Assembly: GCA_001824255.1 (NCBI GenBank)
Contig: MHWQ01000002.1
Coordinates: 139,548 to 203,547, forward strand
Length of the DNA: 64,000 nt
Reading direction: 5' to 3'
Origin: Candidatus Zambryskibacteria bacterium RIFCSPLOWO2_02_FULL_51_21
Lineage (GTDB): Bacteria; Patescibacteriota; Minisyncoccia; Phycocordibacterales; Zambryskibacteraceae
Of this stretch, positions 1 through 64,000 are shown piece after piece. A program made the position numbers and the translations under genes. Below the pieces are notes generated by a model. That model was not told where the DNA came from. It searched no databases and worked only from the letters and a program-made list of their open reading frames with translations. How positions within the stretch are numbered: position 1 is the first letter of the stretch; the number at the start of each line of letters is the position of its first letter.

Positions 1-49
1 AGGAGCTGGGCTATGACAAAACCAGTTCTTAAATGAGAACCTTTCTTGT

Positions 50-325
50 GTGAAAAGAAACATTGATTTTTTAAGCAGTTTATGGTATCATGCGGGCATG
101 GCTAAGAAAATCTCCACCAAAATCATGCCGGATGAAAGGCCGCTTACCAATGCCGAGTTTCTCGAAAGCTATAACAAAAACATGCCCGAAGGCTACCCTC
201 GCGTCACACTTTCCCAGCTTGAGAGATTCAAAGAAGTGCACGCTTCACTCTTTAAGAATAAGGGCGTCTGGACTCTCGACCATCACCGCAAGCGCATGAT
301 CGACTGGCTTCCGCAGAATATTTAA
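50..325 (+). CDS. hypothetical small protein. Likely true start is the ATG at 98 (MAKKISTK...).
   Basis: ORF track. Upstream TTGATT(64-69)-16nt-TATCAT(86-91) promoter-like pair. No recognisable domain. Confidence 0.35.
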   Translation: MKRNIDFLSSLWYHAGMAKKISTKIMPDERPLTNAEFLESYNKNMPEGYPRVTLSQLERFKEVHASLFKNKGVWTLDHHRKRMIDWLPQNI

Positions 326-335
326 GACGCTTATT

Positions 336-917
336 ATGAAAATTTTTATTCTAGCGATAGCGCTGCTTGCGGTTGCGATTCTCGGCGTATTTTTTGCACG
401 CGGACGAGCGATAATAAATTATCCCTCGTCTGGCACGGACATCGTCGCCTTCGGCGATAGTCTTGTGGAGGGAGTGGGTTCTGCGCAAGCTGGGGGATTC
501 GTAAGAATGCTTTCGGAAGATTTGAATATCCCCATCATCAATCTCGGCGTTTCCGGCAATACGACAGCAGATGCTTTGAAGCGAATTAAAGAACTCGACA
601 GATACAAGCCGAAGGTTGTCATGATTCTTCTCGGCGGGAACGACTACTTGCAGAAAGTGCCTAAGGAAGAAACTTTGGCCAATATGAATAAAATTATTGA
701 TGAAGCGCAAAAAAGGGGAGCCGTTGTACTGTTTCTCGGATTGGATAAATCATATGGTTCGCTGGCAAAAGAAACAGGCGCCGCGTATATCCCGGATATT
801 CTTGGCGGCATCTTGGGAAATAAGAATCTGATGTCTGACAGTCTCCACCCGAACGACCTTGGCTACCGGCTTATGGCCGATAGGGTAAAACCCGTTTTGA
901 AAGAGCTTATCGACTAA
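336..917 (+). CDS. SGNH/GDSL-family hydrolase (arylesterase/lipase-like)
   Basis: N-terminal signal/TM. GDSL block 'VAFGDSLVEGVG', 'LLGGNDY' block, C-terminal 'DSLHPN' (Asp-x-x-His catalytic block). Confidence 0.8.
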   Translation: MKIFILAIALLAVAILGVFFARGRAIINYPSSGTDIVAFGDSLVEGVGSAQAGGFVRMLSEDLNIPIINLGVSGNTTADALKRIKELDRYKPKVVMILLGGNDYLQKVPKEETLANMNKIIDEAQKRGAVVLFLGLDKSYGSLAKETGAAYIPDILGGILGNKNLMSDSLHPNDLGYRLMADRVKPVLKELID

Positions 918-933
918 TACGTTTAATACAAAC

Positions 934-1149
934 ATGGCAAAAGCAATTACAACGCTTATAGTGTTGGCAGTTCTTATCGTCGGCGGCATCTGGCTCTACA
1001 ACAGGAACGACAATGTCGCCACAGAGGGCGCTCCGACGGATGAGAACTACACCGGCACCGGCGGCCCGGAAGCGGGTTATGATCCTCTTGACCTTGATAT
1101 GGACGGCGATGTGGACGCAGATGATGCCGCCTACGAAAGCAAGGGATAA
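934..1149 (+). CDS. small membrane-anchored protein with acidic Asp-rich C-terminus
   Basis: One N-terminal TM (ITTLIVLAVLIVGGIWL). C-terminal 'DPLDLDMDGDVDADD' resembles a Ca-binding acidic stretch. Hairpin downstream (~1165-1195). Confidence 0.4.
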   Translation: MAKAITTLIVLAVLIVGGIWLYNRNDNVATEGAPTDENYTGTGGPEAGYDPLDLDMDGDVDADDAAYESKG

Positions 1150-1229
1150 TTATAAATAAAAAGAAAGAGCCGGCGGAGAATCGCGTTTCCGTGGGCTCTT
1201 CTTGCTGGCTCTAAGTTTCTGCGCTCCTG

Positions 1230-1430
1230 TTAGTCGCCGAGGCTGCCAATTTGGCGACTGTAGAAATGATTCCCACGGAATCCTTCTTCTCGGAAGGAGT
1301 GCGGGCTCACGCGCAGAGAGATCTCGGCCTGCTTGATTTCCGGGTGTTTTTCAAGCACATCCCGCAATATCTGCATTGCGGCACCCTCCTGAACAGGCTC
1401 GTCGCTCTCGAGAAAGACCATCATCCTCAT
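1230..1430 (-). CDS. hypothetical small protein (66 aa, MRMMVFLESDEP...)
   Basis: Minus-strand ORF with AAGGAGG RBS 7-8 nt before its ATG (rc of 1431-1450). The overlapping + ORF 1251..1448 has no RBS. Confidence 0.4.
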   Translation of the reverse strand: MRMMVFLESDEPVQEGAAMQILRDVLEKHPEIKQAEISLRVSPHSFREEGFRGNHFYSRQIGSLGD

Positions 1431-1537
1431 TTTGTTGCCTCCTTTTAAAAACATAACATCTGTTGCTTAATAAGTCAATGTAACCTTTTATAAAGAGCGG
1501 GACATATATAGGGTAGAAGGCGTACAATAGTAGTCTT

Positions 1538-2068
1538 ATGAGACTCGAATGGATGGTCAGGGATTGTATTGACGGGAATAAGCAGTGCTTCCGCCTGCTC
1601 TACGACGCCACCAAGGATGGAGTCTTCAGACTCATCCGGGCGAGGGTCGGGAGCCGTGACGAGGCGCTCGATATTCTCCAGGACACCTACCTCGACCTCT
1701 GGAGAGCTTTGAGCGGCGGCAAATTCGTTTATCATTCCGATGGTGAATTTCTGGCCTTTCTCTGTGCCATAGCAAGGAGGAAAACCGCGAGATTCTACCG
1801 CTTCAGACCGGCCAATGTATCTCTCGAAGACATGGAAGATTTGGCGGCGGAATCCCAGGTTGACGAGGCAGAAACCCTGCACGTCTTAAGCTCGCTCAAT
1901 AAACTTCCGTCTCTCGACCGGGAAGTTATGCGGCTCCGGTATTTCGAGGGACTTGAGCTCAAGGAGATTGCCCGCCTTCTAAAAACAGGAGAAGATGCGA
2001 TAAAAACGCGGCATCATCGCGCAATAGCAAAATTGAGAAAATTACTAGGATATGAAAAAGAAAACTGA
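1538..2068 (+). CDS. RNA polymerase ECF-type sigma-70 factor
   Basis: Region 2 'LQDTYLDLWRAL' and region 4 HTH 'LKEIARLLKTGEDAIKTRHHRA'. 176 aa, ends in TGA. Confidence 0.85.
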   Translation: MRLEWMVRDCIDGNKQCFRLLYDATKDGVFRLIRARVGSRDEALDILQDTYLDLWRALSGGKFVYHSDGEFLAFLCAIARRKTARFYRFRPANVSLEDMEDLAAESQVDEAETLHVLSSLNKLPSLDREVMRLRYFEGLELKEIARLLKTGEDAIKTRHHRAIAKLRKLLGYEKEN

Positions 2069-2987
2069 CCAGCTCAAAAGGATTCTAAAGGACCTGAAAT
2101 TCAGGAACCTTTCGCTATCGGAAAGCGATGCCGTCTGGCAGCGAATCTCTTCGCGCATGGAGCCCCAATCGCTCTTCTCTCTGATTGCATTACAAATTAA
2201 TCGAAAAAACATGATTCCATTACTGATAGGTGCGCTAATCTTCGCGAGCGCGGGAGGCACAGTTGCCGCCTCCAATAGCGCAGTCCCGGGCGACGTGCTT
2301 TTCCCGGTCGACCGCGCCGTAGAAAACTTCCGTCTTGCCATCGCCGGCAACGGCAAAGCCAAGCTTGAAGTGAAGTTCGCCGAGGAACGTCTCGATGAAG
2401 TGGATAAACTTATTCTCCGCTCCCGCATAGCGACTGCGGCCACAACAACTGCGACCTCAACCGCTACCTCGACCAGAGCCACCTCAACCTCTCCTTCTAA
2501 GGGTAGAGTGGCTGTCGGCGTGAATGTTGCCATAGAATACTTGAACAATGTCGCGGCTGACCTATCCGCTTCGGGCGAAACCGAAGCAGCCGCGGAAATC
2601 GGAGCCCTTATTGCCCGTCTTGAAACGATGGTCAATGACCCAGACGTGAAAGTCGCTCTCAAACAGAATGGCGACTTCATGCTCAAGATTAAAGGGGATG
2701 TCTCGGCCAGCTCAACCGCCACTTCCTCCGGTAAAATTAAGATAAACACTTCAGGCAACAAAAGCCGAATAGAAGTTAAAGAGGAAGACGGCAAATTCAA
2801 ACTCGAGATCAAGGACAACGGGGAAGTGAAGATTAAGAGCGAAACAGAAGTTGAAATGGAAGATGGTAATGACGACGACAATCGCGGCAAGAAGAATGAT
2901 GACGAAGACGACGACGATGATGACGATGATGACGACAATGCTACTACCAGCACCTCAAGCATTCTCCGCTTGAACCTAAGAAGGTAA
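2052..2987 (+). CDS. putative membrane anti-sigma factor / DUF5667-like protein with poly-Asp tail
   Basis: Overlaps the sigma gene stop (operon). ~55-aa cytosolic N-term, one TM (MIPLLIGALIFASAGG), Thr/Ser/Ala-rich linker, C-terminal 'DDEDDDDDDDDDD'. Confidence 0.5.
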   Translation: MKKKTDQLKRILKDLKFRNLSLSESDAVWQRISSRMEPQSLFSLIALQINRKNMIPLLIGALIFASAGGTVAASNSAVPGDVLFPVDRAVENFRLAIAGNGKAKLEVKFAEERLDEVDKLILRSRIATAATTTATSTATSTRATSTSPSKGRVAVGVNVAIEYLNNVAADLSASGETEAAAEIGALIARLETMVNDPDVKVALKQNGDFMLKIKGDVSASSTATSSGKIKINTSGNKSRIEVKEEDGKFKLEIKDNGEVKIKSETEVEMEDGNDDDNRGKKNDDEDDDDDDDDDDNATTSTSSILRLNLRR

Positions 2988-3050
2988 ACTTAAAAACCCT
3001 GCAACGAAAAACCGCCGCGTCTAGAGGCGGTTTTTCGTTATAATAGGAGT

Positions 3051-3956
3051 ATGAACTGGTTAATACTTCTCATAGCATCGGTTGTAGGGGCTGGAGCTTA
3101 TTTCATTTATGAAAAACCGATAGAAATCCAGGAGCCAATAATCGCGAATCTTCCGCAGGAAACGCAAGAAGAAATTTCGATATCAATGCTGCCGGAGAAG
3201 GTCGAGCAGGGCGACCCGGTGCTGATTACCATAAATGGCACAACGACTGTCGAATCTTTGAAGTTGAACGGCAAGGCATTGAAAACTTTTATGCACAATG
3301 GCAAACTCTCGGCGCTTGTGGGCATCGACCTCCGGAGTTCCTTAGGCTCATTTCCCATGGTATTGACCCTTAAGGACGGCAGAACCGTCTCGGGGAAGTT
3401 CGCTGTAGGCGAAAGGTACATTGCCAAAGCGCCTCTGGGCATACCCGAGAAGCTCGGCGGCGATACGCCGGAAGCCGAGAAAGAACTCATTAGCACTCTG
3501 GTCGAGGAGGGGAAACTTATAAGTGCTGTGCCGACGGCAAATGAGAAGCTCTGGGAAGGAAAATTCCGTCTGCCTATAAATCCGCCAATCGTCATAACCG
3601 ACACCTATGGCTACTCGCGCGTGACGGGCAGTTCGAACATAAGCCACAAAGGTACGGATTTTCGCGCCAAGGTAGGTACGCCTGTCTATGCTATGAATTC
3701 CGGCAAAGTAGTCTTCGCCCGCTTTTTGAGAAATTACGGCCACACCGTCATCATCGACCACGGATTCGGCCTCCATACTATCTACATGCATCTCTCGGAA
3801 ATAAGCGTGCCTTTGAATAAAGAGGTCAAGAAGGGCGAGCTCATAGCCAAGTCGGGCGATACAGGTTACGTTCTCGGCCCGCATCTCCACCTCTCGGTCC
3901 GCATCGGCGGCATATCCATAGACCCCGAGAAATTCCTGGAAATTTTAGGCGAGTAA
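3051..3956 (+). CDS. M23 family metallopeptidase (LytM-type peptidoglycan endopeptidase)
   Basis: N-terminal TM. 'HKGTDFRAKVGTPVYAMNSGKV', 'GHTVIIDHGFGLHTIYMHL', 'GDTGYVLGPHLHLSV' (HxxxD...HxH). Confidence 0.85.
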   Translation: MNWLILLIASVVGAGAYFIYEKPIEIQEPIIANLPQETQEEISISMLPEKVEQGDPVLITINGTTTVESLKLNGKALKTFMHNGKLSALVGIDLRSSLGSFPMVLTLKDGRTVSGKFAVGERYIAKAPLGIPEKLGGDTPEAEKELISTLVEEGKLISAVPTANEKLWEGKFRLPINPPIVITDTYGYSRVTGSSNISHKGTDFRAKVGTPVYAMNSGKVVFARFLRNYGHTVIIDHGFGLHTIYMHLSEISVPLNKEVKKGELIAKSGDTGYVLGPHLHLSVRIGGISIDPEKFLEILGE

Positions 3957-3966
3957 GGGGCAACGG

Positions 3967-4149
3967 CTAAGCCGCTGCCCCCTGTTTCTCTTTATTGCCA
4001 TTGTCGGCCGGTGGTGCCGCGGGCCTCTGCCCGTGTCTCACGGCACGGAAAGCGTCCAAGTGCTTCTGAGCGGTTGCAACCGCTCGCACCAGGTCGCTCT
4101 CGTACTCATTGAGCTGTTCCTCAGTCCAATCGAAGTAGTTGTTTGCCAA
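3967..4149 (-). CDS. hypothetical small protein (60 aa)
   Basis: AGGAGG RBS 5 nt upstream of a TTG start on the minus strand. Lies in a local high-GC patch. No domain recognised. Confidence 0.35.
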   Translation of the reverse strand: MANNYFDWTEEQLNEYESDLVRAVATAQKHLDAFRAVRHGQRPAAPPADNGNKEKQGAAA

Positions 4150-4207
4150 CGCTGCCTCCTGGAAAAGAATAGAACTTGTTCTGGAATTCTATTGTAAAAT
4201 ACTGGCA

Positions 4208-4813
4208 ATGAAGAAGCAAATGGGGATAAGTACCCTCAAAAGGTTCGATACGCCACAGAAGATTCAAAGTTTCCTTAACCGGCTGCCTTTCAACTTCGAG
4301 AAGCACGGTCAGACGCATCGGAGTGTTGCGGAGGCCTTGAAGAGGAAGAAGGCGCATTGCTTTGAGGGGGCGCTCATTGCGGCGGCTGCTTTACAACTCC
4401 AAGGTCGGCCGCCGCTTCTCCTCGACCTGAAGACCGTCCGCCCCGACTTCGACCATGTCGTAGCCCTTTTCAAAGAAGGGAAGTATTGGGGAGCCATTTC
4501 CAAGACTAACCACAACGTTCTCCGATACCGCGACCCAATTTACAGAGATGTCCGGGAACTTGCCATGTCTTACTTCAACGAATATTTCCTGGCCGACGGC
4601 ACGAAAACTTTGAGGAAATATTCAAAACCCTTTGATTTATCAAAATACGGGACCGTCTGGATTGATTCCAAAGAAAATCTCGTTTGGCTTGCCCACAAAC
4701 TCGACAAATCGCCTCACGCAAACATCCTGACGCCCAAACAGGTGAGAAATCTCCGCCCCGCCGACCGGATAGAAGTGAACGCCTCGGGGCTTACGGAGTG
4801 GAAACGGAGATAG
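4208..4813 (+). CDS. transglutaminase-like (papain-fold) putative cysteine peptidase. The ORF track extends to a TTG at 4139.
   Basis: Ordered Cys/His/Asp candidates: 'KKAHCFEGALIAAAAL', 'DFDHVVALFKEGKYWGAIS', 'NHNVLRYRD'. No signal peptide. Confidence 0.45.
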   Translation: MKKQMGISTLKRFDTPQKIQSFLNRLPFNFEKHGQTHRSVAEALKRKKAHCFEGALIAAAALQLQGRPPLLLDLKTVRPDFDHVVALFKEGKYWGAISKTNHNVLRYRDPIYRDVRELAMSYFNEYFLADGTKTLRKYSKPFDLSKYGTVWIDSKENLVWLAHKLDKSPHANILTPKQVRNLRPADRIEVNASGLTEWKRR

Positions 4814-4864
4814 CTTCCTTGACGCAATCATAATTTATGCGCATGATGGCAGACGGAGGGTTCA

Positions 4865-5104
4865 ATGGCGTACTACTTTGTCGCGCAGATTGTAAGGATT
4901 GACGTACCCGACGACCAAGCCGCGGAGGCGGTTGCCAAGGCGCTCGACCGGCATGCGGCGCTCTCAGTTTCTTCGGTCAGCGGTCTCAAGGGCTTCGACC
5001 TGGTGAGCACCGAGGTCGTCGACACGGACGGCTCGACTGTCTCCACGAAGTATCACGATTCAGCGATTGAATCGCCGATAGACACGATGATGGAGTCGCT
5101 CTGA
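4865..5104 (+). CDS. hypothetical small protein (79 aa)
   Basis: GGAGGG RBS 4 nt before the ATG. High-GC patch. Followed by hairpin+T-run at ~5132-5167. Confidence 0.4.
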   Translation: MAYYFVAQIVRIDVPDDQAAEAVAKALDRHAALSVSSVSGLKGFDLVSTEVVDTDGSTVSTKYHDSAIESPIDTMMESL

Positions 5105-5131
5105 AGGGGGTCCAATCGTCCAACGGTTCGC

Positions 5132-5167
5132 AGGGCTTGCCATAGCGGCAAGTCCTTTCGTTTTCTT
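5132..5167 (+). terminator. Rho-independent terminator candidate
   Basis: 'gggcttgcc-atagc-ggcaagtcc' hairpin followed by tttcgttttctt. Confidence 0.5.
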
Positions 5168-5185
5168 GCGTGGTATAATTTTTAC

Positions 5186-5518
5186 ATGTTGCAGTATCAT
5201 CACCCGCACTTGCGCAAACGGGCGTCCGGCCGAGCGCTCCATCCTTTCCCGGCGAGCTCTCGATTTATTCGGATTCTCGACAAGGTGGTTTACGCCGCCG
5301 GTCTCATCGCAATCTTCTCAATGTTCCCGCAGATTAGGGTTATTTTTGTCGAGAAGGACGCCACAGGCCTTGCGCCCATAACCTGGATTACGCTTGCGGT
5401 CCTCAATATCCCCTGGATTATTTACGGCTTCGTCCACAAAGAGAAGCCCATCATTCTTGTTTATATTCTCTGGCTTATCGTCAATACAATCGTTTTTGTT
5501 GGCGCAGTTATTTATTGA
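5186..5518 (+). CDS. SemiSWEET / PQ-loop family sugar transporter (3-TM). True start may be internal.
   Basis: Three TM helices in the last ~85 aa with a 'MFPQIRVIF' PQ motif in TM1. Extended -10 'TGGTATAAT' at ~5163-5173. Confidence 0.55.
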   Translation: MLQYHHPHLRKRASGRALHPFPASSRFIRILDKVVYAAGLIAIFSMFPQIRVIFVEKDATGLAPITWITLAVLNIPWIIYGFVHKEKPIILVYILWLIVNTIVFVGAVIY

Positions 5519-5530
5519 CTAAAGTAAAAT

Positions 5531-5566
5531 GCAAAGGCCCGCCTTGCGGAGGGCCTTTGCGTATTT
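5531..5566. terminator. hairpin terminator between convergent genes
   Basis: 'aaaggcccgccttgcggagggccttt' followed by gcgtattt. Confidence 0.5.
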
Positions 5567-5635
5567 AATGCTACAGCAATCTTCCAACAGGTCAAACGCC
5601 ACCTGTGGATAACTGAAATCTGATGTTGTCAGATT

Positions 5636-7408
5636 TCAGACTCCCAAGATAACCGGAATGACTATCGGCTTCTTGGCTGTTTTTTGGAACAGGAAGCGGG
5701 AAACATCTTCGGAGACGGCGTTTTTGGCCAGGTCGAAGTTGATGGGATTTGAACCCATAGTCGAGGACTCAATCGAGCGGCGGATAATGTTTCTCGCCTC
5801 GCTTAGAAGCTCCTGCGATTCGCGGAGATAGACGAAGCCGCGCGCGATGATGTCAGGCGACTTCTTGAGCCGGCCGTTTCTGGAATTGACGAGAGCGATG
5901 ATGACGAAGATGCCGTCGCCCGCGAGCATCTTCCTGTCGCGGATGACCACTTCGCTGATGTCGCCGATATTCAATCCTTCGACCACCATGTCATCCGACG
6001 GCGCTTTCTCCGGAAGTTTGATGAACTGCTTGCCGCCATCGCGAATCTCGATGATGGAACCGTTGTCCGGGACGATGATGTTCTCGCGCGGGCAGCCGAG
6101 ATTGGCCGCGAGCTCCGCGTGCATCTTGAGGCGGAAATGACTGCCGTGGACGGGCATGAAATATTTATAAGGAATTTGCTTGTGCACCCACTCAAGCTCG
6201 CCCCGCTTGCCGTGGCCCGAGGTGTGCACGTCGGAGTCGAGGTAGGTGATAATCTTCGCGTCATGGCGGAAGAGATTGTCCTTCAGCTTCTCGACGGCGC
6301 GGTCGTTGCCTGGGATGACGGAAGAAGAAAGGATGATGGTATCACTACGCTGCAGCTTCACGTATTTGTGCGTCTTGTTCGCCATTCTCATGAGCGCGGC
6401 AAACTCTTCTCCCTGCGCGCCGGTGGCAATCATCATCACCTTGTTGGGCGGAAGCTTCTCGATTTCTTCGACCGGCACGATGTGCGAGACGTCGACGAGA
6501 TTCAGGTGCTTGATGATGTCGACATTGGTCTTCATGCTCCGGCCCTCGATAACGACCTTCCTGCCGTAGCGCCTGGCGGTGTTCATAAATTCAATAATGC
6601 GCTCGACCTGCGAGGCGAAGGTGGCGATAATGACTCTGCCCGGAGCCTGCCCGACGATAGCGTCGATATTCTTCAGGATGGAAGCTTCAGAAGGCGAGAA
6701 GCCGGGTTTGTCAATGCCCGTCGAATCCATGGTGAAGAGCAAAACGTTTCTATCCTTAAACATTTTGTACTGCTCAACCTCTTTCTCTGCCGGCACGCCG
6801 GCTTCGTTCTCGATGCGCACGTCGCCGGTATTCACGATGTCGCCGTAAGGAGTCTCGATGATGATGCCTGTCGAGTCGGGGATTGAGTGGGTAAGTCCGA
6901 AGAAGCGCACCTTGAGAGTAGGTGTTAAGGGGATTGCCTTGTCGCCCGCTTCCACGATGCGGATGTCGAGAGGCGCGAGCTGAGGGAACTCTTCCTGGCG
7001 CTTGCGGATGAGCAGCGCTCCGAATTCGCGGGTATAGATGGGCGGATTGCCGAGGCGGGTGATGAGGTAGGGGATGCCGCCGATGTGGTCGAGGTGGCCG
7101 TGAGTGATAACGAGGGCGCGGATGCGGTCCTTTCTGTCCTCAAGATATTTGATATTGGGTAGAATGTAGTCGACACCAGGCGTTTCCGGGTCGGTGAACT
7201 GGATGCCGGCATCTACCACGATGATGTCATTGCCGTATTCGATGACGGTCATATTCTTGCCGATTTCCTCAACGCCGCCCAAAGGCACGATGCGTATCGC
7301 GTCGTTAATTGGCGGAATTATGTCGTGGGGCTTCTTCATGGGAATGGGAGAGTTGCTTCTCCTTCTCATGTTTTTCTGGCGAAGGCTATGAGTGAAAGTA
7401 GGGTTCAT
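5636..7408 (-). CDS. rnj: ribonuclease J (metallo-beta-lactamase/beta-CASP RNase)
   Basis: 'ITHGHLDHIGGIPYL' HxHxDH motif, beta-CASP region, ~560 aa core. The N-terminal extension in the ORF track is probably an upstream alternative start (likely MKKPHD). Confidence 0.9.
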   Translation of the reverse strand: MNPTFTHSLRQKNMRRRSNSPIPMKKPHDIIPPINDAIRIVPLGGVEEIGKNMTVIEYGNDIIVVDAGIQFTDPETPGVDYILPNIKYLEDRKDRIRALVITHGHLDHIGGIPYLITRLGNPPIYTREFGALLIRKRQEEFPQLAPLDIRIVEAGDKAIPLTPTLKVRFFGLTHSIPDSTGIIIETPYGDIVNTGDVRIENEAGVPAEKEVEQYKMFKDRNVLLFTMDSTGIDKPGFSPSEASILKNIDAIVGQAPGRVIIATFASQVERIIEFMNTARRYGRKVVIEGRSMKTNVDIIKHLNLVDVSHIVPVEEIEKLPPNKVMMIATGAQGEEFAALMRMANKTHKYVKLQRSDTIILSSSVIPGNDRAVEKLKDNLFRHDAKIITYLDSDVHTSGHGKRGELEWVHKQIPYKYFMPVHGSHFRLKMHAELAANLGCPRENIIVPDNGSIIEIRDGGKQFIKLPEKAPSDDMVVEGLNIGDISEVVIRDRKMLAGDGIFVIIALVNSRNGRLKKSPDIIARGFVYLRESQELLSEARNIIRRSIESSTMGSNPINFDLAKNAVSEDVSRFLFQKTAKKPIVIPVILGV

Positions 7409-7433
7409 AATTTCAATTTAGAATTTTCAATTT

Positions 7434-9191
7434 TCAGTTCAGAAATATTTTCCAGACGCGGTCAGTCTCCATGTACCAGTCTCTTATCCCGAGGAATCTG
7501 TCCTGCGGCGCCGCGAGCGGCCCGAGCGTAACCGATTTCAACTCCTTGGGCACTATGTAAAGGAAACTCGGAGTGTATAGGAAGACCGCGGGGAGGTCGG
7601 CGGCAATCTCTTCCTGGAAGGCCTTGAGGTCGCGTTCGGCCTCGGTTCGGTCGGAAGCGCTTCGCGCTTCCGACAGGTAGCGGTCGGCCTTGGTATTGGC
7701 GTACAAGGCAATGTTTAAACCGGGGTCGTTTCTCTGCGAGGAGTGCCAGAAGGGGTACACGTCGGCGTCGCGGCCAACCACTTCTCCGAAGAGAAGGCCC
7801 TCGAACTGGCGCGGACGGATGACGTTTTGGTTAAGGTCGCCGGTCTCATAGACCAGGACATCGACTTTCGCGCCAAGCTTCTCCCACACGCTTTTAAGCT
7901 CCTCGGCAACCCGCTTCAATTCGGGGGCGTCGCCGGTAGAGATGGAAAACGACAAGGACATGTTACCAGACTTGTTCTTTTTTTCCAACACCCCGGTTTC
8001 AAGGTCGAGAACCCAGCCGGCCGTGGCGAGAATCTGTCTGGCGCGCTCGAATCTTTCCTCGTCGGATTCTCCGTCTTTTCTCCTCGAACTCCAGTCGTAA
8101 ATGCCGGCTGGAATGGGGCCGTCGATGGGTGTGGCAAATCCTTTGAAAATTTCTTCCGAAATTTTCTCTTTCGGCGCAGCCAGGTCGAGAGCGCGGCGCA
8201 CGTCAAGGTCGGAAAGCACCTTCGACTTAGTTTGGTTCCAGAAAACGGCAAAAATTCTGGGCAGGGGCGAACGGACGACCTGGAGCCCGCTCTTGTCGAG
8301 TTTCTCCAGGTTTTCCGGAGAAACGCCGCTCATCGCACTGACCTCTCCGTTGTTATAAGCCTCTATCAGAGTAGCTTCGGAAGGGTAGAAGCGGAAGGCC
8401 AGATTTTTTATATAAGGTTTTTTGTCCGATGAATCGCCGAATGGTTTCAGTTTGTAATAGTCGGGTATGCCACCGCTGTTTCTCTCCACACTTTCGACCT
8501 CGAAAGGACCTGAGCCGACCGGCAGGGTATTGAACTGGCTGAAGGAGAATTCATCATTGGTGACATTGTGCCATATATGTTTAGGCAGGATGCCGACGGT
8601 AAGATTGTAAATAAAGGGCGCGTAAGGGCGCTTTAGCGTGAACTTCACAGTGCGTTCGTCAGTTTTCTCCACCTCTACGTCGTCCCAGTTGCCCCGGCGC
8701 GGACTCTTGATGACAGGGTCGGCGATTTTCATTACAGTGAAGACCACATCGTCGGCGGTAACCTTCGTGCCGTCGTGGAAGCGGGCGTTCTCCTTCAAGA
8801 CTGCGGTGTAAACTCGCTTGTCGGGTGAGACGGCAATACTTTCGGCCAGGTCGTTTGCCACCTGCCCATCGGGAGTCAGGCGCGCGAGACCCGAGTAGAC
8901 GAGGGCAGTCAGATTCTTGTCCGCCTCCGAGAGGGCGAGCACCGGATTGATGAAGCGCGGATTGCCGACCAGGCCTTCGGCCAGAGTACCGCCGCGCACC
9001 GGTACCTCAACCAAGAAGGCCGCACTCACTTTCCAAAGCAGGAAAATTCCGGACAAGACGAAGACGGCCGTGAAGAAAAAGAAGACGGCCTTCTCCGCCA
9101 TAGTGAAGGAGTTCATCGTTCTCGTGATTGGTCTCGCCTTCGGTATATTGAAACGCTTCAGAAGAAGCGCCCTTATTTCTTTGTGTCGCAT
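7434..9191 (-). CDS. ABC transporter substrate-binding protein, family 5 (peptide/nickel type), orphan
   Basis: N-terminal TM/signal. Length and sequence are consistent with OppA/DppA-like SBPs. No permease genes adjacent. Confidence 0.7.
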   Translation of the reverse strand: MRHKEIRALLLKRFNIPKARPITRTMNSFTMAEKAVFFFFTAVFVLSGIFLLWKVSAAFLVEVPVRGGTLAEGLVGNPRFINPVLALSEADKNLTALVYSGLARLTPDGQVANDLAESIAVSPDKRVYTAVLKENARFHDGTKVTADDVVFTVMKIADPVIKSPRRGNWDDVEVEKTDERTVKFTLKRPYAPFIYNLTVGILPKHIWHNVTNDEFSFSQFNTLPVGSGPFEVESVERNSGGIPDYYKLKPFGDSSDKKPYIKNLAFRFYPSEATLIEAYNNGEVSAMSGVSPENLEKLDKSGLQVVRSPLPRIFAVFWNQTKSKVLSDLDVRRALDLAAPKEKISEEIFKGFATPIDGPIPAGIYDWSSRRKDGESDEERFERARQILATAGWVLDLETGVLEKKNKSGNMSLSFSISTGDAPELKRVAEELKSVWEKLGAKVDVLVYETGDLNQNVIRPRQFEGLLFGEVVGRDADVYPFWHSSQRNDPGLNIALYANTKADRYLSEARSASDRTEAERDLKAFQEEIAADLPAVFLYTPSFLYIVPKELKSVTLGPLAAPQDRFLGIRDWYMETDRVWKIFLN

Positions 9192-9196
9192 TTAAG

Positions 9197-9424
9197 TTAA
9201 CGTCCCAGGATAAGCGAAGCGAAGGCGGAGGCGGCGAAAAGGGCGGCAACAAGAATAGTGCCGCGGAAAAGCGTCTTTTCGAATCCGCGCCGCGTGAAGC
9301 GGGTTCCCGAGGCCGAATCAGTGCCGAAGGCGGAGCCGAGGCTTGCCTCGGAGCGCTGGAGCAGGATCATGACGACCAAGAGAATGGATAAGACTACCTG
9401 AATGTAGGGAAGAATCTGAACCAT
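9197..9424 (-). CDS. secG: preprotein translocase subunit SecG
   Basis: 76-aa two-TM protein, 'LLVVMILLQRSEASLGSAFG...TRFTRRGFEKTL' matches the SecG pattern. Start set at the internal Met (MVQILPY). Confidence 0.7.
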   Translation of the reverse strand: MVQILPYIQVVLSILLVVMILLQRSEASLGSAFGTDSASGTRFTRRGFEKTLFRGTILVAALFAASAFASLILGR

Positions 9425-9520
9425 TTCGTACCGCACTATGTTACCCCCATTTTGACTTTTTGGCAATTTGGGTATGATTGAGTGCAGACGCGTTTCCAAA
9501 ATGTTCATAGGAGAGCCATC

Positions 9521-9721
9521 GTGCAGAGAGTCAACAGTCTCCCGAGAGAGGAGCAGTTGCGATTCTACGACAAATACAAGCGATACCGGCGTTTCGGCCT
9601 GTCGCCCAGGCAGGCATTCAGAGCCTCTCTGCGCGCAATCGGCGCAGAGGCCAACCCCGCTGAGGTCAAGCAGAGCGAGCCCGACTCTCTCCGGCGGATT
9701 CTGGATTCGTTCAGCATGTAG
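9521..9721 (+). CDS. hypothetical small basic protein (66 aa, GTG start)
   Basis: AGGAGAG RBS 5 nt before GTG. Strong terminator immediately downstream. Confidence 0.35.
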   Translation: MQRVNSLPREEQLRFYDKYKRYRRFGLSPRQAFRASLRAIGAEANPAEVKQSEPDSLRRILDSFSM

Positions 9722-9757
9722 AAGGGCGGGACGCTAGCGTCCCGCCCTTTCTGTGCT
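9721..9757 (+). terminator. Rho-independent terminator
   Basis: 'gaagggcgggacgctagcgtcccgccctttctgtgcttt' has a perfect 12-bp stem plus T-run. Confidence 0.7.
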
Positions 9758-9770
9758 TTAATATATAGAA

Positions 9771-10382
9771 ATGGATAAAGACAAATTAATAACCGAATTG
9801 CAAGATGAGATTGTCCGGCTCGAGGACAATCTCATCCACGATAACCTGACGGGGCTCAAGACCCGTGCCTTTCTCGAGCATGAGTTAAGCGTTTATCTCG
9901 AGATTATCAAACAATCGAGCAGCGTCGAAACTCAGCGCAGGGAGCGCTTCGGCTTCAAAAATCTTTCACTAATCTTTCTCGATATTGATTTCTTCAAGAA
10001 AGTGAACGACGCGCACGGCCACGACATCGGCGACTTGGTGCTGAAGAGGGTCGCGGAATCCGTCGCTTCAAACGTCCGCACCGGCGACACCGTCGCGCGC
10101 TGGGGCGGGGAAGAGATGGTCGTTTCGCTTCTTGGCGCGAGCGAGAAGGATGCCGTGCTCAAGGCCGAGGAGATAAGGGCTAAGGTCGAAGAGCTCGGGT
10201 TCCCGGAAGCGTCCGGCCTCGAAGTCACAATGAGCGCCGGCGTGGCTTCTTCCGAGAATGGCCTTACCCTCGAGGACTTGGTCAAACGCGCCGATGAGGC
10301 CCTTTATAAAGCCAAGGAAACAGGCAGGAACAAGGTAGTCTCTTATTCCGAGTGCGGTATAATGGAACCCGTAACGTCTTAA
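9771..10382 (+). CDS. GGDEF-domain diguanylate cyclase (coiled-coil N-term)
   Basis: 'LIFLDIDFFKKVNDAHGHDIGDLVL' and 'RWGGEEMVV' (GGEEM variant of GGDEF/GGEEF). Confidence 0.85.
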   Translation: MDKDKLITELQDEIVRLEDNLIHDNLTGLKTRAFLEHELSVYLEIIKQSSSVETQRRERFGFKNLSLIFLDIDFFKKVNDAHGHDIGDLVLKRVAESVASNVRTGDTVARWGGEEMVVSLLGASEKDAVLKAEEIRAKVEELGFPEASGLEVTMSAGVASSENGLTLEDLVKRADEALYKAKETGRNKVVSYSECGIMEPVTS

Positions 10383-10390
10383 ATAAAACA

Positions 10391-10945
10391 ATGAAAAAAG
10401 GATTAATTATCGTTCTAGCAATCGCAGCTGTGCTTCTTATCTGGGTTTTCTCCGGCTACAACGGCCTGGTGAAGTTGAATGAAAATGCTGATGCCCAGTG
10501 GGCCAAAGTCGAGACGCAATATCAGAGGCGCTTCGATTTGATTCCGAACTTGGTCAATTCGGTCAAGGCGGTGCTAACTCAGGAACAGACGGTCTTCGGC
10601 GAGCTTGCAGAGGCCCGCGCCAATTACGCCGGCGCCTCCACTCCGGACCAGAAGGCCGCCGCCGCGAGCCAGGTGGAAACTTCTTTGGGCCGCCTTATTG
10701 CCATCGTCGAGAGTTATCCTCAACTCCAGTCCTCATCCAATGTCCGCGACCTCATGACTCAACTTGAGGGCACGGAGAACAGAGTTTCCGTCGAGCGCAC
10801 CCGCTTCAACGACGAGATTCGCTCCTACAACACCGCCATCAAGACTTTTCCAACGAATATCCTTGCGCTTCTTACCGGCTTCGGCGAAAGGTCTTACTTT
10901 GAGGCTGCTTCCGGCTCAGAGAACGCTCCTCAAGTAAACTTCTAA
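10391..10945 (+). CDS. lemA: LemA family protein
   Basis: N-terminal TM. 'WAKVETQYQRRFDLIPNLV', 'ESYPQLQSSSNVRDLMTQLEGTENRVSVERTRFNDEIRSYNTAIKTFPTNIL'. Confidence 0.85.
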   Translation: MKKGLIIVLAIAAVLLIWVFSGYNGLVKLNENADAQWAKVETQYQRRFDLIPNLVNSVKAVLTQEQTVFGELAEARANYAGASTPDQKAAAASQVETSLGRLIAIVESYPQLQSSSNVRDLMTQLEGTENRVSVERTRFNDEIRSYNTAIKTFPTNILALLTGFGERSYFEAASGSENAPQVNF

Positions 10946-10947
10946 TA

Positions 10948-11607
10948 ATGTTCGGAGTTTTTCTCCTTGCCGCCATAACCCTCGTGCCTTCGGGGCATGT
11001 CAATGATTTCGCCGGCATGATTAGCCCGGCGGCGGTTCAAACGCTGGAAGGGAAACTCGTACAATTTGAGAAAGACACCGGAAACGAAATTGCCGTTGTC
11101 ACTATTCCTTCTCTCGGCTCCGACCAGACGATAGAAACATACGCCGAGGAACTCTTCCGGAAGTGGGGCATCGGCAAGGAGAAGGAGGGTAACGGAGTGT
11201 TGCTTCTGATTTCCAGGGACGACCGCGAAATGCGGATAGAAGTGGGTTACGGCCTCGAGCCGGTGATTACCGATATCGAAAGCGGCCATATCATTTCTGA
11301 CGTTCTTGTGCCGGCATTTCAGGCCGGGAAGTATGACGAAGGTGTCGTGGCCGCCACGCAACGGATTATGGATGACATCGGACGCGGCGGGTCTCCGCCG
11401 GAACGCAAACCTCCGTTTCCCTGGCAAGAGATAATCTATATCATCATCATTCTCACTATTATTTTCATAAACATCAGGCGCAAGCGGCAGGGCAAGAGCG
11501 TTATCCTCCCGATTTTCTTCGGTGGAGGGCGCGGCGGGAAAGGTGGGGGATTCGGCGGCTTCGGGGGCGGTTCTTCCGGCGGTGGCGGTGCAAGCGGGAG
11601 GTGGTAG
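10948..11607 (+). CDS. TPM-domain (YgcG/TLP18.3-like) protein with TM and Gly-rich tail
   Basis: Signal. 'AVVTIPSLG...TIETYAEELFRKWGIGKEKEGNGVLLLISRDDREMRIEVGYGLE', then a TM and a 'GGGRGGKGGGFGGFGGGSSGGGG' tail. The LemA-TPM pairing is a known neighbourhood. Confidence 0.8.
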   Translation: MFGVFLLAAITLVPSGHVNDFAGMISPAAVQTLEGKLVQFEKDTGNEIAVVTIPSLGSDQTIETYAEELFRKWGIGKEKEGNGVLLLISRDDREMRIEVGYGLEPVITDIESGHIISDVLVPAFQAGKYDEGVVAATQRIMDDIGRGGSPPERKPPFPWQEIIYIIIILTIIFINIRRKRQGKSVILPIFFGGGRGGKGGGFGGFGGGSSGGGGASGRW

Positions 11608-11683
11608 TACGTCTATATAAGGTAGGGGTTTTGCGAAAATGCCGGATTATGATAATCTATCATTAATAATTAATAATAAAAAT

Positions 11684-12850
11684 ATGAAAAAAACCGTTTT
11701 TATTATCTCCATCACCCTTATCTTCGGAACCTTCCTCATTTCGGCCAATCGAGCTAATGCGGGTTGGAGCTGGCCGTGGAAAACAAACAACGAGCAGGGT
11801 GTAGAACAGGCGAGAGGGCAAAAAGCCGGTTGGTCTGAGAGGTTTTTTAGCTGGAGAAAGAAGAATAATACTTCGGAGTCAATCGTGAAAAAAGTCACAG
11901 TAATCAGAGAAAATGGCGGCCGGGTCGATTGGCTGGCAGACAAAGATTTGATTGTCTTTGACGCCCCTCATGACGGCGGATTCAGTGACGTGTTCGTAAT
12001 GAACGGCAATGGTTCCGGCGAGAGATGCCTGACTTGCAATCATCCCGCGTTGCCGAACAAGCATATGGGTAATCCCGCCTGGCATCCTTCGGGCGAATAT
12101 GTCGTCTTTCAGGCCGAGAAGAAGGAGCACCCCGACTCTTCCGAGCTGGCAAAACCCGGCCGAGGCACGTATAACGACCTCTGGGTTATCGGCATCAAGG
12201 GCGACAAGGTCTGGAAACTGACTGACCTGCCGTCTCCTCCGGCGACCGGCGTTTTGCATCCTCACTTCTCCCATAACGGCAAGAAACTTTTCTGGGCCCA
12301 GAGAGAGAAGGGCGGCGGGTTATTCGGAGTCTGGTCCTTAAAAGTTGCCGACTTTGATGTTGTCGGCGGCATACCGAGATTGTCGGACATAAAAACATAC
12401 CAACCCGGCAAGACACCGAAATTTTACGAAAGTCATGGCTTTACCAAGAACGACAGAGGGATAATATTCTCCGCCAACTCTGAAGACCAGTCGGAAACCG
12501 GCTTCGACCAGTATGTTATGGACTTGGCGACCGGCAAGCTTACTAATTTGGTCGGTACTCCCAGAATTTGGGACGAACACGGCCAGCTTTCGAACAGTGG
12601 CAGAAAGATTGTTTGGGCTTCCAGCCGCGACCTGACGGTACCGCATCTCGACCTTTGGACAATGAACGACGACGGCTCGGACAAAAAGAGATTGACATAC
12701 TTTAACGACAAGAGCTGGAAATTCTATCTCGGAGTGAACGGCTCGCCAGCGGACAGTTCGTGGGGTCCGGGCGACAAAAAGATGGTCACCTTCGTAATTA
12801 CCGACGATAACCTAAGCTTGGGTAAAATCGTTATTCTTGACTTAAAATAA
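11684..12850 (+). CDS. TolB-like (PD40) beta-propeller repeat protein, secreted
   Basis: Signal peptide, then repeated blocks of the form 'G..i.F.s.r.G...l..m..DGS..k.LT'. Confidence 0.55.
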   Translation: MKKTVFIISITLIFGTFLISANRANAGWSWPWKTNNEQGVEQARGQKAGWSERFFSWRKKNNTSESIVKKVTVIRENGGRVDWLADKDLIVFDAPHDGGFSDVFVMNGNGSGERCLTCNHPALPNKHMGNPAWHPSGEYVVFQAEKKEHPDSSELAKPGRGTYNDLWVIGIKGDKVWKLTDLPSPPATGVLHPHFSHNGKKLFWAQREKGGGLFGVWSLKVADFDVVGGIPRLSDIKTYQPGKTPKFYESHGFTKNDRGIIFSANSEDQSETGFDQYVMDLATGKLTNLVGTPRIWDEHGQLSNSGRKIVWASSRDLTVPHLDLWTMNDDGSDKKRLTYFNDKSWKFYLGVNGSPADSSWGPGDKKMVTFVITDDNLSLGKIVILDLK

Positions 12851-12884
12851 AGTCCGCTATATTTGTGGTATAAATATGTGAATC

Positions 12885-12969
12885 GGAGGGTTCGCATAGT
12901 GGTCGAGTGCGCACGCTTGGAAAGCGTGTATGCCGCAAGGTATCGAGGGTTCGAATCCCTCACCCTCCG
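12885..12969 (+). tRNA. tRNA-Ser (anticodon GGA), no encoded CCA
   Basis: Cloverleaf drawn by hand: acceptor GGAGGGT/ACCCTCC, anticodon stem CACGC/GCGTG with loop ttGGAaa, long variable arm with GCAA loop, T-loop GGTTCGAATCC. Confidence 0.85.
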
Positions 12970-13061
12970 CACCCAGCAGGGATTCGAAGGGAAGCACGTC
13001 ATGCTTCAATTTGTCGTATTGTCAGTTGATTATTTATTGTAGGTATGGCATATTTTAGATT

Positions 13062-14678
13062 ATGAATAAATATAAAAAATTTGCCGCACAGTCAGGCATA
13101 GCGGTGGTTCTGGTTCTGATAGTCAGCTATTTTATTCCCGCTCCGCTTTCCGTGGAGGCGGCCGTGACTAGTGCTAATCACAATATTCTTTTAATAATGT
13201 TGGACGACCTGGGAGAGATTCCTTTCAATGCCTTGATTGATTCCGGACTGGCTCCAAATATAGCCGCCCTGAAAGCTCGCGGCATGACCTTCAATAATTC
13301 TTTCGTCAGTAATGCCAGAGGATGCCCGGATCGCACTACCATGCTCACAGGTCAGTACTACCATAATGGCGGGATGTCCAATGGCAAATGCGGAGTATCG
13401 TTGTTCAATGATTCCTCGACTCTGCCGGTCTGGCTTAAGAATAGAGGTTATGTGACCGGGCTCATAGGCCGCTACACCGACGGTTTGGGATATACCGATA
13501 TCAACAAAGACGGGGTAATCGACGCTGTCGATATCCGCTATGTTCCGCCGGGTTGGAATTGGTGGCAACCCTTGCTGTTTCCTTATACCGCCGGGTATGT
13601 TGCCCCAGGCGGCGTTACCGCTTGGTTTGAAAATGCCAATACTTGCGGTTATTTCCTGATGACTAAGGGAGTCGTCAAAGGCTACGACTGCGTCAACCCC
13701 GCCAATTATCAAAGCGATGTACTAACCAATGAAGCGGCAAGATATCTCCAAGCGCAAGCAAGCAGGCAAAGTCCTTTCTTCCTAGCACTAACTCCAACAG
13801 TGACCCATGTGGAAATTTGGCCAGACAATACGACCATAGACGAATACACAGACGGCTGGAAATGGAAAACGCGTGCGCCGGCAAGATACGCGGGAACTAC
13901 AGATGGTTTCTCCCTCCCTGCTTCGCCGGCTTTTAACGAGTCTGACTCAACTTTCAGTTCTAAACCGGCCTGGATTAGGGTTAGAGAGTTGCTTACAGGC
14001 GAAGATATCACCAACGTAAACACACAGTATCGCTCGGTGCTGGGAGCCTTGCGCGCAATTGATGATATGGTCGGCACTGTAACTGCAACCCTCACATCTT
14101 CCGGACAACTCGATAATACGGTGATTATTCTAACCACAGACAATGGTTGGCTGTACGGCGAACATCGCATGACGTCCAAACTGGTTGCCTTCGAGGAATC
14201 CGCCCGCGTGCCCCTCATCATGGCCGGACCGGGTATTCTGGCAAGCTCGTCTGACGCATTGGTGTTAAACAATGATTTGGCTCCTACTATTGCGGCCTTG
14301 GCCGGCGCGGCAACCGATGGAAAAGAGGATGGAGTTTCCTTGCTGCCGCTTCTGACTAATCCAAACCAGCCCTGGAGAAATAAATTCTTAATAGAAAGCT
14401 GGGCGGTAGCAAATGAGTCCACATCAGGGCCGCTTATCGTCCCCACGTTGAATGCCGTCCGTACCCATAATGAAAAACTAGTCCAGTACGGCGCTTCACA
14501 AGATTTTGCCCAGGAATTTTATCTTCTGCAATCGGACTCGCGCGAATTGGTTAATGAAGCCAATAATACGGACTTGAGCAGTCTGAAAAATCAGTTAACC
14601 AACTATCTGCAGCTTCTTGAGAATTGCGGCAAGGATGTAGGCCAGGTTGCTTGTCAGGAAATCGAATTTTCCCAATAA
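13062..14678 (+). CDS. sulfatase-like hydrolase (alkaline-phosphatase superfamily), secreted
   Basis: Signal/TM. 'NILLIMLDDLG', 'CPDRTTMLTGQY', 'ILTTDNGWLYGEH'. The Cys-x-Pro-x-Arg motif appears one residue short (C-P-D-R). Confidence 0.7.
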   Translation: MNKYKKFAAQSGIAVVLVLIVSYFIPAPLSVEAAVTSANHNILLIMLDDLGEIPFNALIDSGLAPNIAALKARGMTFNNSFVSNARGCPDRTTMLTGQYYHNGGMSNGKCGVSLFNDSSTLPVWLKNRGYVTGLIGRYTDGLGYTDINKDGVIDAVDIRYVPPGWNWWQPLLFPYTAGYVAPGGVTAWFENANTCGYFLMTKGVVKGYDCVNPANYQSDVLTNEAARYLQAQASRQSPFFLALTPTVTHVEIWPDNTTIDEYTDGWKWKTRAPARYAGTTDGFSLPASPAFNESDSTFSSKPAWIRVRELLTGEDITNVNTQYRSVLGALRAIDDMVGTVTATLTSSGQLDNTVIILTTDNGWLYGEHRMTSKLVAFEESARVPLIMAGPGILASSSDALVLNNDLAPTIAALAGAATDGKEDGVSLLPLLTNPNQPWRNKFLIESWAVANESTSGPLIVPTLNAVRTHNEKLVQYGASQDFAQEFYLLQSDSRELVNEANNTDLSSLKNQLTNYLQLLENCGKDVGQVACQEIEFSQ

Positions 14679-14680
14679 AT

Positions 14681-14706
14681 CCGTCTATATAGGCAGACGG
14701 TTCTTA
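14681..14706 (+). terminator. hairpin terminator candidate
   Basis: 'ccgtctatataggcagacgg' + ttctta. Confidence 0.45.
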
Positions 14707-14863
14707 GTGAATTATTCAAGTACAGAAGGAGAAAGTATGCATATGCACATGTTATGAACAGTTTATGCACCTTTGTCAAGTTGACACCCTGACTACCAGG
14801 TATAGGTTGGGGTTACTGTATTGACGGATTAGGGCTTTATTAGTCGAATTAGCCATAAATATA

Positions 14864-16477
14864 ATGAAAAAGTTACTAGTTTTCGGGCTTGTTTTGGGAT
14901 TTGCGGTAGCTGGGACGGCCCAGGCGTCGACTCTGCACGTAGACCCGAGCGGCATCTGGACAGAAGGTGAAGCTACTTCTACTGCCTACACAACCATTCA
15001 GGCGGCAGTGGATGCTGCTGCTCCTGGCGATATGATAAATGTCGCAGTGGGGACATACGCAGAAAGCGTGTTGGTGAATAAGGCGCTAATTCTTAGCGGC
15101 GGAAATGGTACTAAGCCGGTTATTTCCGGTCTTGCTCCCGATAACTATATTGTTAAGGTGACAGGTGCATCTGACGTCACTCTCGATAATCTAGAAATTA
15201 ATGGAGGCGGCATAGCTGCTGGAGACAACACCTTCTCTTACGGAGTTTGGGTAAGTGGTTCAGGAGCAGAAGGTAGTCCTGTCGAAATAAAAAATTCAAT
15301 TGTCAAAAATGTCTGGAACGCTTCGCCGACAGCCGCGATTGACGTTGATTCTACAAGCTACGCGTTAATAAATAACGTAGATGTCTCTGGTTTCCAGAAA
15401 CGAGGAATCCGCTTCACTAATTCAAGCGGAAAAGTTTTTGACGGAGATGTTATGGGAGAAAGCGTCGATGGAACTACCAGGGTACAAAATCTGATTAATC
15501 TCTGGGGCGGTTCGTCTGTCGAAATCTACAACAACACTCTGCATGATGCCAAGAGTTCGGGTGGAACTCCGACTTGGGATTCTCCGGCTATCTTCATCAG
15601 CTCTTATGGAGGCAGTGGAAATTCACAAGCAAATGTTCATGATAACGAGATATACAATGGTGACACGGGCATAGTCGTAACATCAGTATATGCAACGGTA
15701 GATGGTTCCTCGGCGACGGTTACAAACAACAACTTCCACGATCTCAACTGGGGAATTAACTTCGAGACGGAAACTGGTAGTGCAGTTGTTCATGAGAACT
15801 CGTTTACCACGGTAAACAAGGCGGTAAACGCTGAGGGTGACGGTTCTCCTCTCGCCACTCCTCCGGCAACAAACGCCGAGAATAACTGGTGGGGAACGCA
15901 TGCATCTTCGACATTCGCCTCTCAAATCTCCGGTCTTGTTGATTTCGACCCATGGTATGTAGATGCGGCTAAGACTTCTCTCTCTGATATACCGCTCACA
16001 ATTACCTTGAATGGTGACGCGACTACGATGGTTTGGACAGCCAATGGCTTTACTGACCTTGGCGTTACGGCCACAGGCCCCTTGGTTCAAGTCTCCACTT
16101 CCGGTTCTGTTAATGATGATGTCGCTGGCACTTATGTGCTTACCTACACAGCTACGGACGTGTTCGAAAACACGGTTTCTACTACTCGCACGGTTGTCGT
16201 GCAGGCATCTAGCAACGGCGGAGGCGGCAGGAGTTCCGGAGCTGCTTCGTCTCAGGCATTACAAGCCGTCAATAACGCGGGAGTCACTCTTCCTCCTCCG
16301 GCGGCCGGAGTCATAGGACAGGTCCTCGGCGAGACTACGATGAATGTCGCCAACATGACGGTGGCGGAAAGGCAGGCAGCAATCGTTTCCGTAAGGTCTC
16401 AGATTGCCGGTCTCATCCAGCAACTCCTGGGTCTTCTCCAGGCTCAGCTTGCGGCAGCTATTGCGGCAGGGAATTAA
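14864..16477 (+). CDS. large secreted right-handed beta-helix (pectate-lyase-like) repeat protein with Ig-like domain and C-terminal coiled coil
   Basis: Signal peptide. Repeated Asn/Gly-rich rungs ('NNxxhD', 'GIxxxxS'). 'VAGTYVLTYTATDVFENTVSTTRTVVV' is Ig/HYR-like. Ala/Gln/Leu-rich C-terminus. Confidence 0.5.
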   Translation: MKKLLVFGLVLGFAVAGTAQASTLHVDPSGIWTEGEATSTAYTTIQAAVDAAAPGDMINVAVGTYAESVLVNKALILSGGNGTKPVISGLAPDNYIVKVTGASDVTLDNLEINGGGIAAGDNTFSYGVWVSGSGAEGSPVEIKNSIVKNVWNASPTAAIDVDSTSYALINNVDVSGFQKRGIRFTNSSGKVFDGDVMGESVDGTTRVQNLINLWGGSSVEIYNNTLHDAKSSGGTPTWDSPAIFISSYGGSGNSQANVHDNEIYNGDTGIVVTSVYATVDGSSATVTNNNFHDLNWGINFETETGSAVVHENSFTTVNKAVNAEGDGSPLATPPATNAENNWWGTHASSTFASQISGLVDFDPWYVDAAKTSLSDIPLTITLNGDATTMVWTANGFTDLGVTATGPLVQVSTSGSVNDDVAGTYVLTYTATDVFENTVSTTRTVVVQASSNGGGGRSSGAASSQALQAVNNAGVTLPPPAAGVIGQVLGETTMNVANMTVAERQAAIVSVRSQIAGLIQQLLGLLQAQLAAAIAAGN

Positions 16478-16493
16478 TAATACCCAGCCTGGA

Positions 16494-16524
16494 CAAAAAA
16501 CCGCCTTCGGGCGGTTTTTTGTTG
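16494..16524 (+). terminator. Rho-independent terminator
   Basis: 'aaaaaaccgccttcgggcggttttttgtt'. Confidence 0.7.
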
Positions 16525-16549
16525 CGAAAAGGAGTATAGTTACATAGTT

Positions 16550-17971
16550 ATGGCAAAAGCCTTAAAAAGCAATTATGGATTGATCGGCACAGCCGTTTTT
16601 TTACTGTACATAATGCTTTACCATCCTCCCTTGGTCTCAGCTTCACTGCCGATTCCGGTCGAGGGTTGCCCAATGGCGCATTGTGACCCATTTATGAGCG
16701 ACAACAATTTTATGATGCCGCCTCTAGGAAGCAGCATTGGGACTGTTTGGCAAAAAAATTCTATGGGAGGAGAGCAGCAAGGATCCTATTATGGCTTGGG
16801 GTGTTCCAGCAATACCGTGGTCGTGGCCTGCACTTATGGATCACTCAGCCGGCCTGGTCTCGGGCAAAATCTGATAGTTTATGACTTCGACGGCAATGCT
16901 TTGTGGAATTCAGGTCCTGAAAGCAGCCTTAATAACATAGCTTATACGTCTGCCCCTTTGTTCGACGCGGATGGAAATGTCTATGTTGCCGATAATATCC
17001 GTATTGTGAAATATAGCCCCGCCGGGACGGAAATATGGCGAAGTAATTTCCCTTCCCCCTCTGCACCCATTAGTCCTGTTCCTACCGAAAGCGGCTATAT
17101 AATTTTAGGGACTATAAGCGGTTATATCTACGCTTACGATATGAGCGACGGCAGCCTTCTAGGTTCATTATTGCTTAAGGATAATCCTTCGGACAGTTAT
17201 TATTACCAGACCAGAAATACTCCAGCGGTTGTTGGCGATAAAATCTATATTTCAAGCCATAGATCGGATGACTATAAACATGGCGCTCTGTTTGCGCTAA
17301 GACTCGATCCTTCCAATCAGATTAATCCTCTGCAAATTTCCTGGAAATATGATTTTGCAGGTCCGAGCGGGGCCAGTCCCTTGGTTGTGGCCACACCAAC
17401 GGAAACAAAGATTTATTTTGACGGCGACAACATCCAGTTGGATGGTTCGGCTTTAGCGTTAATTTACGGGATATCCGACATTGTTGGCGATTATCCGGAC
17501 ACTTCGTCATTGATTTTTCAAAAAAGGGCTTTCGGGAAACCCGGGAGAATAGTTGCATCGTTTGCCCTAGATCCGCGCGGAGGATTCTGGACTTATGTGG
17601 GCGTGAGTCCCTGGTTGCAATATAGGGATTCCGCTAGCGGCATAGCCGCTGCAAACAACAATATAAATGTCGACGCGTTGATTAATGATCCCGATTATAT
17701 TCACTTGCCCATGTCGGCAATGTCTATCGTCGGCACCCCAACCAATCCGATTATGATTGTATCGGCCATAACGACGGTTGCCGGCGGCAACCAGTATGTA
17801 ATAGCGATTGACCTTGTTTCAAAAACTTTGTTATGGAAAGTTCAGACCAATGGCATAGGAGATACCGAAAATACAGCCGGACAGTTTCCGATTCTTTCAA
17901 AAAATGGCGAGCAGCGCGTGATATTTTCAACTAGAAACTTGGGAGCGCGCGCAATTGGCCTGCTTCCCTAG
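16550..17971 (+). CDS. PQQ-like beta-propeller repeat protein (BamB-like fold), secreted
   Basis: Signal/TM. Repeats such as 'DGNALWNSGPE', 'DGNVYVADNIRIVKYSPAGTEIWRS', 'GYIYAYDMSDGSLL'. Confidence 0.55.
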   Translation: MAKALKSNYGLIGTAVFLLYIMLYHPPLVSASLPIPVEGCPMAHCDPFMSDNNFMMPPLGSSIGTVWQKNSMGGEQQGSYYGLGCSSNTVVVACTYGSLSRPGLGQNLIVYDFDGNALWNSGPESSLNNIAYTSAPLFDADGNVYVADNIRIVKYSPAGTEIWRSNFPSPSAPISPVPTESGYIILGTISGYIYAYDMSDGSLLGSLLLKDNPSDSYYYQTRNTPAVVGDKIYISSHRSDDYKHGALFALRLDPSNQINPLQISWKYDFAGPSGASPLVVATPTETKIYFDGDNIQLDGSALALIYGISDIVGDYPDTSSLIFQKRAFGKPGRIVASFALDPRGGFWTYVGVSPWLQYRDSASGIAAANNNINVDALINDPDYIHLPMSAMSIVGTPTNPIMIVSAITTVAGGNQYVIAIDLVSKTLLWKVQTNGIGDTENTAGQFPILSKNGEQRVIFSTRNLGARAIGLLP

Positions 17972-18102
17972 CGGCGAAAGCATTGCCAGGCGGTAGCGTC
18001 TATGCTATAGTTGACTTATGTAAGGTTCTCGTTGAGAGGTCACTTGAGATGAGATTGTACCGGCACTTACATAGATTTAGAATAATGCCGGCAGTTAAGT
18101 AA

Positions 18103-18390
18103 ATGACAACCAAGTTGTACGTTGGCGGCATTCCTTACACCTCGACTGAAGCTACTCTCGGAGAAGCTTTCTCGAAGGCAGGCAATGTTGTTTCCACCGC
18201 TATTATCATCGATCGCATGACGGGCCGCTCCAAAGGATTCGGCTTCGTCGAAATGGCGAGCGAGGATGAAGCCCAGAAGGCCATTGACATGTTCAACGGC
18301 CAGGACTTCGAAGGCAGGAAGCTCACCGTCAATGTCGCGCGACCGCTCGAGCCTCGAAACGGCAACGGCATGAACCGCCGACCCATGTAA
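18103..18390 (+). CDS. RRM-type RNA-binding protein
   Basis: RNP-2 'KLYVGGIPY' and RNP-1 'KGFGFVEM'. 95 aa. Confidence 0.85.
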   Translation: MTTKLYVGGIPYTSTEATLGEAFSKAGNVVSTAIIIDRMTGRSKGFGFVEMASEDEAQKAIDMFNGQDFEGRKLTVNVARPLEPRNGNGMNRRPM

Positions 18391-18415
18391 TATCGCTTCG
18401 GCGAAATTACTTAGC

Positions 18416-18441
18416 AAAAACTCCCGCAAGGGAGTTTTTGC
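18416..18441 (+). terminator. Rho-independent terminator (GCAA tetraloop)
   Basis: 'caaaaactcccgcaagggagtttttg'. Confidence 0.7.
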
Positions 18442-18454
18442 TATAATTAAATCA

Positions 18455-18871
18455 ATGAGAAAGATTCGGGACGGGTTATTTCTGGCGCTGGGAATTGTGA
18501 TAATTGCTTGGTCATTTTACGCATTTCTCCAAAAGCATGTCCCCCTGCTAAGGGGGACTATAGGGGGTTTGGTATTGGAAATTGCCAACACCGACGCGGA
18601 AAGGACGCAGGGATTATCGGGCAGAGCATCGCTCCCGGCGGGGACGGGACTTCTCTTTGTTTTCGAAAGCCCGGGCAAATATGGCTTCTGGATGAAGGAT
18701 ATGAATTTTCCCATAGACATCGTCTGGCTCGGCGATGGCATGTTGCCCGTCGGCATCGAGAAGAATGTTTCGCCCGACTCCTATCCGCAAGTTTTTTATC
18801 CGCCAGTACCCGTCAGATACGTTCTGGAAGTGAATGCCGGGGAAAGTAGTGTGTTAGAATTGAATCAATAA
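18455..18871 (+). CDS. DUF192 (COG1430) family protein
   Basis: N-terminal TM. 'GLLFVFESPGKYGFWMKDMNFPIDIVWL' is typical of DUF192. Confidence 0.65.
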   Translation: MRKIRDGLFLALGIVIIAWSFYAFLQKHVPLLRGTIGGLVLEIANTDAERTQGLSGRASLPAGTGLLFVFESPGKYGFWMKDMNFPIDIVWLGDGMLPVGIEKNVSPDSYPQVFYPPVPVRYVLEVNAGESSVLELNQ

Positions 18872-18872
18872 A

Positions 18873-19847
18873 ATGAAAAAAGTACGCGTTGCGATAAACG
18901 GCTTCGGCAGAATCGGCAGAGCGTTTTACAAAATCGCTTCGAAGCGACCGGAGATAGAGATTGTGGCGGTCAATGACCTCGGCAGCAAGGACAATCTCGA
19001 GTATCTCCTGAAGCACGATAGCGTTTACGGCACCTGGGATGGAGCGTTCGACGTCAAATTCCTGCAGGAGAAGGAGCCCGCGAAACTGCCCTGGAAAGAT
19101 TTGGATATAGACGTAGTGGTCGAATCCACGGGCTTCTTCACCACATTTGAGAAGGCCAAGGTGCATCTCGACGCTGGCGCCAAGCGAGTGGTCATCACCG
19201 CCCCGACGAGAGACGACGCGGCCGCGACGGTTCTCATGGGAGTAAACGACGAGAAACTTTCTTCCTGCCAGGTTTCCTCGAACGCTTCCTGCACCACCAA
19301 CGCCGCTTCGCCCCTTATTGCCATCCTCGACGAAGCGCTTGGCATTGAGAAAGCGGTCCTCAACACCGCTCACGGCTACACCGCTTCGCAGTCGCTGGTG
19401 GACGGCCCTTCGAGAAAAGGCATGAGAGAGGGGAGAGCGGCGGCCATAAACATCGTGCCATCCTCGACCGGCGCCGCTATAGCGGTGACAAAGGCGTTTA
19501 CTAAGCTCGACGGACTCTTCGACGGCATTTCTATGCGCGTGCCTGTGGCGGCGGGGTCGCTTGTCGATGTCACTTTTATCGCAAAAAGAAATACCAGCGC
19601 GGAAGAAGTGAACGGGATTCTAAAAAAGGCGGCGGAAGACAAGAGATGGCAGGGAATCTTCGCCGTGACGGAAGAAGAATTGGTGTCATCGGACATTCTC
19701 GGCAGCCCTTACGGCTCTATAGCTGACCTTACTCTCACCCGTGTTGTCGGCGGCAATTTGGTAAAAGTGCTCGCCTGGTACGACAACGAGATGGGGTACG
19801 CTTACACGCTCACAGACCATGTTATAAAAGCGGGTTCACATATCTAA
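18873..19847 (+). CDS. gap: glyceraldehyde-3-phosphate dehydrogenase, type I
   Basis: 'VRVAINGFGRIGR' Rossmann start and 'SCTTN' active-site Cys. Confidence 0.95.
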   Translation: MKKVRVAINGFGRIGRAFYKIASKRPEIEIVAVNDLGSKDNLEYLLKHDSVYGTWDGAFDVKFLQEKEPAKLPWKDLDIDVVVESTGFFTTFEKAKVHLDAGAKRVVITAPTRDDAAATVLMGVNDEKLSSCQVSSNASCTTNAASPLIAILDEALGIEKAVLNTAHGYTASQSLVDGPSRKGMREGRAAAINIVPSSTGAAIAVTKAFTKLDGLFDGISMRVPVAAGSLVDVTFIAKRNTSAEEVNGILKKAAEDKRWQGIFAVTEEELVSSDILGSPYGSIADLTLTRVVGGNLVKVLAWYDNEMGYAYTLTDHVIKAGSHI

Positions 19848-19848
19848 T

Positions 19849-20289
19849 ATGAAAATTTTTATCGGCGGAGACCATGCGGGATTCGAACTCAAAGGAAAGG
19901 TTGTTGAATTTCTGAAAAATGCCGGGCACGAGGTGGTGGATAAAGGTCCGCTTTCTTTCGACCCGGCAGACGATTATCCGGATTTTATAAAATCTGTTGC
20001 GGAAGCAGTTGCCCAAGATGCAGGAGCGAAGGGGGTAGTGATAGGGAAGTCAGGTCAAGGCGAAGCCGTGTGCGCCAATAGGGTCAAGGGCGCGCGGGCA
20101 GCTGTTTACTATGGGGGCTCGATGGAAATCGTACGTCTCTCCCGCGAACACAACGACGCCAATATTCTCTCCCTCGGCGCGGGATTCCTTGGCGAGCGGG
20201 AAGCGCTCGAAGCCGTCGAAACCTGGCTTGCCACACCTTTCTCCGGCGAGGAACGCCATACGAGGCGCATCGAGAAATTAGATATTTAA
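19849..20289 (+). CDS. rpiB: ribose-5-phosphate isomerase B
   Basis: 'MKIFIGGDHAGFELKG', 'CANRVKGARAA'. 146 aa RpiB/LacAB family. Confidence 0.9.
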   Translation: MKIFIGGDHAGFELKGKVVEFLKNAGHEVVDKGPLSFDPADDYPDFIKSVAEAVAQDAGAKGVVIGKSGQGEAVCANRVKGARAAVYYGGSMEIVRLSREHNDANILSLGAGFLGEREALEAVETWLATPFSGEERHTRRIEKLDI

Positions 20290-20290
20290 T

Positions 20291-20851
20291 ATGCACGAGA
20301 TTATTCCCGCCATTTTGCCGCATACACAGGAAGAGCTTGAAAAGAGTTTGAGCGAATTGCCGGCTTCCATCACATTCTTCCACATGGACGTGCTTGAGGA
20401 GGACATCTGGACCGACAAGAACACCAGAGATTTCGAAGTGCATCTCATGGTGGAAGAGCCGGAAAAGATTTTGCCAGTCTGGGTTGAGCGGGGAGCCAAG
20501 AGAATCAGCATTCATAAGCCCTCGGCCGCTCTGGCCAAGTACCGGGACAAGGCGGAGATTGGCTATGCCGTGAATATTGATAAGCCGCTCGAAGAATTCA
20601 TGCCATTCTTCGACTTTGTGGACTTCATACACCTCATGTCGATTGATGATATCGGCAAACAAGGCGAGCCCTTGGACGAGAAAATCTTTGATAGAATTAA
20701 ACTCCTGCAGGAGAAATTTCCCGACAAGCCCATCGCCGTCGACGGGGGAGTGAACGTGAATAATTACCAGAAACTTCTGGAAGTCGGCGCCGACCGGCTG
20801 GTGGTGGGCTCGCACTTCAAAGAATTATGGAACTCTCTGACGAAAGAATAA
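20291..20851 (+). CDS. rpe: ribulose-phosphate 3-epimerase (shortened, divergent)
   Basis: Aligns by eye to Rpe: 'IIPAIL'~IAPSIL, 'HMDVLE'~HFDVMD, 'VHLMVEEP'~VHLMVKP, 'IHLMSID'~ILLMSVNPG, 'AVDGGVNVNN'~EVDGGVKVNN. Confidence 0.65.
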   Translation: MHEIIPAILPHTQEELEKSLSELPASITFFHMDVLEEDIWTDKNTRDFEVHLMVEEPEKILPVWVERGAKRISIHKPSAALAKYRDKAEIGYAVNIDKPLEEFMPFFDFVDFIHLMSIDDIGKQGEPLDEKIFDRIKLLQEKFPDKPIAVDGGVNVNNYQKLLEVGADRLVVGSHFKELWNSLTKE

Positions 20852-21693
20852 AAGAATTGGCCGCCAAGGCCAATGACATCCGTGTCTCCCTCATTGAGGC
20901 CTTGGTGAACGCCGGCTCCGGCCACACCGCGGGGCCTCTCGACATGGCGGACATTTTTACCGTCTTATTTTTCCATACTCTCAAACACAAGCCAAAGAAG
21001 CCAGACTGGCCCGAACGCGACCGTTTGGTGCTCTCGAACGGCCACATCTGCCCGGTACTCTACTCCGCCATGGCTCACGCGGGCTACTTCCCACTCGAAG
21101 AGCTCAAAACTTTGCGCAAATTCGGCTCGCGCCTCCAGGGCCATCCGCACAGAGATTTCCTGCCAATGCTCGAGACCAGTTCCGGACCTCTGGGCTCGGG
21201 ACTATCGCAGGCGGTGGGCATGGCTATCGCCGACAAGATGGATTACGGCCTCACCAGTTCGCGCCGCATCTACGCGCTCCTTTCCGACGGAGAACTCGAA
21301 TGCGGCCAGACCTGGGAAGCGGCTATGCTCGCGGGCAAGGAGAAGCTTCACAACCTCACCGCCGTCGTGGACCGGAACAATATCCAGATAGACGGCTACA
21401 CCGAGAACGTCATGCCTTTGGAATCGCTCTCGGATAAGTGGCGGGCCTGGAACTGGCATGTGATTGAGATTGACGGACACAATATCGAGGAAATCGCCGA
21501 CGCCTTCGAGGCGGCGAAGTCCGTCTTCGGCCAGCCGACTGTCATCATCGCTCACACCATTGCCGGCAAGGGGGTGAAAGAATTCGAAAGGGATTACCGC
21601 TGGCACGGCAAACCGCCGAGCCCGGAGGAGGGAAGAGTCGCCCTCCACGAACTCCGCACCCTGGGCGGGAAGATCAGGTCAGAACACCAGTGA
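20827..21693 (+). CDS. tktA: transketolase, N-terminal (TPP-binding) subunit
   Basis: Split transketolase: 'GSGHTAGPLDMADI', 'VLSNGH', 'GPLGSGLSQAVGMA', 'SDGELECGQTWEA'. Confidence 0.9.
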   Translation: MELSDERIKELAAKANDIRVSLIEALVNAGSGHTAGPLDMADIFTVLFFHTLKHKPKKPDWPERDRLVLSNGHICPVLYSAMAHAGYFPLEELKTLRKFGSRLQGHPHRDFLPMLETSSGPLGSGLSQAVGMAIADKMDYGLTSSRRIYALLSDGELECGQTWEAAMLAGKEKLHNLTAVVDRNNIQIDGYTENVMPLESLSDKWRAWNWHVIEIDGHNIEEIADAFEAAKSVFGQPTVIIAHTIAGKGVKEFERDYRWHGKPPSPEEGRVALHELRTLGGKIRSEHQ

Positions 21694-22673
21694 TGCTGAA
21701 CCCCAATTTAAAACTGAATAAAAAGATTTTTGACAAGGATATCGAGCAGATTCCTATTCGAAAGGGATTCGGTCAAGGACTCCTGGCCGCTGGAGAGAAA
21801 GACCCCAGAGTGGTCGTGCTCTGCGCCGACCTTACGGAATCCGCGCAGGCAATCTTTTTCAAAGAGAAGTTTCCGAACCGCTTCGTCGAGTTGGGCGTTG
21901 CGGAGCAGAACATGGCTTCGGTTGCGAGCGGCATGGCGGCTATGGGCAAGATTCCCTTCATCACTTCCTACGCCATGTTCTCTCCGGGCAGGAACTGGGA
22001 ACAGGTTCGCACCACCATCTGCTACAACGACAGACCTGTAAAGATTGCCGGCTCTCACGCGGGCATCTCCGTCGGCCCGGACGGCGGCACGCATCAGGCC
22101 ATCGAGGATATGGCTATTACCAGAGTCCTGCCGCGTATGGTTGTAATCTCGCCCTGTGATGCCATAGAAGCCAGGAAAGCTACGGAAGCCGCGGCAGAGA
22201 CCGACACGCCCGTTTATATACGCCTGGCGCGGGAGAAGACGCCGGTTATGACGACGGACAAAACACCTTTCAAAATTGGCCTTGCTCAAACTGTCTGGCA
22301 GGGTAATAAACCGAAGGTAGGAATTATTGCCACCGGCGCGCTTCTCTATCAGGCCCTTCTCGCCGCAAAAGAATTGAAGGAGAAAAAGATTGAAGTTGAG
22401 GTGATGAATCTCTCGACCATTAAACCGCTTGATAAAAAATCGATTGTCGCTCTCGCCAATAGGGTAGAGGGTATCGTTACAGTTGAAGAACATCAGATAA
22501 ACGGTGGTATGGGTTCGGCAGTCGCCGAATGCCTCGCCGAGCACAGACCGACTCCTATGCGCTTCATAGGCGTCCACGACAAATTCGGCCAGTCCGGCAC
22601 CCCAGACGAGCTTATCAAGCATTACAGCATGGACGCCAAGGCCATCATCGAAGCGGCAAAAGAATTAATTTAA
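21690..22673 (+). CDS. tktB: transketolase, C-terminal (pyrimidine-binding) subunit
   Basis: 4-nt overlap with the upstream subunit. 'RKGFGQGL', 'FVELGVAEQNMASVASGMA', 'GPDGGTHQAIEDMA'. Confidence 0.9.
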   Translation: MMLNPNLKLNKKIFDKDIEQIPIRKGFGQGLLAAGEKDPRVVVLCADLTESAQAIFFKEKFPNRFVELGVAEQNMASVASGMAAMGKIPFITSYAMFSPGRNWEQVRTTICYNDRPVKIAGSHAGISVGPDGGTHQAIEDMAITRVLPRMVVISPCDAIEARKATEAAAETDTPVYIRLAREKTPVMTTDKTPFKIGLAQTVWQGNKPKVGIIATGALLYQALLAAKELKEKKIEVEVMNLSTIKPLDKKSIVALANRVEGIVTVEEHQINGGMGSAVAECLAEHRPTPMRFIGVHDKFGQSGTPDELIKHYSMDAKAIIEAAKELI

Positions 22674-22682
22674 GATATCCCC

Positions 22683-23062
22683 AGGTTCTGCACATTTTCT
22701 CCACAATTAATTATTTGACGCGATTCTGCGTTGGGAATATAAATAACATTAGAGACTGCTCGAAGAAAACAACAGTGATTCCCGAAGACTCCCGCAAGGA
22801 TGAGTCTAAACCTCACAAGAGGGACTAAGGGGGAAGAGCCCAAACCAAGGACCGCAGCACCAACTGCGGACACCAGGGGTCGTAGGAGCGGGCTAGGGTG
22901 CAAAACCCGGCAAGTTACAAACCAGTTCGAAAGCACTGGCTTGCGATCCGCTTCCTGGCTGCGTAAATGCAGCACACCACCTGACCCGTAAGGGCAGGTA
23001 AGGCTAAATCGAGCATCGCTCTGTCCTCAAACGCCACGACTTCAAATCGTGGCGTTCGCTTT
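22683..23062 (+). ncRNA. candidate structured noncoding RNA (family unassigned) ending in an intrinsic terminator
   Basis: 380 nt with only short overlapping ORFs and no RBS. Internal hairpins ('agactcccgcaaggatgagtct'). 3' hairpin 'aacgccacgacttcaaatcgtggcgtt' + cgcttttta. Confidence 0.25.
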
Positions 23063-24046
23063 TTATAAAACTTTTGTTTCGAATTCTGGGGAAGCTGATT
23101 TAAGATATTCCTCGATTTTTTCGCGGGAGAGGAGGCCGCGCTGGGCGCCGAGCTCCTGGCAGACCGACATAGCATTTACCGAAGCCCATTTGAGAGCCGT
23201 GGGGAGATCGTTTCCAAGCGCAAGGGCTGCCACCGTAGTGGACGCAAAGGCGTCTCCGGCGCCGGTCCTGTCATAAGCCGGTTTCTGGTCCGGATAAGCG
23301 GGCTGGAAATACATTTTGCTCCCATCGTAAGCGTACGCGCCTTTCGGCCCAGCGGTAATAACTACAATTTCCGGCCCCAAGTCTCTCATCCTCTTCAAAA
23401 GTTCTTGCGGACCTAGAGTATCGATGCCGAGAATTCTCTCGGCTTCCTCGGTATTACAGAAAAATATTTTCGTCTTTTTATAAATTTCTCCCAGCCCTTC
23501 GGTGCTGAGAGAGATTTGGAAAGTGCCCGGCTGGAAAGCGAGATTAACCTCGAGATTATTCCTGACATAATCGGCAATAGCGCCGTGATAGGCAATAGTG
23601 TCTTCGCCGAGAGAAGAGAGATAGAGCCATTTCGGCTTACCGATATCGGGCAGAATACGCTCATACTCCTGGTGCTTCACCAGAATCGTCCTGTCATGCT
23701 CGTACCAGAGAACATAGTGGTAATTCGACTTTTTGCCGGCGTGGATGGAGACAAATTGCGTATCCACACTTTCGCTTGTAAGGGTCTCGAGACATCGATG
23801 GCCGTAGCTGTCATCGCCCAAGTTCGTGACAAGCGCTGACTTGAGCCCGAGCCGCGCGGCGGCAACGCTTGCGTTGGGAGAGTTGCCCACGGCGCTGATT
23901 TCTTCGACCGATTCGTAAGGAATCTTATCGCCGAAAGCCATGCAAATCTGGCATTTCTCGTCATTCACGTCGCAATGGACGGAGGCATCCTTGAGCTTGA
24001 TGAAGGCGTCGGTCGTGATATCGCCAATCGCTATAAAGTCGTGCAT
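23063..24046 (-). CDS. PfkB-family carbohydrate kinase (ribokinase/fructokinase-like)
   Basis: Start trimmed to 'MHDFIAIGDITTDAF'. C-terminal 'DRTGAGDAFASTTVAALALG' PfkB signature 2. Divergent from fba. Confidence 0.8.
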   Translation of the reverse strand: MHDFIAIGDITTDAFIKLKDASVHCDVNDEKCQICMAFGDKIPYESVEEISAVGNSPNASVAAARLGLKSALVTNLGDDSYGHRCLETLTSESVDTQFVSIHAGKKSNYHYVLWYEHDRTILVKHQEYERILPDIGKPKWLYLSSLGEDTIAYHGAIADYVRNNLEVNLAFQPGTFQISLSTEGLGEIYKKTKIFFCNTEEAERILGIDTLGPQELLKRMRDLGPEIVVITAGPKGAYAYDGSKMYFQPAYPDQKPAYDRTGAGDAFASTTVAALALGNDLPTALKWASVNAMSVCQELGAQRGLLSREKIEEYLKSASPEFETKVL

Positions 24047-24062
24047 TTGATAAAATAATAAC

Positions 24063-24893
24063 ATGAAATCTTTGCAGGAATGCATCACGGAGGCGGAAAA
24101 GAAAGGGGTGGCGATAGGGCACTTCAATATTTCTGATTCAGAAGGTTTTAAAGCGGTGGCAGAAGCTGCGAAGCAGCTTCTAGTTCCCGTCATCATTGGC
24201 GTCTCCGAAGGCGAGAGGGAATTCATAGGCCTCAAAGAAGTAGCGGCGCTCGTCCAGGTGGCGAGAGAAAGCGGCATGGAAATATTTCTCAATGCCGACC
24301 ATCACTACTCGGTCGAGAAGGCGAAGCAGGCGATAGATGCGGGAGTGGATAGTGTCATCATAGACGCCGCTGATAAAACTCTGGAAGAAAATATCGCTGT
24401 TACCCAAGAGATTGTCCAGTACGCGGGCGGACGAGCGTTGGTTGAAGGGGAGGTTGGATTTATAGGTAAATCGTCAAAGATTCTTGAGGAAGTGCCAGAA
24501 GGAATCTCGAAAACTAGTCCAGACGAAGCCGAACTCTTCGTCAAATCCACAGGCATTGACCTACTTGCGCCTGCTGTTGGCAACGTACACGGAATAATAA
24601 AGACCGGGGAACCCAAGCTAGACATTGAGCTTATCAGAGCTATCCGCGAGAAGGTAAGGGTGCCTCTTGTCCTCCACGGCGCTTCCGGTAACTCTGACGA
24701 AGACCTGAAGGCCGCGATAAAAGCGGGCGTGAGTATTATCCACATCAATACAGAGCTTCGGCTCGCCTACAAAGAAGGTATCGAGGAGGGCATCAAATCC
24801 GGCGAAGTGGCACCATACAAGTTTATGAAGGAGGCGGTCGAGAATATGAAGGAAGTGGTGGTGAAGAAGCTCAAACTTTTCAATAATTTATGA
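24063..24893 (+). CDS. fba: class II fructose-bisphosphate aldolase family protein
   Basis: 'GVAIGHFNISD', 'LNADHHYS', 'HGASG' blocks of the class II (Zn) aldolase/TBP aldolase family. Confidence 0.8.
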   Translation: MKSLQECITEAEKKGVAIGHFNISDSEGFKAVAEAAKQLLVPVIIGVSEGEREFIGLKEVAALVQVARESGMEIFLNADHHYSVEKAKQAIDAGVDSVIIDAADKTLEENIAVTQEIVQYAGGRALVEGEVGFIGKSSKILEEVPEGISKTSPDEAELFVKSTGIDLLAPAVGNVHGIIKTGEPKLDIELIRAIREKVRVPLVLHGASGNSDEDLKAAIKAGVSIIHINTELRLAYKEGIEEGIKSGEVAPYKFMKEAVENMKEVVVKKLKLFNNL

Positions 24894-26518
24894 GAAATCT
24901 GGTAGAGGCGTTGATAAAAGAGCTTGGGGGAGAAGTATTCGATGACGCGGAAACGCTTGAGAAGTACAGCCGGGATGCGAGCCTTTTCAAAGTGAAACCG
25001 AGTATCGTCGTTTTCCCGAAAAACGCCGAGGATATAAAAAGACTGGTCCGCTTCGCGCATGACCACAAATCCATTGACCCCGACTTCTCCATCACAGCGC
25101 GGGCGGCCGGCTCAGATATGTCCGGTGGACCGCTCGGAGAGTCTGTCGTCATTGATGTCACGAAACATATGAATAAAATCGGTGATGTCGGGCAGAGAGA
25201 CATAACCGTTGAACCGGGAGTGTTTTACCGGGATTTCGAGAAGAAAACTCTGGCCGGAAACCTGATTCTCCCATGCTATCCGGCTTCGAAGAGTATGTGC
25301 GCGCTTGGGGGCATGATAGGAAACAACTGCGCCGGAGAGAAGACTCTCCGCTATGGCAAGATGGAGGATTATATCGTGGAATCAAAATGGGTCTTCGCCG
25401 ACGGGCAAGAATATGTAATCAAGAAAGGAGTTATAGATAATCCATACAGTCAGCAAATCTTCGATTTGATAAAAAATAATCAAAAAATTATTGAGGAAGC
25501 CAGGCCGCAAGTTTCGAAGAATTCCGCCGGATATTACTTATGGAATGTCTTTGACCTGCCTGCCGGCAGGCAGGCGGCAGAACCAGTTTTCGACCTCAAT
25601 AAACTCTTGGTCGGCTCGCAAGGAACGTTGGGAATTATGACCGAGGCGACTGTACGGCTTGTGCCGGTCGAGAAGGCCTCCAAACTCTTCGTCGTCTTCC
25701 TCCACGACATCTCACCTCTGCCAAGACTCATAAACGCTATTCTTCCGACCAAGCCGGATTCCATCGAATCCTATGACGACGCAACGCTCAAGCTCGCGGC
25801 GCGCTTCTTCCCGCAGATGTTGAAGAGCATGAAGCCGCGCCACTTTCTCTCACTCATGTGGTCCTTCATACCCGAAGCACTCATGATGCTTAGGGGCGGC
25901 ATACCAAAGATGGTAATACTTATCGAGTACTCCGGCGCGACAAAGAGGGAAGTGGACGATAAAATCGAGGGATTGGAAAAACTCATCCGTCCCTTCAAAC
26001 TCGTTTCGAGAAAAACCATTTCCGAAGAAGAATCCGAGAAGTACTGGACGGTGCGGCGGGAGAGCTTCAACCTCCTGCGCAAGCACGTGCATGGCAAGCG
26101 CACCGCGCCCTTCGTCGACGACGTGGTGGTGAAGCCCGAACACATGACGGAATTTCTGCCGAGGATGAAGGCGATTCTCGATGAATATAAAATGACTTAT
26201 ACTATCGCCGGCCATGCGGGCAACGGCAACTTCCACATCATCCCGCTCATGAATATGAAAGACAAAAGGAATGTGGCGATTATCAAAGAGGCGGGGGAGA
26301 GAGTCTACGACCTCGTTCGCGAGTTCAAAGGCTCCATTACCGGCGAGCACAATGACGGCATCGTGAGAACGCCCTACCTCGGCAAGATGTATTCGCCGGA
26401 AATTCTCGAACTTTTCAAACAAGTGAAGCACATTTTCGACCCCCTCAACATCTTCAACCCCGGCAAGAAAGTCGGCGGGACGATAGAATATCTGGAATCC
26501 CATATCGCAATTGAATAA
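24890..26518 (+). CDS. FAD-linked oxidase (GlcD / D-lactate dehydrogenase-like)
   Basis: PCMH-type FAD-binding N-domain ('VVFPKNAEDIKRLVRFA', 'RAAGSDMSGG'). C-terminal FAD-oxidase_C ('GEHNDGIVR'). Confidence 0.8.
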   Translation: MRNLVEALIKELGGEVFDDAETLEKYSRDASLFKVKPSIVVFPKNAEDIKRLVRFAHDHKSIDPDFSITARAAGSDMSGGPLGESVVIDVTKHMNKIGDVGQRDITVEPGVFYRDFEKKTLAGNLILPCYPASKSMCALGGMIGNNCAGEKTLRYGKMEDYIVESKWVFADGQEYVIKKGVIDNPYSQQIFDLIKNNQKIIEEARPQVSKNSAGYYLWNVFDLPAGRQAAEPVFDLNKLLVGSQGTLGIMTEATVRLVPVEKASKLFVVFLHDISPLPRLINAILPTKPDSIESYDDATLKLAARFFPQMLKSMKPRHFLSLMWSFIPEALMMLRGGIPKMVILIEYSGATKREVDDKIEGLEKLIRPFKLVSRKTISEEESEKYWTVRRESFNLLRKHVHGKRTAPFVDDVVVKPEHMTEFLPRMKAILDEYKMTYTIAGHAGNGNFHIIPLMNMKDKRNVAIIKEAGERVYDLVREFKGSITGEHNDGIVRTPYLGKMYSPEILELFKQVKHIFDPLNIFNPGKKVGGTIEYLESHIAIE

Positions 26519-26573
26519 AAGTTGTTAAGCAAAGCCTCTTTTCTTTTGCCTAAACTTGGGTTAAAATGGCTCC

Positions 26574-27269
26574 ATGCTTACTTTGAAGGCAGATATACGG
26601 GATACACATACTGAACCGGAAGAGGTCAGAAAAGCGGGACAAATTCCCGCAGTCTTTTATGGCAAGAAGGAAGCATCCACCCCCATTTCCGTCCCGAAAA
26701 CGGAATTTCTGAAGGTTTGGAAAGAGGCGGGTGAGTCAACAGTCGTTACATTAAACACCCCGGACGGGGTCAAGGAAAGTCTGATTCAGGACGTAGACAT
26801 AGACCCGGTCACGGGCGCACCGCGCCACGCCGATTTCTATGTCTTCGAGAAGGGCCATAAGGTGGAGGTTGAACTGCCGATAGAATTTGCCGGCGTCTCC
26901 GCGGCGGTCAAGGACTTGGGCGGCGTCCTCGTCAAGGTTTTCCATGAATTGAAGGTCGAGGCGCAGCCCAAAGACTTGCCACACTCGATTGAGGCGGATA
27001 TCACTTCACTTGCAAACTTCGGCGACCAGATTCTCGCCAGAGACATCACGCTGCCCAAGGGCGTTGAACTCAGGGTGAATCCGGATGAAGTCATTGCCAC
27101 CGTTTCCGCTCCGCGCGAGGAGAAGGAAGAGGAAGTGGTACCTATCGACCTCGAATCCATCGAAGTTTCTGAAGAAAGAGGCAAGAAAGAGGATTCAGAA
27201 ACGACAGAAGATTCGGAAGCTTCCGTTGTCGCTTCCGAAAACCAACGGACTCAAAAGAAAGGGGAATAA
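26574..27269 (+). CDS. rplY: 50S ribosomal protein L25 (Ctc form, acidic C-terminal tail)
   Basis: 'LKADIRDTHTEPEEVRKAGQIPAVFYGK'. TTGCCT-17-TAAAAT promoter upstream. Confidence 0.85.
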   Translation: MLTLKADIRDTHTEPEEVRKAGQIPAVFYGKKEASTPISVPKTEFLKVWKEAGESTVVTLNTPDGVKESLIQDVDIDPVTGAPRHADFYVFEKGHKVEVELPIEFAGVSAAVKDLGGVLVKVFHELKVEAQPKDLPHSIEADITSLANFGDQILARDITLPKGVELRVNPDEVIATVSAPREEKEEEVVPIDLESIEVSEERGKKEDSETTEDSEASVVASENQRTQKKGE

Positions 27270-27275
27270 TCCCAA

Positions 27276-28631
27276 ATGAAAAAGTTCTTCGTACTTTTCA
27301 TATTAAGTGCTCTTTTCTTGCCGGCTTACGCAACGGCCGCATCTTCCTGCACCTCGGAGACGTCGGGCAAGAGCCGCGCGGACCTCGAGCGCGAACTTGA
27401 GGCCTGCAATCAGGAGATAGCCCAGTGGCAGGAAACTTTGAATAAGACCAAACAGGAGAGTGCCTCCTTCGCGAGAGATGTCGCAGCCCTTACGGCGAAG
27501 ATTAATGCCGCCCAGGCAAGCATCAAGGCGAAGAACATCGCCATTCAGAACCTTTCTAAGGACATTGCCAAGAAACAGTCGCAGATAAACGTCCTGGACA
27601 ACAGAATCGAGCGCGGCCGCGCGGCCATCGCCGACATTTTGAGGAAGACCAACGATATCAATTCCTATTCGCTTGTCGAAGCAATGCTCTCCGACAAGGA
27701 CCTCTCCGAATTCTTTGTGGACATGGACACTTACGCTTCGACGGAGGACGCGTTGACCGGTCTCTTCGCCGAGCTAAGAACAGTGAAAAAGCTTACTGAG
27801 ACCGAGAAAGCTGTCTTGAACAAGAAGAAGGAGCAGGAAGCGGCAAACAGAGCCGCTATGGAAGCGGCAAAGAAAGAGGTTGAAATCGCCCAGAAAGACA
27901 AGAAAACGCTTCTCGCCGTAAGTCAGACCAAGGAGGTCACATACGCGCAAGTGCTCGCCGAAAGACAGGCTAACGCGGCAAGAATCCGGGCCGTACTCTT
28001 CCCGTTGGTTGATGCCGGAGCGATTCCCTTCGGCACGGCGCTCCAATATGCTCAGGCCGCTGGCACCAAAACGGGCGTGCGACCTGCCCTTATTCTCGGC
28101 ATTCTCCAGCAGGAGTCGAATCTGGGAGCCAATGTCGGCCGATGCGTCATTACCGACCTTTCGACCGGTCAAACCAGGAACGTAAACACCGGCTATGTGT
28201 GGCAGAACGGCATTCACCCGACTAGAGACTTGCCGATACTCCAGAGTATTTTGTCCAAGCTCGGACGCGACCCTCTTTCCACAAAGGTTTCTTGCCCGAT
28301 TGCCGGCGTACCAGGCTACGGCGGAGCTATGGGTCCGACGCAATTCATACCTTCAACCTGGAATCTCATAGCATCTAAGGTCGCCACTTACATGGGCAAG
28401 ACCACTCCCGACCCTTGGAATCCGGCCGATGCTATTATGGCGGCGGCCGTGCTTCTCCAGGGTAATGGCGCGGCCGCGGGTGACTACTATTCCGAACGCA
28501 CGGCCTCCTGTAAGTATTACTCGGGCCGGATTTGCGGCACGGCAAGCCACATCATGTCTTACGGCAACCAGGTCATGAACAGGGCGGCGACCATCCAAAC
28601 CACCATGATCGACCCGTTGCAAAACCTCTGA
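27276..28631 (+). CDS. secreted coiled-coil protein with C-terminal MltB-like lytic transglycosylase domain
   Basis: Signal peptide, ~230-aa coiled coil, then 'PALILGILQQESNLG' (catalytic Glu block) and 'YGGAMGPTQFIPSTW'. Confidence 0.65.
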   Translation: MKKFFVLFILSALFLPAYATAASSCTSETSGKSRADLERELEACNQEIAQWQETLNKTKQESASFARDVAALTAKINAAQASIKAKNIAIQNLSKDIAKKQSQINVLDNRIERGRAAIADILRKTNDINSYSLVEAMLSDKDLSEFFVDMDTYASTEDALTGLFAELRTVKKLTETEKAVLNKKKEQEAANRAAMEAAKKEVEIAQKDKKTLLAVSQTKEVTYAQVLAERQANAARIRAVLFPLVDAGAIPFGTALQYAQAAGTKTGVRPALILGILQQESNLGANVGRCVITDLSTGQTRNVNTGYVWQNGIHPTRDLPILQSILSKLGRDPLSTKVSCPIAGVPGYGGAMGPTQFIPSTWNLIASKVATYMGKTTPDPWNPADAIMAAAVLLQGNGAAAGDYYSERTASCKYYSGRICGTASHIMSYGNQVMNRAATIQTTMIDPLQNL

Positions 28632-28652
28632 TTTCTGATATAGTTAGCCGCA

Positions 28653-28922
28653 ATGAAAAAGGAGATACATCCGGACAATTACCGCCCCGTGCTTTTCATA
28701 GACAATTCCGACGGGACGGAATTCATCATCCCTTCGACCGTCAAGACGACCGAAACGGGTAAGTCGAAAAGCGACAAAAAGGAGTACCCCGTCTATCGCG
28801 TGGAAATCTCTTCCGCCACGCATCCTTTCTACACCGGACAGGAGAAGATTCTCGACAGCGCCGGCAGAGTGGAGAAATTCAAGCAGAAGCAAGCGAAAGC
28901 CAAGGCCAAGAAGGCTAAGTAG
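28653..28922 (+). CDS. rpmE: 50S ribosomal protein L31 (type B, no Zn ribbon)
   Basis: 'MKKEIHPDNYRPVLF...STHPFYTG'. Confidence 0.8.
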   Translation: MKKEIHPDNYRPVLFIDNSDGTEFIIPSTVKTTETGKSKSDKKEYPVYRVEISSATHPFYTGQEKILDSAGRVEKFKQKQAKAKAKKAK

Positions 28923-28925
28923 ATT

Positions 28926-29792
28926 TTGGATATTGATTTAGAAAAATATAAGAGCAACCCCAAGACAGCTTATCTGGCAAAGACGTATTTGGAATTGCCG
29001 GACGAGGAATCTAGGAAGATGATTCTTCTGGAAATGGACAGAATTCTCGGAGCGGAAACCGCTGAGAGCGGCGATGAGGAGTTCCCGAACGAAATAATTC
29101 TCGAAGTGCGGGCCGGCGCCGGCGGGGAAGAGGCTCTGCTCTTCGCCAAGGAGCTCGCCTTTATGTATGTCTCCTATGCCTCGAAACAGGGGTGGAAAAC
29201 GGCTCAAATCGACGAGCTCACTTACGAAATACACGGCAAAGACGCCTACAAAAAGCTCCGCTTCGAAACTGGCGTTCACAGAGTCCAACGGGTTCCCGAC
29301 ACCGAGAAGATGGGCCGGGTCCACACCTCAACCGCTTCGGTCGCCATCCTCCCCGTAAGGAAGAAAACGACCATAGAAATCAAACCCACCGACCTCGAGA
29401 TTGAAACTTCGCGCTCCGGCGGCGCCGGCGGACAGAACGTCAACAAAGTGGAGACCGCTGTGCGTATTATCCATAAACCGACGGGCATCGACGTGCGCTC
29501 GACCGCTCAGAGAAGCCAGCTCAAGAACAGGGAAATGGCCATGAGCATTTTGATTGCTAAGCTTGAGAAGAAGAAAGAAGAGGAAGAGGCCGCGAAATAT
29601 GCCGGCGAGCGTAAAGCTCAGATTGGTACCGCCGACCGCTCGGAAAAAATCCGCACCTACAACTTCCTCCAGGACCGCATCACCGACCACCGCATCAGGA
29701 AGGACTGGCACAATATAGAAAAGATAATGGAAGGCGGAATAGGGCCGATTTTAGATGATATGGAGAAGGGCGAAGTTACTCGAGATAAATGA
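28926..29792 (+). CDS. prfA: peptide chain release factor 1 (short N-domain)
   Basis: 'RVQRVPDTE' (PxT region as in RF1 'RVQRVPATE'). '[25 protein letters not shown]' GGQ motif. Confidence 0.75.
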
Positions 29793-30444
29793 GAGAAGAT
29801 AACACGCCAAAAACAGCCATCAGCGCGTAAGGGGCTAGGATATAAGCAATGACATACATCGCCTTTTTGCCAGCAGAAACGGGCCGCAGGAGTAAGTAAG
29901 GGAAGAACCAGAACCCCAGTAGAACAAAGGCTATGGCCGCGAAAGGAACTATGCCGAGGAATATGGCTATCGTGCTCATGAAGAATTTATTGGACGGGGT
30001 AAGAGCGGGATTCGGCCCTAGGAAGACATTCGAGATGTGGCCGATAGGAATCAGCAAAACAATGTAGATAAAGCCCAGTAAAAAAGGATGAGCGATTGCC
30101 AGGAGAACGCCAAGCAGTATTTTCCTTCTGCGGCCACCTCTCGATTCTTCAATTATCGGCTGATTCTGGATAGACGGGGAGGTCAATCCTTGGTCCGGCA
30201 TCCATTTCTTGAGTATGATGTTTAAAATAAATGATACCCCGACAACGAGAATCAAGCCTATAAAAAGAACGGGTATCGCCCCCAGGTCGAGCCCGCCCGA
30301 AAAGATTACCAGAAAGAGAAGGGCGAACGATGGTATGAGAAAGGCGATTGTTTTTCTTTTGTAATTATTTCTAAAAAAATATTTTATGAAGAATGCTAGT
30401 AAAACTAATTGTATAATCGAGGTGATTATTGACGATAAGCTCAT
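29776..30444 (-). CDS. hypothetical polytopic membrane protein (~6 TM)
   Basis: Hydrophobic helices throughout. Divergent from the sigma-54 activator gene. Confidence 0.5.
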
Positions 30445-30541
30445 TTAATAATGATAACTCATTCCTGCCGTATATAGTTGATTTTTCCAAGCACATCTGT
30501 AAGGTAAGGGCAGAACAGTATATTCGGACTGGAGGAGAACC

Positions 30542-31570
30542 ATGTCCCAGAATCAAGCATTGGCACTAGAACCCCAGCCGGCGCATGTCCTCATCGGACA
30601 AAGCGCGCATGCCCAGCGCCTACGCACCTTCGCTTCTCAGGCGGCGCGCGTCCGGCACTCGGTGCTGCTGCTTGGAGAAACGGGAAGCGGCAAGGACCTC
30701 GTGGCGAAAATGATTCACAGTCAGAAAACTCGCTCGGGACAATTCGTCCTAGTGAACTGCGCGGCAATTCCCGAAGCCTTGTTTGAGTCGGAACTTTTCG
30801 GACACGGCAAGGGAGCTTTCACCGGCGCGCAGGAAAGCAAGCCCGGACTCTTCGAGACGGCAGAGCATGGCACGATTTTCCTCAACGAAATCGGCGAGCT
30901 CCCGTCAGCGATGCAAGCGAAGCTTCTGGAAGCGCTCGAGAACGGCAACTATCGTCGGGTGGGCGAGGTTACGGGCAAGACAATCAAAACCCGCATCATC
31001 GCCGCCACCAATGTCAACATCAAGAAAGCCCTGTCGGAGGGCAAGATGCGTTCCGACCTCTATCATCGCATCAATGTTCTCCCGATGACGGTACCGCCAC
31101 TGCGGGAACGCCGCGAGGACATACCCGACCTGGCCAACTACTTTTTGCGCCAGGAGGATGACGCGAAAACGATAGCGCCGGAAACCATGGCCGTGTTCAG
31201 GAAATACGAGTGGCCTGGCAACGTGCGGGAACTCAAGAATACAGTCATCAGAGCCGTCTTCAATTCGAACGGCGAGCCGAGCATCGGACCGGAACATGTC
31301 AGGCCGCATCTCAAAGAAGAACCTCCACAGGGAAACGAGAACTGGGTTCAAAGACTGGTTCCCAATTCCCAAGAGAAATTCCCGACCTTTGGGGCGGTCA
31401 CCCAGGCCGCGGAAAGGGAGTACCTCAAGGAGGTTCTCACTCGAACCGGCGGCAATGTCAAAAAGGCCGCTCAACTGGCCGGAACCTGTTACCGGAAGCT
31501 CCTTCTCGAAGTGCAGAAGCACAATCTGAGAGACTTGGTGAGGGAGCTGAGGAACCCTTATTCCGAGTAA
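30542..31570 (+). CDS. sigma-54-dependent transcriptional activator, AAA+ domain + HTH only (PspF-like, no sensor/receiver domain)
   Basis: Walker A 'GETGSGKDLVAKMIH', 'ESELFGHGKGAFTGA' (GAFTGA loop), Arg finger region. C-terminal HTH 'VKKAAQLAGTCYRKLL'. Confidence 0.8.
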   Translation: MSQNQALALEPQPAHVLIGQSAHAQRLRTFASQAARVRHSVLLLGETGSGKDLVAKMIHSQKTRSGQFVLVNCAAIPEALFESELFGHGKGAFTGAQESKPGLFETAEHGTIFLNEIGELPSAMQAKLLEALENGNYRRVGEVTGKTIKTRIIAATNVNIKKALSEGKMRSDLYHRINVLPMTVPPLRERREDIPDLANYFLRQEDDAKTIAPETMAVFRKYEWPGNVRELKNTVIRAVFNSNGEPSIGPEHVRPHLKEEPPQGNENWVQRLVPNSQEKFPTFGAVTQAAEREYLKEVLTRTGGNVKKAAQLAGTCYRKLLLEVQKHNLRDLVRELRNPYSE

Positions 31571-31577
31571 GTCCCAC

Positions 31578-31612
31578 GCACCCCCAGACGCTACGGCGGC
31601 TGGGGGTGTTCT
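31578..31612 (+). terminator. Rho-independent terminator
   Basis: 'cacccccagacgctacggcggctgggggtg' + ttctatttcc. Confidence 0.6.
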
Positions 31613-31658
31613 ATTTCCTATTGCGCCCCAAGGGCTTTTTTGCTAAAGTACTTGCCTA

Positions 31659-32432
31659 ATGGCAGAGAAATTGGTCGGCAAGGAAGGCGGTGAAAAGAGC
31701 GTTATAGACGCTCTTTTCACCGCTGGAGCCCACTTCGGCTTCGTCAAAGCAAGGCGGCACCCTTCGGCCAAACCCTTCATCTTCGGCAAGAAGAATAATG
31801 TCGAAATTTTTGACCTTGAGAAGACAAGCCGGGAACTCACGAAAGCTTTAGCCTTCGTCGAGTCCAAAGGCAAAGAAGGGGCAGTGGGCATCATCGTCGG
31901 CGGGAAATCCGAGGCCCGGGAAGCGGTCGAGAGAACCGGCAAGGAACTCAATATGCCCTTTGTTGCCGGCAGATGGATTGGCGGCACCATTACGAACTTC
32001 TCCGAAATCAAGAGACGTATTGCCCGGCTTGAGGAGCTCATGGGACAGCGCGAGAGGGGCGAACTCGCCAAGTACACCAAGAAAGAACGCCTGCTCATCG
32101 ACCGCGAGATTGACCGGCTCAATCTCTACTTCTCCGGCCTTTCGACTCTCAAATCTCTGCCAAAATTTTTAATTATCATCGACCCCAAGAAAGAGCACAA
32201 CGCCCTTGCCGAGGCCAAGAAATCGGGAATTCCCGTAGCGGCGCTCGCCGGTTCGGACACCAATCTGCACGAGATAGAATATGCCATCCCGGGCAACGAC
32301 GCTTCGAGACAAACCATTTCTTTTGTACTCGATGAGATGGTAAAATCTTACAGAAAGGGCCTCGCGGAAAAAGCAGCCAAGGAACAAAAAGAACAAAATG
32401 TCGATAACAACGGAACAAATCAAGCAGCTTAG
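31659..32432 (+). CDS. rpsB: 30S ribosomal protein S2
   Basis: 'LFTAGAHFGFVKARRHP', 'PFVAGRWIGGTITNF', 'PVAALAGSDTN'. Confidence 0.9.
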   Translation: MAEKLVGKEGGEKSVIDALFTAGAHFGFVKARRHPSAKPFIFGKKNNVEIFDLEKTSRELTKALAFVESKGKEGAVGIIVGGKSEAREAVERTGKELNMPFVAGRWIGGTITNFSEIKRRIARLEELMGQRERGELAKYTKKERLLIDREIDRLNLYFSGLSTLKSLPKFLIIIDPKKEHNALAEAKKSGIPVAALAGSDTNLHEIEYAIPGNDASRQTISFVLDEMVKSYRKGLAEKAAKEQKEQNVDNNGTNQAA

Positions 32433-32853
32433 AGAGGAAACAGGCCTCTCCATAGCTCAGTGCCGCTTCGCGCTCGAAGAGGCGGACGGAGATAAGGATA
32501 AGGCTATTGCCATCCTCCAGAAGAACGCCACAGGCATCGCCGCCAAGAAGGGCGGCAGAGCACTCGGTGCCGGCTCTGTGGCGGCCTACATTCACACAGG
32601 AGACACCGTAGGAGTCCTTCTCGAGCTTCTCTGTGAGACTGACTTCGTGGCCAAGAACCCGGAGTTCAAGGCCGTAGCCAGGGAAATCGCCATGCATGTG
32701 GCCGCCATGAATCCCTCTACGAACGAGGAACTCCTGGAGCAACCCTTCATCAAAGACCCCTCGAAAACTATCGCCGACCTGGTGAATGGCACGGTGCAGA
32801 AGTTCGGGGAGCGCACCGAGGTCGGCCGCTTCACCAGATTTGCCGTAAAATAA
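32398..32853 (+). CDS. tsf: elongation factor Ts (short 151-aa form)
   Basis: 'ITTEQIKQLREETGLSIAQCRFALEEADGDKDKAIAIL' UBA-like N-term. Immediately after rpsB. Confidence 0.85.
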   Translation: MSITTEQIKQLREETGLSIAQCRFALEEADGDKDKAIAILQKNATGIAAKKGGRALGAGSVAAYIHTGDTVGVLLELLCETDFVAKNPEFKAVAREIAMHVAAMNPSTNEELLEQPFIKDPSKTIADLVNGTVQKFGERTEVGRFTRFAVK

Positions 32854-32854
32854 T

Positions 32855-33316
32855 ATGTATCTTTCTTACGCATTCTTCTTTTCTGGTGCCATCCTGGCTG
32901 TGCTTTTAGTCGCGAAAAGAATTGAGGAGAGGAAAAAGACAAGAGTCTTTCTCCTCAGATTGATATCGAGGGGCGAGGAACACGCGAGGAAACTCCAGCG
33001 CGAAGCGGTCAGGCGTTATTCTCTGAGCAAGGAAGAAATGCATTTTTTCATGGCGAAACAGTTGCCGAGATATTCCAAGAGCTCCTTAAACAAGGCTCTG
33101 GCCCGTTTCGAGGAAAGCATGCAGAAGTATCTCGAGCGCCTGCGCGATTCCAGATTGCTCAAGAAGGACGAGGGTATCTCGGAATTTTTCAAATCAATGG
33201 CGGAGGTGGAGAAGGGCAATGGCCAGATAGACGGGGAAATTTATATGGAAACACCGGTAATAGAATCTAAACCGAAGAGGGTCAGAAGGGCCAAGAAAAT
33301 ACTCGTGCAAGAATAA
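32855..33316 (+). CDS. hypothetical membrane-anchored charged protein
   Basis: One N-terminal TM, then Lys/Glu/Arg-rich predicted helices. No domain recognised. Confidence 0.4.
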   Translation: MYLSYAFFFSGAILAVLLVAKRIEERKKTRVFLLRLISRGEEHARKLQREAVRRYSLSKEEMHFFMAKQLPRYSKSSLNKALARFEESMQKYLERLRDSRLLKKDEGISEFFKSMAEVEKGNGQIDGEIYMETPVIESKPKRVRRAKKILVQE

Positions 33317-33321
33317 TTTTG

Positions 33322-33394
33322 AGCCGCCTCCCGGACTCGGACCGGGGACCTTCGCTTTACAAAAGCGTTGCTCTACCAACTGAGCTAAGGCGGC
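33322..33394 (-). tRNA. tRNA-Thr (anticodon TGT), no encoded CCA
   Basis: Reverse complement folds as GCCGCCT-TA-GCTCAGTTGGTAGAGC-A-ACGCT-tTTGTAa-AGCGa-AGGTC-CCCGGTCCGAGTCCGGG-AGGCGGC-T. Confidence 0.8.
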
Positions 33395-33414
33395 TTGCGC
33401 TGGATTTTAACACA

Positions 33415-34086
33415 CTATCTCGCGGGTGTTGTAGTCGCAGTCTGGAGCTTCTTCAATGCCGGGACGTTCTTCTCAAGCTCTTCGACAGTCTTGAAGCCGT
33501 AATAGGGAACACCGTTGATGATAAGAGCCGGGAGCCGGTCTTTCACTTTGTTTATGGATATAAGAGTCTTGATGGCGCCGAGGTCGTAGTCATAGTCGAA
33601 AGAGTAGACGCGCAGGTCAGGATACTTGTCTCGGAGAGCGGTGAGGACATAGCCCATCTTCTCGCAATCCTCGCAGCGGTCATCTTCGGAAGAGTAGAAG
33701 TAGAGGATGAAGGTGGACTTCACATTGCACTTTAGGGCGAGCTGCTTCATCAGGAGATAATCCTTGATTTCAAGCAGGAAGTAAGAGCGCTTGAGAGAGT
33801 CGACATCCGCGTCGTTGAAACCCTTCTGGTCCTCGGCGTAGGAGAGACGCTCGCCCAGAGGTCCAAGCTCCTTCGAGAGGAAACCGGGGCCGATGTCGCG
33901 GCAGGAAGTTTCTGCCAATAGCGAGAACTGGGTCTCAGAGGAGAGGATGTCGAGAGCCACCCGGTTCTCGATGTCGCGGACGTCTTCGAGCTTCTTGCCG
34001 GTGAGGATGTTGCTGGCGAAAATAGCGGTGCCAAATATCGCCGCGGTAATAATAAACGCCACCAAGTATTTCTTCGAATCAATCAT
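33415..34086 (-). CDS. thioredoxin-fold protein with CxxC (DsbA/glutaredoxin-like), membrane-anchored
   Basis: N-terminal TM. 'SSEDDRCEDCEKMGYVL' CxxC in a thioredoxin-like context. Confidence 0.5.
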   Translation of the reverse strand: MIDSKKYLVAFIITAAIFGTAIFASNILTGKKLEDVRDIENRVALDILSSETQFSLLAETSCRDIGPGFLSKELGPLGERLSYAEDQKGFNDADVDSLKRSYFLLEIKDYLLMKQLALKCNVKSTFILYFYSSEDDRCEDCEKMGYVLTALRDKYPDLRVYSFDYDYDLGAIKTLISINKVKDRLPALIINGVPYYGFKTVEELEKNVPALKKLQTATTTPAR

Positions 34087-34089
34087 TAT

Positions 34090-35379
34090 TTAGCGCCAGC
34101 TTACCTTTCTCTTGAATGCCGTGTCAAATAGGGCCTTGATGAGCCAGAGGGGAACCAGAAAGGTGTAGAGGAAGAGGTAGTAGAAGATGCCTCTGTGGAG
34201 CTTGAACTTGCCGTCGGCAAGCTTGAGCGAGAGATAAAGTATGAAAAGGGTTAGGCCCACGGCGGTGATGACGATGATGGGCAGAATGCCGGTGTTGAGG
34301 AAGTACCAGTCGAAGGAAGGCCAGTGAAGCTTGCCGGCAAAACCCACGGCCCGGAAGCGGGTTGCGAGATTCAAACCTTTTTCGACGAAGCCTGTCAGCA
34401 CATTGCCTACCATGATGAGGGAAGTGAAGAGGGAAAGCGTGGCGATAGGCATGATAAACATTCCGAAGTGTCCATATTGTCTGTTGAAGAAAAGGGTTTT
34501 GTAATCGATGGCATTGTTGAGGAAGCCGTATGACCAGCGGGCTCTCTGCTTCACCAGACCCTTGAGAGTTGCCGGAGCGACGGTATAGACGTGCGCGCCG
34601 TGAGAGTTGACGATTTTGTAATGATTCTTTTGCATCCTCATGGCCATCTCCATGTCCTCGGTCATATGGGCGTGTTTGTAAGGACCAAGGTCTCTGAACA
34701 CTTGCGCGCGGAAGATGGAGAAAGGACCCGGAGTAACATAGAGCGCGCCGAGAGAGGAGAGCATGCGGCGCAGGAATATAGACCAACTGTATTCCGTCTT
34801 CTGGATATGCTGGAGAATATTTTTAGGTTCATGAACTTTGATAGAAGGGGTGACGGCCATGACTTTCGGGTCATCGAAGTAGGGAATAATTTTCTTCAAC
34901 GCGAGTGGAGTGACAAAGGAGTCCGCGTCGAGGCAGCCAACAAGTTCCGTCTCAACCTTTTCGAGAGCGAGATTCACAGCTGTGTGCTTGCCGCCGTTCT
35001 TCTTGTCGATAACACTTATTCGGGAGTTCGTTTTGAAACTATTCAGCACTTTGAGCGTGCTGTCGGTCGAACCGTCGTTCACAAGGATGAGCGAGAGTTT
35101 GTCTTCCGGATAGTCCAAAGCAAGAATAGACTCTATAGTCGCGGCGACAGTCGCTTCTTCGTTGAAACAGGGGACGATGACCGTGGTAGTTGGGAAGTTG
35201 GCGATACCCTTAAGGCTGCGCTCATCCTCAAGCTTAATCTCGCCCCTGACCTCAAGGTAGGTAATAAGCAGAAACACCTCGAAGAAGAGGGATATGAAGA
35301 GGGAACAGTATAAAATGATGGCCTGAACGTCTGCCATTGCGATAAAGTTCACTATACCATAGCATATAGACGATGTCAC
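34090..35379 (-). CDS. family 2 glycosyltransferase, processive membrane synthase type (PNAG/cellulose/chitin-synthase-like)
   Basis: 'VIVPCFNEEATV...LILVNDGSTD' DxD region, 'QRARWSYG' (QxxRW-like). Multiple C-terminal TM helices. Confidence 0.8.
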   Translation of the reverse strand: MTSSICYGIVNFIAMADVQAIILYCSLFISLFFEVFLLITYLEVRGEIKLEDERSLKGIANFPTTTVIVPCFNEEATVAATIESILALDYPEDKLSLILVNDGSTDSTLKVLNSFKTNSRISVIDKKNGGKHTAVNLALEKVETELVGCLDADSFVTPLALKKIIPYFDDPKVMAVTPSIKVHEPKNILQHIQKTEYSWSIFLRRMLSSLGALYVTPGPFSIFRAQVFRDLGPYKHAHMTEDMEMAMRMQKNHYKIVNSHGAHVYTVAPATLKGLVKQRARWSYGFLNNAIDYKTLFFNRQYGHFGMFIMPIATLSLFTSLIMVGNVLTGFVEKGLNLATRFRAVGFAGKLHWPSFDWYFLNTGILPIIVITAVGLTLFILYLSLKLADGKFKLHRGIFYYLFLYTFLVPLWLIKALFDTAFKRKVSWR

Positions 35380-36521
35380 AAAACATAGTCATACAGAGCG
35401 AGGACGAGCAGCGGCTCAAAGCGGAGCTCGAGAAGCGACACGACGCAGAGGCGGAGCGCATGAAGCGACTTTTGAATACGCCGGATCTGTCGCGCACTCC
35501 CGGCAGCCCGATTTATGAAATAGTCCGGAAAGTTATTGAGATTCCTGATTTCAATGGCTTCGACATAATACAAGTGCCTGAGATAGTACCGGCGGACATT
35601 AGCTTCGACCTCTTCGATTTCCCGGCTGACCATCCTGCCAGATCAAGGTCGGATACGTATTACGCTGATGACAAGAACATCCTGCGCACCCACACGACCG
35701 TGATGTGGTACTACTACTTGCAAAATGAGGATGTAAAAAAACGCATGGCAAACGGCGAGCCTGTGGGCTGCTTCTGCTTTGGCAAGGTTTACAGGAAAGA
35801 TGAGATCGATAGGAAACACATGAATATCTTCCACCAGATAGACGGCTGGTACTTGGCGCCGAAAGATAAAAGGCTCCTAGGCGCGGAAGATTTGGAGAAT
35901 GCTTTAAGAGCCATCGCTCGAGAGGTATTCGGTCCTGAAGCTAATATCAAAATTTTTGAAGATACATTCCCTTATACCGACCCATCACGACAAATGGAAA
36001 TTGAGAAAGATGGCTCATGGCTAGAAGTATTGGGAAGTGGGGTGGTGAAAGGCAGTGTTTTGGAGAAATTCGGTGTCGACTCGAGCAAATGGAATGGTTG
36101 GGCCTTCGGCCCCGGTATTGAACGTCTGGCCATGGCAGCATTAGATGTGCCTGACATGAGGCTTTTCTGGTCCAAAGATCCGAGAGTAGTAAGCCAGCTT
36201 AAACTGGGTAATAAGTATAAAGAGGTTTCCAAATATCCTCCCGTTGTTCGCGACATCTCATTTGTTGTTACGCAAAATTTCATCGCCAATGATTATTTTG
36301 AAATGGTCCGTGAAGTCGGCGGAGCAATGATTGAACATGTCGAGCTTTTGGATAAATACGAGAACACCGAGAAATTTGGTGCTGGGAAGTTGAGCTACAC
36401 CTATCGCATCACTTATCGCCACTTAGAACGCACTCTGACGAATGAGGAAGTAAACAAGGTCCACGCCGATCTGGAGGCCCGTACGGAGGCTGATTTCGGA
36501 GCATCAATTCGCCGAGATTAG
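35373..36521 (+). CDS. pheS: phenylalanine--tRNA ligase, single-chain type: PheS catalytic core fused to a C-terminal FDX-ACB-like anticodon-binding domain
   Basis: Class II motifs 'PADHPARSRSDTYY', 'GCFCFGKVYRKDEIDRKHMNIFHQIDGW', 'GPGIERLAMA'. Then a ~95-aa tail 'SKYPPVVRDISFVV...KLSYTYRITYRHLERTLTNEEVNKV'. No pheT adjacent. Confidence 0.75.
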   Translation: MSQNIVIQSEDEQRLKAELEKRHDAEAERMKRLLNTPDLSRTPGSPIYEIVRKVIEIPDFNGFDIIQVPEIVPADISFDLFDFPADHPARSRSDTYYADDKNILRTHTTVMWYYYLQNEDVKKRMANGEPVGCFCFGKVYRKDEIDRKHMNIFHQIDGWYLAPKDKRLLGAEDLENALRAIAREVFGPEANIKIFEDTFPYTDPSRQMEIEKDGSWLEVLGSGVVKGSVLEKFGVDSSKWNGWAFGPGIERLAMAALDVPDMRLFWSKDPRVVSQLKLGNKYKEVSKYPPVVRDISFVVTQNFIANDYFEMVREVGGAMIEHVELLDKYENTEKFGAGKLSYTYRITYRHLERTLTNEEVNKVHADLEARTEADFGASIRRD

Positions 36522-36578
36522 CAATCCCCAAATCGCTTTCTTTTAAGCCGTAATTGTGATAAAATAGGGGGTACAAAT

Positions 36579-38534
36579 ATGGCAGAAAAGAAGGCTAATT
36601 ACAGCGCTGAATCTATCACTGTTTTGGAGGGTCTTGAACCTGTCAGGAAGAGACCTGGCATGTACATCGGCACGACTGGACCGGACGGTCTCCACCACCT
36701 GGTTACCGAGATTTTCGACAACTCCAGGGACGAGGCCATGGGCGGCTTCGCCAATGATATTGAGGTGGCGCTTCTGCCCGGCAACCGCGTGCGAGTGGTA
36801 GACAATGGCCGAGGCATCCCGGTTGATATTCATAAACAGACGAAAGTTTCCGCGCTCGAAACAATCATGACCACTCTCCATGCCGGAGGCAAATTCGGCG
36901 GCGAAGGATACAAGGTTTCCGGCGGTCTCCATGGTGTCGGCGCTTCGGTAGTAAACGCCCTTTCTGTTTATTGCCGAGCGGAGGTGCACAAAGACGGAGG
37001 CATTTATATGCAGGAGTACAGCAAGGGTAAGAGGAAAGCCGCGGTAAAGAAAATTGGACCGTCGAAGCAGACCGGCACCATCATCACTTTCCAGCCGGAC
37101 CCGGAAATATTCCCCAACACTGACTTCGACTTCGACCAGATAGTCACTCACATGCGCCAGCAAGCGTATTTGGTGAAGGGCTTGCGCATCAGTATTCTTG
37201 ATGCGCGAGAAGCCAACAAAATTGATGATTCCGGAATCTTTTACATCCGCGAGCTGGGCCTCAACACTCCGTCCATGTCGTTTTATTTCGAGGGGGGGCT
37301 GGTCTCGCTTGTGCGTTTCGAGAATGAGCACCTGAAGCCGATGCATAGGAATATTTTCTACGTCGAGAAGATGGCTAACGGCAACGACTACGAGACAGTC
37401 GAGGTGGCGCTCCAGTACGTCGAAGATATTTCTTCGCGCCTTCTGCCTTTTGCAAACAATATCTACACTGCCGAGGGTGGCACACATGTCACCGGCTTCA
37501 AGACGGCCTTGACGCGAACCATCAACTCCTACGCCAGGAAAAACAACCTCGTAAGCGAGAAGGAAGACAACTTCACCGGCGACGACGTCTTCGAAGGACT
37601 CACGGCGGTGCTTTCGGTCAAGCTGCGGGAAATCCAGTTCGAAGGCCAGACCAAGGGCAAGCTCGGCTCTGTCGAGGCCCAAGCCATGGTCACGACCGTC
37701 TTCGGCGAGGCCTTCGGCCAGTTCCTCGAGGAGAATCCGGACGACGCCAAGGCCATTATCCAGAAGGTGGTGCTGGCTCTTAAAGCCCGTAAAGCGGCCA
37801 AGGCGGCCAAGGACTCGGTCCTGCGCAAAGGCGCCTTGGAGGGCATGACGCTCCCGGGCAAGCTTGCCGACTGCCAGAGTCGCTCGGCCGAGGAGTCGGA
37901 GCTATTCATTGTCGAGGGAGATTCCGCCGGCGGCACGGCCAAGATGGGCAGGGACAGGCGCATCCAGGCGATTCTTCCTCTGCGGGGAAAAATTTTGAAT
38001 ATAGAACGAGCTCGTCTCGACCGTATGCTCGCCAGCGAACAAATCAAGAACCTGGTCGTCGCTCTCGGCACGGCGATAGGGGACACATTCGATATTTCGA
38101 AGCTCCGTTATCACAAGATTATTATCGCGACCGATGCCGACGTGGACGGCGCGCATATTCGCACCCTTCTCCTTACTCTGCTTTACCGCTTCTTCCGCCC
38201 GCTTATCGACGCAGGGCATGTTTACATCGCTCAGCCGCCGCTTTATAAAATCAAGAAGGGCAAGGAAGTCCACTACGTGTACTCCGAAGCGGAGAAGAAC
38301 AGAATCACTGACGAGAACACCGGCGATATCCAGCGCTACAAAGGTCTCGGAGAAATGAATTCCGACGAACTCTGGGAAACCACCATGGACCCGGCCAAAA
38401 GGATTTTGAAACTCGTCAAGGTTGAGGACGCCCGCGAAGCCGACCGCATCTTCGACATCCTCATGGGTAGCGACGTCCCGTCCCGAAAATCTTTCATACA
38501 ATCGAATGCCAAAAAAGCCGTTTTGGATATCTAA
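36579..38534 (+). CDS. gyrB: DNA gyrase subunit B (type IIA topoisomerase ATPase subunit)
   Basis: 'LEGLEPVRKRPGMYIGTTG', GHKL ATPase, Toprim 'EGDSAGG', 'PLRGKILN'. 651 aa. Confidence 0.85.
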   Translation: MAEKKANYSAESITVLEGLEPVRKRPGMYIGTTGPDGLHHLVTEIFDNSRDEAMGGFANDIEVALLPGNRVRVVDNGRGIPVDIHKQTKVSALETIMTTLHAGGKFGGEGYKVSGGLHGVGASVVNALSVYCRAEVHKDGGIYMQEYSKGKRKAAVKKIGPSKQTGTIITFQPDPEIFPNTDFDFDQIVTHMRQQAYLVKGLRISILDAREANKIDDSGIFYIRELGLNTPSMSFYFEGGLVSLVRFENEHLKPMHRNIFYVEKMANGNDYETVEVALQYVEDISSRLLPFANNIYTAEGGTHVTGFKTALTRTINSYARKNNLVSEKEDNFTGDDVFEGLTAVLSVKLREIQFEGQTKGKLGSVEAQAMVTTVFGEAFGQFLEENPDDAKAIIQKVVLALKARKAAKAAKDSVLRKGALEGMTLPGKLADCQSRSAEESELFIVEGDSAGGTAKMGRDRRIQAILPLRGKILNIERARLDRMLASEQIKNLVVALGTAIGDTFDISKLRYHKIIIATDADVDGAHIRTLLLTLLYRFFRPLIDAGHVYIAQPPLYKIKKGKEVHYVYSEAEKNRITDENTGDIQRYKGLGEMNSDELWETTMDPAKRILKLVKVEDAREADRIFDILMGSDVPSRKSFIQSNAKKAVLDI

Positions 38535-38611
38535 AGTTGTGCTTGACAATGGGGTTATAATCTGTTTTACTTAATGCAGACAGCCAATTTGGCTAATTCA
38601 AGGAGTAGCCA

Positions 38612-39316
38612 GTGAGAAACGATGTCGTTGCCCGCTTTACGTTCTTGGTCTTATCGGTACTCCTCCTCATCTCGCTCTTCGGCCGATGCGCGCACGCGCA
38701 GGCAGCGAGTGAGAAGGGCTACAGGATTTCCGCAATCTCGTCCGGCTCTGGGGAAAGCCCGATTACCTCGGGCATCTTCGCCACCATGCAGCTCAAGAAC
38801 AGCGGCTGTGGCTTCATCGAGGTAACGGCCCAGGAGACACAGGCGTGGCTCATGCACGGCTGCGACAAGGACTTCGGCCCCGTGCGTACCAACCTGTACT
38901 GGTCGGTTGGCCACCAGGGAGGCGCTCCGTGGGTCGGACCGTACCTCGCCGCGACCATTCCATTCGCCAAAGTCGGCGGGCACGAAATCTCCCTCACGGG
39001 ACTCGCCTGGCCAGGATTCTTCCTGGGACGGGAACCGAGTAGCCGAAGGACGGAAAACGACGGGGTCCAAAACCATGAAGCGCTGCTCGCCGGCTGGTTC
39101 GAGCTCCTTTCGCTAAATGTGGGGCGAGTGTCATTCACCGCCTCGCATCTGAACTACCTCGACACCCCGAATGAGTATCTCTACGGTGTCGAGTACACCA
39201 AGAAACTCGTCGAGAATGTCGACGCGAAGGGGAGCGTCAACTGGTACCAAGCCAAGAAGCCGGAAGATAGGCGCTTCATGTACTTCATCGGCGCCACCTG
39301 GCGGCCGAAGAAATAG
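38612..39316 (+). CDS. hypothetical secreted protein (high-GC islet)
   Basis: Signal peptide 'FLVLSVLLLISLFGRCAHAQA'. Local GC ~60% gives shadow ORFs in all frames. No domain recognised. Confidence 0.4.
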   Translation: MRNDVVARFTFLVLSVLLLISLFGRCAHAQAASEKGYRISAISSGSGESPITSGIFATMQLKNSGCGFIEVTAQETQAWLMHGCDKDFGPVRTNLYWSVGHQGGAPWVGPYLAATIPFAKVGGHEISLTGLAWPGFFLGREPSSRRTENDGVQNHEALLAGWFELLSLNVGRVSFTASHLNYLDTPNEYLYGVEYTKKLVENVDAKGSVNWYQAKKPEDRRFMYFIGATWRPKK

Positions 39317-39431
39317 CAAGTTCGCTCGCGCCGCGGGGACCATCTGGTCTCCCGCGGCGTTTTTGTTTACTTGACTATTCTGTTTCAGAAATGCATAGTA
39401 CAGGAAGACGTTCACCCGGCATTTAGGCCTT

Positions 39432-40025
39432 GTGCCTGGAGAAAAAGCCATGTTCAACTTTCTCAGGACCTTCGTCGTCAGCGCATTCGTTTTCGCTTTC
39501 GGGCTCATGGCGAGCATGAAGCTCTTCGGAGTCGAACTGCCGTCTGACCCAGACGTCGTGTTCCTCTGCATCATGCTCGTAGTGGGACTGGTCGCCAGTC
39601 TCGTGGAGACCCTGCTCTCGCAGCGACGCAAGCTCCGACAACTCGACGCGGCGCTGTGGCTCTTCTGGCAAGTGGGAGAGAGAAAGGAAATGCAAGATCG
39701 TCTCGATGCTTTGCTGGAATCGCGTGCGTCCGGGATCCAGGAGGCGGAAGCGTACTTGAACACCTTGTATCTTGAGGGAGTGAAGGGCGCCCCTCATCTA
39801 GCGCTCTTCAATTCAAGCAATGTGAGGAAGACCCATCGAGATGAAGAGTGTGGGCGGAAAGATAATATCAGATTCGCGGAAAACGCCTTCTTCTCGCTCT
39901 ACGACCATGCCGTGGCGGCGAGGAAGGAACTCCCAGGCCTGAAACTCAAGGATCGCTTCTGGAAGCTCTACCTGAAGCAGCCGGAGAACCCCGCCGAACC
40001 GGAAAAAACCGGCACGGCGGACTGA
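39432..40025 (+). CDS. hypothetical 2-TM membrane protein (high-GC islet)
   Basis: Two N-terminal TM helices, then a charged soluble domain. Terminator follows. Confidence 0.4.
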   Translation: MPGEKAMFNFLRTFVVSAFVFAFGLMASMKLFGVELPSDPDVVFLCIMLVVGLVASLVETLLSQRRKLRQLDAALWLFWQVGERKEMQDRLDALLESRASGIQEAEAYLNTLYLEGVKGAPHLALFNSSNVRKTHRDEECGRKDNIRFAENAFFSLYDHAVAARKELPGLKLKDRFWKLYLKQPENPAEPEKTGTAD

Positions 40026-40044
40026 ATCGCCGCCTAGCGACGGC

Positions 40045-40075
40045 CTAAAGACTGGCGGACCCTTGCGGGTCCGCC
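40045..40075 (+). terminator. Rho-independent terminator
   Basis: 'ggcggacccttgcgggtccgcc' + ttttcactt. Confidence 0.65.
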
Positions 40076-40186
40076 TTTTCACTTATCCACAGTTTGAAGG
40101 GAAAAGGAGGGTATTGCGTCTAGTATTGTGGCGATGGGTGGGATAGAATGTTAAGGGGTGGGAAAAAGTGGTATTATGAAAAAAAT

Positions 40187-40582
40187 ATGTTTATTGGCGA
40201 ATACACCCATAATCTCGACGAGAAGAATCGTTTCTCTCTTCCAGCGAGACTCCGAAAAGCTCTCGGCAGGAAAGTCGTTGTTACTCGAGGCAAAGATCAT
40301 TGCCTTTTTCTCTATCCCAGCGGGACCTGGCTTCAAATCTCACAAGAGGTTAAGAAGTTAGGCCACGTGGAAGCGGACCCGCGCTTCGCCAGGTTCACCT
40401 TCGCCGGCGCGGCCGAGATTGAGATTGACTCCTTGGGCAGGATTCTAATCCCCGAATTCTTGCGGGAATTCGCTGAGCTCGCAAACTCGATTGTCATCAC
40501 CGGAGTCCACGATAGAGTGGAAATTTGGAATGACAAGAAGTGGGCCGCTTACAGAAAGAAGCTTGAATCGGAATATGCATAA
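40187..40582 (+). CDS. mraZ: transcriptional regulator MraZ
   Basis: 'MFIGEYTHNLDEKNRFSLPARLRKALG' plus a second SpoVT/AbrB-like repeat 'DSLGRILIPEFLRE'. Confidence 0.85.
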   Translation: MFIGEYTHNLDEKNRFSLPARLRKALGRKVVVTRGKDHCLFLYPSGTWLQISQEVKKLGHVEADPRFARFTFAGAAEIEIDSLGRILIPEFLREFAELANSIVITGVHDRVEIWNDKKWAAYRKKLESEYA

Positions 40583-41384
40583 GCCGGTCCTTTTGCGGGA
40601 AGTCATAAGCAATCTGAATTTGAAGGATGGGGAAGTGTTTGTGGACGCGACATACGGAGCCGGCGGTCATACAAAAGAGGTTCTGAAGAGATTCCCGGGA
40701 GTGAAAGCCATAAGCATTGACCAGGACCCGGAAACTCACGCCGATATCACCGGCAATTTCCGGGACTTGGACAAGCTTATCGGCGACACAAGACCGGATG
40801 CCATCCTTCTCGACATCGGCCTCTCGAGCGACCAGCTAGAAAATTCCGGCCTGCCTGCCGGTAGGCAGGGCAGGGGATTCTCTTTCCAGAGAGACGAGCC
40901 GCTCGATATGCGGATGTCGGGGAAAGGAATTACGGCCGCCGAAATCCTCAACTCCTGGGACGAGCCAGCCATTGAGCTCATCCTCCGGGGATTCGGCGAA
41001 GAGCGATTCTCAAGATTAATCGCGAAGAGAATTGTCGAGAGAAGACAAACGAAGCCGTTCAAAACCACTTTCGACTTAGTAGATGTGATAGGTGGTAAGC
41101 GAAGCAAGATTCATCCGGCCACCCGCACTTTCCAGGCCTTGCGCATCGCCACGAACGAAGAACTCGCGGCTCTCGAAGAAGGTCTGGAGAAGGCATGGCA
41201 AGTCTTGAAGCCGGGCGGCAGGATTCTGGTCATAAGCTTCCACAGCTTGGAAGACAGGATAGTGAAGAACTTCGCGAAGAGGGTAATGGGCAAAGCAAGG
41301 AAACCCATTACTCCTTCCGACGAAGAAATTGGCGAGAACCCGAGGTCGAGAAGCGCCAAATTAAGAATCATCGAAAAACCATGA
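40575..41384 (+). CDS. rsmH: 16S rRNA (cytosine1402-N4)-methyltransferase RsmH
   Basis: 'MHKPVLLREVISNL', 'DATYGAGGHT', 'GGRILVISFHSLEDRIVK'. Confidence 0.9.
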   Translation: MHKPVLLREVISNLNLKDGEVFVDATYGAGGHTKEVLKRFPGVKAISIDQDPETHADITGNFRDLDKLIGDTRPDAILLDIGLSSDQLENSGLPAGRQGRGFSFQRDEPLDMRMSGKGITAAEILNSWDEPAIELILRGFGEERFSRLIAKRIVERRQTKPFKTTFDLVDVIGGKRSKIHPATRTFQALRIATNEELAALEEGLEKAWQVLKPGGRILVISFHSLEDRIVKNFAKRVMGKARKPITPSDEEIGENPRSRSAKLRIIEKP

Positions 41385-41761
41385 TAAAAAAATTCAGGAT
41401 AAGCGACGAACAGCTTGCTCTGCCGTTCAGAGAAAGGCCCGCAAGGGTTCTCTCTCTCCGGAGAGTCAGTTACGAAGACCGCCAGAGGACCTTCTGGGTG
41501 CTGGCGGGCATTTCCATATTTTCCCTTTTCATCTATTTTTACGCCGTAAACGCTATCGCCAGGAACACCGCCTTGAGGAGCAATCTGGAAGCCCATCTCT
41601 CCGACGCCGGTTCCCGCATCGGAGCTTTGGAATTCTCATATATCGAGCTGCGAAACGGCATTACGAAAGAAAAAGCGGGCGAACTCGGCTTTTCTGAGGT
41701 AAAATCTCCTCTATACGTCTCAAGAAATGCCGCTGCCGCCCTTACTTTCCATTCAGAATAG
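41381..41761 (+). CDS. ftsL: FtsL-like cell-division protein (single TM + coiled coil)
   Basis: Position between rsmH and ftsI. One TM 'FWVLAGISIFSLFIYFYAV', then helix. Confidence 0.5.
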   Translation: MIKKFRISDEQLALPFRERPARVLSLRRVSYEDRQRTFWVLAGISIFSLFIYFYAVNAIARNTALRSNLEAHLSDAGSRIGALEFSYIELRNGITKEKAGELGFSEVKSPLYVSRNAAAALTFHSE

Positions 41762-43496
41762 GTTACGCTTCCTCTCCCTTCTCATACTTCTTTTCGCGCT
41801 GTTCCTTATTGCGAAGCTTTATGCCGTGCAGATTATTTCCGGAGAAGACTTCGAGCTCAAGGCGGAGCACCAGTACGTGGCGGGGGTGAATTATTTCGAC
41901 CGGGGCTCGATTTTCTTCTCCACCAGGGACGGGTCGCTCGTGCCGGCGGCGACGGTCAAGCTCGGCTTCATCCTCCACATCAATCCCGGCATATTAATCG
42001 AGTACGGAGCGGTAGAGAGCACCTACGAGAAATTGAACGCCATCGTCCCCCTCGACAAAGCGGATTATCTCGCCAAGGCGGGGAGGACCAGCGACCCGTA
42101 CGAAGAGCTCAAGAGGCGCCTCGGGGAAGATGAGGCGAGACAAATCCAGGCCTTGAAGATTCCCGGCGTGGCCGTCACGCGCGAGAGATGGCGCGTTTAT
42201 CCCGGAGAGACCATGGCCGCCCACGCGGTGGGACTTATCGGCTACGGTCCGACGGGAAGCGAGATTGCAGGCCGCTATGGACTCGAACGCAAGTACGAAG
42301 ACGTCCTCGGCAGGAAGGGCGACGATGTCTTCGTCAATTTCTTCGCGGAAATATTTTCCAATATCAAGGATAAGGCCTTGGGTGACGGTGCGCTCGACGG
42401 CGACATCGTCACGACCATCGAGCCCTCGGTCGAGGCCTTCCTCGAAAGCGAGATTAAGAAGGTGAACGACCAGTACTTATCAGAATTTACCGGCGGCATC
42501 GTCATCGACCCCACGACGGGCGAGATTGCCGCCATGGCGCTGACGCCGACTTTCGACCCTAACTCTCCGCAAGAAGCGGAAAGTTCAAATATTTTTTCTA
42601 ATAAACTTATCGAAGACCGCTATGAAATGGGCTCGATTATAAAGGCCATGACCATGGCCTCCGCCCTTGATGCCAAAGCGGTAACGGCCAAGACCGCTTA
42701 CAACGACCCGGGCTGCATGACTTTGAATACTAAGACTTTCTGCAACTACGACCTGCGCTCTCACGGTACCAGCGTCACCATGCAGCAGGTGCTCGATCAA
42801 TCGCTCAACACCGGCGCCGCCTTCGCCGCGCTCCGGATGGGCCCGAAAAAGTTTGACGAATACATGCTCCGCTTCGGCCTGGGGGACCTCACGGGCATAG
42901 ATTTGCCGAATGAGGGCAATTCGCTCGTTTCCAATTTGAAGACCAATAGGGAACTCGAGGCCGCCCAGGCCTCCTTCGGCCAAGGCATCGCGCTCACCCC
43001 TATAACGACCGTACGGGCCATGTCGGCCTTGGCGAACGGCGGTACGCTTATTACACCCCATTTGGTCAAGGAGATACGCTATAAAATAGGACCAAATAAA
43101 ACACTTAGTTATCCGGCAGCCGGAGAAGGGGAGAGGGTCATAAGCCCGGAAGCATCGGCCGAGATTTCGAGGATGCTGACGGAAGTTGTGGATACATCTC
43201 TGCGCTACGGTCAGATGAAGATTCAGAACTACTCAATCGCCGCGAAGACCGGCACGGCGCAAATCGCAAATCCGGCCGGCGGCGGCTATTACCAGGACCG
43301 GTTCCTCCACTCCTTCTTCGGCTACTTCCCGTCCTACGACCCGGAGTTCCTGGTCTTCCTCTTCACTTATTATCCGAAAGAAGTGCAGTTTGCTTCCGAG
43401 ACCCTGACCGACTCCTTCTTCAACATCACCAAGTTCCTCATAAATTATTACGAAATCCCGCCGGATAGAGAATCTTCTCCCCAGGCCTCAATTTGA
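41727..43496 (+). CDS. ftsI: penicillin-binding protein 2 / FtsI (peptidoglycan D,D-transpeptidase)
   Basis: N-terminal TM and dimerisation domain. 'GSIIKAM' (SxxK), 'SLN', 'KTGTA'. Confidence 0.85.
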   Translation: MPLPPLLSIQNRLRFLSLLILLFALFLIAKLYAVQIISGEDFELKAEHQYVAGVNYFDRGSIFFSTRDGSLVPAATVKLGFILHINPGILIEYGAVESTYEKLNAIVPLDKADYLAKAGRTSDPYEELKRRLGEDEARQIQALKIPGVAVTRERWRVYPGETMAAHAVGLIGYGPTGSEIAGRYGLERKYEDVLGRKGDDVFVNFFAEIFSNIKDKALGDGALDGDIVTTIEPSVEAFLESEIKKVNDQYLSEFTGGIVIDPTTGEIAAMALTPTFDPNSPQEAESSNIFSNKLIEDRYEMGSIIKAMTMASALDAKAVTAKTAYNDPGCMTLNTKTFCNYDLRSHGTSVTMQQVLDQSLNTGAAFAALRMGPKKFDEYMLRFGLGDLTGIDLPNEGNSLVSNLKTNRELEAAQASFGQGIALTPITTVRAMSALANGGTLITPHLVKEIRYKIGPNKTLSYPAAGEGERVISPEASAEISRMLTEVVDTSLRYGQMKIQNYSIAAKTGTAQIANPAGGGYYQDRFLHSFFGYFPSYDPEFLVFLFTYYPKEVQFASETLTDSFFNITKFLINYYEIPPDRESSPQASI

Positions 43497-43518
43497 CATC
43501 ATACCCCCAGGGGGTATA

Positions 43519-43800
43519 TTGGAAAGCATGCATAAGCATATTGAGAGAGAAAGGGCCGTAAGGCGCCTGCGCCGGGCGGCGGGGCAGATTCGCGGTTTGG
43601 AGAGGATGGTCGAGGAAGGGAAGTATTGCATTGATATAATTAACCAGTCCTTGGCGGTCAAGGGCGCTCTTTCCGCGTTTGAGAGCGACATCCTCGAAAA
43701 CCATTTGAAGACTCACGTCGCCGAACAAGTAAGGAGAGGCGAGAAAAACAAGGTGGCGAAAGAAATTCTCTCAATTTACAAAGTATCCATAGGCAAATAA
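43519..43800 (+). CDS. csoR: CsoR/RcnR-family metal-sensing transcriptional repressor
   Basis: 'RLRRAAGQIRGLERMVEEGKYCIDIINQSLAVKGAL...ENHLKTHV' four-helix DUF156 pattern with Cys/His/His ligands. Confidence 0.75.
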   Translation: MESMHKHIERERAVRRLRRAAGQIRGLERMVEEGKYCIDIINQSLAVKGALSAFESDILENHLKTHVAEQVRRGEKNKVAKEILSIYKVSIGK

Positions 43801-43804
43801 TCTT

Positions 43805-45874
43805 ATGCACAATCACGACTGCTGCCACGGGAATCATGAGACCCATCACAAGCACGAGGAGGGTACTTTCTATACCTGCCCGATGCATCCGGAAATTCTC
43901 CAGGACCGCCCCGGCATGTGCCCAGAGTGCGGCATGAATCTGGTGCCGGTAAAGAAAAAACATGATTCGCACGACCACGACAAACATGCGGGCCACTCGA
44001 CCGCCATGTTTTTGCGCAAATTTTGGGTAAGTCTTATCCTAACTATTCCCGTCATTCTCTACGCCGATGCTGTCGCAATAATTTTCAAGTGGACTCCGCC
44101 GGCCTTCCCCGGCTCCCGTTATTTGAGCTTCGTACTAGGTTCAATTGTCTTCTTTTACGGCGGCTGGGTCTTCCTTGCTTCGGCAAAGAGGGAAGTGGAG
44201 GCGCGTCTGCCCGGTATGATGACGCTTATCGCCCTGGCAATTTCGGCGGCCTATCTCTGGAGCGTTTACGCGGTCTTCGCGGGCGAGGAAGCTCTCTTCT
44301 GGGAACTGACTACTCTTATTACCATCATGCTTTTGGGCCACTGGCTTGAGATGCGCGCGGTCTCCGGCGCGCAAGGAGCCCTGAAAGAGCTTTCGAAGCT
44401 TCTGCCTGACATGGCAGAAGTGATTCGTGGCGGCAAAACGGAAACAATTCCGCTTGCCGAACTCCGCGAAAGTGACATTGTCTTCGTCCGTCCGGGAGCA
44501 AAGATTCCCGCCGACGGTGTCATTATGGAAGGGGAAACCGAGGTCAATGAATCCATGGTTACGGGCGAATCCAAACCCGTGGGGAAAAAAGAGAATGACG
44601 CCGTCATCGCCGGCACCATCAACGGCGACGGTTCTCTCAAAATCAAGGTAACGCAGATCGGCGAACACACTTTCCTAGCGGGTGTCATGCGCCTGGTGGC
44701 TGAGGCGCAGGCCTCCAAATCCCGGCTTCAAATCCTCTCGGACCGCGCCGCGCTCTACCTTACTTTCGTCGCGGTCATAGGCGGAGCCGCGACGCTTGTT
44801 GCCTGGCTTCTTGCCGGAGCTGAAGTGAGTTTCGCCGTAGCCCGACTTGTCGCTGTCCTCGTCATTGCCTGCCCGCACGCGCTCGGTCTCGCCGTGCCTC
44901 TTATCGCCTCGATTTCCACGACCAAGGCGGCGCAGAACGGCTTCCTCGTCAAACAACGCCTCTCGCTTGAGGCGGCGCGTTCCGTCGATACGGTTCTCTT
45001 TGACAAAACCGGAACCTTGACCAAGGGGGAGTTCGGGGTAGTTTCCGCGAGTTCCGACGAAGCATTGGCCCTGGCCGCGTCAGTCGATTCGCATTCCGAG
45101 CATCCTGTTGCCAAGGGTATCGTGAGAGAGGCAATAAAGCGCGGCCTTGAGTTGAAAGAAGTAAAGAATTTCAAGCGCATCAAAGGCGTCGGTTCCGAAG
45201 CAGAACTTGTGGATATAGGTTCTGCAAGTTTAAGTGTAAAGAAAATTTTCGTCGGCCACCGGGGCGAAGACGGCATAGTGGTAGAAGTGGATGGCAAAAA
45301 AATCGGCGACATCAAGCTTGCGGATGAAATCAGGCCCGAAGCGCGCGAAGCAATCGCCGCACTGAAGAAAATGAACATCAAGGTAGCAATGATTACCGGC
45401 GACTCGGAAGAAGTGGCCGCCTCTGTCGCCAAAGAACTTGGGATAGACGAATACTTCGCCAGAGTGATGCCGGGGGAGAAATCCGAGAAAATAAAAATTC
45501 TTCAATCGAAAGGACAGAAGGTCGCCATGGTCGGCGACGGCATCAATGACGCCCCGGCGCTTACCCGAGCCGACCTGGGACTCGCGATTGGCGCCGGCAC
45601 CAACGTCGCCATAGAATCTGCCGGCATAATTCTCGTGAGGAACGACCCCCGCGATATTGCAAAAGTGATTAACCTTTCGCGCCTGACTTACACCAAGATG
45701 ATTCAGAATCTCTTCTGGGCAACGGGCTACAACGTGGTAGCCATGCCCTTGGCGGCCGGAGTGCTTTACTCCAAAGGCATTGTGCTTGAACCGGCGGTGG
45801 CGGCGGTGCTTATGTCCGCGAGCACCTTCATCGTAGCCATCAATGCCATGCTGTTAAGAGGAAGGAAAATATGA
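43805..45874 (+). CDS. copB: copper-translocating P1B-type ATPase, CopB-like (CPH motif, His-rich N-terminus)
   Basis: N-term 'MHNHDCCHGNHETHHKHEEG...TCPMHPEI...CPECGM...HDSHDHDKHAGH'. TM 'IACPHALGLA' (CPH). 'DKTGTLT', 'GDGINDAP'. Confidence 0.9.
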   Translation: MHNHDCCHGNHETHHKHEEGTFYTCPMHPEILQDRPGMCPECGMNLVPVKKKHDSHDHDKHAGHSTAMFLRKFWVSLILTIPVILYADAVAIIFKWTPPAFPGSRYLSFVLGSIVFFYGGWVFLASAKREVEARLPGMMTLIALAISAAYLWSVYAVFAGEEALFWELTTLITIMLLGHWLEMRAVSGAQGALKELSKLLPDMAEVIRGGKTETIPLAELRESDIVFVRPGAKIPADGVIMEGETEVNESMVTGESKPVGKKENDAVIAGTINGDGSLKIKVTQIGEHTFLAGVMRLVAEAQASKSRLQILSDRAALYLTFVAVIGGAATLVAWLLAGAEVSFAVARLVAVLVIACPHALGLAVPLIASISTTKAAQNGFLVKQRLSLEAARSVDTVLFDKTGTLTKGEFGVVSASSDEALALAASVDSHSEHPVAKGIVREAIKRGLELKEVKNFKRIKGVGSEAELVDIGSASLSVKKIFVGHRGEDGIVVEVDGKKIGDIKLADEIRPEAREAIAALKKMNIKVAMITGDSEEVAASVAKELGIDEYFARVMPGEKSEKIKILQSKGQKVAMVGDGINDAPALTRADLGLAIGAGTNVAIESAGIILVRNDPRDIAKVINLSRLTYTKMIQNLFWATGYNVVAMPLAAGVLYSKGIVLEPAVAAVLMSASTFIVAINAMLLRGRKI

Positions 45875-45879
45875 TATAA

Positions 45880-46272
45880 TTGATATTAATCATGAAATCC
45901 GCGCTCTCATTGCTCATAGCCGTAAGCTTCGCCGGAGTAGCCCTCCTGGGCTTCGCCATGGTAAACCACAGCGCGAGCCACGCCAATCCGGATTGCTTTG
46001 TCGCTACCTTCGCAAACAGCGCTACCTGCCCGGATACTTTGATAAACTTCGTCAATTACCACGCTTCGGCTCTGCAGAGTCTGTCGCAAGCACTTCTCGC
46101 TGTGGGATTGCTTATCGCCGGCATTATCCTTCTCCCGGCCTTTTTCAAATTAATTGCGGCGAATTTCCTTATACCACTCGAGCGGCGGCGAGAACTCTCT
46201 TTTGCCACAGCCATTAGCGGAAGAAAAATTACCCGCTGGCTCGCGCTATTTGAAAACTCTCCCTCTTTCTAG
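45880..46272 (+). CDS. hypothetical membrane protein with His/Cys cluster
   Basis: TM, then 'NHSASHANPDCFVATFANSATCPD', then a second TM. Sits in the copper island. Confidence 0.4.
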   Translation: MILIMKSALSLLIAVSFAGVALLGFAMVNHSASHANPDCFVATFANSATCPDTLINFVNYHASALQSLSQALLAVGLLIAGIILLPAFFKLIAANFLIPLERRRELSFATAISGRKITRWLALFENSPSF

Positions 46273-46304
46273 TTAGTTTGCCTTACCAGAACTAACTAAA
46301 ATAA

Positions 46305-46802
46305 ATGAAAAAAGAATTATTGGTGGGTGTATTGGGCTTAGTGCTCGTGCTCGTGGCTTCTGTCTGGTTCTTCAGGCCGGGGCCGGAAACAATCGCTACT
46401 ACAAACTCAAGCGTGAGCTCGCTTTCGGCTTCGGAAATTTCGTACGACTTCGGCAGAATCAGTATGAAGAACGGAGTGGTGGAGAAAACGTTTACGGTGA
46501 CCAATACAAGCTCCGAAGACGTTCTCATCGAGAAGATAACTACTTCCTGCATGTGCACTACAGCATTCATTACTCGCGCGAGCGGAGAAGAGAAGGGTCC
46601 TTACGGTATGGTAGGCCACGGCGCTTCGGTGCCCAAAGCCAATGAGACCATCAAGGCGGGCGAGACCAGAACGGTGCGCGTAGTCTTCGACCCCAACGCT
46701 CACGGTCCAGCGGGCGTAGGCCTTATAGAAAGGCTCGTCATGCTTGAGGACAGCTACGGCGACCGCCTCGACCTCTCTATCAGCGTCACAGTCACTCCCT
46801 AA
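46305..46802 (+). CDS. DUF1573-like secreted Ig-fold protein (CxC motif)
   Basis: Signal/TM. 'VEKTFTVTNTSSEDVLIEKITTSCMCTT...VRVVFDPNAHG'. DUF1573 commonly neighbours CcdA/DsbD. Confidence 0.5.
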   Translation: MKKELLVGVLGLVLVLVASVWFFRPGPETIATTNSSVSSLSASEISYDFGRISMKNGVVEKTFTVTNTSSEDVLIEKITTSCMCTTAFITRASGEEKGPYGMVGHGASVPKANETIKAGETRTVRVVFDPNAHGPAGVGLIERLVMLEDSYGDRLDLSISVTVTP

Positions 46803-46803
46803 C

Positions 46804-47583
46804 ATGAAGAGAACAATTATTCTCATTGTCATAGCCGCTCTCGCGGTGGCTGGCATTGCCTTCCTCAAGCAATCAGACATCGTCGCGAGCATTATCTGGA
46901 ACGCGAGCTCCGAAGGCTCGTGGCTCTTGCCACTTGTCCTCATGGCGGCGATTCTCGATAGCGTGCATCCGTGTTCCTTCTCGATTCTCCTCATTACCAT
47001 CGCCTTCCTCTTCGGACTCCAGTTCTCGAGGAAGAGAATTCTCCAGATTGGCGGCACGTATGTCCTCGGAATCTTCGCGGCTTACTTCGCCATAGGCATA
47101 GGCGCTCTGAAGGTGCTTCATCTCTTCAACACGCCACACTTCATGGGGAAATTAGGAGCAGTACTCCTAATTTCATTCGGCATCATTAATCTTATCAACC
47201 GTTTCTTCCCGGCCTTCCCATTGAAGCTAAAGATGCCTTCGGTCTCCCACAAATGGATGGCGCCTCTCATGGAGAAGGCGAGCATTCCGGCCGCCTTCGG
47301 CCTGGGTCTTCTTGTCGGCATCTGCCAGTTCCCGTGCATGGGCGGACCGTACCTCATGGTAATCGGTCTGCTTAAAGACCAGTTGACCTACTTCTCGGGT
47401 CTTGGTTATCTCCTGCTATATAACCTGATTCTCATCGTGCCGCTTGTCGTCGTGCTTTGGCTCGCTTCCGGGAAACAGGTGGTTGAGAAAATGGATGAGT
47501 GGAAGAGGACAAACATGGCAAGCGTGCGCCTCTGGGCGGGCATCGCCATGGTAATTCTCGGTCTCTTAATTCTAGTAATCTAG
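46804..47583 (+). CDS. ccdA: CcdA/DsbD-type transmembrane thiol-disulfide electron transporter
   Basis: Multi-TM. Cys in TM1 ('DSVHPCSFSILL') and TM4 ('GICQFPCMGGPY'). Confidence 0.7.
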   Translation: MKRTIILIVIAALAVAGIAFLKQSDIVASIIWNASSEGSWLLPLVLMAAILDSVHPCSFSILLITIAFLFGLQFSRKRILQIGGTYVLGIFAAYFAIGIGALKVLHLFNTPHFMGKLGAVLLISFGIINLINRFFPAFPLKLKMPSVSHKWMAPLMEKASIPAAFGLGLLVGICQFPCMGGPYLMVIGLLKDQLTYFSGLGYLLLYNLILIVPLVVVLWLASGKQVVEKMDEWKRTNMASVRLWAGIAMVILGLLILVI

Positions 47584-47587
47584 CAAC

Positions 47588-47746
47588 ATGGCTAAAATAA
47601 AATTAGGCGACCTTATCGCCAGAATCACCAAGTTCCTCCACATCCCTCATTGCGACAACTGCGAGAAGCGGCGTGTCGTCTTGAACGAAGTCGGCGAGGT
47701 GGGAATCAAAGAAACATTGAAAAGACTAAAGCACTGCTGCGACTAG
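47588..47746 (+). CDS. small Cys-rich peptide (52 aa: ...HIPHCDNCEKRR...KHCCD)
   Basis: ORF begins 4 nt after the ccdA stop. Contains HCxxC and a C-terminal HCC. Confidence 0.3.
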   Translation: MAKIKLGDLIARITKFLHIPHCDNCEKRRVVLNEVGEVGIKETLKRLKHCCD

Positions 47747-47770
47747 TTCGACTAGCTCACCATAAATAAC

Positions 47771-48496
47771 ATGGAAACAGAGAACAATAAATTTCTTCTG
47801 CCCGGCGCCATAGTGGTAGCCGGCATCATCGTCGCTCTGGGCCTTGTCCTCGACGTGGACGAGCCAAGGACGCCCATTGCTGCGCAAGGGAAGCCGGTCG
47901 AAACGGAAGGCTTGACCCTGCCTGTAACCTGGGGCGACTTGGGCAGGCAAATGGTCGCAAACGGCACCATAGACCCGGAGAAGCTCCAGTACGCTTACGA
48001 ATTCGACAATAAAGAATTGGAGATTACGAGAGAAAATGCCGGAAGATTGCTCAACGTCCTGTGGGCTCTGGGCCTCTCGAGCAAGAACGAGATTCTCGAG
48101 CAGGGGGAGATGACCGACCCGCGCTTCGGCGGAGTAGAGAACTTTGCTTCGACCGCCGGCTGGACCGCGGCCAGAGGCTCCGCCATGAGCCACTACAGCA
48201 TGCACCGCTATTTCGAACTGGATTCGGAACAGCAGAACAGGGTGGACAGGGTCTCAAGAGACATCTACCGGCCGTGCTGCAGCAACTCCGCGCACTTCCC
48301 GGACTGCAATCACGGCATGGCCATGCTCGGGCTCCTGGAACTTCTGGCAAGCCAGGGGGCAGGGGAGGAGGAGATGCGAAACGCGGCTCTAGCCGTCAAT
48401 TCTTACTGGTTCCCGTCCCGAAGTAGCCCCGGAGGGTGCTCGATAGAGAGTGGCGCAACGCCAGCTCCTACGAAACAGAGCGGTTGCGGGTTATAA
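47771..48496 (+). CDS. membrane-anchored Cys/His-rich protein (candidate metal-binding)
   Basis: N-terminal TM, then an extracytoplasmic domain containing 'YRPCCSNSAHFPDCNHGMAM'. High-GC patch. Confidence 0.45.
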   Translation: METENNKFLLPGAIVVAGIIVALGLVLDVDEPRTPIAAQGKPVETEGLTLPVTWGDLGRQMVANGTIDPEKLQYAYEFDNKELEITRENAGRLLNVLWALGLSSKNEILEQGEMTDPRFGGVENFASTAGWTAARGSAMSHYSMHRYFELDSEQQNRVDRVSRDIYRPCCSNSAHFPDCNHGMAMLGLLELLASQGAGEEEMRNAALAVNSYWFPSRSSPGGCSIESGATPAPTKQSGCGL

Positions 48497-48526
48497 TTGA
48501 GACATTACAAAGTTAACTTCAAAAAC

Positions 48527-48661
48527 ATGATGGGATATGGATTCGGTTATCAGGGCATGATGAGCGGCGGGGCGGGTATCTTCATGAGCGTTATATGGCT
48601 CGTGTTTATAATCGACCTCGTCCTCCTCGGTGTCTGGCTCTGGAAGCAGATAAATAAATAA
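48527..48661 (+). CDS. small hydrophobic peptide (44 aa, 1 TM)
   Basis: MMGYGFGYQGMMSGGAGIFMSVIWLVFIIDLVLLGVWLWKQINK. Ends 18 nt before tRNA-Glu. Confidence 0.25.
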   Translation: MMGYGFGYQGMMSGGAGIFMSVIWLVFIIDLVLLGVWLWKQINK

Positions 48662-48679
48662 GTTAAAGTAGTCGGGTTA

Positions 48680-48751
48680 GGCCCTATCGTCTATCGGCTA
48701 GGACACAGCCTTCTCAAGGCTGGAAGCAGGGTTCGACTCCCTGTAGGGTCA
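48680..48751 (+). tRNA. tRNA-Glu (anticodon CTC), no encoded CCA
   Basis: GGCCCTA-TC-GTCT-ATCGGCTA-GGAC-A-CAGCC-tTCTCaa-GGCTG-GAAG-CAGGG-TTCGACT-CCCTG-TAGGGTC-A. Confidence 0.85.
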
Positions 48752-48766
48752 TAAAACGGCGCATGA

Positions 48767-48790
48767 GAAACGAGCCCTGCGGCTCGTTTT
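48767..48790 (+). terminator. hairpin terminator after tRNA-Glu
   Basis: 'aaacgagccctgcggctcgtttt'. Confidence 0.55.
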
Positions 48791-48865
48791 GCCGCACCAG
48801 TTCTTCAAGTTCTTCAGAAGGCCCCGCTCCGGCGCGGACCTTTTTGTTTTCATTAATCCAAAAAC

Positions 48866-49855
48866 TTAATCCCTCCTGCTCACACCGCGCTCTTTCTTAA
48901 GGAGTTTGATATCGTCGTAAAGGGTGGCCTGATTCCCGCCTCTCTTCTTCGAGTGATATAAGGCCACATCGACGTGATGGAGGAGGTCTCCGGGCCTTTT
49001 CCCGTCGCGGGGATAAGCGGCTACGCCTATGCTCACGGATGTTTTTATTCTCTTTTTGCCCACCCTCAAGACCGGCTTGAAAATTTTTATTATTTTCTTG
49101 GCGAAGTGCTCTATATCCTGCATCTTCTTGAAGCTTCTGAGCAGGATGACGAACTCGTCTCCTCCGAGTCTTGCCACCACGTCAGATAATCTGACATTCT
49201 TCGTCAGCCGGGCGGATATCTCGATCAATATCAGATCCCCGACACGATGCCCCTCCTCGTCGTTGATAAGCTTGAAGTTGTTGAAATCCAGGAAAAAAAT
49301 GGCGAGAAGGTAATTCTTCTTCTCGTCGTGAATGGAGTTGACCAGATACTCTTCGAAAAAGGCCCTGTTCGGCAATCCCGTCAGATAATCGTGGGTGGAG
49401 AGATGGAGAACGGTTTTTTGCAGATGTTTCTGGTCCGTGATATCACGCATTATTTTAGAGTAGCCGTGGTGCGCGTTGGTTTTGTCCAGAGTGGAGGTCA
49501 GGACGCCGGTGCTCCAGAAACGGGTGCCATTCTTCCTCCGGTATTCTCTCTCGTCAAGGTGCCGACCTTTCTTGAGGGCGCGCCCCAAGTCCGCTTTCGG
49601 CAATCCGTCCTTGCCGTCTTTAGATACGAATAACGCGGAGAAATTTCTCCCGATGATTTCACTCCGGCGATAGCCGAATAGCTTCCTGGCGCCCTGGTCC
49701 CAGCTGGTGATACGCCCCCTCTTGTCTAGCATGAAAATGGCGTAATCCTTGATGTTTTCGACCAGGGAACGGTAGCTCTGCTCTATGGCGTGGTCCACCC
49801 GGCGGCGGTTATGAGAGACCTTCATATACATATGACTATACACCCTTCTTGACAC
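48866..49855 (-). CDS. PAS-domain sensor diguanylate cyclase (PAS + GGDEF)
   Basis: PAS 'ITSWDQGARKLFGYRRSEIIGRNFSALF'. 'RLGGDEFVIL' GGDEF. Confidence 0.85.
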   Translation of the reverse strand: MSRRVYSHMYMKVSHNRRRVDHAIEQSYRSLVENIKDYAIFMLDKRGRITSWDQGARKLFGYRRSEIIGRNFSALFVSKDGKDGLPKADLGRALKKGRHLDEREYRRKNGTRFWSTGVLTSTLDKTNAHHGYSKIMRDITDQKHLQKTVLHLSTHDYLTGLPNRAFFEEYLVNSIHDEKKNYLLAIFFLDFNNFKLINDEEGHRVGDLILIEISARLTKNVRLSDVVARLGGDEFVILLRSFKKMQDIEHFAKKIIKIFKPVLRVGKKRIKTSVSIGVAAYPRDGKRPGDLLHHVDVALYHSKKRGGNQATLYDDIKLLKKERGVSRRD

Positions 49856-49928
49856 CCCTGCCTTAACTTGGCCACAACACCCGCGTAGGAGGTTCAGGGG
49901 GCTTTTTGTATGCTATATTTATCAGCCA

Positions 49929-50180
49929 ATGAATTTCCAAGGAAAAGTCTTCGCCGTCGTAAGGAAAATTCCGAAAGGGAAAGTTCTGACGTACAAAGAA
50001 GTAGCAAAGAGGGCAGGGAAGCCCAAGGCCTATCGGGCGGTAGGGACTATCTTGAATAAGAATTTCAATAAACAGATTCCTTGCCACCGCGTTATCCGCT
50101 CAGACGGAAAAGCCGGCGGTTATAATCTGGGTAGCAAGCTCAAAGAGCGAATCCTGAAGAACGAAGGCTTTAGGATTTAA
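49929..50180 (+). CDS. MGMT-family DNA-binding domain protein (Ogt C-terminal domain only)
   Basis: 'IPKGKVLTYKEVAKRAG...AVGTILNKN...IPCHRVIRSDG' (PCHRV motif). 83 aa. Confidence 0.75.
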   Translation: MNFQGKVFAVVRKIPKGKVLTYKEVAKRAGKPKAYRAVGTILNKNFNKQIPCHRVIRSDGKAGGYNLGSKLKERILKNEGFRI

Positions 50181-50201
50181 GATTTGTGATTTAGGATTTT
50201 A

Positions 50202-52499
50202 TCACGCTGTTGCTTCGACTGGCACGAAGTCCGTCTCGCACACGCCGCCCGCGCAAGCAAGCTCCTTGGCGCCGTTTGTCATATCTTCCTGCTCATAGGC
50301 CACGAGTTTCGAGAAATCGAGGTGTCCGAGCTCCTTCAAGCGCCTTTCGTACTCCTCTTTCGTTATCTCTTCGTACGGCGCGAGCTGATAGACGTGATTG
50401 TTCCTGGGAAGGAAGGAGAGACCGCCGACGATATCCCAGTTTTTGTAAACGAAGTTTGCCACCGATATCCATTCGTCATCGCCGATATAAATGGTGACCG
50501 AAGGATTGTGTTCGGTGAAATGAACCTTGAGCCTCTTCCACTCCTCAAGCATCTCAAGCGCCGTTACGTCCTTGTTGACGAGCGCGCCCTCGGGAGCCTT
50601 GCAGGGGAATTCCATGACCATGGTCGCCGCGTTCGAGGTCGAATAGCCGACTTCGGGGAAGACCGGCACGCCCTGGTTCCTGGCAAGCTTCAATAGAGGG
50701 TCATTGGCGGAGATGCGCACCCGGCGGATGTAGTAGTGCGAGTACCAAGTGTGCATGCCGGAGCCCACGCCCAAGAGCTGGCCGGAGTTGCCATGGGGCT
50801 TCACGCAAGTGATGGCAGTCGATTCGTTCTTGCCGAAGCGCTTGGCGTATTTCTTGTTCGTCTTCATCGATTCTTCGCGTAAAATTTGCAAATTCTTGTC
50901 GTTCCTCACGAGCTTGTTGTCGTAATAGCCGGTGATGGAGACGCCGAGCAATTGTTCCTTCTCGCAATTCTTCTTCCACTCTTTCGAGAGATAGCCGAAG
51001 TCGGTAAGCGTCGCCTGGTAAGTGCCTAGAAGCGTTGCCAGGCGCATCTTCCTCTTCAAATTTTCCATATCATCTCCCGGCCGCACCACAATCGAGGTGA
51101 GATTGCAGAATTGCTTCGACTGGAGGTAAATCTCGCCGCAAGGATTGACTCCCGGCTGCTTGGCTTTCTTCAAAACATCCCAGCGCCTCTTGGGCACCTG
51201 GGCCGACAAGCTCCCGCGGTTAAATATTCCTCGCTCGCCGGAATGCGAAGTGACGAGTGCCGTCCACTCCTGCATGAATTCTTCGGCCGTCGGCTTGGCC
51301 TCGTAGACCGCGGAATTGTTTGCCATCGAGCGCTGGCCCTCCGTCTGCCAGAAGGCGCCCTTCTTGGCATCGCGGACTTCGGTATCATCGAGAGAGGAGA
51401 GTGAGATGAGGGCCGAGCGGCGCACGCCTCCGGCAACGACAATAAGCCCTATCTGGCAAATGATGTCGTGCAGGTCGAGAGTAGAGAGGCGGCGGCCCTG
51501 CTTGGCAAGCATCTTCCTCCTGGTAAATTGCATAAGCTCCTGAAGAGGGGCCGGGCCAGAAGCGCGGCCGCCCATGGTGGCAAGTTTGGCTCCAGCGGGG
51601 CGGATGAGGGAGTAGTCGAGCTCAACGTCCTTGCCCTTCTCCCAGGCGGTGCAGGCCGCCACATACGCGTTGCACCAGCCCTCCTTGCTGTCCTCAATAG
51701 TAATCTTCGGCGCCATCTGGCCCGTCTGCTTCTGAATCTGGGGGAACTTGCCCACGTTCTCAGGCTCGACGGAGAAACCGCATCCGGCTCCGCACATCGA
51801 GACATACATTATTTCGGAGAGGTCGCGCCAAGAAGTGGGCGCGATGTAAGCGCAATTATAAGCGGTGACATTTGAAGCGTCGGCCGCTTTGCCCGCCGAC
51901 CACAGGAGGCGCATGGAAGGGCAAATGTCCTGGACTAATATTGCCTCACGCACTTCCGAGTATTCGCTTGAGGTCAGGGCGTCTCCCATTTTTCCCTTCA
52001 TGTATTCCATGAAGCGGTCTATCGCCTCAATCCAAGTCTCGCGTCGGCCCAGCTCCGGCCTCCATTTCGAATAGAACTGGTAGAAAATAAATTCCTGATA
52101 CGGAGTTTTGAAGTACTTGCTACTATCGGCAATCTTGTCCTTGACCTCTTGGGGGATAAGAGCGGTATGCTCCCTCGCCTTGGTGCGCTCGGCGCGGTAG
52201 AGAATATAGGCCTTGGCCGTCGCCGTAAGCTTCTGGAGCATGAGCTCCATCTCCACTAGGTCCTGGATGCCCTCAACCGTAGGGACAAACTTCTTGTCGA
52301 ATGAGCGGCGCAAAGAAAGTTTTCTCACCACCGATTCGGTAATCTTCTCCGCCACTCCGGGACGATATTCCTTGGCTTCCTGCAGAGCCTTAGTAACAGC
52401 GTGAGTGATTTTATCCGGATTGAAAGGGACTGTCGAACCGTCGCGTTTAATGATATTCGAGAGTCGAGAAGGGCGAGTGGCTGGAGCTTTTTTGGGCAT
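50202..52499 (-). CDS. nrdJ: class II (adenosylcobalamin-type) ribonucleotide reductase with N-terminal ATP-cone
   Basis: ATP cone 'IIKRDGSTVPFNPDKITHAVTKAL'. Active-site 'VNPCGEIYLQSKQFCNLTS'. No glycyl-radical tail. Start set at MPKKAP. Confidence 0.75.
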   Translation of the reverse strand: MPKKAPATRPSRLSNIIKRDGSTVPFNPDKITHAVTKALQEAKEYRPGVAEKITESVVRKLSLRRSFDKKFVPTVEGIQDLVEMELMLQKLTATAKAYILYRAERTKAREHTALIPQEVKDKIADSSKYFKTPYQEFIFYQFYSKWRPELGRRETWIEAIDRFMEYMKGKMGDALTSSEYSEVREAILVQDICPSMRLLWSAGKAADASNVTAYNCAYIAPTSWRDLSEIMYVSMCGAGCGFSVEPENVGKFPQIQKQTGQMAPKITIEDSKEGWCNAYVAACTAWEKGKDVELDYSLIRPAGAKLATMGGRASGPAPLQELMQFTRRKMLAKQGRRLSTLDLHDIICQIGLIVVAGGVRRSALISLSSLDDTEVRDAKKGAFWQTEGQRSMANNSAVYEAKPTAEEFMQEWTALVTSHSGERGIFNRGSLSAQVPKRRWDVLKKAKQPGVNPCGEIYLQSKQFCNLTSIVVRPGDDMENLKRKMRLATLLGTYQATLTDFGYLSKEWKKNCEKEQLLGVSITGYYDNKLVRNDKNLQILREESMKTNKKYAKRFGKNESTAITCVKPHGNSGQLLGVGSGMHTWYSHYYIRRVRISANDPLLKLARNQGVPVFPEVGYSTSNAATMVMEFPCKAPEGALVNKDVTALEMLEEWKRLKVHFTEHNPSVTIYIGDDEWISVANFVYKNWDIVGGLSFLPRNNHVYQLAPYEEITKEEYERRLKELGHLDFSKLVAYEQEDMTNGAKELACAGGVCETDFVPVEATA

Positions 52500-52634
52500 T
52501 TTTGGCAGGTTAGTAAACGTTAATAAACCTAAATTTTTAATGTCATTACATTTTAATACAATCGCAATCAAAAAAACTGGGGATATGTATTGACAAAGGG
52601 GCAGGCTTGTATGCGCCTGCCCCTTGGATGAATT

Positions 52635-52841
52635 CTACTGACCTTCGGCTTCGTTTTTCTGGCCCTCGCGCCAGTTGTCGAGCGGTGTGAGCTCCTTCAC
52701 AGGCACTGCAACGGGCATGATGCCGGCGGGACGACCCGTGTTTGGCTTCGGTGCCAGTCTTCCCGTGCTCCTGAAACGACGAGTGCTACGCCTTGAATAG
52801 ATGCGGCGGTCATGTCTGCACGAACCCGGGAGCATACACAT
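52635..52841 (-). CDS. small Arg-rich protein (68 aa), paralogue of the next ORF
   Basis: GGAGGT RBS 7 nt before the ATG. Followed by hairpin 'aaggggcaggc...gcctgcccctt' (52598-52627). Confidence 0.3.
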   Translation of the reverse strand: MCMLPGSCRHDRRIYSRRSTRRFRSTGRLAPKPNTGRPAGIMPVAVPVKELTPLDNWREGQKNEAEGQ

Positions 52842-52989
52842 ACGGGAAACCTCCGGTGTGAGTGAGAACAACAACGAGACTTCTGGCTCAATCTTCTTAC
52901 AAGCCCGATAGGAAATCAATGACAAACAGGGGATAGAAGAAGGGCAGACCTGTCGGTCTGCCCTTTATGAACACGAGTATGAATACGAA

Positions 52990-53136
52990 CTACCTGTCCT
53001 GCCAGTGCGGCGGGTCGGGTTTGACACCCGATGCTTTCATCTTCTTGGCCAGCGTCGACAGGTTCGATACCGGCTTTCTCGGACGGCGGCCCTTCCGGCC
53101 GCGAATGCAGCCGAGATGAACTCTTCGTCTCGTCAT
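52990..53136 (-). CDS. small Arg-rich protein (48 aa)
   Basis: GGAGGT RBS 5 nt before the ATG. C-terminus 'KPDPPHWQDR' echoes 'TPLDNWREGQ' of the ORF at 52635..52841. Followed by hairpin 'aagggcagacc...ggtctgccctt' (52937-52963). Confidence 0.3.
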   Translation of the reverse strand: MTRRRVHLGCIRGRKGRRPRKPVSNLSTLAKKMKASGVKPDPPHWQDR

Positions 53137-53162
53137 GAGAACCTCCACTATTTATCTTAGCA

Positions 53163-53615
53163 TTATCCTAGGAGTTTGTCAACGGCGGCTTTGACCACCA
53201 TGCCGTCAGCCTTGCCTTTGAGTTCTTTCATGACAGACCCCATGAATTGATTCTTCTTCTCTTTCTCCGGCTTTTCGGCTTCGAATTTGGTTCTAACATA
53301 CGCTTCCACTTCTTCCGCAGACATCTGGGTGGGGAGGTACGCTTCGAGCACGGCCATCTCGGCCTTCTCGGCATCGACGAGGTCCTTTCTGCCGCCTTTT
53401 TCAAACTGCTCTATAGAATCCTTCCTCTGTTTGACTCCTCGGGAAATTACCGCGAGTGCATCTTCGTCGGAGAGCTCTTCGTCGGGCTTCCTCTTCTTCG
53501 CCACAAGCTCGTTAGTGAAGGCGGCCATGAGCCCGCGGATAACGGACAGCTTCACAGCTTCCTTAGCTTTCATAGCTTCAATCATTTGAGCTTTTATATC
53601 GGTTTGGAGTGACAT
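53163..53615 (-). CDS. GatB/YqeY domain protein
   Basis: 150 aa, 'IKAQMIEAMKAKEAVKLSVIRGLMAAF...DALAVISRGVKQRKDSIEQFEKGGRKDLVDAEKAEMAVLEAYLP'. Confidence 0.8.
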   Translation of the reverse strand: MSLQTDIKAQMIEAMKAKEAVKLSVIRGLMAAFTNELVAKKRKPDEELSDEDALAVISRGVKQRKDSIEQFEKGGRKDLVDAEKAEMAVLEAYLPTQMSAEEVEAYVRTKFEAEKPEKEKKNQFMGSVMKELKGKADGMVVKAAVDKLLG

Positions 53616-54598
53616 GTTATAATTCTTTTATGGATTGGACACTCATTATCCTTGTTGCGCTCCTCATAGTCAACGCCTGGCTTGTATTGAAGCTTACCGG
53701 ACAGAAGAAAGAGGAGCCGAGGTCGGACGGCATGCTCCTCCTCCAGAACCAGATGCAGGGCCTGAACAAGAGTATTAATGACAGCATCCGCGATATCGTC
53801 AAGGAGGTTACCCGCGTCTCCGAAACAGGGAGGCAGATGATAGGCTTCACGGACCAGCTCCAGAATCTCCAGGATATTTTGAAGAATCCGAAACAGCGCG
53901 GCGTCTTGGGTGAATATTACCTCGAAACCTTGCTGAAGAACGTCCTGCCGCCGGGAAGCTACCAGATGCAGTATCCTTTCCCGGACGGCACCATCGTGGA
54001 CGCAGTTATCTTTGTCAAAGACAGGATAGTGCCGATTGACTCCAAATTTTCGCTCGAAAATTATAACCGCCTGGCGGGAGAGAAAGACCCAGGTGAAAAA
54101 ACCCGTCTGGAGAAGCTCTTCGAAAACGACCTCAAACTCCGGATTATCGAGACGAGCAAATATATCCGCCCGCAGGACAAGACCATGGACTTCGCCTTCA
54201 TGTTCATCCCGCACGAAGCCATTTATTACGACCTTGTCTCCGGCACCGTGGGCGCTTCGGAGGAGAATCTTATCCAGCGCGCCGCCGGGAAGTACAAGGT
54301 CATTGCCGTAAGTCCGACATCGCTTTTCGCCTACCTTCAGACCGTTCTTGAGGGCCTTAAAGGCATGCAGATCGAGGAGAGCATCAAGGAGGTTATGAAG
54401 AACGTGGTGGGCCTGCAGAAACACCTCATTTCCTACCAGGAATACCACGATAAGATCGGCAACGCCTTGGGCACCGTGGTCAACCACTATAACAGTTCCC
54501 ACAAAGAATTCAGGAAGATAGACAAGGATATACTGAAAATCACGGGCTCGAGCATGGATATAGAAACATTGACTTTGGACAAACCATCAGTAGAATAA
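53609..54598 (+). CDS. rmuC: DNA recombination protein RmuC
   Basis: N-terminal TM, long coiled coil, 'DAVIFVKDRIVPIDSKF', 'FAFMFIPHEAIY'. Confidence 0.85.
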   Translation: MTCYNSFMDWTLIILVALLIVNAWLVLKLTGQKKEEPRSDGMLLLQNQMQGLNKSINDSIRDIVKEVTRVSETGRQMIGFTDQLQNLQDILKNPKQRGVLGEYYLETLLKNVLPPGSYQMQYPFPDGTIVDAVIFVKDRIVPIDSKFSLENYNRLAGEKDPGEKTRLEKLFENDLKLRIIETSKYIRPQDKTMDFAFMFIPHEAIYYDLVSGTVGASEENLIQRAAGKYKVIAVSPTSLFAYLQTVLEGLKGMQIEESIKEVMKNVVGLQKHLISYQEYHDKIGNALGTVVNHYNSSHKEFRKIDKDILKITGSSMDIETLTLDKPSVE

Positions 54599-54605
54599 AG
54601 CCCCT

Positions 54606-54926
54606 ATGGAATACGCCGTTTTCGCCACAGGAGGCAAGCAATACAGGGTCAAGGCGGGGGATAAGGTAAGAGTAGAGAAACTCCCCGGCGACCACAAAGA
54701 AGGAGACGCCCTCGTCTTCGACAGCGTGCTTATGATGGACGACGGGGCTTCTAAAGTCTCTTTGGGCAATCCATTTATCAAAGGTTCGAAGGTTTCCGCC
54801 ACTTTGAGCAAAATCGCCAGGCACAAGACCATCGACGTTATCAAATACAAGCAGAAGTCGAGATATTTCAAAAAGTACGGCCACCGCCAGCCTTATTTCG
54901 AGGTCAAAATCGATTCGATAAAATAA
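54606..54926 (+). CDS. rplU: 50S ribosomal protein L21
   Basis: 'MEYAVFATGGKQYRVKAGDKVRVEKL'. Confidence 0.9.
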   Translation: MEYAVFATGGKQYRVKAGDKVRVEKLPGDHKEGDALVFDSVLMMDDGASKVSLGNPFIKGSKVSATLSKIARHKTIDVIKYKQKSRYFKKYGHRQPYFEVKIDSIK

Positions 54927-55529
54927 TTACTTCGTCCGGTGGAGAAATGCATTCTTGAGGGTCTCCGGGTCTGCGTATTCGAGCTCGGCGCCGGTTGAGA
55001 GGCCACGTCCAAGTTCAGAAGTTTGAAGTTTAAAGTTTTTAAGTTTTTCTTTAAGAAATTCGGCCGTATGTTCGCCGTCCTGGTTCGCATTCATGGCGAG
55101 AATCACTTCTTTGATATTTTTATCTTCTTTTATTCGAGCCTCGAGCTTCGAAATTCGGATTTTCTTTTCCGGTTCTTTATCAAGTATGGGCACCACGCCA
55201 CCGAGAATAAAATATTGGCCCTTATAGCTCCCGCTTTTCTCCACCGCTTCGAGGTCAATGTCTCGGGGCACGACCATTAAGAGGGAGTTATCGCGCGTGT
55301 CGTCAGAGCAAATACTGCAGATACTAGTTTTATGACCATTTTTAGCGAAGAACCTTTGGCACTCCTTACATTGCACGATTTCTTTCTTCAAATTCTCTAT
55401 GGCCTGCGCTAATTCGCCGGAATAATTGCCGCCCCGGGCGAGGAGGTAATACACAAACCTCTTGGCCTGCCGCGGTCCGATACCCGGAAATAACCTGAAG
55501 AGTTCCGTGAGTTTGTCTATCGAATTCAT
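54927..55529 (-). CDS. recR: recombination protein RecR
   Basis: HhH 'LFPGIGPRQAKRFVYYL'. Zn finger 'CKECQRFFAKNGHKTSICSICSD'. Toprim. Confidence 0.9.
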   Translation of the reverse strand: MNSIDKLTELFRLFPGIGPRQAKRFVYYLLARGGNYSGELAQAIENLKKEIVQCKECQRFFAKNGHKTSICSICSDDTRDNSLLMVVPRDIDLEAVEKSGSYKGQYFILGGVVPILDKEPEKKIRISKLEARIKEDKNIKEVILAMNANQDGEHTAEFLKEKLKNFKLQTSELGRGLSTGAELEYADPETLKNAFLHRTK

Positions 55530-55532
55530 CCG

Positions 55533-57038
55533 CTAGAAGTTTTTAAAGTCTTCCTCCGCCTTGCCGTAGTTCGAGTAATCAATTTCAACAAAGGTGTTGA
55601 AGCGGCTGTGGAAGTCGAGCACCGCCGTGCCCAGAGGGCCGTTCCTGTGCTTGGCGATGATAAGTTCGCGGCGCTGGACCTCCTTCATCCTGCCGTTCTC
55701 GTCGCGGAGGTCCTCTTCGTTACTGTGTATGAAAATAACGCAGTCGGCATCCTGCTCGAGCGAACCGGAATCCCTAAGGTCTGATAATTTGGGCTTGCCG
55801 CCGCGCGTCTCAATGGCACGGGAGAGTTGAGAGAGAGCGATGACGGGTATGTCGAGCTCGCGGGCGAGGTGCTTCAACGAGCGGGAAATCTCGGTGACCT
55901 GCTGAACCATGGAGTCATTGGTGCGGGCACTCGAGGGCGCCATGAGCTGGAGATAGTCGACGATAAGGAGCTTCAGACCCTTCTCAATCTTCAGTTTCCT
56001 CGCGGCGCTCCTCATCTTCATGATGGTGTTGCCCGGCTGGTCGTCGATGTAGATGGGAGTGCGGGAGAGGTCGTCCAAGGCGTCCCTGATATTCTTGAAG
56101 ACGTCTTCGCGCCAGGTGCCGGTCTGGGTACGGATGCCCTTCCTGATGATGGAGGCGTCGGTCTTCGACTGGGCGGCGACAATCCTGTCAACCAGCTGGT
56201 CGGCGCTCATCTCGAGAGAGAAGATGCCGACCGGCGTCTGATGCTCGGAGGCCGTGCGGCGGGCGATGTCGAGGGCGAGCGCGGTCTTGCCGACGGAAGG
56301 ACGGGCCGCCAATATGATGAGGTCGGACTTCTGGAAGCCGCCGAGGATGTCGTCGAGTGCTTTGAAACCCGTCGGCACGCCGCGGAGTTCGTGCTCCGCG
56401 CTCGAGAGCTTCTCGAATCTTTCAAACGCTTCGGCCAGAAGGGGAGTAAGGTCGCGGAAGCGAGCTGACCCGGCGAAGTGCTGAGTGATGTCAAAAATTT
56501 TCTTCTCCGCCTGGTCGAGAATTTCTTCCAGCTCGCCTGCTTCGTTGAAGCCGAGATGCGAGAGATGCTCGGAGGCCTCAATGAGCTGTCTCATCATGTG
56601 CTTCTTCATTACAATCTCGGCGTAGTGCTTGACGTTGGCCGAAGACGGGACTGTCCCCGCCAGTTCCGTCAGGTAGCTCGTGCCGCCAAGGCGCTCAAGC
56701 TCACCCTTCTCCTTAAGCCGCGACGAAAGCGAGAGGATGTCGATGGGCGAGTGCTTGCCGAAGAGTTCGAGCATCGCCTCGAAAATAGTTCTGTGCTTCT
56801 CGAAATAGAAGGAAGCGGGAACGACTATGTCAAGAATTTCATAAATAGCATCCGGACGGAGCATGATGCTTCCGAGAAGCGCCATCTCCGCTTCGGCCGA
56901 ATGCGGCGGGATGCGAAGGCCGGCGTTGGTGAGAGGACTTTGTCCCGAGATTTGCATACGCGAATTATAGCGAATCCAATCGAATGATACGAATAGGCAA
57001 GATGGGGAAGAATGTGGTAATAAGCTGGGGATTGACAA
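55533..57038 (-). CDS. dnaB: replicative DNA helicase DnaB (start probably internal, MQISGQS)
   Basis: N-domain. Walker A 'ILAARPSVGKTALALDIA'. 'SLEMSADQLV', 'VIALSQLSR'. Confidence 0.9.
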   Translation of the reverse strand: MSIPSLLPHSSPSCLFVSFDWIRYNSRMQISGQSPLTNAGLRIPPHSAEAEMALLGSIMLRPDAIYEILDIVVPASFYFEKHRTIFEAMLELFGKHSPIDILSLSSRLKEKGELERLGGTSYLTELAGTVPSSANVKHYAEIVMKKHMMRQLIEASEHLSHLGFNEAGELEEILDQAEKKIFDITQHFAGSARFRDLTPLLAEAFERFEKLSSAEHELRGVPTGFKALDDILGGFQKSDLIILAARPSVGKTALALDIARRTASEHQTPVGIFSLEMSADQLVDRIVAAQSKTDASIIRKGIRTQTGTWREDVFKNIRDALDDLSRTPIYIDDQPGNTIMKMRSAARKLKIEKGLKLLIVDYLQLMAPSSARTNDSMVQQVTEISRSLKHLARELDIPVIALSQLSRAIETRGGKPKLSDLRDSGSLEQDADCVIFIHSNEEDLRDENGRMKEVQRRELIIAKHRNGPLGTAVLDFHSRFNTFVEIDYSNYGKAEEDFKNF

Positions 57039-57098
57039 AATATAGATTTGGGTGTATTATATATGTAGACGCTTATGGCTCTAGGGAGGAGCCCAAAC

Positions 57099-57308
57099 AT
57101 GTCAGGTGCAAAGCCGCAAGACTTTATCAGATGCGAGAGGGACAGAAACCTCTACACCAAACTCGAGAATGTCCTGAGCCTCATCGAGGGCGTTCCGATG
57201 GAACGCCTCGTCGACAGCCGGGACAAGCACCGGCTGGCGCAGGCTGGCGTGGAGCTCAAAAAGGCGCTCCATGAACTCTCGCACAACGGTCACCAGAACG
57301 GCCGCTAG
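57099..57308 (+). CDS. hypothetical small protein (69 aa)
   Basis: GGGAGGAG RBS 7 nt before the ATG. No domain recognised. Confidence 0.35.
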   Translation: MSGAKPQDFIRCERDRNLYTKLENVLSLIEGVPMERLVDSRDKHRLAQAGVELKKALHELSHNGHQNGR

Positions 57309-57317
57309 GAGGGCTCG

Positions 57318-57461
57318 TGAAAATTCAAGTTGACGAACTCACGTATGAGTATCCCACGGACCGAAAGCCAGTGGTCGTGGGAGAGAAGCGACACACAGCT
57401 CTCATCCGCGGGAGCGCCGGCCGCAAGCGACCGAAGCCCCGCAAGAAGCCGGGAAAGAAGT
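57318..57461 (+). CDS. hypothetical small protein with Lys/Arg-rich tail (47 aa, GTG start)
   Basis: GGAGGG RBS 5 nt before GTG. '...GRKRPKPRKKPGKK'. Strong terminator follows. Confidence 0.35.
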
Positions 57462-57475
57462 AATCCTCGCGCACT

Positions 57476-57512
57476 CGCCGCGCCACTACCAAGTGGCGCG
57501 GTTTTCCGTTTT
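57476..57512 (+). terminator. Rho-independent terminator
   Basis: 'ccgcgccactaccaagtggcgcgg' + ttttccgtttta. Confidence 0.7.
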
Positions 57513-58698
57513 ATAGACCCAAACCCAGCACTTTGTCGAAATCGCGGAGCGTGACTAATTTGTCGTTATTGGCTACATCCTTATCCTTCACCAGAGTCCA
57601 AAGGACGGCGAGTGCCTGCGCGGTGTTCAAATCATTTTCAAGCTTCTCCGTGAACTTGGCTTTGTAAGCTTCGTCAACTTTTCCACCTTCGTCTAATCTT
57701 TCGACAACTTTCTTCAATTTATCAAACGCGTTCTGCGCCGCGGTCAAAGCATCCCAAGAGAAGGTCACCGGCGTGCGATAGTGCGCGAGAAGCAGGAAAT
57801 AGCGATAGGCAAGCGGGCTGAAACCAGCTTGAACCAAATCACGGATAGTGATTTGGTTTCCCTCAGACTTCGCCATCTTGCCCTCCGGCACGTTCACGAA
57901 TTCATTGTGTAGCCAGTAATGGGCGAGTTCGCAGGAGCAGGCGTTCTCGGACTGCGCAATCTCGTTGTTGTGATGTATGGGAGCAAGGTCTATGCCGCCG
58001 GTATGGATGTCGAAGGTTTCGCCCAGATACTTCACCGACATAGCCGAGCACTCTATGTGCCAGCCCGGAAAACCCTGGCCCCATGGGCTAGGGAAGCCGA
58101 AATTCTCGTTAAACTTCCAAAGTGCGAAGTCTCTGGAATTTCTTTTCTCGGAATTCTCCACCCTCGATTCCGTATCCTTGCCCAGCTTGCCCAATCTCCC
58201 GTATTCCGGGTCCTTTGATGTGTCAAAATAAATGCCGTCAGATGTCTTGTAAGTAAATCTTTTTTCTTCAAGAACCTTTATAAGCTCAATTTGCTCGACA
58301 ATGTGCTCGGAGGCCTTGGGCAGAACGTCCGGAGTTTTGATATTTAATTCGGCTATATCTTCTTTGAATTTTTCCGTATAAAATTCTCCGAGCTCCTTCA
58401 TGCTCTGCATAGAAATTTCTTTGCCCTCGCGCTTCAGCCCACGGATGATTTTGTCCTCGCCCTCGTCATTATTACCGCCGATGCCGACATCGGTGATGTT
58501 CATGACTTGCTTCACTTCGAATCCTTCGTATTCGAAAACACGGCGCAAAATATCGGCTAGGAGGAAAGAGCGCAGATTGCCGATATGGACATAGTCGTAC
58601 ACCGTCGGACCGCAGTGGTACATGCGCACTTTGCCTGGGTCTATTGGACGGAATTCCTCGGTCCTATCCGTCAAAGTATTGTGAAGCTTTATCGCCAT
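57511..58698 (-). CDS. cysS: cysteine--tRNA ligase (compact 395-aa form)
   Basis: 'MYHCGPTVYDYVHIGNLRS' (HIGH). 'KMAKSEGN' (KMSKS). Confidence 0.9.
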   Translation of the reverse strand: MAIKLHNTLTDRTEEFRPIDPGKVRMYHCGPTVYDYVHIGNLRSFLLADILRRVFEYEGFEVKQVMNITDVGIGGNNDEGEDKIIRGLKREGKEISMQSMKELGEFYTEKFKEDIAELNIKTPDVLPKASEHIVEQIELIKVLEEKRFTYKTSDGIYFDTSKDPEYGRLGKLGKDTESRVENSEKRNSRDFALWKFNENFGFPSPWGQGFPGWHIECSAMSVKYLGETFDIHTGGIDLAPIHHNNEIAQSENACSCELAHYWLHNEFVNVPEGKMAKSEGNQITIRDLVQAGFSPLAYRYFLLLAHYRTPVTFSWDALTAAQNAFDKLKKVVERLDEGGKVDEAYKAKFTEKLENDLNTAQALAVLWTLVKDKDVANNDKLVTLRDFDKVLGLGL

Positions 58699-58726
58699 AG
58701 GAACATTATATGTTAAAATACTGCGA

Positions 58727-59944
58727 ATGGAATTCCTGAGAAAACACGCCGCTATCCTCGCCCTCGGCGCCGTTATCGCCGTCGCTTTTTATTCCGCGGG
58801 CTACCGCGCGGGGGAGAACAGGATTTCCGGCGCGGTGGCGAATATAGAAAATGCGCAGCCGGCTGAAATCAATAACATTGACTTCAGCCCGTTCTGGAAG
58901 GCCTGGAACACCATTAACGAGAAATACGTTCCGGCGAGCACCACGGGCAAGGCGATAAGCGACAAGGATAAACTCTACGGCGCCATCGGCGGCCTTGCCG
59001 CTTCGCTCAAAGACCCTTACACCGTTTTCTTCCCGCCGGTCGAGTCGGAGCTCTTCCAGTCCGATATCCGCGGCAATTTCGAAGGCGTGGGCATGGAGGT
59101 GCTCGCCCAGGAGGGAGCCATCACCGTCATTGCACCTCTCAAGGACAGTCCGGCTATGCGCGCCGGCATGCTTGCTGGCGACAGGATTATCAAGATTGAC
59201 GGCAAGGAGACCTCCGGCATGACGACGGAGGATGCAGTACAGCTTATCCGCGGCCCTGGCGGCACTGCGGTTACGGTGACGGTCTTCAGGCAGGGAGTGA
59301 AGCAGCCCTTCGACGTGCAGCTCGTCCGGGATGTCATCAATATTCCCGTCATCAATACCAGCGCGTTTCCCGGAGGAGTCTTCGTCATCGAGCTTTACAG
59401 CTTCTCGGAACAGTCTCCGGCGCTCTTCCGCCAGGCTCTCCGCGAATTCGTCATGTCCGGAGACAAGAAGCTCATCCTTGACCTGCGCGGCAACCCGGGC
59501 GGCTATCTCGAGGCGGCTATAGACATGGCGAGCTGGTTTCTGCCTTCTAGCAAAGTGGTGGTGCGGGAAGACTTCGGCGGGCGGCAGCCGGAACGCTCTT
59601 ACAGAAGCAGGGGATATGATATTTTCAAAGATAATCTCAAATTCGTCATTCTCATAGACAAGGGTTCCGCTTCCGCTTCGGAAATTCTCGCGGGTGCCTT
59701 GAAGGAGCATGGCAAGGCGGTACTGGTGGGGGAGACGACCTTCGGCAAGGGTTCGGTGCAGGAGCTTGTCGACATCACTTCCGACACTTCGCTCAAGGTG
59801 ACGGTGGCCAGGTGGCTGACGCCCAACGGCCTTTCAATATCGGAGAAGGGAATAGAGCCGGATTACAAAGTGGTTCGCACTCCAGCCGACGCACAGGCAG
59901 GCCGCGACCCGCAGATGGACAAGGCGTTGGAAATTTTGAAATAA
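58727..59944 (+). CDS. ctpA: S41-family carboxyl-terminal processing protease with PDZ domain
   Basis: Signal/TM. PDZ 'GDRIIKIDGKETSGMT'. 'LRGNPGGYL', 'LIDKGSASASEILAGAL' (Ser/Lys dyad region). Confidence 0.85.
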   Translation: MEFLRKHAAILALGAVIAVAFYSAGYRAGENRISGAVANIENAQPAEINNIDFSPFWKAWNTINEKYVPASTTGKAISDKDKLYGAIGGLAASLKDPYTVFFPPVESELFQSDIRGNFEGVGMEVLAQEGAITVIAPLKDSPAMRAGMLAGDRIIKIDGKETSGMTTEDAVQLIRGPGGTAVTVTVFRQGVKQPFDVQLVRDVINIPVINTSAFPGGVFVIELYSFSEQSPALFRQALREFVMSGDKKLILDLRGNPGGYLEAAIDMASWFLPSSKVVVREDFGGRQPERSYRSRGYDIFKDNLKFVILIDKGSASASEILAGALKEHGKAVLVGETTFGKGSVQELVDITSDTSLKVTVARWLTPNGLSISEKGIEPDYKVVRTPADAQAGRDPQMDKALEILK

Positions 59945-59998
59945 AATACTTAGCCCGGCTCCGACATAAGTCGGAGCCGGGCATTTTGTCGCGAAGAA

Positions 59999-60376
59999 CT
60001 AGAAACCCGGGCCGTCGCCGTATCCGTGAGAAAGAATGTGCGACACGGTATTGAGCTCAGCCACGACCTCGTCCCTCACCCGTAACTGGTCCTCGAGCCA
60101 GTCGATGTAGCCGTCCTCGGTGAACGGTTCTTTGACGCCTTCGAGGAACACAGCCATCCTGCACGTTGGGACGTATGGCCTGAGCGCGTTGTTCAAGGGT
60201 CCAACTGCCGCCCGCGCCTCGGCGTGAGTGGCAACATCCTGATGGAGATGGAGGAAGTGACGTCTCCCGTCCAAGCCCATCAACTCCACTGGCAACCCGA
60301 TTTTGGTTGACACCATGAGCATCAACCATTTGAGCCTGGCCTCTTCCTCATGGCCGATAATCACACCAGCTTTCAT
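59999..60376 (-). CDS. hypothetical protein (125 aa)
   Basis: ORF only. His/Glu-containing, no motif I can assign. Confidence 0.35.
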   Translation of the reverse strand: MKAGVIIGHEEEARLKWLMLMVSTKIGLPVELMGLDGRRHFLHLHQDVATHAEARAAVGPLNNALRPYVPTCRMAVFLEGVKEPFTEDGYIDWLEDQLRVRDEVVAELNTVSHILSHGYGDGPGF

Positions 60377-60425
60377 AGAACCTCCGCTAGCTAAAATATG
60401 CGAGTTTGATTAATATGTCAATTAT

Positions 60426-60692
60426 ATGAAAGTAATATTCCTGCAGGATGTGAAAGGTAAGGGGAGGAAGTTTGAGGAGAAGCAGGTTCCCGACGGCTAC
60501 GCGCAGAACTTCCTCCTGCCCAACAATCTCGCCATAGTGGCAGACAAAGCCGGCCTCGCCAGAGCAAAGCAGGTGAGAGAAGCTAGTGAAGCTAACAAAG
60601 CTAAAGAAGCTACGAAGCTAGCCGAGAAAGAAGCCGAGCGCAAGAAGAAGCACGAGGCGCTGGAGAAGTTTAGGAACTCACAACACTCATAA
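60426..60692 (+). CDS. rplI: 50S ribosomal protein L9, N-terminal domain only (88 aa)
   Basis: '[41 protein letters not shown]' matches the L9 N-domain. Only the helical linker follows, no C-domain. Confidence 0.7.
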
Positions 60693-60960
60693 CCTTCTTT
60701 TTCATAATCGAGTTGTCGAAGTGGATTTTGCGCTTGTAGGAGATGGCGACCTTGCCGTCAACTGCCGCGAAGAGGGTGTGGTCCTTGCCCATGAGCACGT
60801 TCTTGCCCGGCAGGACATCGGTGCCGCGCTGGCGCACGAGAACGTAGCCCTTCTTGGCGAAGGAGCCGGGAGTGGCCTTGATTCCCAGATATTTCGGATT
60901 GGAATCTCGGCCGTTTTTAGTTGTACCCGCGGACTTTTTATGTGCCATAATTAAGCTCAA
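60670..60960 (-). CDS. rpmA: 50S ribosomal protein L27
   Basis: '[24 protein letters not shown]...VRQRGT...GKDHTLFA'. Confidence 0.85.
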
Positions 60961-61337
60961 TGAGTGTAACAGAAGAGGTCACTTTTGACAATAGCGGCCG
61001 TATAGAACGCTTTCCTTGGGCCAGGAAGTTCTACCTCTCGGCTGTCATAATGTTGGTGGCTCTATTCTCTTTTGCTCTGGGCAAGCTCTCAGCTGGGGAT
61101 AATAGGGGAGAAGCAGTCAGGATTGAGTACGACCCCAACCTTTCTGCCGCCTCGGCAATAACCGCCGTCTCAACCTCCAAAACCTCGGTCGTGGCCTCCA
61201 AAAACGGCAAGAAATACCATTATCCGAGCTGCCCGGGAGCCAAACAGATTGCCGAAGCCAACAAAATAGTCTTCGCCTCGGCCGAAGCCGCCGAAGCTTC
61301 CGGATATACCCTCGCTAGTAACTGTACTAAGCCATAA
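60960..61337 (+). CDS. membrane-anchored protein with C-terminal Cys module (YHYPxCxG...GYxxxxxC)
   Basis: One TM, Ser/Thr/Ala-rich linker, then '[40 protein letters not shown]'. Confidence 0.45.
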
Positions 61338-61387
61338 AATATGGCTTAACAGAGCCACTCGGTAAACAATAGACCACATTTATTGCT

Positions 61388-61420
61388 TGACAGCAAGGTT
61401 GAGGTGTGATAGCATATTAG
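61388..61420 (+). promoter_or_regulatory. sigma-70-like promoter (TTGACA ... TGtGATAGCAT extended -10) preceding a ~120-nt leader
   Basis: 'ttgacagcaaggttgaggtgtgatagcat'. Confidence 0.45.
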
Positions 61421-61540
61421 TAAGTCAGCGAGAGCTGGCTTTTCGCTTGAAAGAGACCCCTCACGGGGATACGGAAACGGCATTCAAGATTACCAATTTA
61501 TCCCACTGTTATTCTTCAAATTACTACCATCAGTCTTCTC

Positions 61541-62002
61541 ATGAGTCTCTCTTCCGGTGCCTTGGCCGTATTGCCGGCGATTACATCTCCGGTGACCATT
61601 ACCGACAACAAGGAGGGGGAACTCAAGCAGATCTCTATTGAAGTAAGGTCAGAAGACTACGGACCGCTTACCGACCCGAAGAATGTCGAGAAATTCCTTA
61701 AAGATTACTTCTCGGACACTCCGATTCTCGCGAAAATCGGCAAGTGCGAATCCAGGAACAGACACTTCAACTCCCGGGGAGAAGTTCTCCGCGGCGAGAA
61801 GAACACCTACGATAGAGGGGTAATGCAAATTAACCTTCTCTATCACGAGAAGGATGCCGAAAAGCTTGGTCTCAACCTACACAACATTGACGATAACGTG
61901 GCTTACGCCAAGTATCTCTATGAGAAGCAGGGTGCCAAGCCGTGGATGTCCTCCTCGGCCTGCTGGTCCAAGTTCGCTCCCAACGAAATCGCTAAGAAAT
62001 AA
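61541..62002 (+). CDS. Rpf-like 'transglycosylase-like' domain protein
   Basis: 'KIGKCESRNRHFNSRGE...RGVMQINLLYHEKDAEKLG...AYAKYLYEKQGAKPW' resembles the CESgg...G.mQI... pattern of Rpf/transglycosylase-like domains. Confidence 0.55.
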   Translation: MSLSSGALAVLPAITSPVTITDNKEGELKQISIEVRSEDYGPLTDPKNVEKFLKDYFSDTPILAKIGKCESRNRHFNSRGEVLRGEKNTYDRGVMQINLLYHEKDAEKLGLNLHNIDDNVAYAKYLYEKQGAKPWMSSSACWSKFAPNEIAKK

Positions 62003-62103
62003 TCAAATATGATTAAGCAAAAGCCGCCCAACCGGGCGGCTTTTGCTTTGGTTGACGACCTCGTATCAATATTGTAGGGTAGGGGAGGAAATGGAGGGCA
62101 GAT

Positions 62104-62472
62104 ATGCCAGTAGTGAATATTCGGTACCGTAGCGCTCACATCGCCGAAAACGAGATCGTGCAGCTTTCCTACAAGCTGCCTGGGATCGTCGCGGAAGCGC
62201 TCACATGCGATGAGCCTGGAGGAGAGCTTCTCCCAAGCGAGGTGGCGATTTACCCTACGCGCTTCTCCGAGCTTGACCGCTCGGCATACGGGCTCGAAAT
62301 CACTATCGAGCTCAACCAGTACGAGAGCAGGCTCGCCAACCTCGACCAACGCGCTCACCACATCGCGTACAACATCCGTAAACTCTTCAATGACATCTAC
62401 GGCGGCCGCGCCGTGAGGCCCAAAGCCTGGGTCTGGGTGCGAGTCTGCCCGGGCGAGTGGGTCGAGATCTGA
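62104..62472 (+). CDS. tautomerase-superfamily protein (N-terminal Pro-1)
   Basis: Starts 'MPVVNIRY' after a GGAGGG RBS. Beta-alpha-beta start typical of 4-OT/MIF-like tautomerases. High-GC patch. Confidence 0.45.
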   Translation: MPVVNIRYRSAHIAENEIVQLSYKLPGIVAEALTCDEPGGELLPSEVAIYPTRFSELDRSAYGLEITIELNQYESRLANLDQRAHHIAYNIRKLFNDIYGGRAVRPKAWVWVRVCPGEWVEI

Positions 62473-62490
62473 ACCGCCGCACACGAGAAC

Positions 62491-62527
62491 GCCGCACCGG
62501 TTCTCGGTGCGGCGGCTTTTTGTTTTA
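62491..62527 (+). terminator. Rho-independent terminator
   Basis: 'gccgcaccggttctcggtgcggcggc' + tttttgtttta. Confidence 0.7.
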
Positions 62528-62681
62528 TGCAAAAAAGCCCGCGGAGTACATCTGGGCTTTGCGTACAAGAGCTCGAAAGCTCCCCAGATCCGGCGGGCAG
62601 TCAACCTCGTCCACCCCGATCTATCTACGGGGAAGTGGGGCTTGACCAGTCTGACCCACTGGTAATTTTATTATAACATAC

Positions 62682-63647
62682 CTAGTCCTTCAGCGGATGG
62701 AAATCGTGGTGGGTCTTTTCGGCGTACTTGTCGGAGGCGTGGACGTAGCGAGTGGTAGTGTCTAGAGACTCGTGGCCGAGGAGGATTTGGATGGCGGCGG
62801 GGTTCGCGCCTGACTCGGCCAGGTATGTGGCGAAGCCGTGGCGTAGGGAGTGAGCCGAGGTGGGGACGTTGATGCCGAGAAGTTCGCGGTACTTTTTTAT
62901 TTTCATTTGCAAATAATTTGGGGAAATATGTTTTGCTTTGTCTCCGGAATTACGCCCGCCGGCAGGGAAGAGGTAAGGCAGGTCATCCGTGCGCTCTTTG
63001 AGATAATTGTCTATATGCTTCTTGGCCCTGTCGGTAAGGTAGATGAAGCGCTGTTTCTTGCCCTTGCCTTGGATGAAGATGCGCCCGCTCTTGTCGAGCT
63101 GGCTTATTTTGAGCGAAATGAGTTCTGAAATACGCATCCCGGAAGCGAATAACGTCTCGAGCGCGGCGCGATTGCGCAGGGCGACGAGTTTATCTTCTTC
63201 AAACTTCATCGGACACTCGATAAGTTGCGTGAGCTCTTTGAGTTCCGCCACTTGTTTATGCTTCTTGCCCATGCGGAGAAGCTTTACCGAGCCGGAAACG
63301 ATCGGCGTGGGCTCATCCATATCGACCAAGTAGCTCAAATAGCGTCTCAGAGTCGTCAGCGTGCGATTGATGGAGTTTGAGGAGAGGTCAGCTTTAGCTT
63401 TTTCTCCCGAGGCGGTCAGCCGGTCACGGGAATTGAGATAGGCCTTGAAGAGCTCGATAGTGCGCTTTTCGACCTTCTCAAACGGTATTTTGACCTCATG
63501 CTTCAAGAAGAGGGAGAAGACCTCCAAATCAATTTGATAATTGTAAATAGTTTCTTTGGAATAATTATTCGCTTTGATGGAAATCATGAAGTCGTCGAAG
63601 AGGGGGAGGGTGGCGGAAGCGACATCTAGTATCTTTTTCTGGGTCAT
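62682..63647 (-). CDS. tyrosine-type site-specific recombinase (XerC/D- or phage-integrase-like)
   Basis: SAM-like N-domain. C-terminal 'AHSLRHGFATYLAESGANPAAIQILLGHESLDTTTRYVHA' (R..HxxR...Y catalytic residues). Confidence 0.85.
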   Translation of the reverse strand: MTQKKILDVASATLPLFDDFMISIKANNYSKETIYNYQIDLEVFSLFLKHEVKIPFEKVEKRTIELFKAYLNSRDRLTASGEKAKADLSSNSINRTLTTLRRYLSYLVDMDEPTPIVSGSVKLLRMGKKHKQVAELKELTQLIECPMKFEEDKLVALRNRAALETLFASGMRISELISLKISQLDKSGRIFIQGKGKKQRFIYLTDRAKKHIDNYLKERTDDLPYLFPAGGRNSGDKAKHISPNYLQMKIKKYRELLGINVPTSAHSLRHGFATYLAESGANPAAIQILLGHESLDTTTRYVHASDKYAEKTHHDFHPLKD

Positions 63648-63662
63648 ATTGTATATAGATAG

Positions 63663-63690
63663 ACTGAGTATAATATCTCTAATACTCAGT
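63663..63690. promoter_or_regulatory. perfect 9-bp inverted repeat (actgagtat-N10-atactcagt) overlapping a TATAAT box upstream of the recombinase
   Basis: Read directly in the sequence. AT-rich 63650-63840. Confidence 0.4.
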
Positions 63691-63952
63691 TATAGTATAG
63701 CGAAGGTCTCTTGACAGGCAAACTCTTAACTGTGGATAAGTTTCTTTCTTTGCTCTATTCCCCACTAATCATGTCTCAAAAATTTCTCAAAATTTTTCTG
63801 TGACAAAAATATTTTTCTTTAATTAAAACGGGCCCCGACCTCAGTCGTCGGAGCCCTCTCCCCTATTGAGCGATGGGGGATTGATTTTCTTTGATATTTC
63901 TATTAAGGTAGCCCCAGAATCGTACACCCAAAAGCTAACTAAGGAGAGTGAG

Positions 63953-64000
63953 ATGGAGCGTAATTTTCGTCAGTTACTCGAAGAGCGTTGGTCCGAGGGC
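63953..64000 (+). CDS. 5' end of a CDS (MERNFRQLLEERWSEG...), truncated by the window
   Basis: AAGGAGAG RBS 6 nt before the ATG. Confidence 0.2.
   Translation, partial: MERNFRQLLEERWSEG

Follow-up and report, generated by a model that had tools for sequence, protein, structure and literature searches.

In the CsoR-regulated copZA/copA operons of Bacillus, Streptomyces, Thermus and Mycobacterium, a CsoR-family repressor regulates its own operon through a G-tract pseudopalindromic type-2 operator that lies over the promoter, and a P1B Cu ATPase is the first structural gene. In the Scs system (suppressor of copper sensitivity; ScsB of the DsbD family with ScsC/ScsD), envelope thiol proteins receive electrons from a membrane transporter of the DsbD superfamily, and this ScsB/ScsC reductive pathway confers copper tolerance (PMC3322552). 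In the CcdA/TlpA/Sco/PCuAC pathway for CuA assembly, a CcdA-type reductant keeps the Cys ligands of the copper site reduced and copper reaches the outer face through a dedicated Cu ATPase; CcdA reduces ResA and StoA, and possibly Sco, and TlpA reduces Sco and CoxB ahead of metallation (PMC9145763).

We find in Candidatus Zambryskibacteria (Patescibacteria) a locus that resembles each of these systems in part and differs from each. Eight same-strand genes and a tRNA-Glu occupy positions 43519-48751 on the plus strand of the 64,000-nucleotide stretch analysed here (the window). All of the genes listed in the original prediction are present there, the intergenic gaps are 0-32 nt, and the gene order is identical in the public gene calls for 20 contigs of this organism; the genes form one operon. 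It is a gene set not described before, in which five Cys-rich membrane or surface proteins are joined to a copper export pump in one copper-sensing operon, and its probable role lies outside the cell, in the handling of copper or of copper damage. Most likely it is a copper-induced envelope module for thiols and copper, built on known logic from mostly unannotated families. The specific reading that we favour, with somewhat better than even confidence, is a copper-responsive, CsoR-autorepressed operon in which a CopB-type ATPase that exports Cu(I) works together with an accessory module at the outer face.

The beginning of the operon is similar to that of copZA/copA operons. The promoter (43493-43520, plus strand), TTGACA and TATATT separated by 16 nt, matches the consensus at 11 of 12 positions, and within its spacer lies a CsoR type-2 operator (43501-43517), a perfect 17-bp palindrome, ATACCCCCAGGGGGTAT, which occurs once in the window compared to 0.1 occurrences expected by chance. 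The palindrome agrees with both the streptomycete CsoR consensus, ATATACCCCTNAGGGGTATAT, and the TAC-X9-GTA rule (PMC3902906). We found 30 copies of the same box in 1.18 Mb of related loci, 26 of them immediately upstream of csoR. The csoR gene (43519-43800, plus strand) encodes a metal-sensing repressor of the CsoR/RcnR family (PF02583, 88 bits, E 4.7e-25) that starts either at a TTG, yielding 93 aa, or at the ATG at 43528, yielding 90 aa; if this ATG is the start, the mRNA is possibly leaderless. It is followed by a CopB-type (P1B-3 signature) copper-exporting P-type ATPase (43805-45874, plus strand; TIGR01511, 581 bits) with the Pfam domains E1-E2_ATPase, Hydrolase and HMBD (PF19335, zinc-ribbon-like) and the motifs CPH (aa 356-358), YNVVAMP, MSASTFIVAIN and DKTGT; its N-terminus is rich in His (13 among the first 70 aa) and carries HDCCHG. 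The suggestion that this is a copper-linked unit is thus borne out by the repressor family, the perfect promoter box and the Cu-type pump. The pump had also been labelled 'Cu2+-type', but a passage of PMC7558416 that cites Purohit 2018 states that P1B-3 pumps have since been reclassified as Cu(I) exporters. Unlike the described copZA/copA operons, this one lacks a CopZ/HMA chaperone and has six further co-transcribed genes without counterpart.

The sensor differs as well. By alignment to solved CsoRs, its ligand positions are C37-H62-H66 (C-H-H), as in the Thermus thermophilus protein (3aai), whereas the Geobacillus and Streptomyces CsoRs are C-H-C; a C-H-H sensor in place of the classic Cu(I) C-H-C counts against our preferred explanation. 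An operon that senses and handles another metal, for instance Ni/Co through an RcnR-like sensor, Ag(I), or Zn/Cd, would account for this site, which together with the N-terminal His (MHKH) is nearer to the RcnR H-C-H-H fingerprint than to C-H-C, and would also fit the weak RcnR and FrmR matches in NCBIfam and the His in the transport site of P1B-3 pumps. We consider such a specificity improbable, since the top family matches of both sensor (RicR, 8.8e-17, in NCBIfam) and pump are to copper proteins, the C-H-H CsoR of T. thermophilus sits in a copper homeostasis operon, and the operator is a CsoR type-2 box. Moreover, the same module is accompanied in sister loci by C-H-C CsoRs and CPC CopA pumps, and nearby genes belong to the copper families CopG/DUF411, DUF305, Cupredoxin_1 and HMA. 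Module-linked Cu ATPases are of three motif types, CPC (33 loci), CPH (21) and CPD (9), and a Cu-type P1B ATPase lies beside the terminal protein p241 in 35 of 37 fully flanked loci.

The accessory module begins with p130 (45880-46272, plus strand), a 130-aa membrane protein with two to three hydrophobic segments. In the loop after TM1, NHSASH is followed by two Cys (C39-x10-C50) with flanking His, and the C-terminal tail has a conserved W-L-x-L-x-E-N-S-P-S motif; the two Cys are the only invariant residues of this family, which is found upstream of p241 in 57 of 64 loci and has no match in Pfam or NCBIfam. The next gene (46305-46802, plus strand) encodes a membrane-anchored Ig-like DUF1573 protein (PF07610, 52 bits; HYDIN/VesB Ig-like match, 1.4e-6) with a CxC motif (CMC, in TSCMCT); its GPFGMPGHG and DPxAHGPAG loops are conserved. 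DUF1573 proteins with selenocysteine (UGC) have been reported (PMC9312934). The Met/His loops could bind Cu directly, which counts against an electron-relay explanation. A 259-aa divergent polytopic membrane protein of the CcdA/DsbD_TM family follows (46804-47583, plus strand), with invariant Cys in HPC57 and C174-x-FPC178. Its identification as CcdA stands only by a transitive route: it has no direct Pfam match at E ≤0.1, but is homologous (hhalign 95.5%, E 1.4e-8) to a subtype with APCC/CCAP motifs that matches PF02683 above threshold. Some of its at least 3149 close homologs are named CcdA, and a few have PF02683 or PF11139.

Proteins of the DsbD_TM/CcdA type are established electron transporters, not metal transporters. 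In some loci the place of DUF1573 is taken by a membrane-anchored redoxin whose CxxxC motif is Sco-like and which weakly matches SCO1, and the two are mutually exclusive: 49 loci have only DUF1573, 10 only the redoxin and none both (Fisher 2e-8, from locus counts that are not phylogenetically independent). The subtype of the CcdA-like protein switches with the partner. This exclusion and covariation lend real support to a delivery of reducing equivalents by DUF1573 and CcdA, and at the level of sequence comparison they support a putative electron relay from the CcdA-like protein to its outer partner. The working logic that we propose is that of Scs, but here the transmembrane protein is minimal and divergent and lacks alpha and gamma domains, an Ig-fold CxC protein stands in for the thioredoxin-fold ScsC as client, p241 and p130 have no Scs equivalents, and the host has a Gram-positive-type Patescibacteria envelope. 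Similarly, the redoxin in the DUF1573 slot recalls CuA assembly, but a cytochrome oxidase/CoxB target is absent here, a copper-excess repressor is in control, and the terminal protein is unrelated to CoxB.

That terminal protein, p241 (47771-48496, plus strand; RPCCSNSAHFPDCNHGM), is a 241-aa membrane-anchored Cys/His-rich protein in which H141, H145 and the stretch R167-PCC-x-NS-x-HFPDCNHGM-183 are invariant; its tail contains Gly and Cys (GGCS...GCGL), and the copy here is a short form without the ∼50 aa found in most homologs. A cupredoxin or CuA-like fold had been proposed, but the predicted structure is alpha-helical and includes a CcmH-like subdomain, and searches for a cupredoxin match found none. 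In hhalign, the Cys loop aligns in register with the CcmH active site (E 0.2-0.67); a CcmH HMM does not retrieve p241, Foldseek gave no matches, and the N-terminal domain of about 130 aa is without structural match. The modelled resemblance to CcmH is at the level of the fold only. If the operon were a remnant or variant of the thiol-reduction branch of cytochrome c maturation for haem proteins (CcdA to ResA/CcmG to CcmH), its parts list would follow the same logic, CcmH being the sole structural match of p241, and the CcdA-like protein is indeed named 'cytochrome c biogenesis protein CcdA' in some records. This origin is extremely unlikely. CcmH/NrfF/CycL (PF03918), the terminal thiol reductant of System I, has no significant sequence similarity to p241, which has PCC...C.H where CcmH has LRCxxC, and an extra N-terminal domain. 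Cytochromes c are absent: CxxCH is found in none of the window ORFs of at least 80 aa, and among 1691 ORFs of at least 120 aa around modules, 11 contain one CxxCH and no ORF contains more than one. Haem lyase genes were not seen in any annotated neighbourhood, in which the consistent neighbours are copper genes.

The invariant Cys and His of p241 outnumber what a simple dithiol reductase requires, so it may be a metalloprotein or enzyme, a point against our preferred explanation. Taken further, p241 would be a new surface enzyme dependent on Cu or another metal, or a copper sink, and the other genes its assembly line, with the pump supplying Cu(I), p130 and DUF1573 acting as chaperones, and the CcdA-like protein keeping the ligand Cys reduced, much as CcoI, Sco, PCuAC and TlpA serve oxidase copper sites. 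The extreme conservation of the 17-residue Cys/His/Met loop, of two further His and of a FASTGGW motif suits an active or metal site more than a redox relay. A minimal cluster (L092) consists of csoR, a 173-aa protein, the ATPase, a p241 fusion and a cupredoxin, without CcdA or DUF1573, and the Sco-like features of the alternative redoxin, the Met/His loops of DUF1573 and the precedent of TlpA and Sco point the same way. We nevertheless regard this as doubtful, since no catalytic fold is recognisable, the neighbours give no clue to a substrate, cuproenzyme assembly factors are not usually under a copper-excess repressor, and the window copy lacks the segment common to most homologs.

Between the CcdA-like protein and p241 lies p52 (47588-47746, plus strand), a small soluble and presumably cytoplasmic protein of 52 aa with HCDNC and a C-terminal HCCD. 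It is kept in the same slot in three other loci (L090, L091 and L053), with 26 invariant residues, while in other genomes the slot holds larger proteins that also end in CC, either with a TM segment (type A) or soluble (type B); in P0245 a type-A protein is fused to p241. Vicinal CC motifs, seen in p241, the CC tails and the APCC/CCAP subtype, occur more typically in metal relays than in redox pairs, which counts against an electron relay. A putative resemblance is to Mer-type relays (MerP, MerT/MerF and the C-terminal CC of MerA), whose vicinal Cys pairs lie in TM helices and on flexible tails at either side of the membrane. By analogy to their handling of Hg(II), the CcdA-like protein, the CC-tail protein and p241 could pass Cu(I) or Ag(I) between thiol pairs across the membrane, either for metallation of an outer protein or for the retrieval or routing of copper. 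Every station of such a relay has vicinal Cys (PCC in p241, a C-terminal CC in p52 and in the type A and B proteins, HDCC at the N-terminus of the ATPase and, in the alternative CcdA-like subtype, APCC/CCAP in TM1/TM4); p241 has flexible Cys-bearing tails (GCG...GCG), the CC-tail protein can be fused to the p241 anchor, and HMA-DsbD_2 fusions in the same clusters suggest that DsbD-like TM domains communicate with a cytoplasmic metal-binding domain. We hold this relay to be rather unlikely: DsbD_TM/CcdA proteins transport electrons, the standard client of CcdA is a thioredoxin-fold redoxin and it is with such a protein that the outer partner alternates, outward movement of Cu(I) is already the task of a dedicated Cu ATPase, and copper import under a copper-induced promoter would be counterproductive. 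Moreover, MerR and MerA are absent here, the regulator and pump are of copper type, and no sequence relationship to Mer proteins was detected.

In the reading that we favour, of copper export coupled to an outer-face module, a rise in cytoplasmic copper would release CsoR from its box, the eight genes would be co-transcribed, and the ATPase would export Cu(I). These steps are established knowledge for the families concerned; the later ones we infer. The CcdA-like protein would move reducing equivalents across the membrane through its TM-embedded Cys and pass them to the anchored DUF1573 CxC protein, which would fill the place of the TlpA/Sco-like CxxxC redoxin of other lineages. DUF1573 would in turn keep the Cys of p241 reduced, as part of a predicted Cys3/His4 site in the CcmH-like three-helix domain, and the p130 Cys-x10-Cys loop may be held reduced likewise. 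The reduced proteins could bind, pass on or neutralise the exported Cu(I), or reverse copper-catalysed disulfides. The cytoplasmic CC-tail protein, here p52, would sit at the inner face beside the p241 anchor, where it would either serve the relay as a dedicated partner for thiols or metal or replace CopZ.

The core order p130, DUF1573 (CxC), CcdA-like protein, CC-tail protein and p241 recurs across Patescibacteria and is present in most of 80 species-level loci, while p241 is carried by at least 582 species genomes; both this conserved gene order and the absence of matches between the uncharacterised proteins and unrelated well-characterised families agree with the original prediction. Variable slots hold other copper genes (DUF411/CopG, DUF305, YHS, and HMA-DsbD_2 with Cupredoxin_1). 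The CsoR box also precedes stand-alone p130 modules (L032 and L086) and an HMA-DsbD_2 gene (L017), but a recognisable box is found in only 3 of 37 stand-alone core modules, and therefore copper control of the module is shown by the operon context here, not universally.

The block had been read as an island that truncates the dcw order and ends at a tRNA. The tRNA-Glu (anticodon CTC; ARAGORN; 48680-48751, plus strand) does adjoin its 3' end, 18 nt past the last ORF, and the block comes after ftsI. GC at 47.7-48.5 kb is 0.568, so that the reported elevation exists as a mild rise over p241, but reaches only the 91.5th percentile among 800-nt windows. Horizontal acquisition by insertion at tRNA-Glu, breaking into the dcw cluster, is highly unlikely. 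The GC of the whole block (0.536) is within 1 SD of equal-sized blocks (0.524 ± 0.014) and its GC3 equals that of ftsI and RNR; no integrase or att-like repeat was found, nor a second copy of the tRNA 3' end in the window. Two other genomes of the clade have the module beside the same ftsI and tRNA-Glu in other orientations, one of these genomes (L001) also shares the RNR neighbour, and the family is phylum-wide. The same tRNA-Glu flanks the 3' end of the module in L001 and L090; rather than marking the boundary of an island, it is a neighbour by synteny. Similarly, the short mraZ-mraW-ftsL-ftsI cluster stops at ftsI also in relatives in which the module is inverted or convergent. The last ORF before the tRNA (48497-48661, plus strand) encodes a Gly/Met-rich single-TM peptide of 44 or 54 aa (MMGYGFGYQGMMSGG...WLWKQINK), which is a 44-aa gene in the public annotation, and a homologous peptide is found near the module in six other loci.

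The block at 43519-48751 is well supported as a copper-responsive efflux operon that includes a conserved module for handling thiols and copper in the envelope. The original prediction had listed a run of genes from csoR to tRNA-Glu on the plus strand, and we found every feature in place: csoR (43519-43800), a P1B ATPase (43805-45874), a 130-aa membrane protein, p130 (45880-46272), a DUF1573 protein (46305-46802), a polytopic, CcdA-like membrane protein of 259 aa (46804-47583), a 52-aa protein, p52 (47588-47746), an anchored 241-aa protein, p241 (47771-48496), a TM peptide of 44/54 aa, p44 (48497-48661), and tRNA-Glu(CTC) (48680-48751). Because the gaps between genes are only 0-32 nt, the eight ORFs form one transcription unit; the gene order is identical in 20 public contigs of the same organism, Candidatus Zambryskibacteria bacterium RIFCSPLOWO2_02_FULL (Patescibacteria/CPR), whose records match the 241-aa and 259-aa proteins at 100% identity.

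The regulator of this unit is a clear member of the CsoR/RcnR family, with 88.2 bits on PF02583 (cut-off 22.8) and phmmer matches to solved CsoRs at 1e-13 to 1e-14. Its ligand positions, C37-H62-H66, are those of the copper-homeostasis repressor CsoR of T. thermophilus (3aai); they read C-H-H instead of the x-C-H-C fingerprint of Cu(I)-CsoR. Both fingerprints occur across the related loci (CHH, n = 28; CHC, n = 19). The C-H-C sensors accompany CPC pumps in 13 of 13 related loci, and the C-H-H sensors accompany CPH, CPC or CPD pumps.

The csoR promoter contains a putative CsoR operator. The promoter, TTGACA-16 nt-TATATT (43493-43520), matches 11 of 12 consensus positions and is overlapped by the stop codon of ftsI. 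Its spacer, between the -35 and -10 hexamers, holds a perfect 17-bp palindrome, ATACCCCCAGGGGGTAT (43501-43517), which occurs once in the window compared to 0.1 occurrences expected by chance. The type-2 CsoR operator has been defined experimentally as ATATACCCCTNAGGGGTATAT with a TAC-X9-GTA rule (PMC3902906), and the palindrome fits both of these as well as the box ATACCC-N5-GGGTAT. We counted 30 copies of this box over 1.18 Mb of related loci, and in 26 cases csoR follows immediately; other copies precede stand-alone p130 modules (L032, L086), an HMA-DsbD_2 gene (L017) and an ATPase gene (L015). Among stand-alone core modules, only 3 of 37 have a CsoR box upstream. The csoR start in the public annotation, ATG 43528 (90 aa), is ∼7 nt past the -10 hexamer, so near that the csoR message may be leaderless.

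The pump is of the CopB/P1B-3 subtype, as had been proposed. In addition to a score of 581 bits on TIGR01511, it has every element of the P1B-3 signature: CPH in TM4 (aa 356-358), YN(x4)P in TM5 (YNVVAMP), MSxST(x5)N in TM6 (MSASTFIVAIN), DKTGT and a His-rich N-terminus, with 13 His in residues 1-70 plus an HMBD domain. This N-terminus (43805-43990) has a vicinal Cys motif, HDCCHG, and a zinc-ribbon-like HMBD in place of an HMA domain, unlike the CPC pumps of sister loci, which carry HMA domains. The ‘Cu2+’ label that came with the subtype is outdated, since the literature now regards the P1B-3 group as Cu(I) exporters, in the statement of PMC7558416 that cites Purohit 2018. The ATPases adjacent to the module have CPC in TM4 in 33 loci, CPH in 21 and CPD in 9; thus, the module goes with copper pumps in general. 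CPD is combined with MSASSIIVATN in nine P1B ATPases (L015, L018, L019, L038, L043, L049, L062, L072 and L081), and to our knowledge the CPD motif is absent from the listed P1B subgroups.

The genes downstream of the pump recur as a core set in Patescibacteria. With one genome scanned per species, relatives of p241 are encoded in at least 582 genomes, and all 80 p241 loci among the matches listed are from Patescibacteria. We scored the presence of each family with iterative profile searches over every ORF of the 80 loci. Where at least 3.5 kb of sequence precedes p241 (64 loci), p130 is present in 57, the CcdA-like protein in 56 and DUF1573 in 49; in the 37 loci with wide flanks, we found a Cu-type P1B ATPase in 35 and csoR in 23. 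The core order is p130, DUF1573, CcdA-like, small gene, p241, always on a single strand. The extra genes found within the cluster of some lineages belong to copper families, namely DUF411/CopG (4.5e-23) in L040 (9017-9976), where a Cys-rich 146-aa protein accompanies it, and DUF305/DUF4142 and YHS in variable slots of L086 (5558-13553), where there is also a weakly DsbB-like protein. Literature searches turned up no paper about the module or the p241 motif, and none that connects DUF1573 to copper.

In many loci p241 is followed by an HMA-DsbD_2 protein (∼340 aa) and an anchored Cupredoxin_1 protein (L001, 8962-10402; L003, 9030-10453; L017, 11445-12969, with its own CsoR box), a pair present in 11 of the 37 wide-flank loci. 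The cupredoxin has FDC...CGMGM, which we take to be CupA-like. Compared with the DsbD_2 domain in the HMA-DsbD_2 proteins, the CcdA-like protein reached no better than E 0.02-0.03, and we claim no relationship. The window has a reduced version of the cluster, because it is without this pair and its p241 is a short form, with ∼50 residues missing.

Both proposed redox components were identified, the second one by way of intermediates. The DUF1573 protein is a CxC protein of Ig fold, as suggested, based on PF07610 (52 bits, cut-off 26.1), an Ig-like match to HYDIN/VesB (1.4e-6) and an invariant TSCMCT. The assignment of the 259-aa protein to CcdA had no direct profile match behind it: this protein and its L001 orthologue match no Pfam model, PF02683 included, at E ≤0.1, and in NCBIfam there is a weak match to ArsG (2.6e-5). 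The assignment holds through the APCC/CCAP subtype, to which the protein is homologous (hhalign 95.5%, E 1.4e-8) and which itself scores 29-47 bits on DsbD_TM PF02683 (gathering threshold 27.1); some close homologs are named CcdA and a few have PF02683. HPC57 and C174-x-FPC178 are invariant in 27 sequences and lie in predicted hydrophobic segments, which would put a Cys next to a Pro in two TM helices, the arrangement expected of CcdA. Searches of the PDB with the DUF1573 sequence and the CcdA-like profile gave chance matches only.

The strongest functional evidence is the exchange of the partner of the CcdA-like protein. In 10 loci, the place of DUF1573 is taken by a Redoxin/AhpC-TSA protein that has a membrane anchor and the Sco-like CxxxC motif CYPAC (Pfam 3e-11, weak SCO1). 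DUF1573 only is found in 49 loci, redoxin only in 10, both in 0 and neither in 5 (Fisher 2e-8, phylogeny ignored). The subtype of the CcdA-like protein tracks the partner, with the single-Cys HPCS/NPCA + FPC form next to DUF1573 (49 cases) and the APCC + CCAP form next to redoxin (10 cases), with 2 exceptions. Since a thioredoxin-fold protein beside CcdA is its textbook electron acceptor (PMC9145763; PMC8238504), DUF1573 is most simply a functional replacement of the redoxin. A putative electron transfer by the CcdA-like protein, which would link thioredoxin to a thiol protein outside, has only indirect support, from this alternation. The literature reports DUF1573 proteins with selenocysteine (UGC forms; PMC9312934), which fits a redox-active CxC. 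The DUF1573 proteins here have conserved loops, GPFGMPGHG and DPxAHGPAG, by which direct copper binding is possible. The long ORFs in L007 (8349-9920) and L026 (8353-9912), considered as DUF1573-CcdA (Rosetta stone) fusions, instead carry the DUF1573 CxC domain fused C-terminally to a YncE-like beta-propeller of seven blades; p130 and p241 are present in both loci, and a CcdA-like gene is absent from them.

The p241 family comprises more than 6845 clusters at 90% identity and 396 at 50%, with no Pfam or NCBIfam model, no Pfam match among 98 members and no paper found in a literature search that included the motif string. The invariants are H141, H145, an FASTGGW motif and the loop R-P-C-C-x-N-S-x-H-F-P-D-C-N-H-G-M, and the C-terminal tail of most members is Gly-rich and holds two GCG motifs. 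A cupredoxin or CuA-like fold, as first envisaged, would be a Greek-key beta-sandwich, but the secondary structure is helix, Cys loop, helix, helix, and we abandoned that assignment. This is the order of CcmH, and p241 shows the three-helix bundle of CcmH/NrfF with the active-site loop behind helix 1. Independently, hhalign sets RPCC-x-N over RCPKCQN and ELMASQG-x-S over ELMQEGKS. Because the E value is 0.2-0.67 and an HMM from 120 CcmH sequences, searched against all locus ORFs, does not find p241, we consider the domain CcmH-like in fold and position only. Membership of the CcmH/NrfF family (PF03918) was rejected: there is no profile match, the HMM was negative, and p241 has RPCC-x-NS-x-HFPDCNHG rather than the LRCxxC redox motif. 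The p241 profile had chance matches only to PDB sequences, and Foldseek against the PDB returned no match.

DsbD/CcdA and CcmG precede CcmH, which acts as the final thiol reductant, and the series of CcdA-like protein, DUF1573 or redoxin, and p241 therefore reproduces that logic. We infer that electrons would pass from the CcdA-like protein to DUF1573 and on to p241, and this path is the best-supported mechanism. Cytochrome c as its target was rejected, as none of the window ORFs of at least 80 aa contains CxxCH; among 1691 locus ORFs of at least 120 aa, CxxCH occurs once in 11 and more than once in none. The Cys and His invariants of p241 also bear on a live alternative, that p241 is a new metalloprotein and the remaining genes are its assembly line.

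Some members of the family are long forms of ∼500 aa (L092, 8001-9494; P0278, P0287, P0297 and P0374), with an N-terminal multi-TM domain that has GCPxCG and no Pfam match. The L092 cluster consists only of csoR, a 173-aa protein, the ATPase, the p241 fusion and Cupredoxin_1/COX2, without CcdA, DUF1573 or p130.

The slot before p241 is occupied by small proteins that end in vicinal cysteines. The p52 ORF is a real gene, with orthologues in the same slot of three other loci (L090, L091 and L053); 26 residues are invariant, among them IPHC-xx-CEKRR and a C-terminal HCCD. Elsewhere the slot holds type A (12 loci; ∼150 aa, multi-TM, CPxC, ending KMKNCC) or type B (25 loci; ∼165 aa, soluble, ending KLADCC(D/N)E). 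The type A and type B HMMs give no significant match to p52; a link is suggested by gene position, the C-terminal CC(D/E) and the intermediate tail of the L053 protein, which bridges p52 and type B. One family member, P0245, is an in-frame fusion of type A with the anchor of p241, which places the CC motif at the cytoplasmic face adjoining p241. Together with the L092-type fusions, this indicates that p241 works with a thiol station on the inner face, which may carry electrons or metal. Such stations also bear on a second live alternative, that Cu(I) itself is relayed through vicinal-Cys stations.

p130 is usually found directly after the pump, and its conservation is low (∼26% identity) except for an invariant C-x10-C in the loop after TM1, His residues close by and a cytoplasmic WLSLxENSPS tail. 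It may plausibly act as a membrane-tethered acceptor of exported Cu(I). Six other loci also have the Gly/Met-rich peptide p44 in the neighbourhood of the module. Neither Pfam nor NCBIfam gave a match for p130, p52, p241, p44 or CC-tail types A and B.

Known logic is reused in this operon, as CsoR/CopA is joined to CcdA-dependent envelope reduction of the Scs or TlpA/Sco kind; what is new is that this logic is assembled largely from unannotated families restricted to Patescibacteria. A more far-reaching reading, which we put forward only tentatively, is that the core set is an undescribed Patescibacteria-specific copper machine, in which p241 would be a new kind of Cys3/His4 metalloprotein at the surface, its novel fold including a CcmH-like subdomain, and a chain of vicinal cysteines across both membrane faces would move Cu(I) or copper-dedicated electrons by a mechanism other than those of Cop, Cus, Pco, Scs and Sco. 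Patescibacteria are ultra-small episymbionts, most of them uncultured, whose genomes are pared down, and the retention of this gene set in hundreds of such species therefore suggests that it matters to them. No Pfam or NCBIfam model covers four of the five accessory families, although their members number in the thousands (more than 3100 90%-identity clusters for the CcdA-like protein and more than 6800 for p241), and these families gain a testable functional context, a copper stimulon with an envelope thiol relay. The electron path would provide a first functional hypothesis for a CxC domain of the DUF1573 type, which would stand in for a reductase of thioredoxin fold, and p241 offers a candidate for a new metal site. 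Should the relay turn out to carry copper instead of electrons, a DsbD-type scaffold would be serving a new principle of transport.

The module is not a tRNA-linked island, as had been suggested, but is syntenic, phylum-wide and of ordinary composition. The predicted rise in GC at 47.7-48.5 kb is present (0.568, 91.5th percentile), but the block as a whole is within one SD of equal-sized blocks, and its GC3 equals that of ftsI and of the ribonucleotide reductase gene (RNR). The window has no integrase ORF and no repeat of the tRNA-Glu 3′ end. In another Zambryskibacteria genome (L001/L002), the module likewise lies between RNR and mraW-ftsL-ftsI, though inverted, and tRNA-Glu(CTC) flanks its 3′ end. 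The L090 module and ftsI converge, and there the same tRNA is on the opposite strand. Nor does the module truncate the dcw order, since ftsI is the last gene of the short dcw cluster in each of the three genomes.

The tRNA-Glu gene starts 18 nt past the final ORF of a repressible operon. A perfect TATAAT within the p44 coding sequence (48607-48612) could serve the tRNA as its own promoter, and a hairpin, AACGAGCC-CTGC-GGCTCGTT, followed by TT, is found just 3′ of the tRNA (∼48769-48792). Downstream of the block are genes for a PAS-GGDEF protein (48866-49855, minus strand), a small MGMT-like DNA_binding_1 protein (49929-50180, plus strand) and an ATP-cone RNR (50202-52571, minus strand), the last of which also neighbours the module in L001.

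Follow-up and report, generated by a model that had tools for sequence, protein, structure and literature searches.

Two small, strongly basic open reading frames (ORFs) lie between yqeY and nrdJ on the minus strand of a genome of Candidatus Zambryskibacteria (CPR). They raise the question of whether they are genes at all and, if so, whether one arose from the other, whether they control the gene that follows, and what their products might do. We addressed these points in a window of 64,000 nucleotides (the whole stretch of DNA that was analyzed) and in the corresponding loci of related genomes, designated here by L numbers.

Layout of the locus

The initial annotation described two basic minus-strand ORFs of 48 and 68 aa, each with a GGAGGT ribosome-binding site (RBS) and a hairpin after it, upstream of nrdJ. 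All of these features were confirmed, at the positions listed in Table 1. The protein encoded by ORF1 has a pI of 12.0 and a net charge of +13, and that encoded by ORF2 a pI of 11.1 and a net charge of +8, with a basic N-terminal half (+9) and a neutral or acidic C-terminal half. The 11-nt arms of both hairpins (H1 and H2) are 100% complementary. Pfam identifies the downstream gene as a class II ribonucleotide reductase (RNR) with an N-terminal ATP-cone; its true start is the ATG at 52499, and the gene call is 765 aa long. The yqeY neighbor was also found in L006, L012, and L081. Both ORF1 and ORF2 were called by the gene callers behind the public assemblies, and one relative is annotated in NCBI as a hypothetical protein.

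Table 1. Features of the yqeY-nrdJ interval and its two flanking genes (window coordinates).
Feature	Position	Strand	Remarks
yqeY (GatB/YqeY-domain protein), upstream neighbor	53163..53615	-	Pfam PF09424, E 5.6e-38
P1, promoter-like site of ORF1	53154..53182	-	TTGACA-17-TAAGAT with TG; overlaps the yqeY 3' end; scan-flagged
ORF1 Shine-Dalgarno (SD), GGAGGT	53141..53146	-	4 nt before ATG; conserved in L006
ORF1, 48-aa basic protein plus stop	52990..53136	-	MTRRRVHLGCIRGRKGRRPRKPVSNLSTLAKKMKASGVKPDPPHWQDR; ATG 53136, stop 52990
29-nt stretch at ORF1 3' end	52991..53019	-	nucleotide-identical to L006
H1 hairpin, putative ORF1 terminator	52940..52965	-	AAGGGCAGACC/GGTCTGCCCTT; 11-bp perfect stem, loop 4
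DnaA-box-like element upstream of ORF2 promoter	52924..52935	-	TATCCCCTGTTT; direct repeat of 52574-52585
P2, putative ORF2 promoter	52891..52919	-	TTGATT-17-GAAGAT; aligns with L006 TTGACG-17-GAGAAT
ORF2 Shine-Dalgarno, GGAGGT	52849..52854	-	7 nt before ATG; same spacing in L006
ORF2, 68-aa protein plus stop	52635..52841	-	ATG 52841, stop 52635
H2 hairpin, putative ORF2 terminator	52596..52625	-	AAGGGGCAGGC/GCCTGCCCCTT; 11-bp perfect stem, loop 8
DnaA-box-like element upstream of nrdJ	52574..52585	-	TATCCCCAGTTT; box variants in relatives
Conserved nrdJ-proximal promoter-like motif	52550..52560	-	TGTATTAAAAT; identical in window, L006, L012, L081
nrdJ, class II (B12-dependent) ribonucleotide reductase	50202..52499	-	Pfam ATP-cone, RNR-II insertion domain, RNR barrel

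Both reading frames are under purifying selection

ORF1 is present in two species; four Zambryskibacteria species have, in the yqeY-nrdJ interval, a positional equivalent of ORF2. In every species having the locus, the frame has stayed open and its start, stop, and RBS have been kept; for ORF1 this holds in the closest species, whose NrdJ is 90% identical at a dS of about 1.2. Estimates of selection rest on pairwise comparisons because only two to four species were available, and they are to be read with synonymous sites saturated (pS 0.6–0.8): ORF1 and its L006 ortholog share 76% aa identity and differ by 18 synonymous codon changes, with a dN/dS of 0.15 (controls: yqeY 0.17, nrdJ 0.06); ORF2 has a pN of 0.39 versus a pS of 0.78, with differences biased to the third codon position; and the ORF2 equivalents of L012 and L081 have a dN/dS of 0.11. 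The ORF1 frame scores 194 by BLOSUM versus 125 for the second-best of the six frames, and the ORF2 frame is the only one open in all four species. Relative to L006, the N-terminal core of ORF2 (DRR-x-Y-x-RRST-x-R..TG) has been kept through synonymous changes, and the C-terminal half is divergent.

Besides the purifying selection on both frames, each gene has expression signals and a hairpin 3' of it that are conserved, in line with the initial annotation that these are not random ORFs. That annotation had named loss of frame conservation in relatives as the observation that would count against it, and both frames proved to be conserved. On this comparative evidence ORF1 and ORF2 are real protein-coding genes that appear to be expressed separately.

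One could instead read the interval as non-coding RNAs or a structured 5' UTR in which the ORFs are incidental. The units are short and end in stable hairpins, which drive their fold z-scores of -4.5 and -3.7, and one 29-nt stretch is nucleotide-perfect between the window and L006. Against this, Rfam holds no family for the interval at gathering or relaxed thresholds: over the whole window it recovered only three tRNAs, all outside the interval, and the relaxed search of the interval returned chance-level matches only. The substitutions are codon-like (dN/dS 0.11–0.15), only the proposed frames stay open and are the best conserved, and a perfect SD and ATG are kept. We regard a purely non-coding interval as extremely improbable.

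The 29-nt stretch comprises the last 9 codons of ORF1 and 2 nt of its stop codon. Relative to L006, none of its 8 degenerate codons has changed, as against 18 of 24 in the rest of ORF1 (Fisher p = 2.9e-4); therefore some non-coding constraint acts there. Folds of the two species yielded no antiterminator or long-range pairing conserved in both that might explain it. A model of two genes does not account for this perfect 3' end.

A lineage-restricted distribution

Searches with both peptides, covering billions of proteins, recovered only self or sister-species matches and no described family. An exhaustive phmmer search with ORF2 against 1.84 billion representatives returned self-matches only, word-indexed protein searches with either ORF found nothing beyond self, and a profile of ORF2-type sequences matched only three sister-species proteins. 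Pfam yielded no family for either ORF at E values up to 1, and NCBIfam and PHROGs nothing meaningful at E up to 10. For ORF1, a pattern scan of metagenomes led back to the L006 genome and to nothing else, scans of viral contigs for both families gave no matches, and no paralogs were detected elsewhere in the window. Two matches in PDB were rejected: that of ORF1 residues 29–42 to designer PPR proteins sums nine identical repeats of ~3 bits each, and that of ORF2 to a coronavirus N segment has an E value of 3.8.

The cassette was not found upstream of nrdJ in the other Zambryskibacteria loci L008, L048, L062, L010, and L011, nor were small basic ORFs found downstream of yqeY in the more distant CPR loci L046 and L064. 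By eye, an apparently DUF192-like gene occupies the place of the cassette in L008, L048, L062, L010, and L011. Judging from these searches, ORF1 and ORF2 are lineage-restricted orphans of a Candidatus Zambryskibacteria sub-clade.

Hairpins and termination

The arms GGGCAG..CTGCCC occur at only these two places in 64 kb, versus 0.14 expected from shuffles. The terminator scan flagged the hairpins that occupy the place of H2 in L006, L012, and L081, and these have canonical U-tracts. Across the four species, 4 of the 8 consensus pairs of H2 have undergone compensatory double changes, and the hairpins of L012 and L081 both fold although their sequences are only 33% identical. H1 is conserved in L006, where the inner stem has changed on both sides, from ACC/GGT to GCGC/GCGC. 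The compensatory changes, together with the canonical U-tracts of the other species, make an intrinsic terminator the best reading of each hairpin. In the window itself, the U-tracts of H1 (CUUCUUCU) and H2 (UUUGUC) fall short of the 5 T in 8 nt that the scan requires as a minimum, so transcription may run on into ORF2 or nrdJ.

Arginine-rich-motif peptides that bind RNA hairpins are well known from lambda N/boxB and HIV Tat/TAR. By analogy, the two peptides might bind their own downstream hairpin RNA, either for autoregulation or to adjust how much transcription ends at the hairpin or reads through to nrdJ. Both proteins have Arg-rich N-terminal segments, that of ORF1 (GRKGRRPRKP) resembling the Tat segment GRKKRRQRRR in composition; a hairpin is encoded next to each gene, and the two window hairpins share an AAGGG(G)CAG core. 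However, stems and loops differ between species, as between L012 and L081, so that nothing that a peptide could specifically recognize has been preserved. In appearance the hairpins are ordinary terminators, and AAGGGC...GCCCTT-like hairpins also end other genes in the window. The proteins have no sequence homology to N or Tat and are unrelated to each other, though the window hairpins are alike. Binding of each peptide to its own hairpin thus seems quite unlikely.

Promoter-like sites and the control of nrdJ

P1 has identical hexamers and spacing in L006 and reads TTGACA-17-TAGAGT in L081, flagged by the promoter scan in both, and would act as the promoter of ORF1. The L006 copy of P2 was also flagged by the scan, whereas the window copy is below its threshold. 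In L012 and L081 the small gene appears to be driven by P1 and has no box.

The element that follows each hairpin is DnaA-box-like (TTATCC[A/C]CA). The window copies, cTATCCCCt and aTATCCCCA, fit 7 of 9 positions of TTATCCACA or TTWTNCACA, with C rather than A at position 7 (TATCCCCA), and the L006 copy is cTATCCACA. Variants of the box occur upstream of nrdJ in L006, L007, L012, and L081, and a perfect TTATCCACA upstream of nrdJ in L008, L009, L048, and L011, all of which lack the cassette. Five species conserve the box together with the promoter-like TGTATTAAAAT; among them is L007, which lacks the cassette and whose version of the motif reads TATATTACAAT. We infer that this pair acts as the nrdJ promoter. 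The box motif is not confined to nrdJ, with 22 matches in the window versus 7.2 expected, and it precedes -35-like hexamers at other promoter-like sites; the window has four perfect 9-mers. The boxes also led us to consider an oriC at 52–53 kb, which was rejected because the cumulative GC skew shows no turning point there.

These observations bear on whether the ORFs are leader peptides, which the initial annotation had listed as a leader or regulator of the RNR gene. In attenuators of the trpL/pheL type, a short ORF and then a terminator hairpin precede a metabolic gene. Here too, short ORFs with a hairpin after each directly precede a metabolic gene of the same orientation, the weak U-tracts of the window hairpins make read-through conceivable, and ORF1 ends in a DPP motif and has a nucleotide-perfect 3' end. 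Under such a scheme, ribosome-dependent formation of H1 and H2 would attenuate transcription into nrdJ. In contrast to trpL and pheL, both ORFs have promoter-like sites of their own, and nrdJ keeps its box and TGTATTAAAAT 3' of H2, also in relatives without the cassette. Stop-to-hairpin distances differ between species (about 24 versus 9 nt for ORF1; about 6 to 27 nt for ORF2). In minimum free energy and centroid folds only the terminator hairpin appears; no conserved antiterminator was seen, and flanking pairings differ by species. Finally, purifying selection has acted on most of the length of each peptide, which sets them apart from typical attenuator leaders. A leader function in cis is therefore disfavored and, in our estimate, very unlikely.

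The post-hairpin box recalls the control of RNR genes by DnaA: E. coli nrdAB is controlled by DnaA boxes, and such control has been proposed for B. subtilis and C. crescentus (PMC8203912). The likeness lies in a TTATCCACA-like 9-mer, a putative DnaA-binding site, upstream of an RNR promoter. It concerns the box and not the small proteins, and it differs from the known cases in that the window motif also precedes other promoter-like sites and its copies deviate at position 7.

An ORF2-type protein could also act in trans on ribonucleotide reduction or replication, as a disordered NrdJ modulator (cf. yeast Sml1/Spd1) or a co-regulated factor. The initial annotation suggested looking at whether the cassette neighbors nrdJ in relatives; an ORF2-type gene lies directly upstream of nrdJ in 4/4 species having one. 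In the window and L006 the same module of box and -35 hexamer precedes both ORF2 and nrdJ, as would fit a control shared with nrdJ like that of E. coli nrdAB by DnaA boxes, and ORF2 is predicted to be disordered. However, close relatives are expected to be syntenic whatever the function, the small gene of L012 and L081 is under P1 with no box, and the C-terminal half of ORF2, its likely interaction surface, is not conserved. We consider such a partnership unlikely.

Only the flanks look duplicated

The initial annotation interpreted the locus as a duplicated small-gene plus terminator cassette, citing a shared C-terminal P-x-D-x-W-x-x-(R/Q) ending. This pattern fits neither protein exactly: ORF1 ends in PDPPHWQDR, ORF2 has PLDNWREGQ followed by 7 further residues, and the tryptophan segment of ORF2 is absent from its sister-species ortholog. 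BLASTP produced no alignment of ORF1 with ORF2, Smith-Waterman scores against shuffles gave a z of about 0 for both protein and DNA, and hhalign gave an E value of 0.32. No significant match emerged when profiles of ORF1, ORF2, and the L012 type were compared with one another, and only a weak link (z 3.3–3.8 in a shuffle-controlled alignment) connects the L012 and L081 proteins to the window ORF2. The two ORFs have no similarity beyond composition. An origin of ORF1 as a frameshifted duplicate was also tried; the signal was borderline and not robust (best p = 0.01 among 16 tests).

The 3' flanks, on the other hand, are alike: an AAGGG(G)CAG hairpin, then a TATCCCC[T/A]GTTT box, then TTGATT as -35. 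Two relatives have a single cassette. A hairpin followed by a box also occurs at 40054–40093, a generic arrangement of terminator and next promoter in this genome. Of the proposed duplication, then, the similarity of the flanks stood and that of the proteins and coding DNA did not; only the 3' flanks (hairpin, box, and -35) look duplicated.

Two independent genes and their probable products

We put at roughly 60% the probability that the interval consists of two independent small protein-coding genes of a Zambryskibacteria sub-clade, arranged as monocistronic units, with basic, disordered products that are likely nucleic-acid-binding. Each unit would begin at a sigma-70-like promoter, with a very short leader and a strong RBS before the ORF, and end at an intrinsic terminator. 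H1 and H2 would end the short transcripts and insulate nrdJ, which would be driven by its own promoter behind the DnaA-box-like element, and a copy of the terminator/box/-35 module of nrdJ would precede ORF2.

AF2 predicts a single short helix in ORF1 (residues 26–36) with the remainder disordered (pLDDT 69), and no secondary structure in ORF2 (pLDDT 56). On charge, composition, and predicted disorder only, the products most likely bind nucleic acid, be it RNA, the ribosome, or DNA. From composition only, they are most likely not enzymes, membrane toxins, or cis-acting leader peptides.

Several families of small basic proteins invite comparison. In Firmicutes, rpsU often adjoins yqeY. The two ORFs resemble the genes for bS21, bL34, bL36, bTHX, and Sra in size, extreme basicity, strong RBS, monocistronic layout, and the yqeY neighborhood, but they match no Pfam or NCBIfam ribosomal model and no ribosomal chain in PDB, and occurrence in only a few species speaks against a core role in the ribosome. 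Of the earlier proposal of a nucleic-acid-binding, ribosomal-protein-like function, nucleic acid binding is thus plausible from composition and disorder, whereas the ribosomal models are unmatched. Proteins of the DUF1127 type (YjiS; the DUF1127 proteins of A. tumefaciens) are arginine-rich, about 50 aa long, widespread, and thought to bind macromolecules rather than to catalyze (PMC11707872, PMC12501420). They too are small arginine-rich proteins of stand-alone genes; the proteins described here have no DUF1127 match in Pfam and occur in only 2–4 Zambryskibacteria species.

The initial annotation had also offered a small toxin. Both peptides are small and strongly cationic, as expected if one or both were type I toxin-antitoxin components or secreted cationic peptides, and a hairpin within ORF1 on the opposite strand, with a T-rich run after it, might serve as the terminator of an antisense RNA. 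However, the peptides are hydrophilic and lack hydrophobic or transmembrane segments as well as a signal peptide, the scan of 52000–53700 found no plus-strand promoter-like site, Pfam has no toxin-family match, and ORF1 evolves at a slow, housekeeping-like rate. The proposal of a toxin is without support here, and we judge it highly improbable.

A more specific and quite improbable hypothesis is that the small proteins are dedicated regulators of dNTP supply or replication within a reduced CPR genome, either (a) with the ORF2-type protein binding and modulating NrdJ or the replication machinery, or (b) with the peptides binding their own hairpins. In version (a), the ORF2-type gene would be co-controlled with nrdJ through the shared DnaA-box-like module, and its product would parallel, in bacteria, the disordered RNR inhibitors of eukaryotes. 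In version (b), the Arg-rich peptides would set read-through into nrdJ, and the 29-nt end of ORF1 would be part of an RNA switch. If a link to the control of ribonucleotide reduction or replication were true, these proteins would represent a new kind of class II RNR accessory factor.

Implications

With two independent genes as the preferred reading, the yqeY-nrdJ interval would be neither a riboswitch nor a leader, and a correct annotation would show two genes, each with a terminator, and then a DnaA-box-like element followed by the promoter of nrdJ. The locus also illustrates that micro-protein genes can be validated by sequence alone, given sister species at saturating synonymous divergence. 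The two verified, unnamed micro-protein families are added to the very poorly characterized coding repertoire of CPR/Patescibacteria.

Small genes in the yqeY-nrdJ interval

NrdJ, the class II (B12-dependent) ribonucleotide reductase (RNR), assigns the window to Candidatus Zambryskibacteria (Parcubacteria/CPR). Among the relatives compared, L006 is closest, at the species level (NrdJ 90% identical). L012 (85%) carries one small ORF between yqeY and nrdJ, L007 (83%) lacks the cassette of small ORF and hairpin, and L008, L009, L048 and L062 are more distant (75-77%). Fifteen metagenomic contigs carry the window's own sequence; those examined show no difference across the interval and hence give no polymorphism information. 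The order yqeY, ORF1, hairpin, ORF2, hairpin, nrdJ is the same in L006 as in the window (see table). Between the two, dS is ~1.0-1.3 in yqeY and nrdJ; because synonymous sites are near saturation, sequence conserved between the window and L006 is under constraint.

ORF1 (pI 12.0, net charge +13) was found in the window and L006 only. Its protein is 76% identical between them and its DNA ~66% over the first 39 codons; 18 codons differ synonymously and 11 non-synonymously (dN/dS 0.15, vs 0.17 for yqeY and 0.06 for nrdJ as controls). The ORF1 frame is well ahead of the other five in this comparison (34/45 residues identical, BLOSUM sum 194; runner-up 26/44, sum 125). ORF2 (pI 11.1, net charge +8) keeps its N-terminal core, D-R-R-x-Y-x-R-R-S-T-x-R-..-T-G, in L006 despite many synonymous changes, and its C-terminal half is divergent and variable in length.

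Searching with an ORF2-type profile added one species, represented by L080/L081. Between yqeY and nrdJ, L012 and L081 each have one small basic ORF (65 and 70 aa, respectively), preceded by a strong RBS and followed by a terminator; the two proteins are 63% identical (dN/dS 0.11). Their similarity to window ORF2 gives z values of 3.3-3.8 against shuffles and is not significant with hhalign; the remaining basis, namely position, size and charge pattern, points weakly to homology. Among the frames, that of ORF2 alone is open in all four species. The initial annotation had argued that the ORFs are not random and had named loss of the frames in relatives as a finding that would speak against this; the frames are conserved, and the sequence comparisons argue firmly that ORF1 and ORF2 are protein-coding genes.

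An additional constraint, on top of coding, appears to overlap the 3' end of ORF1, where 29 nt are identical to L006 at the nucleotide level. This stretch covers the last nine codons (PDPPHWQDR) and runs two bases into the stop codon. None of its 8 degenerate codons has changed, vs 18 of 24 elsewhere in ORF1 (Fisher p = 2.9e-4). It is unique in the window and among all fetched loci, and neither a conserved pairing partner nor a promoter on the opposite strand was found to explain it.

Features of the yqeY-nrdJ interval and copies of the DnaA-box-like motif in the window
Feature	Position	Strand	Remarks
yqeY	53615-53163	-	Pfam YqeY, E 5.6e-38
Unit 1 promoter-like site	53182-53154	-	TTGACA-17-TAAGAT, TG upstream
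Unit 1 upstream box			none
Unit 1 Shine-Dalgarno GGAGGT	53146-53141	-	4 nt to ATG
ORF1 (unit 1)	ATG 53136 to stop 52990	-	48 aa
ORF1 residues 28-42, TLAKKMKASGVKPDP	53011-53055	-
ORF1 3' end, identical in L006	52991-53019	-	29 nt
H1, unit 1 hairpin	52965-52940	-	11-nt arms, 100% complementary
Unit 2 upstream box TATCCCCTGTTT	52935-52924	-	DnaA-box-like
Unit 2 promoter-like site	52919-52891	-	TTGATT-17-GAAGAT
Unit 2 Shine-Dalgarno GGAGGT	52854-52849	-	7 nt to ATG
ORF2 (unit 2)	ATG 52841 to stop 52635	-	68 aa
ORF2 residues 7-25, SCRHDRRIYSRRSTRRFRS	52767-52823	-
H2, unit 2 hairpin	52625-52596	-	11-nt arms, 100% complementary
Second box TATCCCCAGTTT	52585-52574	-	DnaA-box-like; 3' of unit 2, with AT-rich nrdJ upstream region
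nrdJ	ATG 52499, stop 50202	-	class II RNR, N-terminal ATP-cone
DnaA-box-like copy	4220-4229	-
DnaA-box-like copy	5603-5612	-
DnaA-box-like copy	24736-24744	+
DnaA-box-like copy	40083-40092	+
DnaA-box-like copy	57022-57033	-
DnaA-box-like copy	61093-61102	-
DnaA-box-like copy	63730-63739	-

Predicted properties of the small proteins

Searches of ~5.8 billion clustered proteins, of metagenomic and viral contigs, and of Pfam, NCBIfam, PHROGs and PDB found no relatives of the small proteins beyond those named above, and an exhaustive search of 1.84 billion representatives gave nothing related to ORF2. AlphaFold predicts no secondary structure for ORF2 (pLDDT 56, shallow alignment) and one short helix for ORF1 (residues 26-36; pLDDT 69, single sequence). 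In all members the N-terminal half is strongly basic (+8 to +11) and the C-terminal half neutral or acidic. Judged from composition only, they are most economically read as cationic micro-proteins that are confined to this lineage, mostly disordered and able to bind nucleic acid. We give low weight to an ARM peptide that targets its own hairpin, a Sml1-like RNR modulator, a ribosome-associated protein or a toxin.

Two local likenesses were set aside. The resemblance of TLAKKMKASGVKPDP in ORF1 to the pentatricopeptide-repeat helix-B/loop consensus (LFxEMKEKGVKPD) is probably coincidence, its PDB E-value of 7e-9 being inflated by nine identical designer repeats of ~3 bits each. In the core of ORF2, SCRHDRRIYSRRSTRRFRS resembles the basic, arginine-rich SSRDDQIGYYRRATRRIRG of 9f7a_A (a 'Nucleoprotein' PDB chain), a match that is not significant (E 3.8) and is a compositional analogy only; we take the 9f7a_A segment to be the part of a coronavirus nucleoprotein that binds RNA.

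Hairpins and the question of duplication

The GGGCAG..CTGCCC pattern occurs at only two places in the window, the two hairpins, vs 0.14 expected. In L006, L012 and L081 the terminator scan flags the hairpin at the H2 position as an intrinsic terminator, followed by a proper T-run. Double compensatory changes affect 4/8 consensus pairs across the four species, and the L012 and L081 hairpins are 33% identical; selection acts on hairpin structure, not sequence. H1 is retained in L006 with a swapped inner stem. The window's own H1 and H2 have weak U-tracts and neither is flagged by the terminator scan, and partial read-through may occur at both.

Hairpins of the same style lie at other gene ends in the window, e.g., AAGGGCGGGACG...CGTCCCGCCCTT at 9722-9749. 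Because similar hairpins and box-(-35) pairs occur elsewhere in the window, 'hairpin plus box' would mostly represent a terminator followed by the upstream element of the next promoter. The two 3' flanks are alike over the hairpin core, the box and TTGATT, and L012 and L081 have a single cassette, so a segmental duplication of this terminator/promoter module in the window-L006 ancestor is compatible with the sequences. BLASTP, hhalign and shuffle-controlled alignments gave no sign of duplication between the coding parts of ORF1 and ORF2. The anatomy first described (ORFs, RBSs, hairpins) is correct apart from a common C-terminal motif, which fits neither peptide exactly, has no statistical support and is missing in the ORF2 ortholog. 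The small genes are real and the hairpins behind them probable terminators; there is little to support a duplicated gene pair, and the case for an nrdJ leader is poor.

Control region of nrdJ

The start of nrdJ at ATG 52499 (765 aa) is backed by orthologs and public gene calls. The TTG at 52571 in a mechanical ORF list (789 aa) was rejected; it would extend nrdJ by 24 codons into the conserved promoter-like region. Downstream of nrdJ, the window has an opposite-strand DNA_binding_1 (MGMT-like) gene. In L080, a Cob_adeno_trans (PF01923) gene follows nrdJ (2994-3551), a neighbourhood consistent with adenosylcobalamin dependence of the RNR.

The window, L006, L012 and L081 all retain the box and TGTATTAAAAT ahead of nrdJ, with TGTATTAAAAT invariant in the four species ~44 nt before the ATG; in L007 both are slightly altered and the upstream neighbour is different and divergent. 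From hairpin to nrdJ ATG (L012 5827-5967, L081 972-1115; in the window, 52500-52595), L012 and L081 are 87% identical, vs 64% for the small ORF. This conservation argues for a separate, strongly constrained control region of nrdJ, a predicted promoter or leader, downstream of H2. The distance from stop codon to hairpin varies between species for each ORF, no antiterminator pairing is conserved in the folds, and no Rfam family matches the interval or the nrdJ upstream region. Together with the separate control region, these observations disfavour both a leader-peptide/attenuator role and a riboswitch-like UTR.

Perfect TTATCCACA boxes also lie upstream of nrdJ in L008, L009, L048 (~-120) and L011 (-95), where a gene that is DUF192-like by eye takes the place of the cassette. 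The corresponding box is at -81 in L012/L081, -37 in L007 and 5927-5936 in L006. The TTATCCACA-type box is conserved upstream of nrdJ across Zambryskibacteria, with or without the cassette, and is absent in most Nomurabacteria-type loci examined. Both post-hairpin boxes belong to a DnaA-box-like motif family, TTATCC[A/C]CA(G), enriched in the window (22 matches with <=2 mismatches vs 7.2 expected; four perfect TTATCCACA 9-mers). Its best copies, TTATCCACAG, contain the DnaA-box consensus and are intergenic, 1-11 nt upstream of -35-like hexamers (e.g., 5612-, 40083+, 63739-); the box at 40084 is directly 3' of a terminator hairpin. One copy lies near the dnaB start. The recurrent motif may mark a DnaA regulon, or it may be an element specific to this lineage that sits upstream of promoters.

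In E. coli, control of RNR genes (nrdAB) through DnaA boxes is established, and similar control has been proposed for other bacteria (PMC8203912). This makes the box a reasonable candidate site for regulation of nrdJ; in the window and L006 the same applies to ORF2. These comparisons suggest that the class II RNR is under DnaA-like control in Zambryskibacteria, and the locus adds two orphan genes for small basic proteins to those of CPR genomes.

Follow-up and report, generated by a model that had tools for sequence, protein, structure and literature searches.

A probable conserved chromosome segment of Zambryskibacteria with an Xer-type recombinase and a candidate dif site

The window, that is, the whole stretch of DNA that was analyzed, is 64,000 nucleotides long, and the patch described here forms its 3' end after rpmA. 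Genes beyond 64 kb were taken from the public gene calls of contig MHVK01000001.1 (Candidatus Zambryskibacteria, GCA_001825215.1). When the public gene calls were compared with the ORFs of the patch, four ORF lengths were identical. The features, in window positions, are listed below.

60670–60948, minus strand: rpmA (ribosomal protein L27; Pfam Ribosomal_L27, E 5.8e-30), start set at 60948 by the 92-aa public call
60960–61337, plus strand: 125-aa membrane-anchored protein (ORF)
61341–61358, no strand assigned: palindrome ATGGCT-N6-AGCCAC, directly 3' of the membrane-protein stop
61387–61415, plus strand: predicted promoter of the lysozyme/Rpf-like gene, TTGACA-17-TG-n-TAGCAT (promoter scan)
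61422–61510, plus strand: structured 5' leader RNA (covariation)
61511–62002, plus strand: lysozyme-like (Rpf/lytic-transglycosylase-like) protein, probable ATT start, annotated ATG at 61541
62015–62048, no strand assigned: bidirectional intrinsic terminator 3' of the lysozyme-like gene, 15-nt perfect arms with A-/T-runs on both sides
62104–62472, plus strand: 122-aa protein of an unnamed small family (ORF)
62490–62514, plus strand: intrinsic terminator of the 122-aa gene, 11-bp stem with 9 GC pairs, then a T-run
about 62534–62560, minus strand: weak terminator candidate for the recombinase, 7-bp AAAGCCC/GGGCTTT stem, then a T-run
62682–63647, minus strand: Xer-type tyrosine recombinase of 321 aa, rec-A subfamily of Paceibacteria (Pfam PF00589, Xer models)
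63663–63690, minus strand: 28-bp dif-like site, 11-6-11 (sequence reading, linkage to rec-A)
63694–63721, minus strand: predicted recombinase promoter, TTGCCT-16-TATACT (promoter scan)
63731–63739, minus strand: perfect DnaA-box sequence TTATCCACA, upstream of the recombinase promoter
63830–63880, no strand assigned: two adjoining GC-rich hairpins between recombinase and pyrF (terminator-like matches at 63856–63830, minus strand, and 63859–63880, plus strand)
63954–64000, plus strand: start of pyrF (orotidine-5'-phosphate decarboxylase, subfamily 2), running off the window (281-aa gene call)

The rpmA and membrane-protein genes diverge, with 11 nt between their start codons. The new gene start that the initial annotation had placed after the recombinase turned out to be that of pyrF, whose product scored 243.8 bits on TIGR02127 (cut-off 110.6). 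Past 64 kb, the gene calls gave pyrF, an M23 peptidase gene, gltX, murG, ftsW, mraY, and asnB. The back-to-back terminators described earlier are present as well, the minus-strand one for the recombinase being a weak candidate only.

The 125-aa protein showed one N-terminal hydrophobic helix and a C-terminal KYHYPSCPG...GYTLASNC module (pattern Y-H-x3-C ... G-Y-x2-A-x-N-C), as the first description of a membrane-anchored protein with a C-terminal Cys module had it. Y86, H87, C91, and C122 were invariant among the orthologues. Matches to Ada_Zn_binding (18.3 bits, cut-off 23) and to the NCBIfam domain ‘sunset’ (NF051437; 19.2 bits, cut-off 27) were both sub-threshold; ‘sunset’ was matched at E<0.01 by 7 of 18 orthologues, and one orthologue matched the L20-sunset variant at 3.9e-6. 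The C-terminal module of about 40 residues aligned over nearly the full length of the ‘sunset’ model. Ribosomal proteins S2, L17, and L20 also occur as fusions with this domain, and the 125-aa gene itself adjoins a ribosomal protein gene, rpmA, in almost all of the 42 species loci compared; here, however, the module sits on a membrane-anchored protein and not on a ribosomal one. By sequence comparison, the 125-aa protein is thus placed as a sub-threshold relative of the ‘sunset’ domain, on which a literature search found no publication. In the palindrome that follows the gene, GGCT and AGCC did not vary when the intergenic regions of 32 species were aligned, and the hairpin scan rated it terminator-like; its possible roles are to terminate the upstream gene or to bind a protein.

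The Rpf-like ORF was annotated at 61541–62002 (plus strand, 153 aa), but the gene probably starts at ATT 61511, 30 nt before the annotated ATG, and the leader would therefore be about 90 nt long. This ATT start adds a hydrophobic, signal-like N-terminus to the protein. With these two corrections, the Rpf-like protein behind a strong promoter and a leader is as initially annotated. Its predicted fold matched phiKZ gp144, c-type lysozyme, RpfB, RpfC, and EtgA, and the family motifs comprise an invariant Glu in C-E-S, G-V-M-Q-I-N, and two invariant Cys. We take G-V-M-Q-I-N to resemble the GLMQ motif, and the two Cys are presumably placed like the Rpf disulfide. The product thus resembles Rpf and the family-1 lytic transglycosylases (lysozyme-like superfamily) in fold and motifs, and at that level the label “Rpf-like” is reasonable.

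No other site in the region scored as well as this promoter, which matches the consensus at 10 of 12 positions and has the TG extension; TTGAC was invariant and the extended −10 conserved in the 32-species alignment. In the leader, P1 is a hairpin (61422–61429/61434–61441) followed by a U-run, and P2 is a helix (61446–61451/61483–61488) around a variable hairpin and the conserved UACGGNNACGG segment. P1 was 100% paired with two compensatory pairs, and P2 was changed on both sides in four of its six pairs. The covariation score was 0.208 compared with 0.115 for shuffled alignments (0/500), and slid controls gave at most 0.088. A covariance model of the leader matched the window once (61422–61519, 85.6 bits) and gave 12 matches in loci outside the model-building set, where the covariation recurred; the six held-out matches compared with rpfL coordinates all lay directly upstream of the homologous gene. 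No Rfam family matched the leader. This conservation suggests that the enzyme would be exported after initiation at the conserved ATT codon, and that the gene would be controlled via the structured leader, in which P1 with its U-run could be an attenuator.

The 122-aa gene had been called a GC-rich tautomerase-family gene with a perfect ribosome-binding site and its own terminator. The GGAGG 5 nt before the ATG, the terminator (conserved in L006), and the GC content of 0.59 were confirmed, but GC and GC3 are the same as in the nearby dnaB, ctpA, and 125-aa ORF. The protein resembles the tautomerase superfamily (4-OT, MIF, cis-CaaD) in size (about 120 aa), in the two β-α-β units predicted for it, and in a near-invariant Pro that directly follows the initiator Met. 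No sequence model or fold search supported membership; the family label failed every model-based test and was left with the N-terminal Pro and the β-α-β prediction.

Synteny was compared over 42 species loci. The backbone dnaB-cysS-ctpA-rplI-rpmA, then the membrane-protein and lysozyme-like genes, and further on M23-gltX-murG-ftsW-mraY, was kept across about 40 species; only the stretch from the Rpf-like gene to the M23 cluster varied. Both the membrane-protein gene and the lysozyme-like gene are core syntenic genes with a fixed place beside rpmA. The claim that gene content changes after rpmA therefore holds for the slot from 62003 onward and not for the two preceding genes. This slot ranged from 278 bp to 5.4 kb across species; it contains the 122-aa gene (the sole patchily distributed gene of the patch), the recombinase, and pyrF in this genome, and pyrF, pyrE, murF, or an Xer gene in others. 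Among 33 species-representative loci, 23 had no recombinase in the slot and 7 had rec-B, a different Xer subfamily about 31% identical to rec-A with its own, different conserved upstream site; synteny of the recombinase is therefore common, not universal.

The recombinase matched Pfam PF00589 (Phage_integrase) with an E value of 5e-34, together with a SAM-like N-domain, and the catalytic R, K, H-x-x-R, H, and Y are legible in its sequence. The best NCBIfam models were XerC (182 bits, cut-off 335), XerD (173 bits, cut-off 330), and XerA (166 bits), all under their equivalog cut-offs, and the best PDB matches were XerD 1a0p, XerA 4a8e, and XerH 5jjv. As the XerC and XerD scores are well under the curated cut-offs, the protein belongs to an Xer-like lineage and is not a proven orthologue. 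The best 120 of 4465 homologues were at least 70% identical and spread across Zambryski-, Kaiser-, and Nomurabacteria. Orthologues 73–90% identical occupied the same chromosomal position, by M23-gltX-murG-ftsW, in 6 of 6 look-ups, including Kaiserbacteria, and the position was also held in L006 and L028. No close relative was found in IMG/VR, and the best match among phage records was 29% identical. The recombinase gene evolves slowly and keeps its place in the chromosome, and these comparisons support reading its product as a housekeeping Xer recombinase of the chromosome. The initial annotation had allowed for such a chromosomal XerC/D homologue, and had also recorded the inverted repeat in the AT-rich region upstream, which is present.

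On the recombinase strand, the 28-bp site reads ACTGAGTATTA-GAGATA-TTATACTCAGT, and its inverted repeat has 9-bp arms at 63663–63671 and 63682–63690. The two 11-bp arms agree at 10 of 11 positions, pointing to a homodimer-type site and not to distinct XerC and XerD arms. The right arm carries an inner TTAT, presumably like the XerD-side arm of E. coli and B. subtilis dif. The site was unique within the window. One copy, with 0–5 mismatches, lay 5' of the rec-A gene in all nine rec-A loci found through proteins, and none was found in rpfL-anchored loci without rec-A. In metagenomes, 78 contigs carried one site each, 73 of them with a rec-A homologue; in 72 contigs the site lay at most about 215 bp from the start of the recombinase match, and four of the five contigs without rec-A break off right at the site. 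This imperfect palindrome is tightly linked to rec-A across Paceibacteria. The repeat previously described as operator-like is thus real, but with its 11-6-11 layout and this linkage it looks more like the recombinase's own dif-type chromosome-resolution site, which is apparently new for the Zambryskibacteria/CPR group.

The patch links a block of ribosomal-protein and housekeeping genes with one for cell division and the cell wall. We consider it probable that it is a conserved Zambryskibacteria chromosome segment with an Xer recombinase and a candidate dif site, and not an integrated element. The 28-bp site would then be the dif site of the chromosome: the recombinase would bind both arms and exchange strands across the 6-bp center, resolving chromosome dimers at division as in XerS/difSL and XerH/difH. 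The site also overlaps the predicted transcription start and 5' UTR of the recombinase gene, so that the protein, once bound, would repress its own expression.

A dif site beside the recombinase gene is a possible hallmark of single-recombinase Xer systems (PMC5357621). As in XerS/difSL of streptococci and lactococci and XerH/difH of Helicobacter and Campylobacter, a chromosomal Xer gene lies here right beside an imperfect-palindrome core site (PMC5357621), with one site copy per locus and the module off mobile elements. The recombinase differs from XerS in its score (93 bits, XerS cut-off 267, and higher on the XerC, XerD, and XerA models) and from XerS and XerH in length (321 aa, compared with 354–362 aa). 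Likewise, difSL has 31 bp with an 11-bp center, whereas the site here has 28 bp, an apparent 6-bp center, and an unrelated sequence. XerC/XerD-dif of E. coli and most bacteria and archaeal XerA-dif gave the best-scoring models and structures and share the 28-bp 11-6-11 layout, although the recombinase falls below their cut-offs and the site adjoins the recombinase gene, which it does not in E. coli.

The palindrome might instead be an operator or 5'-UTR hairpin that regulates the recombinase gene only, with the true dif, if any, elsewhere; we regard this as unlikely. In favor of it, the site follows the −10 element and precedes the start codon, over the predicted transcription start (TATACT is kept 4–5 nt upstream of the site in the window, L006, L054, and L056), its arms could pair as RNA, and palindromes that overlie promoters can simply be autoregulatory operators. 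The rec-B genes likewise have a conserved element just before the ATG, and GC skew over 73.6 kb around the locus was weak, without a clear flip that would signal a terminus. However, 11-6-11 with an asymmetric, invariant 6–10-bp center is the layout of an Xer core site, and, across lineages with proteins 25–50% different, the surrounding promoter is much less conserved than the site. The exact sequence of the site was kept both where it is flipped relative to rec-A (10 contigs) and where 0.7–3.2 kb separate it from the gene (L061 and L071), which argues for a DNA site and misfits a UTR hairpin or promoter-bound operator. Adjacency of gene and site is also typical of known single-recombinase systems (PMC5357621), and the operator and dif roles are not exclusive.

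Very improbable, in our view, is a gene-capture platform, integron-like or with a dif used by Xer-hijacking elements. It would account for the site-adjoining genes that differ between species, and the variable genes are found on the same side of the recombinase as the site (pyrF here, a 471-aa ORF in L006, none in L028 and L057, other ORFs in L054 and L059–L061); weak matches to IntI4 and to integron-integrase models (78.5 bits) were also seen. Yet the integron cut-off is 265 bits and the protein does far better on the Xer models, housekeeping pyrF, pyrE, and murF are among the variable genes, no second site or cassette-type repeat flanks the variable genes even with 10 mismatches allowed, and the 28-bp site had no match in viral contigs.

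It is scarcely credible that an integrase brought in the three cargo genes as part of an integrated mobile element (prophage remnant, ICE/IME, or genomic island): a tyrosine recombinase does stand at the edge of a region differing between species, the 122-aa gene is patchy, and L012, the closest sampled relative after L006, has another recombinase (30% identical) and pyrF (32%) between flanks 80–91% identical, but about 40 species share two of the three “cargo” genes as core genes in synteny, housekeeping genes make up both the flanks and the slot contents, and the recombinase, which is highly conserved and stable in position, resembles Xer and has no close viral relatives. It shares the PF00589 catalytic superfamily with phage and ICE tyrosine integrases (attP/attB), but around the patch we found no att-like direct repeats, no degenerate second site, no adjoining tRNA target, and no phage, plasmid, or conjugation genes, and its composition was ordinary. 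The earlier suggestion of integrase-associated cargo was thus not borne out, nor did att repeats or phage or plasmid genes appear beyond 64 kb, where housekeeping genes follow.

Two further observations concern the DNA upstream of the recombinase. The CCCCTA...GGGGAGAGG hairpin of the recombinase–pyrF intergenic region is a single copy within the window and also occurs upstream of rec-B genes. The DnaA-box 9-mer, or a variant with one mismatch, lies upstream of rec-A and rec-B genes in most loci, and four perfect copies were counted in 73.6 kb, where about 0.6 were expected.

The patch at 60960–64000 was inventoried from a six-frame ORF list, Pfam and NCBIfam scans, and a promoter/terminator scan. 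These scans bore out the set of features named in the initial annotation, and the ORF lengths agreed with the public gene calls for the same sequence.

Features of the patch (window coordinates, strand, feature, basis)
60670–60948, minus strand: rpmA (Pfam/ORF scan)
60960–61337, plus strand: 125-aa membrane protein with one N-terminal hydrophobic helix and a C-terminal KYHYPSCPG...GYTLASNC module (ORF)
61387–61415, plus strand: promoter TTGACA-17-TAGCAT plus TG extension, the top-scoring promoter-like site in the region, 5′ of the 153-aa ORF (promoter scan)
61541–62002, plus strand: 153-aa ORF (six-frame ORF list)
62015–62048, both strands: perfect bidirectional terminator (terminator scan)
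62104–62472, plus strand: 122-aa ORF with a GGAGG ribosome-binding site (ORF list)
62490–62514, plus strand: terminator of the 122-aa ORF (terminator scan)
62682–63647, minus strand: 321-aa tyrosine recombinase (PF00589, E 5e-34)
63663–63690, minus strand: inverted repeat with 9-bp arms, upstream of the recombinase (sequence reading)
63954, plus strand: start of another gene, pyrF (gene call)

The recombinase contained the catalytic domain PF00589 (E 5.1e-34) and the SAM-like N-terminal domain PF02899 (E 2.6e-8). The catalytic R-K-H-R-H/W-Y residues were all present and readable in the translation (GMRISE, GKGKK, HSLRH, and LGHESLDTTTRY). The top NCBIfam models were XerC, XerD, and XerA with 182, 173, and 166 bits, respectively, plus the generic Xer subfamily; these scores stayed below the curated equivalog cut-offs of 335, 330, and 220 bits, respectively. 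Integron-integrase, invertase, and site-specific integrase models ranked far below the Xer models. The nearest solved structures were those of E. coli XerD, archaeal XerA, and XerH, followed by IntI4. The recombinase is not an XerS orthologue (93 bits vs. a cut-off of 267). Its structure match with XerH (52.9 bits) was weaker than that with XerD (87.9 bits), and orthology with XerH is not supported.

A large protein search returned 4465 homologues of the recombinase. The best 120 were all at least 70% identical and were labelled Zambryski-, Kaiser-, and Nomurabacteria or Paceibacterota; such identity among the best 120 of 4465 is what marks a core gene that evolves slowly. No relatives were found in IMG/VR, and the best match among 50,697 phage records was 29% identical. 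When six orthologues (73–90% identity) were looked up, all six lay directly after M23-gltX-murG-ftsW-mraY, and rpmA-rplI-ctpA-cysS was on the other side in five of them. The recombinases of the homologous loci L006 and L028 (78% each) agreed in position. The initial annotation had offered two readings of the patch, an integrated element with integrase cargo or a chromosomal XerC/D homologue. The latter was supported, as Xer models and structures ranked first and the position was conserved. Xer grouping together with a syntenic locus, which had been named as the result that would speak against an element, was essentially what we found. The exception lies in the slot, the species-variable stretch between the lysozyme-like 153-aa gene (rpfL) and the M23-gltX-murG-ftsW-mraY cluster. 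Among the 33 species loci with a defined slot, 23 had no recombinase there and seven had rec-B, a second Xer-like subfamily. The window's recombinase is probably a conserved, vertically inherited chromosomal gene and not a mobile-element gene.

The integrated-element reading of the patch did not hold. The patch is flanked by rpmA, rplI, ctpA, and cysS to its left and by pyrF, M23, gltX, murG, ftsW, and mraY to its right. A search beyond 64 kb for phage or plasmid genes had been advised, and the 10 kb past the window end held housekeeping genes (pyrF, a 79-aa ORF, an M23 peptidase, gltX, murG, ftsW, a CAP-domain protein, DUF2914, mraY, and asnB). No phage, plasmid, or conjugation genes were present among the patch neighbours or in these 10 kb. 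No perfect direct repeats of at least 14 nt that could serve as att sites bracketed the patch, and imperfect repeats occurred at chance level only. No tRNA adjoined it, the nearest being at 48680, and its composition was ordinary. As a chromosomal Xer homologue among housekeeping genes, the patch should not be counted as an island. A foreign origin of the 122-aa gene was rejected, as its GC (0.591) and GC3 (0.748) matched those of neighbouring core genes and were like those of the nearby dnaB, ctpA, and 125-aa ORF.

For the synteny analysis, 32 homologues of the 153-aa protein were aligned (alignment A2), one genome per GTDB species was scanned, and the window's proteins were compared by tblastn with the resulting 42 loci. 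These loci showed a near-universal backbone of dnaB-cysS-ctpA-rplI-rpmA-membrane protein-153-aa protein-slot-79-aa ORF-M23-gltX-murG-ftsW-(DUF2914/CAP)-mraY. The membrane-protein and 153-aa genes were found in nearly all 42 species loci. As the backbone is shared, the first two supposed cargo genes are core genes fixed beside rpmA. Presence or absence of the whole patch was not seen among relatives. The sole varying part was the slot after the 153-aa gene, right of 62003, with a length from 278 bp to 5.4 kb. Its contents elsewhere were two pyrF types, pyrE, murF, an Xer-type recombinase, and a few small ORFs. This variation is housekeeping-gene turnover, not island cargo. The patch joins a ribosomal/housekeeping block to a division/cell-wall block and holds an Xer-plus-site module.

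The inverted repeat upstream of the recombinase had been described as operator-like. The repeat is real, and it is better read as a candidate dif-type site than as an operator. On the recombinase strand (63663–63690) the 28-bp sequence is ACTGAGTATTA-GAGATA-TTATACTCAGT, in which two 11-bp inverted copies, matching at 10 of 11 positions, surround a 6-bp centre. Xer core sites have the same arm-centre-arm architecture: a dif core of ~28 bp comprises two inverted arms of ~11 bp separated by 6–8 bp, and is present as a single copy. The site was found upstream of the recombinase in all nine protein-found loci of rec-A, the subfamily of the window's recombinase, with 0–5 mismatches, and these loci included Kaiserbacteria and other Paceibacterota. 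Each of the nine rec-A loci had one copy, the 64-kb window had one, and loci without rec-A had none. The distance to the start codon was 16–110 nt in eight of the nine protein-found loci and ~720 nt in L061; in L071 the site was ~3.2 kb from the recombinase gene. A metagenome scan with the 24-nt core gave 78 contigs with one copy each. A rec-A homologue (47–84% identical) was encoded on 73 of them, and in 72 of these 73 no more than about 215 bp separated the site from the point where the recombinase match begins. Of the five contigs without a rec-A homologue, four ended within 150 nt of the site. No copy was found in viral contigs.

Known single-recombinase systems show a comparable arrangement. 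The xerS gene immediately adjoins difSL "as a single module", and a dif close to its recombinase gene is a possible hallmark of the XerS and XerH systems (PMC5357621). The site-gene adjacency of XerS/difSL and XerH/difH likewise holds for rec-A and its site.

Two other explanations were weighed. The variable genes of the slot might have been captured by Xer-exploiting elements or by an integron-like platform, but no second degenerate site flanks them, and a search for another copy of the 28-bp site with up to 10 mismatches gave chance-level matches only. The 28-bp repeat, with its paired arms mostly lying shortly before a start codon, could instead act as an RNA hairpin in the UTR. However, the site was inverted relative to the gene in 10 metagenome contigs, and it lay far from the gene in L061 (~0.7 kb) and L071. 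As its sequence is kept exactly whatever the orientation or distance, the repeat would act as DNA and not as a UTR hairpin. Xer recombinases resolve chromosome dimers at dif, with activation by FtsK in bacteria, and dif is located at the replication terminus, where GC skew switches. GC skew over 73.6 kb, reaching 10 kb beyond the site, was weak and showed no clear sign change there.

A gap of 4 nt separates the −10 element of the recombinase promoter, TATACT, from the site downstream, which should thus contain the transcription start. Recombinase bound at the site would then repress its own gene. A perfect DnaA-box 9-mer, TTATCCACA, was also observed at 63731–63739 (minus strand), just upstream of the recombinase promoter. 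Other window copies lay at 5604, 24736, and 40083, which gives four perfect copies in 73.6 kb compared with about 0.6 expected. In most other loci the 9-mer likewise preceded the rec-A or rec-B gene, and it was present in some lysozyme-like-gene leaders (L033 and L042). It could serve in promoter regulation by DnaA, or it could be a motif common upstream of promoters in general.

The rec-B recombinases were 76–89% identical among themselves and ~31% identical to the window's recombinase, and scored as Xer-like at 228 and 224 bits. They occupied the slot beside the lysozyme-like gene in L012, L016, L025, L026, L032, L033, L038, and L041. A separate conserved site, TTCGTTTTACATATATTGTGCGAA, lay ~20 bp 5′ of the ATG of their genes, once per locus. 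No locus with both rec-A and rec-B was seen among the fetched loci, each of at most 21 kb. We tentatively propose a composite reading, which as a whole we consider possible but somewhat doubtful. In Paceibacteria, which belong to the CPR group, dimer resolution would be performed by self-contained Xer-dif cassettes, in which the recombinase gene is fused to a core site of its own. The rec-A version, with ACTGAGTATTAGAGATATTATACTCAGT, and the unrelated rec-B version, with its own site, would take the same position beside the cell-division cluster in sister species; one dimer-resolution system would have been exchanged for another at that position, which would be a plastic terminus region. Under the same reading, a new structured leader RNA, as a candidate riboswitch or attenuator, and a conserved non-canonical ATT start would together govern the exported lysozyme-like enzyme encoded alongside.

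The presence of two different Xer-site modules in one slot of close relatives leads one to ask how a system essential for chromosome maintenance can be replaced. The 28-bp sequence offers a concrete, testable dif-type site candidate for the Paceibacteria, a large CPR lineage; the literature searched contained no description of a dif site from CPR or Parcubacteria. If confirmed, the site would mark the replication terminus in tiny, mostly uncultured genomes and would aid checks of MAG assemblies and replication-rate estimates. A further lineage would also join the known recombinase-plus-site modules.

L012 is the second-closest sampled relative after L006, and its flanking proteins were 80–91% identical to those of the window. 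In its slot (L012:10475–13994, compared with the window from 62003 to beyond 64000) the recombinase was only 30% and pyrF only 32% identical, a like-for-like replacement of both genes.

The 153-aa lysozyme-like family had 338 homologues at E ≤ 0.001, and the best 120 of the 338 were at least 59% identical. No Pfam domain was detected in the protein at E ≤ 0.01, SLT and Rpf models included, and neither NCBIfam nor PDB sequences gave a match. C69-E70-S71, D91, G93-V-M-Q-x-N98, and C141 were among the residues invariant in the 32 homologues of alignment A2. A lysozyme-like α-helical fold was predicted, in which the catalytic Glu would end the first core helix. The earlier description as Rpf-like is thus fair for the fold and the motifs, whereas membership of a Pfam family was not found.

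Coding-like conservation ran upstream of the annotated ATG of this gene. At the ATG position itself, the codon across species was ATG, TTG, TTA, TTC, ATC, or GTC, and the most conserved codon was an ATT 10 codons further upstream. Several species had an in-frame stop 14 codons upstream of the annotated ATG, which leaves three codons before the ATT. The codon-position entropy was 0.56/0.21/0.98 for codons −10 to −1 and flat further upstream (0.97/0.88/0.98). From the coding-like conservation, the upstream stops, the conserved ATT, and the codon-position entropy, the start is most likely ATT 61511, 30 nt before the annotated ATG. This start would add an N-terminus that is hydrophobic and resembles a signal sequence, which fits export of a cell-wall enzyme. 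With an ATT start, gene callers would truncate this signal-like N-terminus or choose a still later Met in other species, and standard gene callers would thus mis-start the whole family.

The 180–300-nt region 5′ of the lysozyme-like gene was strongly conserved in 32 species and comprised a palindrome after the upstream stop, an invariant −35, an extended −10, and a 5′ hairpin with a U-run. The leader (61422–61510, ~90 nt) consisted of the 5′ hairpin with its U-run and a covarying long-range helix around a conserved UACGGNNACGG segment. Covariation backed two helices. P1 was 100% paired with two compensatory pairs, and in P2 four of six pairs were changed on both sides. The covariation score was 0.208 vs. 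0.115 in shuffles (0 of 500), and slid partners reached at most 0.088. RNAalifold on the raw leader alignment gave P1 alone; P2 was specified by hand and then tested on the same alignment and on independent sequences. A covariance model from the alignment matched the window once (61422–61519) and gave 12 further matches in loci outside its training set, in which the covariation was repeated. Six of these 12 were checked against rpfL coordinates, and all six were directly upstream of the homologous gene. The leader was also found upstream of the homologous gene in L012–L044, L061, L079, L098, L102, and L126. Rfam 15 gave no match to the leader at the gathering score window-wide, and none in the leader even at E ≤ 10. 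Searched over the whole window at the gathering score and over 60900–64000 at E ≤ 10, it returned only tRNAs elsewhere and chance matches on the terminator at 62015–62048. Conservation and covariation make the leader a candidate new cis-regulatory RNA of Zambryskibacteria-type Paceibacteria. Together with the ATT start, it would form a candidate RNA element regulating a cell-wall hydrolase, in a group whose cell-envelope biology is little known.

The palindrome ATGGCT-N6-AGCCAC (61341–61358) lies just past the membrane-protein stop, and its GGCT/AGCC was invariant in 32 species. It was duplicated in L006 and L036 and had no T-run on the plus strand. Lying about 30 bp upstream of the −35, it may either terminate transcription or bind a protein. 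A second structured RNA, considered downstream of the recombinase (62520–62684, minus strand), was rejected with a z-score of −1.5 and no conservation in L006 or L028.

Orthologues of the 125-aa membrane protein retained its N-terminal helix, and a Y-H-x3-C ... G-Y-x2-A-x-N-C module was invariant in them. The window's protein matched the 'sunset' domain NF051437 below the curated cut-off (19.2 vs. 27 bits), and seven of 18 orthologues matched it at E < 0.01 (best 1.3e-4). The positively charged residues that precede the helix point to an outward-facing C-terminal module. The constant pairing with the putatively exported lysozyme-like enzyme suggests a shared cell-envelope role. NCBIfam otherwise lists the 'sunset' domain as extending the C-terminus of ribosomal proteins S2, L17, and L20 (NF051437/NF051448/NF051450/NF051451), and a literature search returned no papers on it. 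This free-standing, membrane-anchored 'sunset'-like version has rpmA and rplI, both ribosomal protein genes, as neighbours. The start codons of rpmA (minus strand) and the membrane-protein gene (plus strand) are 11 nt apart (60948–60960), so the promoter of each must sit within the other gene. A promoter-like site for rpmA was observed at 60991–60963, within the membrane-protein ORF.

The 122-aa protein had no Pfam or NCBIfam match. A word-index search, which found two relatives only, had raised ORFan status; an exhaustive profile search (368 cluster representatives of 115–130 aa) and positional homologues in L054 (39% identical) and L056 (28%) overturned it. M1-P2, A30, L33, R76, W111, and P116 were near-invariant, with M1 and P2 at least 90% conserved in 75 members. 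A β-α-β-β-α-β pattern was predicted with a pLDDT of 56.5. In the tautomerase superfamily the N-terminal catalytic Pro becomes Pro1 after Met removal. The Met-Pro start and the predicted β-α-β-β-α-β pattern hinted at a tautomerase. The N-terminal Pro is indeed present; sequence or profile similarity to tautomerases was not found. None of the 75 members matched the tautomerase Pfam models at E ≤ 1, a PDB profile search was empty, and hhalign gave 2% probability against 4-OT and MIF. Within ~130 loci the family was confined to the closest clade of the window's genome, always between the lysozyme-like gene and the recombinase. It is the sole patchy gene of the patch.

In L054 and L056 a 179-aa ORF (start MDLIN.K.LLLDTN; 8963–9502 in both) overlaps the recombinase 3′ end by 4 nt. 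It looked PIN-like by eye and had no NCBIfam match, and tblastn showed no trace of it in the 209-bp spacer of the window. Two neighbouring GC-rich hairpins were observed at 63830–63880. This interval separates the divergent recombinase and pyrF genes, and a terminator would not be expected in it. A CCCCTA...GGGGAGAGG hairpin resembling them was present upstream of rec-B genes in six other species.
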